From NCBI GenBank assembly GCA_016839745.1, contig JAEOTS010000104.1, positions 1 through 15,213 of the forward strand: 15,213 nt of DNA, given 5' to 3'. The position numbers were made by a program, and so were the translations under genes. Shown one piece after another: positions 1-15,213 of the stretch (positions are counted from its first letter, which is position 1; the number at the start of each line of letters is the position of its first letter). The notes beneath the pieces are model-generated. The model was given only the letters and a program-made list of their open reading frames with translations. It did not search any database and was not told the DNA's origin. This DNA comes from Promethearchaeota archaeon. GTDB taxonomy: Archaea > Asgardarchaeota > Lokiarchaeia > Sigyniarchaeales > SOKP01.

Positions 1-77
1 AACCACATAATATCTTCAAGACTACTGAATGTCTGGGCCCAATCTTCATTAAAAGTGAAAATATCAAACAACAACAT
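1..77 (-). CDS. 5' fragment of a hypothetical protein running off the window (MLLFDIFTFNEDWAQTFSSLEDIMW...)
   Basis: ATG at 77-75, frame open to position 1, AT-rich intergenic region upstream. Too short to assign a function. Confidence 0.45.
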   Translation of the reverse strand, partial: MLLFDIFTFNEDWAQTFSSLEDIMW

Positions 78-189
78 AGTACATCATTTTATTTGTTATA
101 TGTTTTAGAATTTCTTGAAATATTTATTTATTATTTATTGATGATACTAATTTAATCTTCTCAATTATAACTAACAAACAAAAGTTTAA

Positions 190-975
190 TTATTTCAATT
201 TCTTTACTTGTTCAGCTATTTTGCTCTTAATATCTTCGTACGACGGCGGGGGTCCGGTATTAATTTCATTACCATCGATAAAAAGAGCATCAGTAATACC
301 CCATTCTGAAAACGCTTCCCTATTGAATGTGTCTATTTCCGTAAAAACTACTTCATCTCCGAATTCTGAGGCCGCTCTTTTTGCTCTTTCAAACACGAGG
401 TTTTGAGAAGGACACCAACCGTTCAAAAATGCCGTTACCGATACTTTTCCCGGTATTTTCTTGGGTGTTTTTTTCTGTTTTATCCATTTAGGGGCAATAG
501 CATCTTCGGAAAAAGGTTTCCAGAGTAAAACTGAAATATTCTGTTCATCGACTTCTTCGTAACCTTGTTTTTTAAACCAAGAAGCTTGCATCCAAAAAGG
601 TAGAGACACTCCCCATGCTACCATTCCTTTAGCGCCTCTTTTTTGGACATCTTCCTCAGCAGCTTTTATCAGCTTCTTACCTATTCCTTTTTTCTGAAAG
701 TTCCCAACCCCCTCATCGTAACCGTGTACCCATACACAATTGATATAATATAGATCTTCTCCATCAGCAAAAGAATGCTCGATAGGAATGTATTGTATCA
801 TTCCTACCACCTCTTCTTTTTTGTTTAATGCTAATTTTACGCCAAGACCTTCATTTTTCATCTTATTGTACCAGCTCTCTTTATGGTTACCGGCTTCTTT
901 AATTTCGTCGCTCCAATCTTCTAAGCACATAAAATAAAGATTGTTGTATTTTTCTTCTAAATCTATAATCTCCAA
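190..975 (-). CDS. GNAT family N-acetyltransferase with C-terminal thioredoxin-like (YoaP-like) domain
   Basis: Acetyl-CoA binding motif A (FQKKGIGKKLIKAA), YYINCVWV, WFKKQGYEEV. C-terminal GWCPSQ...ALFIDG...GPP resembles a thioredoxin fold. TTG start with GTGAGG upstream. Confidence 0.85.
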   Translation of the reverse strand: MEIIDLEEKYNNLYFMCLEDWSDEIKEAGNHKESWYNKMKNEGLGVKLALNKKEEVVGMIQYIPIEHSFADGEDLYYINCVWVHGYDEGVGNFQKKGIGKKLIKAAEEDVQKRGAKGMVAWGVSLPFWMQASWFKKQGYEEVDEQNISVLLWKPFSEDAIAPKWIKQKKTPKKIPGKVSVTAFLNGWCPSQNLVFERAKRAASEFGDEVVFTEIDTFNREAFSEWGITDALFIDGNEINTGPPPSYEDIKSKIAEQVKKLK

Positions 976-1064
976 TTTTTCCTCACTAATCAGATTTTAA
1001 ATAGAATGACTAATGAATAATTAGATAATTAATAATAAAAAGGTGATAGATCTCTAATTTAGTA

Positions 1065-1406
1065 TTACATCCAAGAAGCGACTTTGGGAATTTGTGTTAA
1101 TATATCCACAAGTTCGTCGTAGTCGATGTTTTTTATTCTTGGATCAATCCTACTTGGTTCAATTCCTCGCGCTAATAGATCTGGTAGAAGTGCAAATACA
1201 GATACTGGGAGGTTTAACAATCTATTTAATAAATCTGGCATTGAACCATTTTGTGATGTTCCAATTACCCCATCGTGAATTAGAACGATTGCGATACTAA
1301 CATTGTTTTCAATTTGTTCACTTACAATACTCAATAAGTTGTCTAGATACATCTGTTTTCTAGTACTGAATCCATATAAATATACAATATCTTTCTCAAT
1401 TTCCAT
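1065..1406 (-). CDS. dsrH: DsrH/TusB-like sulfur relay subunit
   Basis: VLIHDGVIG, FALLPDLLARGI and IDYDELVDIL...SWM match the DsrH/TusB pattern. Third gene of a dsrEFH-like run. AGGTGA lies 5 nt before ATG 1406; alternative starts are 1412 and 1421. Confidence 0.8.
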   Translation of the reverse strand: MEIEKDIVYLYGFSTRKQMYLDNLLSIVSEQIENNVSIAIVLIHDGVIGTSQNGSMPDLLNRLLNLPVSVFALLPDLLARGIEPSRIDPRIKNIDYDELVDILTQIPKVASWM

Positions 1407-1424
1407 TTTCATCACCTTCACATA

Positions 1425-1793
1425 TCAATATCTATAAGTTACATCTGCCTTTAAGATTAATTTTGAGATTTCTTGCATATTTGCCACTTTTACATTATCA
1501 TATTCTATTAAATCCGAATCTTTTATACCCGCGACTTCTAAAGCAGAATCTAAAACGAAAACCTCTAAATCAGAAAGTTCCATTAACCTGAAAATGTTCG
1601 AAGGGGCGTCCCGATTAACTTTCTCAGGGTCAAACTTCTTGGATAAGAAGTAAACTGAATCACCCATAAAGATTATCTTACATTCATCTAGATCTCCTAT
1701 TGCCATAATTCCCGCGCCCATTCGGATCGCTTCGACAGCTGAATTCTTACCAATGGGAGAATCCTCACATAAAATTACTACTGATTTGACCAT
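1425..1793 (-). CDS. dsrF: DsrF/TusC-like DsrE-family protein
   Basis: VILCEDSPIG...EAIRMGAG, IFMGDSVYFL, VFVLDSALEVAGI. No Cys at the position of the DsrE catalytic Cys. ATG 1793 is preceded by GGAGGT; the ORF-track start at 1814 overlaps dsrE. Confidence 0.75.
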   Translation of the reverse strand: MVKSVVILCEDSPIGKNSAVEAIRMGAGIMAIGDLDECKIIFMGDSVYFLSKKFDPEKVNRDAPSNIFRLMELSDLEVFVLDSALEVAGIKDSDLIEYDNVKVANMQEISKLILKADVTYRY

Positions 1794-1797
1794 GATA

Positions 1798-2166
1798 TCA
1801 ACCTCCGGGACCAAATACTATTACTTTATCAGATTCAGCCATCCATTCTGACAATCCTCCTAAACCTACTTGACACGCACTTTTAATCAATTCCTCAGAT
1901 TTTAAGCCAGTAAAGTTCATCCAAGTACTACAGGCAGATAGACTCATTTCATTTTCGTTAACAAAATTTTCGAGTCGTTTAGGTAAATCTCTCATCGATG
2001 TGCTTATATTTATTTCTCGTTTCGCGCTATACACTCCGCTCCCGTAAAAAAAAATACCCAATATTTTATGACCCTTCTCGAGTATTGCTTGTCCTAAGTT
2101 AAGCATCGTGTCTAGAGCTTCGAATTTATAAGGCTCAGCGCATATAACAAAGGTAAAAACAACCAT
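1798..2166 (-). CDS. dsrE: DsrE/TusD-like sulfurtransferase subunit
   Basis: EPY, GHKILGIFFYGSGVY, LSACSTW (persulfide Cys equivalent to TusD/DsrE C78), GLGGLSEWMAESDKVIVF. Confidence 0.85.
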   Translation of the reverse strand: MVVFTFVICAEPYKFEALDTMLNLGQAILEKGHKILGIFFYGSGVYSAKREINISTSMRDLPKRLENFVNENEMSLSACSTWMNFTGLKSEELIKSACQVGLGGLSEWMAESDKVIVFGPGG

Positions 2167-2183
2167 ATTAACAAAATATATTT

Positions 2184-2195
2184 TTTATAAATAAA
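2184..2195 (-). promoter_or_regulatory. Putative TATA box for the dsrEFH operon (probably a near-leaderless mRNA)
   Basis: TTTATTTATAAA on the minus strand about 20-30 nt before ATG 2166; no SD motif. Confidence 0.35.
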
Positions 2196-2241
2196 TAGTT
2201 AATCCTAATAATTTCATCAAAAAAGAAAAAAAAAGAGATTT

Positions 2242-3066
2242 TTACTCTCTTATGTTAGTTTGATCCACATTAATCAAGCGGTTCTTAAAAATCAATAGAA
2301 GCAATAATAAAGCAGTTGCTAACAAAGCTCCTATTAAGTAATCAGGAGTTTTTGTTCGAATAATCTGTGTTGGAATGTTAATCGTTATAATAGTTAATGC
2401 CGCAACTATAGCTAGCCACCAGCCGTTCTGCTTACGTTCTGCCATCAGAGGGATAGAACCAAGAAGCATAAGTACAGCAATCCAATTCACCTCACCGGAT
2501 AACGTTAAAATCCACCATTCTAAACCCGCGAAACCAGGTTGGCCAGGTCTTGTAAGTAACATTCTTTGTGCTCCAACGCCAATAACAAATGCATGTGTAG
2601 CCATCATCCCAATAAACGTGTATGTGATTAAATTTACTATTTTTTCAAGGAGACTATCGTGCTTATGGAAGAGTAATACGCTCCAAAAGCCCAGCAATCC
2701 AACAAACGAGATCATCATAGGGATGGGGAAACCCCCTACGAAACTTATGTAAGGGAGAAACATGAACATTCCACTTATGGAAGGTATTGCATAAGCAGTT
2801 AATTCTACCTTCATCGTCCATTCCTTACCTTTATAGATTGATGGGACAATTGTTAATAGCACAATTCCCGCCACATATCCTACAGCTCGCCATAACGGAT
2901 AAAATAAGGAGAATAGAGTTATTCCACTGCTATACTGAGGTCCTGCAGCTTGAAGCGCGACTAAGAGAGGATCCAGAGAGATCTGGACTAGAATAGGCGC
3001 GACAAGGAGCATGAAGAGGCCAATAGCAACTGCGAAGACGCATTTGATCAAATTAATCTTCTTCAT
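2242..3066 (-). CDS. Hypothetical polytopic membrane protein (about 8 TM, apparent 2x4-TM internal repeat)
   Basis: 274-aa ORF with about 8 hydrophobic segments, GGTGG upstream, and T-rich runs after the stop (A-runs at about 2218-2234 on the + strand). Confidence 0.8.
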   Translation of the reverse strand: MKKINLIKCVFAVAIGLFMLLVAPILVQISLDPLLVALQAAGPQYSSGITLFSLFYPLWRAVGYVAGIVLLTIVPSIYKGKEWTMKVELTAYAIPSISGMFMFLPYISFVGGFPIPMMISFVGLLGFWSVLLFHKHDSLLEKIVNLITYTFIGMMATHAFVIGVGAQRMLLTRPGQPGFAGLEWWILTLSGEVNWIAVLMLLGSIPLMAERKQNGWWLAIVAALTIITINIPTQIIRTKTPDYLIGALLATALLLLLLIFKNRLINVDQTNIRE

Positions 3067-3144
3067 TTAGTTTCCACCATATAATTATTTTTTATGAGTT
3101 ATATTGTGTGTGTTATTTATGTTAAGGAAGTAAATAAATATGTT

Positions 3145-3160
3145 ACTTTACCCGTAAAGT
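3145..3160. promoter_or_regulatory. Inverted repeat ACTTTAC-CC-GTAAAGT, candidate transcription factor operator
   Basis: Perfect 7-bp arms, with an additional ACTTTAC half-site at 3177-3183, upstream of the membrane gene. Confidence 0.4.
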
Positions 3161-3331
3161 TATTTTTACTAAAAGGACTTTACATTAGATGAAAGGTGCA
3201 AATTAGCGATATATTCATAAGATTTTAAAAATATTAAATATCTCTTAGTAAATTATTTAAATATCTCTTTTATTTAATAAATTTTAATGATTTAAAAGAA
3301 AAATCTTATGTCAAGTAAGATTTCTTTTTTT

Positions 3332-3351
3332 ATATTAGATAAGCCTAATAT
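3332..3351. promoter_or_regulatory. DtxR/SirR-family metal repressor operator candidate
   Basis: ATATTAG-ATAAGC-CTAATAT has perfect 7-bp arms and the TTAG-N6-CTAA core. It abuts TTTAAA (3351-3356) upstream of the FTR1 gene. Confidence 0.6.
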
Positions 3352-3420
3352 TTAAATCTCTAATCTATTCTTATTATCATAGGAAACTTACTTTAAAATA
3401 CATTATATGGTGATTAAATA

Positions 3421-4299
3421 ATGCTTTATCAATTGTCACTTGTTGACTTATCAATCCCAATGTTTTTAGCGTTAAGAGAAGGATTAGAAGCTGTGTTAGT
3501 CGTAGTAATACTTTTGTTATACTTAAGAAAAACTAACCAAAGGATTTATTATAAGTATGTGTATTTAGGAATTATTTTAGCCACAATCGTAAGTATTGCG
3601 TTTGCTATAATATTCTCATTAGCCTTTGGTGGATTTACCGGTATCCTTGAACAAATATTTGAAGGAACAACATTTATCATATCTGGAATTTTCATTTTAA
3701 CATTAGTGCTATGGGTAAGCAAAGAAGGCTCAAAAATGAGAGAAAATCTCGAGGGGAAGGTGAAAGATTCGATCAAAACTCAAAAGGTATTTTCAATTTC
3801 AATTACCACATTTATTATTATAATAAGAGAAGGAATTGAATTAATCTTACTAACGACAGGTGCTACATCAATAAGTTCCTTAAATCAGGTTAGTGTTATA
3901 TTAGGTTCAATTATTGGGTTAGCAATTTCGATACTGATTGGGGTATTAATTTTCTATGGGATACAATCGATAAACCTGAGCATATTTTTCAAAATAACAA
4001 ATGTAATGCTAATAATATTTGCTGCAGGATTAATTACATATGGAATTCACGAGTTTATTGAGGCGGGAATAATTAACCCGATTATTAATGAAGTATGGAA
4101 TATTAAGCACATATTACCGGAAAAATTTCCTGATGGCAACCCTTCAACTCCTGAATTTTTAGAAATTATTGGGGCATTGCTAAAAGCTCTCTTTGGGTAT
4201 AATGCTAATCCCTCTTTGCTAGAAGTAATTATTTATCCAGTTTTATTAATCTCTATTGGTTTGATCTCATTGTTAATCTGGAGAAAAAATAATAACTAG
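3421..4299 (+). CDS. ftr1: FTR1/EfeU family high-affinity iron permease
   Basis: Two REGxE motifs (LREGLEAVL, IREGIELIL), about 7 TM, AAGLITYGIHEFIEAG, LKALFGYNANPS. SD GGTGA at 3409-3413. Confidence 0.93.
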   Translation: MLYQLSLVDLSIPMFLALREGLEAVLVVVILLLYLRKTNQRIYYKYVYLGIILATIVSIAFAIIFSLAFGGFTGILEQIFEGTTFIISGIFILTLVLWVSKEGSKMRENLEGKVKDSIKTQKVFSISITTFIIIIREGIELILLTTGATSISSLNQVSVILGSIIGLAISILIGVLIFYGIQSINLSIFFKITNVMLIIFAAGLITYGIHEFIEAGIINPIINEVWNIKHILPEKFPDGNPSTPEFLEIIGALLKALFGYNANPSLLEVIIYPVLLISIGLISLLIWRKNNN

Positions 4300-4318
4300 A
4301 TTTTTTTCTTTAATTTTT
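4300..4318 (+). terminator. Oligo-T archaeal terminator after ftr1
   Basis: T-rich tract directly after the stop codon, between convergent genes. Confidence 0.4.
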
Positions 4319-4345
4319 AAGGATAGAGAAATTATACTTTTATTC

Positions 4346-5296
4346 TTATTTGGAATAATGGTCAGGTTCAGGATGTACCTCGTGTAAAAATGTAAGATCA
4401 AAAATGTCCCTAATTCGTAGCTCTTTTTTAATATAACCTAGATCTTTGAGAGCCTTCACGAATTCCATTGTAGATTTAATATATCCTTCTGAAAGTGCTA
4501 TGCAATATTTAGGAGAGATTTTCAACACATCTGAAACATACTTTTCGGTTAAGATTTCAAAAGTTTTTGATATAATATTAGCTGCCTTTGAAGGAGATTC
4601 TCTAAGTAATAAAGACGCTTCCTTATTGTGTTTTAAGAATTCTAATACGGTTTCAGGATGGTTTTCTATTATATTTTCGTGAAAGAAGATACCATAACTC
4701 GGATTATCCTTCCATAAATATTGAGGAGGAATTATTACATGGGAATCAAAAATGGTTGAAGAAAAAACTGCTAGAGCAGGCGTACCGACTCCTCCTTCAA
4801 TTTTTCCCTTTTTTATATCTGTAGCGATAAATTCTGCTTGTTTATAATGTTTTACTTCAATATCACCCAATAGATTGTACTTTTCTAAATAAAAATTAAG
4901 GATTACATCGTGAATAGATCCTTTACTTGGAACTCCAATAGCACTTCCTTTGAATTGAGAAAAAACGTTAGAAAGATTATTATTAAACTGAGTTAATGTT
5001 TTATAATCTTTGTTAGCAACCATTATGGTTCCTTCCACATGACCGCCAGCTACACACTTGATGGGTACTCCTTTGTCAATTCCAATTATTGCGGGGGGTA
5101 ATCCCATGTAACATATTTCTAAATTATTATTTTGGAAAGCTTCGATCATCGCGGGACCTGTTCCAAACAATTTCCACTGAATGTCCCTGCTAAAGTCTCT
5201 TTTTAAGTCCTTATTTCCCATTATTACAAAATTAGCATGATACGCCGTAGAGAGGTGACCAATCCTCAAATTATTTTTTTTAATCAAAAGCACCAA
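4346..5296 (-). CDS. SsuA/TauA/NMT1-like (type II periplasmic-binding fold) protein lacking a signal peptide
   Basis: LRIGHL, FGTGPAMIEAF, YMGLPPAIIG, KGSAIGVPSKGSIHDVIL, IIENHPETVLEFLK, LKDLGYI. No permease or ATPase gene in the window. Confidence 0.85.
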   Translation of the reverse strand: MVLLIKKNNLRIGHLSTAYHANFVIMGNKDLKRDFSRDIQWKLFGTGPAMIEAFQNNNLEICYMGLPPAIIGIDKGVPIKCVAGGHVEGTIMVANKDYKTLTQFNNNLSNVFSQFKGSAIGVPSKGSIHDVILNFYLEKYNLLGDIEVKHYKQAEFIATDIKKGKIEGGVGTPALAVFSSTIFDSHVIIPPQYLWKDNPSYGIFFHENIIENHPETVLEFLKHNKEASLLLRESPSKAANIISKTFEILTEKYVSDVLKISPKYCIALSEGYIKSTMEFVKALKDLGYIKKELRIRDIFDLTFLHEVHPEPDHYSK

Positions 5297-5422
5297 AATT
5301 TTTATTTTGAAATTACACTAACACCACTTTGTTTACAATTTATAACCACAATAATTAATTTCTTTTAATTTTTTTAAGTTTTTGATTATAAATTTAAATT
5401 GAAATAAACAACCATCATCCAA

Positions 5423-5710
5423 ATGATTGACATTAGAATAAATTTTTTATCGCTACTTGCAGATATTACTAAAATCAAAGAATTAGATTTATCGGTTCAA
5501 AAAAATTCTACTGTTAAAGAGATTATTAAAAGCCTTATTTTAAAATTTGGAGAAGAGTTTGAAACAGCAATTTTGGATTCCCCAGATTCTTTAAGTAAAT
5601 ACATAATTCTAGGTTTAAACGGTAAAGATATTCGAACACTTAATAATTTAGATACCATCGTTAACCATCATGATGAAATTCTACTTTTACCTGCGATAGC
5701 TGGAGGATAA
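5423..5710 (+). CDS. MoaD/ThiS/SAMP ubiquitin-like sulfur carrier
   Basis: 95-aa beta-grasp pattern: TVKEII, LNGKDIRTLNNLDT, C-terminal LLPAIAGG. Confidence 0.92.
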   Translation: MIDIRINFLSLLADITKIKELDLSVQKNSTVKEIIKSLILKFGEEFETAILDSPDSLSKYIILGLNGKDIRTLNNLDTIVNHHDEILLLPAIAGG

Positions 5711-5741
5711 AAAGAATAGGGCCAAAAATTTTCAATACAAT

Positions 5742-6005
5742 TTAGAGTTTCTTTAGAATCATGATCCATTCTGATTTTTCAGAAGGATTTTCTTTTATTT
5801 CTACTAGTTCTGCAATACTTTGTCTTTTACAACTTTCAGGGATATTCTTAAGAGCTGCCGGAAAATCTAAATAAATTTCTAAAAATGCATCCGTTTCGAG
5901 TTCTTCTATAGCTAATTTCGTGTAAACAAATGTTAGTGGACACACCTTACCTCGAATATCTAGTTGTTTACTGATTTTGTAACCTGGTTTATTTTTACTA
6001 CTCAT
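5742..6005 (-). CDS. tusA: TusA/SirA family sulfurtransferase
   Basis: LDIRGKVCPLTFV (TusA CPxP-like motif), LEIYLDFPAALKNIP. ATG 6005 overlaps the E1 stop by 8 nt; the ORF track starts at 6014. Confidence 0.9.
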   Translation of the reverse strand: MSSKNKPGYKISKQLDIRGKVCPLTFVYTKLAIEELETDAFLEIYLDFPAALKNIPESCKRQSIAELVEIKENPSEKSEWIMILKKL

Positions 6006-6807
6006 TGCACGCATCTAAACCCCCATAATTCGTGCTCTCGACTAAATCTCTTGCGTTATCTCCGCATGCCATACAATTATCATTTCTGTGTACCTCTATA
6101 AAATCAAAACTGTTTCTTAAAAGATCTACGTACATTATTTTGTTTGTTAACAATTCCCCTATACCTAATAAATATTTTAACGCTTCATTAGCTTCCAAAC
6201 AACCTAAAACTCCAGGAACAAAACCAATCACTCCTGCTTGAGAACACGACATACTAGAATCACCCTCAGTGCTATCTCCAAACACACACCTGTAGCACGA
6301 AGTTTTATTTTCAGGAACTACAGTCATAATCTGCCCGTGAAATCTCAAAACTCCCGCAATCGTGAATGGAATTCGTAGGCTAACACATGTATCATTAATT
6401 AACATCTTCGTTGGAATGTTATCCGAACCTTCAATAACAAAATCTGAATTTTTAAGCAATTTTTTAGAATTTTTAGGCGTAATTCTATCGTTAACCACCT
6501 CTATCTTACAATCGGGATTTAACGAATTTAGCTTTTCTGTGGCGCTAGTAGTTTTTTTCCTATTAATGTCCTCTGTAAAATGTAATATTTGTCTATGTAA
6601 ATTTGATATTTCTATAGTATCAAAGTCGATAATCTGTAGAGCCCCGACGCCAGCGGCAGTTAAGTAGATAGCGGTTGACGATCCGAGCGCTCCGAGCCCA
6701 ATTACTGTAATTTTCGAACTCAGCAACTTCTTCTGTCCTATTCCTCCTACTTCTTTTAACACTATTTGACGAGAATATCGTTCGATCTGATCTTTAGTTA
6801 AATCCAT
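5998..6807 (-). CDS. moeB: HesA/MoeB/ThiF family E1-like ubiquitin-like-protein adenylyltransferase (UbaA-like)
   Basis: RYSRQIVL, GLGALG nucleotide-binding loop, DFDTIEISNLHRQ, GSDN, Zn motifs CYRC and CMAC, active-site Cys in SCSQAGVIG. No rhodanese domain. Confidence 0.93.
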   Translation of the reverse strand: MDLTKDQIERYSRQIVLKEVGGIGQKKLLSSKITVIGLGALGSSTAIYLTAAGVGALQIIDFDTIEISNLHRQILHFTEDINRKKTTSATEKLNSLNPDCKIEVVNDRITPKNSKKLLKNSDFVIEGSDNIPTKMLINDTCVSLRIPFTIAGVLRFHGQIMTVVPENKTSCYRCVFGDSTEGDSSMSCSQAGVIGFVPGVLGCLEANEALKYLLGIGELLTNKIMYVDLLRNSFDFIEVHRNDNCMACGDNARDLVESTNYGGLDACNE

Positions 6808-6893
6808 CTACATTCAATTTTTGTTTAATTATCTATTAAAAAATCCTTTCGTATTATAAAAAAAAAGCTGTTGTATTAGAAGGGGTTTAACAA

Positions 6894-7400
6894 TTAATCA
6901 AAATATTCTACAATCTCATCTAAAGATTTCCGTGGCCTTGGTTCTGGTATTCCTCCATAAGGGTACCCTAATGGAAGAATAGTCAATAAGTAGTCTTTTT
7001 CTTTAAGGTTTAATAATTGTTTTACTTTCTCTCTATTGATATTTCCAATAAAGCAAGTTCCAATACCAAAGTTCCAAGCGGCTAAAGCCATTTGCAGCGA
7101 AACAAAACACATATCCTGTAAATACCAATTTGGTTGTGCTGCAACATCACCAACAAGAGCTACTAATACCGGCGCTTCAGCTGCAAAAGTTCCAGTTGTA
7201 CATTCCTTAGCCACTTTTGAAATAAGTTCTGCATTTCGAATTACATAAAATTTCCATGGTTGTCGATTTACTGCGCTCCAGCACCAACGGGTGGCCTCAA
7301 ATATTTGAGTAAGAATATCGTCTTCTATAGGACGCGAATCATATCTTCGTATACTCCTTCTTTCCTTTAGTAATCTTATCTTTTCATTTTCACTCATCAT
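6894..7400 (-). CDS. Nitroreductase family (FMN-dependent) protein
   Basis: RRSIRRY, SAVNRQPWKF, QMALAAWNFGIGTCFIG, LPLGYP, RPRKSLDEIV. Confidence 0.92.
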   Translation of the reverse strand: MMSENEKIRLLKERRSIRRYDSRPIEDDILTQIFEATRWCWSAVNRQPWKFYVIRNAELISKVAKECTTGTFAAEAPVLVALVGDVAAQPNWYLQDMCFVSLQMALAAWNFGIGTCFIGNINREKVKQLLNLKEKDYLLTILPLGYPYGGIPEPRPRKSLDEIVEYFD

Positions 7401-7461
7401 AAATACCTTCTTGAATATTTGAGTATTTTTTATAGTAATTTAATTCAATCATTATAATTAA

Positions 7462-8007
7462 TTACTTTCTAGTCAATAATCCGATTTTTCCCCCTATTTT
7501 CTGTCTGGAGTTGCCTTCCGCAACGTCAAACACATTCTCGTCAATGAGATCGTAAATCGAGTGTTTTAAAGTAATTAACGGAATTTTCTGAATTTCATTT
7601 ATTTCTATTAACTCATCGATTGTAATCGATTCACCTGGAGATATAATAGATTTTATAAATTTCTTAATTTCAGCCAAATCAGTCGTAACGGTTAATATAT
7701 CGCGGTCGTCTTCTTTCACTAAAGATATTTTTGATACGCTTATTTCTGACATTAAGAATTTTACCTGTTCTTCAAGGAGTTTAACTCTCCCTTTTAACTC
7801 TGAGATTTGATCTTTACTCGTTTTTTTAGGTATGGATTTTTGCTCGTAATACTTTTGGATGAGTTGGCTAAGTCGCGGTTCTTCAATACCAGCACTTTCT
7901 ATTTTTGATATTTTATAATCTTTTTTATCCTTTTTACTAGGTTTGATTCCGATTTCCTTTGATAACTTGTCTAATAAAGAAACGGTTAGATCGTTCAAAT
8001 TCGCCAT
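7462..8007 (-). CDS. Hypothetical nucleic-acid-binding protein (HeH/Rho-N-like + coiled coil + winged-helix-like)
   Basis: N-terminal LNDLTVSLLDKLSKEIGIKP, heptad segment ISELKGRVKLLEEQVKFL, C-terminal SITIDELI...LKHSIYDLIDENVF. The ORF is clear; the domain calls are inferred. Confidence 0.7.
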   Translation of the reverse strand: MANLNDLTVSLLDKLSKEIGIKPSKKDKKDYKISKIESAGIEEPRLSQLIQKYYEQKSIPKKTSKDQISELKGRVKLLEEQVKFLMSEISVSKISLVKEDDRDILTVTTDLAEIKKFIKSIISPGESITIDELIEINEIQKIPLITLKHSIYDLIDENVFDVAEGNSRQKIGGKIGLLTRK

Positions 8008-8199
8008 AAGAACTCATCCATTAAGATTTAGTGATAATAAAATATTCGGGGTTTAGGGAGTTATTATTTTAAATCAAATCTCATATATAACTTTTTAATC
8101 TCAAATTAAAAATTTTATTTTATAAGGTTAAAAAATTCTATAGAACGTAATTAAAACCCATTTCTATTACTTTCTTATATTCAAATTTAACAAGATTTA

Positions 8200-8206
8200 T
8201 TATAAA
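8200..8206 (+). promoter_or_regulatory. Putative TATA box of the cold-shock gene
   Basis: TTATAAA about 70 nt upstream of ATG 8276. Confidence 0.4.
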
Positions 8207-8275
8207 TGATTCTTACATCTTAGGTGAAGAGTATTGATTTAGAACGATACTCTATTTGTTTCAAAGGTTTTTTCG

Positions 8276-8527
8276 ATGGTTAAAGGAACAGTAAAGTGGT
8301 TTGATAGCCGAAAAGGCTATGGTTTCATAACTCGTGAAGATGGTTCTGGTGATATTTTCGTTCATTTCTCTGCTATCAAAGGAGAAGATGATGATTTCAA
8401 AATCATTTACGAAGGAGATATCGTGGAATTTGAAGTCACCGAGGGTGACAAAGGTCCTCAGGCAACTAATCTAACTATTGTCGAGAAGGGTCCGCGTCAG
8501 AGTTTTAGATCAGAAAGACGTTATTAA
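8276..8527 (+). CDS. cspA: Cold-shock domain protein (CspA family)
   Basis: [11 protein letters not shown]1 KGYGFI, RNP2 [25 protein letters not shown]. Confidence 0.96.
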
Positions 8528-8617
8528 AAATTAATTTAGTAATTAATTTGGAACGCGTGAAAGAGAAAGAAATATTTAAGGAAATGTCAGAAAAATAGAA
8601 ACGCATAAACTGCTCAT

Positions 8618-8667
8618 GGGAGGAGAATTTTACTTTTTATTAGTTTTTGATTTTTCCCCTTTTTTTT
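8618..8667 (+). terminator. Imperfect hairpin plus oligo-T, probable csp terminator
   Basis: GGGAGGAGAAT...ATTTTTCCCCT (several G-U pairs, one mismatch) running into a T8 tract. Confidence 0.35.
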
Positions 8668-8736
8668 ATTATCATTTTTAAAACATGGTTATAATGGAAA
8701 ATTATAAATGACTAAATTTTTATTATTGAATGTGAA

Positions 8737-9768
8737 ATGGTAGTCCTTTTCGAATCGTATGGAAATTTTACCTCAGGTCAGACTTCATACAGGGCTTTAA
8801 TTTCAAGAAAGTCCAGAGGAACGATTACATTAACAGATAAGGAATTCTTGTTTAAATCCGAAAAAGACAACATTTTGTTTCATTTGAGAACGAACAATAT
8901 TGAAAATTTCTCGGTAAAGAATCGATTCAAACTTCCAACTATAGAATTGATAAGCGTCCAAGGAATTAGTTACACCTTTTATCCACATAAAAAAGAGAGA
9001 GGTTCACTTACTACTTCAAAAAAAGCAACCGAAGATTTATTTAGGGAACTGACGCGTAGTACGTTTAAAAAGGAAAACCCCATTCTATTTGAAACTATAG
9101 GGAGTCTCAAGAACAGCGAATCGGAGGAAGCAATTTTTACATCTAAAATATTAACTGGAGTCATCTTTCTGAACGAGGATTACTTATCGTTTAAACCTTT
9201 TAGTGAGAAATCGATCACTCAAATCTCTATCTTAAATATTATCAATATCTCAAGAGATGCATCAAAATCAGGTCCTGCCGTAAACATTCAAACCAAAGAC
9301 GGTAAATTTTACTCGTTTACAACACTTAAAAAACACATCGGGAGGTATACAAAAGAAAAAGCTAAAACAGAAAGATTATTTGAGTTAATAAATCAGGCAA
9401 AAATATACAAATCGTCAGAGCAGACCCGGTTAGAAAAAGAAGAAAAAGAAAAAATCGATCGGGTTAAATCAATGATGGAAGTTTCACACAAATTAAGGCT
9501 TGATATGGTTAGAACGGCATTAGATATGAACGATAAACTGTTTACTGAAAAGGTTTTCCAATGGGCAAAGCAATTTAACTTCTTAATAGATGGAGATTAT
9601 TTAATTATTAATCAGGAAACAGCGACAGATTTCCTTAATGATTTATCTACAGGAACTAACATCTTATCTCGGAGGGGGATAAAGATAAGGTGTCGATTTT
9701 GCGAGAGGTTAATTGAATATGGGGCTAGAATTTGTCCCTATTGTGGAAAGGAAATCATTAATTCTTAA
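8737..9768 (+). CDS. Hypothetical protein: two PH/GRAM-like domains, a helical (winged-helix-like) domain and a C-terminal Zn ribbon
   Basis: Internal repeat (GTITLTDKEFLFK / GVIFLNEDYLSFK; TEDLFRELTR / TERLFELINQ) and CRFC-x10-CPYC. Confidence 0.75.
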   Translation: MVVLFESYGNFTSGQTSYRALISRKSRGTITLTDKEFLFKSEKDNILFHLRTNNIENFSVKNRFKLPTIELISVQGISYTFYPHKKERGSLTTSKKATEDLFRELTRSTFKKENPILFETIGSLKNSESEEAIFTSKILTGVIFLNEDYLSFKPFSEKSITQISILNIINISRDASKSGPAVNIQTKDGKFYSFTTLKKHIGRYTKEKAKTERLFELINQAKIYKSSEQTRLEKEEKEKIDRVKSMMEVSHKLRLDMVRTALDMNDKLFTEKVFQWAKQFNFLIDGDYLIINQETATDFLNDLSTGTNILSRRGIKIRCRFCERLIEYGARICPYCGKEIINS

Positions 9769-9907
9769 ATCTTTCCATTTTTATTCTACTCTTAAACTAG
9801 TTATTTTATGTTGTATTAACGCATTAAACAATTCATATTTCTTTATGAACATTTTCCTAAAAAATTATAAATAAGAAAAAGTTAGAAATAGAGAAGCTTT
9901 AGCTTTA

Positions 9908-10774
9908 CTATAACTCAATTTTACTTAAAATAGCTTTATAGAGATCATTAGCAAATTCTGGCTGATATCTTAGAATTTTATTAGAATCTAATGTTAAGAT
10001 TCGAAATTTTACAGCTATTTCGTTACTGTATTCTAAAACATGAAATCTGGGTCTAATACCGAAAATATCTACATATTTCGCGCAAATTTCGTTAAATTTA
10101 TCAATTACAATGCGGAAGTGTCTATAAGGTACTTGCATTTTAAAATTATAGGTATATACAATATCTTGGTCGTTCTCAGAGAACGATGTAAAGAAGTTTT
10201 TAATATCCGTTTCTTCTTGTTTTCTAATCTCTTCGTTGTAAACATCAATATCTAATCTTGCATTTCCTATGTCCTGAGGTGATCGCGTTTGTCTTTTAAA
10301 GTGAATGTATTTCTTCCTCGATGAGAGCTTTATAGTATAGTTCAAAACTATAGATGATACTACATCGGAATTAGAAATTTCTACAATTATACGATCCATG
10401 GTTTCAATGACCACTTTTGTAAGCGTAATAGATTTTATTACCCCTTTATGACCCCCAATTTTAACGACATCGCCAATACCGAAAGGATCCACTATCCATA
10501 TTAGCACCCCAGCAATAAAATTAGAAAAGATTCCGCTTAATATAAACGCTAATGCTGTGCTTACGGCTCCAGTTATTATTGCGGTATACTCCGTAGGAAG
10601 GGTAGTGAAAGATGGAAATCCATTGATTATGAAATATAATAAAATTAAAATTGATATTATTCTAAAAGCGAATAAAATTTTATTCTTCCTTGCTATTGGG
10701 ATTCTCACTAGACGATTAAATAGAATTGAGAGAAGTCTATTAAAAATGTATAATAAAAACACAATTAGCACCAC
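9908..10774 (-). CDS. mscS: Small-conductance mechanosensitive channel (MscS family), paralogue B
   Basis: ALAFILSGIFSNFIAGVLI, PFGIGDVVKIGGHKGVIKSITL, VEISNSDV...NYT. The true start may be ATA at 10816. Confidence 0.88.
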   Translation of the reverse strand: MVLIVFLLYIFNRLLSILFNRLVRIPIARKNKILFAFRIISILILLYFIINGFPSFTTLPTEYTAIITGAVSTALAFILSGIFSNFIAGVLIWIVDPFGIGDVVKIGGHKGVIKSITLTKVVIETMDRIIVEISNSDVVSSIVLNYTIKLSSRKKYIHFKRQTRSPQDIGNARLDIDVYNEEIRKQEETDIKNFFTSFSENDQDIVYTYNFKMQVPYRHFRIVIDKFNEICAKYVDIFGIRPRFHVLEYSNEIAVKFRILTLDSNKILRYQPEFANDLYKAILSKIEL

Positions 10775-10812
10775 AAAAATAAGAGCTATAATATCGGTTT
10801 CAAATATAGATA

Positions 10813-11760
10813 CTATTTTTCATCACCCTCGTCCTCTAATTTTGTTTCTGTAGAATTTTCGGGGTATTTTTCCCAATCTCGATAAATTCTATCAGGATAC
10901 AAAGTAAATAGAATGTCCCTTAAAAAGGAATCTAAATAGTTCAAAATTAGTGTAGGGTTATTTGATTTCACATATAAGAGAATACGAACACGTCCGAATC
11001 TCGTAGTGTCAATTGCATAACCGGGCATAATTCCGAATATTGGTTCGTAAACAATAAAGACACTCTTTAACATCTCATCAAGTAAATTAGGATCTATACT
11101 TCCTAAAATTTCTAATTTCTTTACATAAGTAGTTGTTTTTATTTTTGCGGTTAAAATCTTATTAATTAGCTTAAGATACTCTTTATAATCTCGCTTCTTG
11201 CGAAATTCTTCTCTTGTCAACGGTTCAAATATTTTAAACTTATCGTGAGTAAATTTGACTGTGGTAAATCCATACACATTGCTGTTGGGAATTACTACTT
11301 CCACTCCATCAAATTCTCGTATTTTAGTATAACTTAAATTGATTTCTTTTACAATTCCTTGAATTTCATTGGTCTCAATTAAATCTCCAATCTCAAATTG
11401 GTTTGAGGATAATAAGAGGGCCCCTGAGACCATGTTACTGATTATATTTTTAAAGTTTAAAGAAACTGCTATAACTAAGAACGGTACTATGGCAAAAAAT
11501 AATGTAGGATCAAATTCAATTAGAAACAAGAATAAGAAGATGCTCCAGATTACATTTACACTCATAGCAACAATAGTTCGGTAAGAACGCTTTTTAGTGA
11601 TAAACGCTGTAATACTAATCAGGGGCTTGCGTACTATATAAACAATTATATTTATCAAGATTAAATTTTTAACTACTTGCGTCCAAGTAGATAAGTAAAT
11701 TACTAACAACGCGAAGAGAGTAAGAATTAGATATATGAATAAATAGTATTTTTTCTTCAT
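10813..11760 (-). CDS. mscS: Small-conductance mechanosensitive channel (MscS family), paralogue A
   Basis: NIISNMVSGALL, QFEIGDLIE...QGIVKEINLSYTKIREFDGVEVVIPNS. ATG 11760 chosen; the ORF track starts at 11793. Confidence 0.88.
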   Translation of the reverse strand: MKKKYYLFIYLILTLFALLVIYLSTWTQVVKNLILINIIVYIVRKPLISITAFITKKRSYRTIVAMSVNVIWSIFLFLFLIEFDPTLFFAIVPFLVIAVSLNFKNIISNMVSGALLLSSNQFEIGDLIETNEIQGIVKEINLSYTKIREFDGVEVVIPNSNVYGFTTVKFTHDKFKIFEPLTREEFRKKRDYKEYLKLINKILTAKIKTTTYVKKLEILGSIDPNLLDEMLKSVFIVYEPIFGIMPGYAIDTTRFGRVRILLYVKSNNPTLILNYLDSFLRDILFTLYPDRIYRDWEKYPENSTETKLEDEGDEK

Positions 11761-11892
11761 AATTCTATATTTTGATTTCTTGTTTATAAACAATTTTTTT
11801 TCGTGGATGAATAAACTATATATTTTAATCTAACTAAGTTTTATTTAGGTTTAGAATTACGATTCTGTAAAAATTACGAGGTATATGAATAA

Positions 11893-12306
11893 ATGATGTA
11901 CAATAATCTAGATGATTTATCACCAGAAGACGAAGAGGAACTTCGTCGATTAGAAACACAGATTTCAGAATTATTCGCACTTCTGGAGAAAAGTGAACTT
12001 CAAATAGGTTTATTAAAGGACGAAAATTTCCAACTAAAAGCTCAAATCCAAAAATTGCAGCAACAACCAACACCTACTCAATATAAAAATCCCCAAGTCG
12101 AGACCATTAAAGTGCCAAAAGAAGTTGTTGCCACTGTTTCTCCGACTGATGAAAATATAAGAATAAATAAAAGAAAATGTCCAAATTGTGGAGCAGCAGG
12201 TTTTTCCATTAAAGAAGTTGATGATAAAACTCGTATAATTTGTTATGCGCCAAGAAGGATTTACATGAAAAAGAAAGTTTGCACTAAGTGCAGATTTGAG
12301 TTTTAA
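11893..12306 (+). CDS. Hypothetical coiled-coil protein with C-terminal Zn ribbon
   Basis: Acidic N-terminus, heptads LRRLETQISELFALLEK...LKAQIQKLQQ, CPNC...CTKC. SD GAGGT upstream. Confidence 0.8.
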   Translation: MMYNNLDDLSPEDEEELRRLETQISELFALLEKSELQIGLLKDENFQLKAQIQKLQQQPTPTQYKNPQVETIKVPKEVVATVSPTDENIRINKRKCPNCGAAGFSIKEVDDKTRIICYAPRRIYMKKKVCTKCRFEF

Positions 12307-12313
12307 ACTCTTT

Positions 12314-13036
12314 CTATTCTGCAATCATCTTCTTCCACCAATATGGATTAGGGATAGAGAGAAAACGATCCTTATCGAATAGTTTTATATCGTTTTCATT
12401 CAAAACAAATGCAATGCCACCCAAGAAAGGAACCCAATCTTGGTCGGGAGGTAATCCAAACCATCCGAATCTTAGCGCGATTAGAAATATATCATGAGTG
12501 ATATGGATATCTATCCCCTTTTCTTGTGCGTCCCTTATTCCTTTCCAGATAACTTCTGCTGCATTTTGGCAATACGTTTGAAATGGGGTTATTATATCAG
12601 GAGAATAGAAACCAACTGCCCAACGATACATAAATTCGAGAGGGGATTCATTTTTAAAAATATTTAAAAAGAATTTTGGAGCTGTTCCCGCGTGAAATAA
12701 GGGTGTTAGGGGTCCTTTTAAGGTTCCCCTTCCTCCAACACTTTCAAAACCCGTTAAAATATCTTCTGCTGTTTCTTTACAGCGTTCTACAACACTATGA
12801 AACAACCTAATTGTTCTTGATTTAGGTAACCCTTGACCAAAAATTTGAGCAATTTGATGACCTTGAGGTGTTAATTTTAACTCGTGGATCGATTCATTTT
12901 CTGTAGGATTATTGCGGTGAGAATGTCGCATAACTAATATTATTTTAGAGCCTTCTGGGAATTTTGAAACAACATTAACAATTTTACGCGCCTGTACAGT
13001 CCAATCGGCATTTTCCCAAATGTTTACCCCATCCAT
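12314..13036 (-). CDS. Histidine phosphatase (phosphoglycerate mutase-like) family protein
   Basis: ILVMRHS (RHG-like), LTPQG, SVVERCKETA, HITHD (second catalytic His). Confidence 0.88.
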   Translation of the reverse strand: MDGVNIWENADWTVQARKIVNVVSKFPEGSKIILVMRHSHRNNPTENESIHELKLTPQGHQIAQIFGQGLPKSRTIRLFHSVVERCKETAEDILTGFESVGGRGTLKGPLTPLFHAGTAPKFFLNIFKNESPLEFMYRWAVGFYSPDIITPFQTYCQNAAEVIWKGIRDAQEKGIDIHITHDIFLIALRFGWFGLPPDQDWVPFLGGIAFVLNENDIKLFDKDRFLSIPNPYWWKKMIAE

Positions 13037-13105
13037 CTTATAAAAGTAAAAGAAACAAGACTAAAAAAGTTAATTTAAGCCTAAATCGAAAATTGAAATA
13101 AGACT

Positions 13106-13672
13106 TTATTGTGTTAACAGCTGAATATTCCCATAAACCAATAATTTTTCAATAATACTTTGAAACAATAAATCCACATTTTCTCCGGTTTTTGAAGAAC
13201 ATTCGATGTAATCGAAATTTTTTCGTACTGTACAAATAGCTACAATATCCTCCCAATTAAAAGATCTATGGTCTTCTAAATCTAATTTTCCACCAACTAC
13301 TATTAAAGGAAATTTTGGATCCTGATTATTAAGTCCTTCGTTGAATGTTAGAAGCCATTTATCTATATTCGTAATGCTATCGCGATTAGTAATATCACAC
13401 ATAAAAATAGCGGCAGAAGATCCTTGTGCATAGCTAGGTAAAAGCGAGTTAAACCGAGATTCGCCCGCAAAATCCCAAATTTGAAGTTTTATGCGCGCTG
13501 AGTCTGTTTCAATGAATTTCATTAGAATATCTGCTCCTATAGTTGATTTTAGATCACGATCAAATTTAGCAGTTATATATCGGTTGATCAATGTTGACTT
13601 ACCAACACCAGAATCTCCAAATACACACATTTTGAAAGCTAAATTAAGTTTCTCCATTTTTATATTACTCAA
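13106..13672 (-). CDS. Rab/Ras-like small GTPase (eukaryotic signature protein)
   Basis: G1 GDSGVGKS, G2 STIG, G3 WDFAGE, G4 GKLD, G5 CSSK, and RabF-like IGAD, KLQIW, RFNSL. Alternative start ATG 13657. Confidence 0.93.
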   Translation of the reverse strand: MSNIKMEKLNLAFKMCVFGDSGVGKSTLINRYITAKFDRDLKSTIGADILMKFIETDSARIKLQIWDFAGESRFNSLLPSYAQGSSAAIFMCDITNRDSITNIDKWLLTFNEGLNNQDPKFPLIVVGGKLDLEDHRSFNWEDIVAICTVRKNFDYIECSSKTGENVDLLFQSIIEKLLVYGNIQLLTQ

Positions 13673-13724
13673 CCTAATTGATGCTGTTAGCTGTAGTGAG
13701 CCTTCAAAGCATTATTCTCATACC

Positions 13725-13776
13725 AAAAACCTAAGAAAGTATAATATTATTACTAGAAAAATAATATACTTTCCTA
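13725..13776 (-). terminator. Hairpin plus U-tract upstream of the GTPase gene
   Basis: GAAAGTATA (13735-13743) / TATACTTTC (13765-13773). On the minus strand this extends to a 12-bp stem with one G-U pair and is followed by GGTTTTT. Confidence 0.4.
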
Positions 13777-13849
13777 TTACTCATTCTATGCTTTTATGTT
13801 TTTAAACTTATCTGAAATTAGACCCAAATCACGAGGATTTTCCCGTTTT

Positions 13850-13992
13850 TCACGTGCCAAACAGGTTTAAGATTAATGGAAATATTATTCCGATTAGTGA
13901 TAAAACTAGAGCAATTATTAGCACTATAATTGATACCCAGAAATAACCAAGAGAATTACTATTCCAATAATACTCTTTGTTTTAAAATTCAT
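13850..13992 (-). other. Unannotated small hydrophobic ORF(s): either a frameshifted membrane peptide or two coupled peptides
   Basis: GAGGTGA-4 nt-ATG at 13992 gives MNFKTKSIIGIVILLVISGYQL*. An overlapping frame encodes VSIIVLIIALVLSLIGIIFPLILNLFGT* ending at 13850. Confidence 0.55.
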
Positions 13993-14136
13993 AAATTCAC
14001 CTCTACATTTTTGTAAATTTTTAAATTATAGTGTATTTTTAGATACATAGTAATTTAAATATGACTCATCTTAGATAAATTTCAAATTGAAGCGGATTTT
14101 AATTGATATTTAGATATATATAAGATTTGATATTCA

Positions 14137-15174
14137 ATGGAAGATAATCTTAATAATTTAGAGATCGTTATTTATGGAGCCGGTGCGATTGGTGCTTCTA
14201 TTTGTGGGTGGTTAACTCCTCACTACAATAAAGTATCTTTATTAGCTCGAGGAGAAAATGCTCGCGCAATGAAAAGTAAAGGTTTGATCATGTATCAAAA
14301 CTCACCGGATAATAAACAAGTAATTAAGGTCAATATTATCGAAGATTTAAATGAAAAACCGAACGCAGATGTTGTTATAATCACAGTCAAAAACTACGAC
14401 CTTGAAGAAGTAGCAAAAGACATTTACTCTAAGCTTGGAAATAAACCAATTATCCTTGCTCTACAAAATGGAACTGAGAATCAAAATATTTTACCGCAAT
14501 ATTTTTCAAAGATAATATACGGGGTTATAATGGTGTCCGCATGGAGAGATGATCCCGGTGTATTTGGTCATAGAATCAAAGGTTATGCTATTATTGGTAC
14601 TTTAAATAACACACTTCAAGCTGAAATGAAGGATATTAAGAATAGCTTTATTGGTGGTTTCAAACTTAGAATTTCTCAAACTATTCAAGATGCAATCCAC
14701 ACTAAATTGGTTTTCAATTTATCAAACTCAATCCTAACGTTAATTAATCACACTAAAATAGATAAAGAATCGGCTCCAAAATTTGGTCATATTTACTATA
14801 GAACTCTAGTTGAGGGAATTAATACATTAGAAGCAGCTGGATTCAAAGAACATAGGTTACCCGGATTAGTTCCCTGGAGCGTATTGCAAAAGACCGCCAA
14901 GGAATCAGACGAAACACCAGGAACGATGGTTCTAAATCAGTTAAAGGGTGTTGGTCCAAATAGTATGACTCAAGATATCATCATACGCCAAAAATCTCAA
15001 TCCGAACTTGAACATTTAAATGGATATCTCATAAGTCTTGCGAAAAAAATAGGCATTTCGGCTCCCTATAGTAGCACAATCTATGAGCTTTGTAAATTTC
15101 AATTCCAAAAAAAACCTTTCAAACAATTAGAAGTAGAGGAAGTATGGGAGATTATCCAGCAAAAATTAAATTGA
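14137..15174 (+). CDS. panE: Ketopantoate reductase (PanE/ApbA) family oxidoreductase
   Basis: IYGAGAIG Rossmann motif, ITVKNYD, LQNG, catalytic Lys in TKLVFN, SMTQD, SELEHLNG. Confidence 0.88.
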   Translation: MEDNLNNLEIVIYGAGAIGASICGWLTPHYNKVSLLARGENARAMKSKGLIMYQNSPDNKQVIKVNIIEDLNEKPNADVVIITVKNYDLEEVAKDIYSKLGNKPIILALQNGTENQNILPQYFSKIIYGVIMVSAWRDDPGVFGHRIKGYAIIGTLNNTLQAEMKDIKNSFIGGFKLRISQTIQDAIHTKLVFNLSNSILTLINHTKIDKESAPKFGHIYYRTLVEGINTLEAAGFKEHRLPGLVPWSVLQKTAKESDETPGTMVLNQLKGVGPNSMTQDIIIRQKSQSELEHLNGYLISLAKKIGISAPYSSTIYELCKFQFQKKPFKQLEVEEVWEIIQQKLN

Positions 15175-15213
15175 AATGATAGTAAGAAAGCAAATTTCAA
15201 AACAAATAAAATA

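Follow-up and report, generated by a model that had tools for sequence, protein, structure and literature searches.

A candidate sulfur-carrier cassette with an SsuA-fold partner, adjacent to a dsrEFH operon, in a Lokiarchaeia genome

Gene neighbourhoods that combine an E1 enzyme, the sulfur carrier TusA and a ubiquitin-like protein (Ubl) of the ThiS/MoaD type are already known, and in those of row 4e the rhodanese domain is never found in the E1 and SirA is always encoded beside it (Iyer, Burroughs and Aravind 2006, PMC1779556). A TusA-dependent ThiI+NFACT-R pathway to tRNA 4-thiouridine has likewise been predicted (Burroughs and Aravind 2014, PMC4075521). The methanogen coenzyme M synthase ComF/MMP16 combines COG1900 with ferredoxin and is encoded in the operon cs-comDE-MMP16 (PMC12068725).

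With these systems we compared a locus from a Lokiarchaeia (Promethearchaeota) genome of 3.53 Mb. The window, that is the whole stretch of DNA analysed, has a length of 15,213 nucleotides. An earlier note had described six genes in it: dsrE with its active-site cysteine, dsrF, dsrH, a Ubl ending in Gly-Gly, tusA and an E1. Family matches confirm all six where the note placed them, and its list of genes missing from the window (dsrC/tusE, mnmA, ncsA/ttuA, moaE and a cysteine desulfurase) is correct. The term Asgard-like also fits, as relatives are filed as Promethearchaeota/Lokiarchaeota and the window encodes a Ras-family GTPase. However, the gene count left out an SsuA-fold protein (4346-5296), the most conserved partner of the Ubl. 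The features of the locus are:

1065-1421, minus strand: DsrH/TusB-like subunit without cysteine (Pfam DsrH 46.8 bits; TIGR03011 50.2 against a cut-off of 49.2)
1425-1814, minus strand: DsrF/TusC-like subunit, DsrE fold (Pfam DsrE 46.8 bits; TIGR03010 39.8, below the cut-off of 94.15)
1798-2166, minus strand: DsrE/TusD-like subunit, DsrE fold, with Cys79 (Pfam DsrE 55 bits; TIGR03012 56.9, below the cut-off of 89.25)
2242-3066, minus strand: TM274, a multi-pass membrane protein of 274 aa, head of the dsrEFH operon in this subclade
3421-4299, plus strand: FTR1/EfeU-type iron permease, an intervening neighbour outside the cassette (Pfam FTR1 141 bits)
4346-5296, minus strand: cytoplasmic protein of NMT1_2/SsuA/TauA fold (Pfam NMT1_2 65 bits; TIGR01728 SsuA_fam 81.5 bits, below cut-off)
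5297-5422, no strand: putative divergent promoter region common to the SsuA-fold and Ubl genes, with a conserved core
5423-5710, plus strand: ThiS/MoaD/SAMP-type Ubl, ending in AIAGG (Pfam ThiS 39.8 bits)
5742-6014, minus strand: TusA-family sulfur carrier, cysteine in GKVCPLT (Pfam TusA 61.7 bits)
5998-6807, minus strand: MoeB/ThiF/UbaA-type E1 of 269 aa without a rhodanese domain (Pfam ThiF 254 bits)
6894-7400, minus strand: gene of the nitroreductase family, flanking the cassette upstream (Pfam Nitroreductase 91.8 bits)

The strand alternates between the transcription units of the 5.8 kb, at least five in number, and three genes (for the 274-aa membrane protein, the FTR1 permease and the NMT1/SsuA-like protein) separate dsrEFH from the Ubl/TusA/E1 group. 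An independently assembled relative (L072/L125) has the identical gene order, which rules out an assembly artefact.

Across Asgard families the Ubl has one constant partner, and this is the SsuA-fold protein rather than DsrEFH. The SsuA-fold gene adjoins the Ubl gene in 68 of 70 Asgard-type loci, a count that, like the other locus counts below, overstates independence because gene order is partly inherited within one genus. The adjacency is found in the Asgard families f1, f7, f17, f18 and f24 as well as in Methanococcoides; in f17, f18 and f24 the pair has neither E1 nor TusA nor DsrEFH within 9 kb. The two genes are co-directional with a 4-nt overlap in f24 loci (e.g. L108), and the same 4-nt overlap occurs in Methanococcoides (L204). 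The conserved core of the putative promoter region, with the consensus TTTATAACCAAAATAATTAATTT, is present in 11 orthologous intergenic regions. The Ubl itself best matches SAMP1 (48.3, cut-off 60) and MoaD_arch (45.7, cut-off 49.5), below the cut-off in both cases, and the Gly-Gly end is kept in 105 of 108 orthologues.

No signal peptide was found in the sequence of the SsuA-fold protein. Its AF2 model is confident (pLDDT 88), and the best fold matches are TauA (6ssy) and SsuA (2x26), with TM scores of 0.76-0.81. Seven residues (C81, C265, H20, H86, H129, H308 and H313) are invariant among 20 orthologues down to 41% identity; these cysteines and histidines occupy loops that, by analogy with TauA/SsuA, probably line the binding cleft. 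The protein co-occurs with sulfopyruvate decarboxylase. It is a candidate acceptor enzyme, and could instead be a sensor or a chaperone.

The E1 misses all NCBIfam equivalog cut-offs (MoeB 253.6/266, UbaA 252.8/450, ThiF 232.8/275). Alignment with E. coli ThiF shows that both CxxC zinc motifs and the equivalent of Cys184 are kept. This E1 is an accessory paralogue, present in about 22 of 36 genomes of the genus alongside a ∼44%-identical housekeeping E1, which nearly every genome of the genus encodes, cassette-less ones included. The start of tusA overlaps the E1 stop codon, and the TusA motif rG..CP.TFVyTK is kept in 29 orthologues. A TusA-E1 fusion protein was sought and none was found, which is weak evidence against the explanation favoured below. 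The connection of TusA, E1 and Ubl drawn in the earlier note is supported: beyond the overlap, tusA adjoins E1 in families f1 and f2, the pair is kept at the order level, and the Ubl lies within 6 kb of it in 51 of the 70 loci. E1 and TusA are missing next to the Ubl/SsuA-fold pair of distant families, whose E1 homologues, just 36-41% identical, do not adjoin TusA. TusA is thus not universal to the system.

Three close relatives (L219-L221) retain the arrangement HeH-NTR-(FTR1)-TM274-dsrEFH-GNAT, with TM274 still beside dsrEFH; what they lack is precisely the set of E1, TusA, Ubl and SsuA-fold genes, and the nitroreductase gene there abuts TM274-dsrEFH or FTR1. In the DsrE tree the three nest among cassette-bearing genomes, and the simplest reading of this position is one joint loss of all four genes. 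E1, TusA, Ubl and the SsuA-fold protein thus behave as one cassette, with DsrEFH as a separable neighbour. FTR1 occurs in 7 of the 70 related loci and is retained in L221 though the cassette is absent. Profile searches returned no family match for TM274, and the ESM Atlas gives unnamed clusters only.

Searches of the source genome, which is 89% complete so that these absences are provisional, found no DsrC/TusE, no MoaE and no ThiI+NFACT-R. The earlier note had asked whether a DsrC/TusE partner exists elsewhere; none was found across 81 genomes of the order either. MoaE is also missing from at least ten other cassette-bearing genomes of the genus, which makes molybdenum or tungsten cofactor synthesis, an end use suggested in that note, unlikely. 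Two further genes considered there are present: a single NcsA/TtuA-type PP-loop gene (contig C94) and an IscS-type desulfurase (contig C144), the latter adjoining TusA and IscU.

We favour, with moderate confidence, an explanation in which the locus holds two separable units, a four-gene sulfur-carrier cassette and a TM274-dsrEFH operon. Judging from known family chemistry, the Gly-Gly C-terminus of the Ubl would be adenylated by the rhodanese-less E1. Persulfide sulfur would be delivered by the translationally coupled TusA, which would replace the rhodanese domain of MoeZ/Uba4 and would likely obtain its sulfur from the IscS-type desulfurase encoded elsewhere. The predicted product is a Ubl thiocarboxylate, which may be consumed by the SsuA/TauA-fold partner, read as an acceptor enzyme; its substrate would be small and anionic, most likely a C2/C3 sulfonate. 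The E1-TusA pair of relatives has cysE/cysK around it and may additionally serve a tRNA thiolase, ThiI+NFACT-R. The second unit would act as a persulfide carrier of the TusBCD/DsrEFH type without DsrC/TusE and, lacking its own TusA, may swap sulfur with that of the cassette. Neither unit appears to require the other, as each occurs alone.

In the model of the earlier note, DsrEFH and TusA would work as a single relay passing persulfide sulfur to the E1-activated Ubl, and so genuinely combine the Tus/Dsr and E1-Ubl types. We consider this rather unlikely, although it fares best among the alternatives. DsrEFH lies within 6 kb in just 11 of the 70 related loci, about seven genomes of the genus carry it without the cassette, and the cassette-bearing genomes G022, G030 and G013 lack it. 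In L219-L221 it was kept with TM274 and GNAT after a clean loss of the cassette, and within the window dsrEFH forms its own operon, with two unrelated genes intervening. The interpretation given in the note is therefore supported in part: its TusA-E1-Ubl connection is, DsrEFH as an integral member is not. Several observations nevertheless speak for the relay. The DsrEFH of the window type forms a single orthologous lineage, and at least three arrangements place it 1-4 kb from the cassette, among them a position directly downstream of the SsuA-fold gene in L080/L187 and L192. The two other DsrEFH trios of the genome, paralogous to this one, each have their own adjacent TusA, unlike the window trio. 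In genus g2 of family f2, E1-TusA lies between TusA-DsrEFH and DsrE2-HdrC in an Hdr-linked cluster; this second, independent juxtaposition means that a facultative link could still exist. The lack of DsrC/TusE in the 81 genomes of the order calls for another acceptor, and DsrE3A-to-TusA transfer in Metallosphaera (PMC4175335) offers a precedent.

A protein-thiocarboxylate route to cysteine or homocysteine (of the CysO/CysM, HcyS or MetM/MetO type), with the SsuA-fold protein as a sensor of sulfur compounds or an accessory, is improbable. It draws on the row 4c-4e neighbourhoods (Iyer et al. 2006, PMC1779556), on cysE and cysK lying between Ubl and TusA in about 20 of the 70 loci, and on G060, in which the Ubl gene overlaps that of a ThrC-like PLP enzyme, with DUF169, E1 and TusA next in order. 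However, where CysK is linked it is an ordinary CysK equivalog, 453 bits over its cut-off; the source genome encodes cysE/cysK on other contigs and yielded no MetM-like gene; the window has no JAB peptidase; and distant families keep the Ubl/SsuA-fold pair without cysK.

No more probable is tRNA thiolation as the function of the cassette, of the s4U type via ThiI+NFACT-R in relatives and of the s2U34 type via the single NcsA-type enzyme here. The co-occurrence is strict: ThiI+NFACT-R is found in 16 genomes of the genus, all 16 with a whole or partial cassette, and in no cassette-less genome. In most of these genomes, and in two families, it sits inside the E1-tusA operon, which makes a role of the cassette in tRNA thiolation plausible in relatives, as the earlier note had suggested more generally. 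Yet the source genome keeps the cassette without ThiI+NFACT-R, the housekeeping E1 paralogue could serve NcsA, and the protein that constantly accompanies the Ubl does not belong to the PP-loop enzymes.

A main role of the Ubl in protein modification (SAMPylation- or urmylation-like), activated by a UbaA-like E1, its sulfur-gene neighbours being targets or coincidence, is very improbable: SAMP1 is its closest match and the Gly-Gly end would suit such a role, but the SAMP1 and UbaA scores are both below the equivalog cut-offs, the window has no JAMM gene, and the tight coupling to TusA and sulfur-metabolism genes in about 70 loci argues for thiocarboxylate chemistry.

The favoured two-unit explanation can be set against the known systems. 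The rhodanese-less E1, TusA/SirA and Gly-Gly Ubl resemble row 4e, where sulfur is predicted to finish as Ubl thiocarboxylate (PMC1779556). The cytoplasmic SsuA-fold constant partner is unlisted in PMC1779556, and the lineage is archaeal (Asgard). The window also differs from row 4e in lacking a JAB peptidase, sulfate-reduction genes and an O-acetylhomoserine sulfhydrylase. A row 4e example, the HcyS/HcyF system of Wolinella, has been studied by experiment. With MoeZ/Uba4/MOCS3 and CysO/Urm1/MoaD the locus shares the zinc and catalytic cysteines and, as predicted, adenylation followed by persulfide attack to yield the Ubl thiocarboxylate; here, the persulfide carrier would be a separate, translationally coupled TusA instead of a fused rhodanese, and MoaE is absent.

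The TusA-TusBCD-TusE-MnmA relay of E. coli and the TusA-DsrEFH-DsrC relay of Allochromatium vinosum share with the second unit three tandem DsrE-fold genes, TusA genes in the genome and the active cysteine: Cys79 aligns with Cys78 of A. vinosum DsrE (2hy5) and E. coli TusD (2d1p). The window trio differs in that none of 81 genomes of the order yielded TusE/DsrC, the TusD and TusC equivalog cut-offs are missed, DsrH has no cysteine, no TusA is adjacent and the membrane protein TM274 heads the operon. Relatives resemble the ThiI+NFACT-R pathway in that the gene directly after tusA encodes a PP-loop protein of the ThiI type whose C-terminal domain is NFACT-R, whereas PMC4075521 includes neither E1 nor Ubl and the gene is missing from the window and the genome. 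In Hydrothermarchaeales, the SsuA-fold gene is third and translationally coupled after cysteate synthase and comDE, the position of MMP16. This likeness to ComF/MMP16 is one of operon position only, as the fold is unrelated, and the Asgard source genome has two COG1900 genes without cysteate synthase or ComA. THI5 (HMP-P synthase) and DszB (desulfinase) are cytoplasmic as well and are among the fold matches, with TauA/SsuA at the top; the profile search gave no sequence-level Thi5 match. From THI5, DszB, SsuA and TauA alike, the protein is set apart by a distinct invariant set (STAYH, CVAGGHVEG, GSIH and SPKYC) and by its pairing with a sulfur-carrier Ubl.

Family matches and residue checks bear out the six sulfur genes that the earlier note had placed in this AT-rich window (∼32% G+C), whose genes lie on alternating strands. 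The genes and their flanks are as follows:

Flank on the dsrH side: GNAT acetyltransferase gene
1065-2166, minus strand: dsrH, dsrF and dsrE-like genes in a tight operon (Pfam DsrE, DsrE and DsrH)
2242-3066, minus strand: 274-aa membrane protein (TM274)
3421-4299, plus strand: FTR1 iron permease
4346-5296, minus strand: signal-less NMT1_2/SsuA-like protein (the SsuA-fold protein)
5423-5710, plus strand: ThiS/MoaD-type ubiquitin-like carrier (Ubl), C-terminus AIAGG
5742-6014, minus strand: TusA, its start overlapping the E1 stop
5998-6807, minus strand: MoeB/ThiF/UbaA-type E1, 269 aa
Flank beyond E1: nitroreductase-family gene

The earlier list of genes missing from the window (dsrC/tusE, mnmA, ncsA/ttuA, moaE and cysteine desulfurase) was also correct, and no family match was found for TM274. 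The divergent region between the SsuA-fold and Ubl genes contains a conserved AT-rich core (5336-5360, consensus TTTATAACCAAAATAATTAATTT), common to 11 relatives, which is probably a promoter or operator. Elsewhere in the window, a 343-aa protein with a weak POB3_N/PH-like match and a C-terminal zinc ribbon (8737-9768) and a Ras-family small GTPase (13106-13672, 135.8 bits) are eukaryote-like genes typical of Asgard archaea. The relatives of the window are catalogued as Promethearchaeota/Lokiarchaeota. The DNA datasets containing the stretch are marine-sediment metagenomes, possibly the source samples, and the look-up listed no RNA datasets containing it.

The E1/Ubl sulfur-carrier systems of prokaryotes are related to ubiquitin activation, and no known group is closer to eukaryotes than the Asgard archaea. 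The window E1 matches Pfam ThiF with 254 bits and can be aligned to E. coli ThiF over its full length, carrying the nucleotide-binding motif GLGALGS, two CxxC zinc motifs (CYRC and CMAC) and a cysteine aligned to ThiF Cys184. It has no rhodanese domain, and all its scores against the MoeB, ThiF, UbaA and MoeZ equivalogs fall below cut-off. The adjoining TusA (Pfam, 61.7 bits) keeps the cysteine of the CPxP motif as CPLT, with threonine for the second proline, and is conserved in 29 orthologues. The Ubl belongs to the beta-grasp ThiS family (Pfam ThiS, 39.8 bits), and its Gly-Gly end is kept in 105 of 108 orthologues. The E1 is an accessory paralogue. Orthologues of it, at 66-86% identity, turn up in about 22 of 36 genomes of the genus, nearly all of which encode a second, housekeeping E1, ∼44% identical to that of the window. 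The window shows an accessory E1 predicted to use a separate TusA in place of a fused rhodanese. No TusA fusion proteins, sought as Rosetta-stone evidence, occur among the longer proteins, which is weak evidence. The window's own genome (3.53 Mb, 192 contigs, 89% complete) holds five ThiS-family genes and five ThiF-family matches; its housekeeping E1 (∼44-51% identical) is seen only as contig-end fragments (C40:3-209 and C97:12-380).

In the neighbourhoods of 20 orthologous E1 genes, TusA, Ubl and the NMT1/SsuA-like gene are present wherever the contig is long enough, and DsrEFH is found in about half of the long loci. Frequent inserts between TusA and Ubl are cysE with cysK, IscU, an AsnC-type regulator, and a gene for ThiI+NFACT-R, a PP-loop protein of 345 aa that is ThiI-like at its N-terminus and NFACT-R at its C-terminus. 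A search of 301 Asgard genomes anchored on the SsuA-fold protein found it in 52, belonging to families f1, f17, f18 and f24; a genome of family f7 (G060) encodes it too. In f17, f18 and f24 the Ubl gene directly adjoins the SsuA-fold gene, with no E1, TusA or DsrEFH within 9 kb; in f24 loci (L108, for example) both genes run in one direction and share 4 nt, and they overlap in Methanococcoides as well. The E1 homologues of these three families (∼350 aa, with a C-terminal extension in which no domain was identified) are not beside TusA, and no E1-TusA pairing was found outside Lokiarchaeia.

Genes within the 70 Asgard-type loci counted, taken from species representatives
Ubl: 68/70 loci
E1 and TusA: 51/70 loci
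ThiI+NFACT-R: 21/70 loci
cysK: 21/70 loci
cysE: 19/70 loci
DsrEFH: 11/70 loci

Conservation therefore decreases from the Ubl and SsuA-fold protein to E1-TusA, and from there to variable clients and neighbours, DsrEFH among them.

The place of DsrEFH bears directly on the earlier proposal of a hybrid relay, in which DsrEFH and TusA feed persulfide sulfur to the E1-activated Ubl. In three genomes (G014, G035 and G002) the window flanks are intact, in the order HeH-nitroreductase-(FTR1)-TM274-dsrE-dsrF-dsrH-GNAT, and E1, TusA, Ubl and the SsuA-fold gene are cleanly absent. The DsrE tree unites these three with the window and its closest relative in a five-member group (SH-aLRT 98) nested among cassette-bearing lineages, the cassette being the four genes E1, TusA, Ubl and SsuA-fold. 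Because of the intact flanks and this nesting, joint loss of the four cassette genes with retention of dsrEFH is the simplest reading. Conversely, G022 (99% complete), G030 and G013 carry the cassette without a window-type DsrE. Within the genus, then, either of the two, DsrEFH or the cassette, can be kept without the other. Of the proposed relay, the connection between TusA, E1 and Ubl is supported; DsrEFH as an obligate member is not.

The trio itself has the composition of TusBCD/DsrEFH: three tandem DsrE-fold genes corresponding to the E/D, F/C and H/B subunits. In the DsrE-like protein, Cys79 falls at the position of the active Cys78 in alignments with A. vinosum DsrE (2hy5_A) and E. coli TusD (2d1p_A), and the ACsTW motif is kept in 11 orthologues. 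At the equivalog level TusD and TusC score below cut-off (56.9/89.25 and 39.8/94.15), and the TusB domain model alone passes (50.2/49.2). The earlier note had proposed a search of the genome for DsrC/TusE; this search (PF04358) returned no matches in the window's own genome and none in 81 genomes of its order, 38 of them of high quality, so the trios must pass their sulfur to a different acceptor. DsrEFH commonly occurs without DsrC/TusE in the order, and such trios are no obligate part of the E1/Ubl route.

Some observations speak for a facultative functional link between DsrEFH and the cassette. In the DsrE tree the window-type DsrEFH falls into a single lineage, apart from the Hdr-linked type (SH-aLRT 89, for a short protein). 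Its placement near the cassette takes at least three forms: with FTR1 between them, with an AsnC regulator between them, or directly after the SsuA-fold gene. An independent case comes from two genomes of family f2, where E1-TusA is embedded between TusA-DsrEFH and DsrE2-HdrC, and the required acceptor also speaks for such a link. We regard the link as rather unlikely.

The own genome encodes seven TusA genes and eight of the DsrE family. Two more DsrEFH trios are among them, both with the adjacent TusA that is absent from the window trio. One (C18:17026-19553, L206:5026-7553) has an Lrp gene beside the rigidly conserved TusA-DsrE-DsrF-DsrH-DsrE2-HdrC, an order that recurs in eight relatives; the contig stops inside the cluster. 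The other (C149:15779-18130, L207) reads TusA-YeeE-like-DsrE-DsrF-DsrH, where a 349-aa membrane protein is one that by eye we take to be YeeE/YedE-like, and could be a thiosulfate-uptake-type arrangement.

One possible end use of the cassette is tRNA thiolation, suggested in the earlier note. Within the genus, 16 genomes encode ThiI+NFACT-R; all of these have the cassette or part of it, and no genome without the cassette has the gene. Its usual place is third in the E1-tusA operon, and in family f2 it also lies beside E1. These findings fit the TusA-dependent ThiI+NFACT-R pathway predicted by Burroughs and Aravind (2014, PMC4075521), to which they add an E1. The gene is, however, missing from the window's own genome. 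The searches proposed earlier for that genome recovered one NcsA/TtuA-type gene and an IscS-type gene, in a TusA-IscS-IscU cluster on contig C144, and no MoaE candidates. Moco synthesis is an unlikely end use, and the Moco/W-co role put forward before was rejected, as MoaE is missing here and from at least ten other cassette-bearing genomes; in the genus, 12 of 42 genomes have it. ThiS-ThiG thiazole synthesis was rejected, since every match to ThiG (PF05690) in the own genome was partial and below the cut-off. On contig C164 (L208:574-2868), two genes of the ThiS/MoaD family come after an aldehyde:ferredoxin oxidoreductase-like gene, in this genome where no MoaE was found.

The Ubl is tied to an uncharacterised cytoplasmic protein of a sulfonate-binding fold. 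The confident AlphaFold2 model (pLDDT 88) has the type II binding-protein fold of the NitT/TauT family, with TauA (6ssy) and SsuA (2x26) as the best Foldseek matches (E ∼1e-18, TM 0.76-0.81) and Thi5 and DszB as lower-ranked matches. The fold begins at about residue 9; no export signal or lipobox was found, nor transporter genes in the window, nor an adjacent permease or ATPase at the relatives' loci whose flanking genes were read. Residues C81, C265, H20, H86, H129, H308 and H313 are invariant among 20 orthologues, down to 41% identity, which also keep the motifs STAYH, CVAGGHVEG, GSIH, NPSYGI and SPKYC. Of the sequences in the PDB, the nearest belongs to a binding protein of S. aureus with bound zinc (3un6), which has GHHEG where this family has GGHVEG. 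Thi5 and DszB are enzymes built on the SsuA/NMT1-type fold. A THI5-type HMP-P synthase role was rejected: the profile search gave no sequence-level Thi5 match, and the fold alone is similar. Ubls are known to pair with acceptor enzymes, as in MoaD-MoaE, ThiS-ThiG, CysO-CysM and TtuB-TtuA. By analogy with these pairs, the fixed neighbour of a Ubl would normally be its acceptor enzyme, which makes the SsuA-fold protein a candidate acceptor. Should it prove to be an enzyme, protein thiocarboxylates would have an acceptor of a new type.

One speculative role is that the Ubl and SsuA-fold protein work together as an enzyme pair of a kind not recognised before, which would depend on the thiocarboxylate and have a C2/C3 sulfonate as substrate, for example converting sulfoacetaldehyde to coenzyme M or a related mercaptosulfonate by reductive thiolation. 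In two Hydrothermarchaeales genomes (L198:3633-6912 and L203:2659-6942) the SsuA-fold gene is the third of a translationally coupled series that starts with cysteate synthase (495 bits, over cut-off) and continues with a fused comDE (sulfopyruvate decarboxylase), with MtrH-family, corrinoid-activase and TfrB/HdrD-like genes upstream. This third position is the place of MMP16/ComF, the methanogen coenzyme M synthase, in Methanosarcina (PMC12068725); a Methanosarcina acetivorans strain deleted for MMP16 depends on coenzyme M when sulfide is left out of the medium. In Atabeyarchaeum comDE abuts the Ubl/SsuA-fold pair, and no COG1900 gene was found in its complete chromosome or in the two Hydrothermarchaeales genomes. 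By manual counts over genomes that are not independent, a strong sulfopyruvate-decarboxylase (ComE) match occurs in 45/52 of the 301 Asgard genomes with the SsuA-fold protein vs 34/249 without, and within f1 in 26/30 vs 14/39. The SsuA-fold protein has no COG1900/HcyBio or ferredoxin domain and is not a ComF/MMP16 member; the likeness would be one of working alike. Against the proposal, the own genome has two COG1900 genes away from the window, and ComA and cysteate synthase were not found in it, so a complete classical coenzyme M pathway is not established there. We consider the proposal improbable. If true, it would provide an alternative to ComF/MMP16 and a low-molecular-weight thiol for Asgard archaea, which could be the substrate of their Hdr complexes. 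To our knowledge, the Asgard archaea concerned lack methyl-CoM reductase. The possible link to coenzyme M-type chemistry in non-methanogens would make the thiol of the Asgard Hdr complexes testable.

A further ground for the proposal is that the own genome has a comDE-like gene, which lies in a sulfoquinovose-type cluster on contig C136 (C136:18990-25637, L205:2990-9637). The cluster contains:

Transaldolase/FSA-like gene
SftI-like sulfoquinovose isomerase (227 bits, below cut-off)
YihQ-type alpha-glucosidase (sulfoquinovosidase; 800 bits, over cut-off)
Fused sulfopyruvate/phosphonopyruvate decarboxylase-like TPP enzyme (comDE-like)
MFS transporter

In G060, the f7 genome, the locus L084:7287-10552 has a ThrC-like PLP enzyme gene overlapping the Ubl gene, followed by DUF169, E1 and TusA, with the SsuA-fold gene adjoining; it resembles the MetM/MetO arrangement. 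The combination of E1, TusA and ThiS/MoaD was already described in 2006 as row 4e (Iyer et al., PMC1779556). That neighbourhood shares with the window a rhodanese-less E1, a SirA/TusA protein and a ThiS/MoaD-like protein, but differs in its JAB peptidase and sulfate/sulfite assimilation genes, none of which is among the window ORFs; relatives carry cysE/cysK instead. The initial observation is confirmed, and its interpretation has partial support. Sulfur carriers made up of E1, TusA and Ubl are known as a kind of system; the form seen in the window is new in its accessory Asgard E1 paralogue, in the uncharacterised SsuA-fold protein that partners the Ubl, and in a neighbouring DsrEFH that is separable and lacks DsrC.
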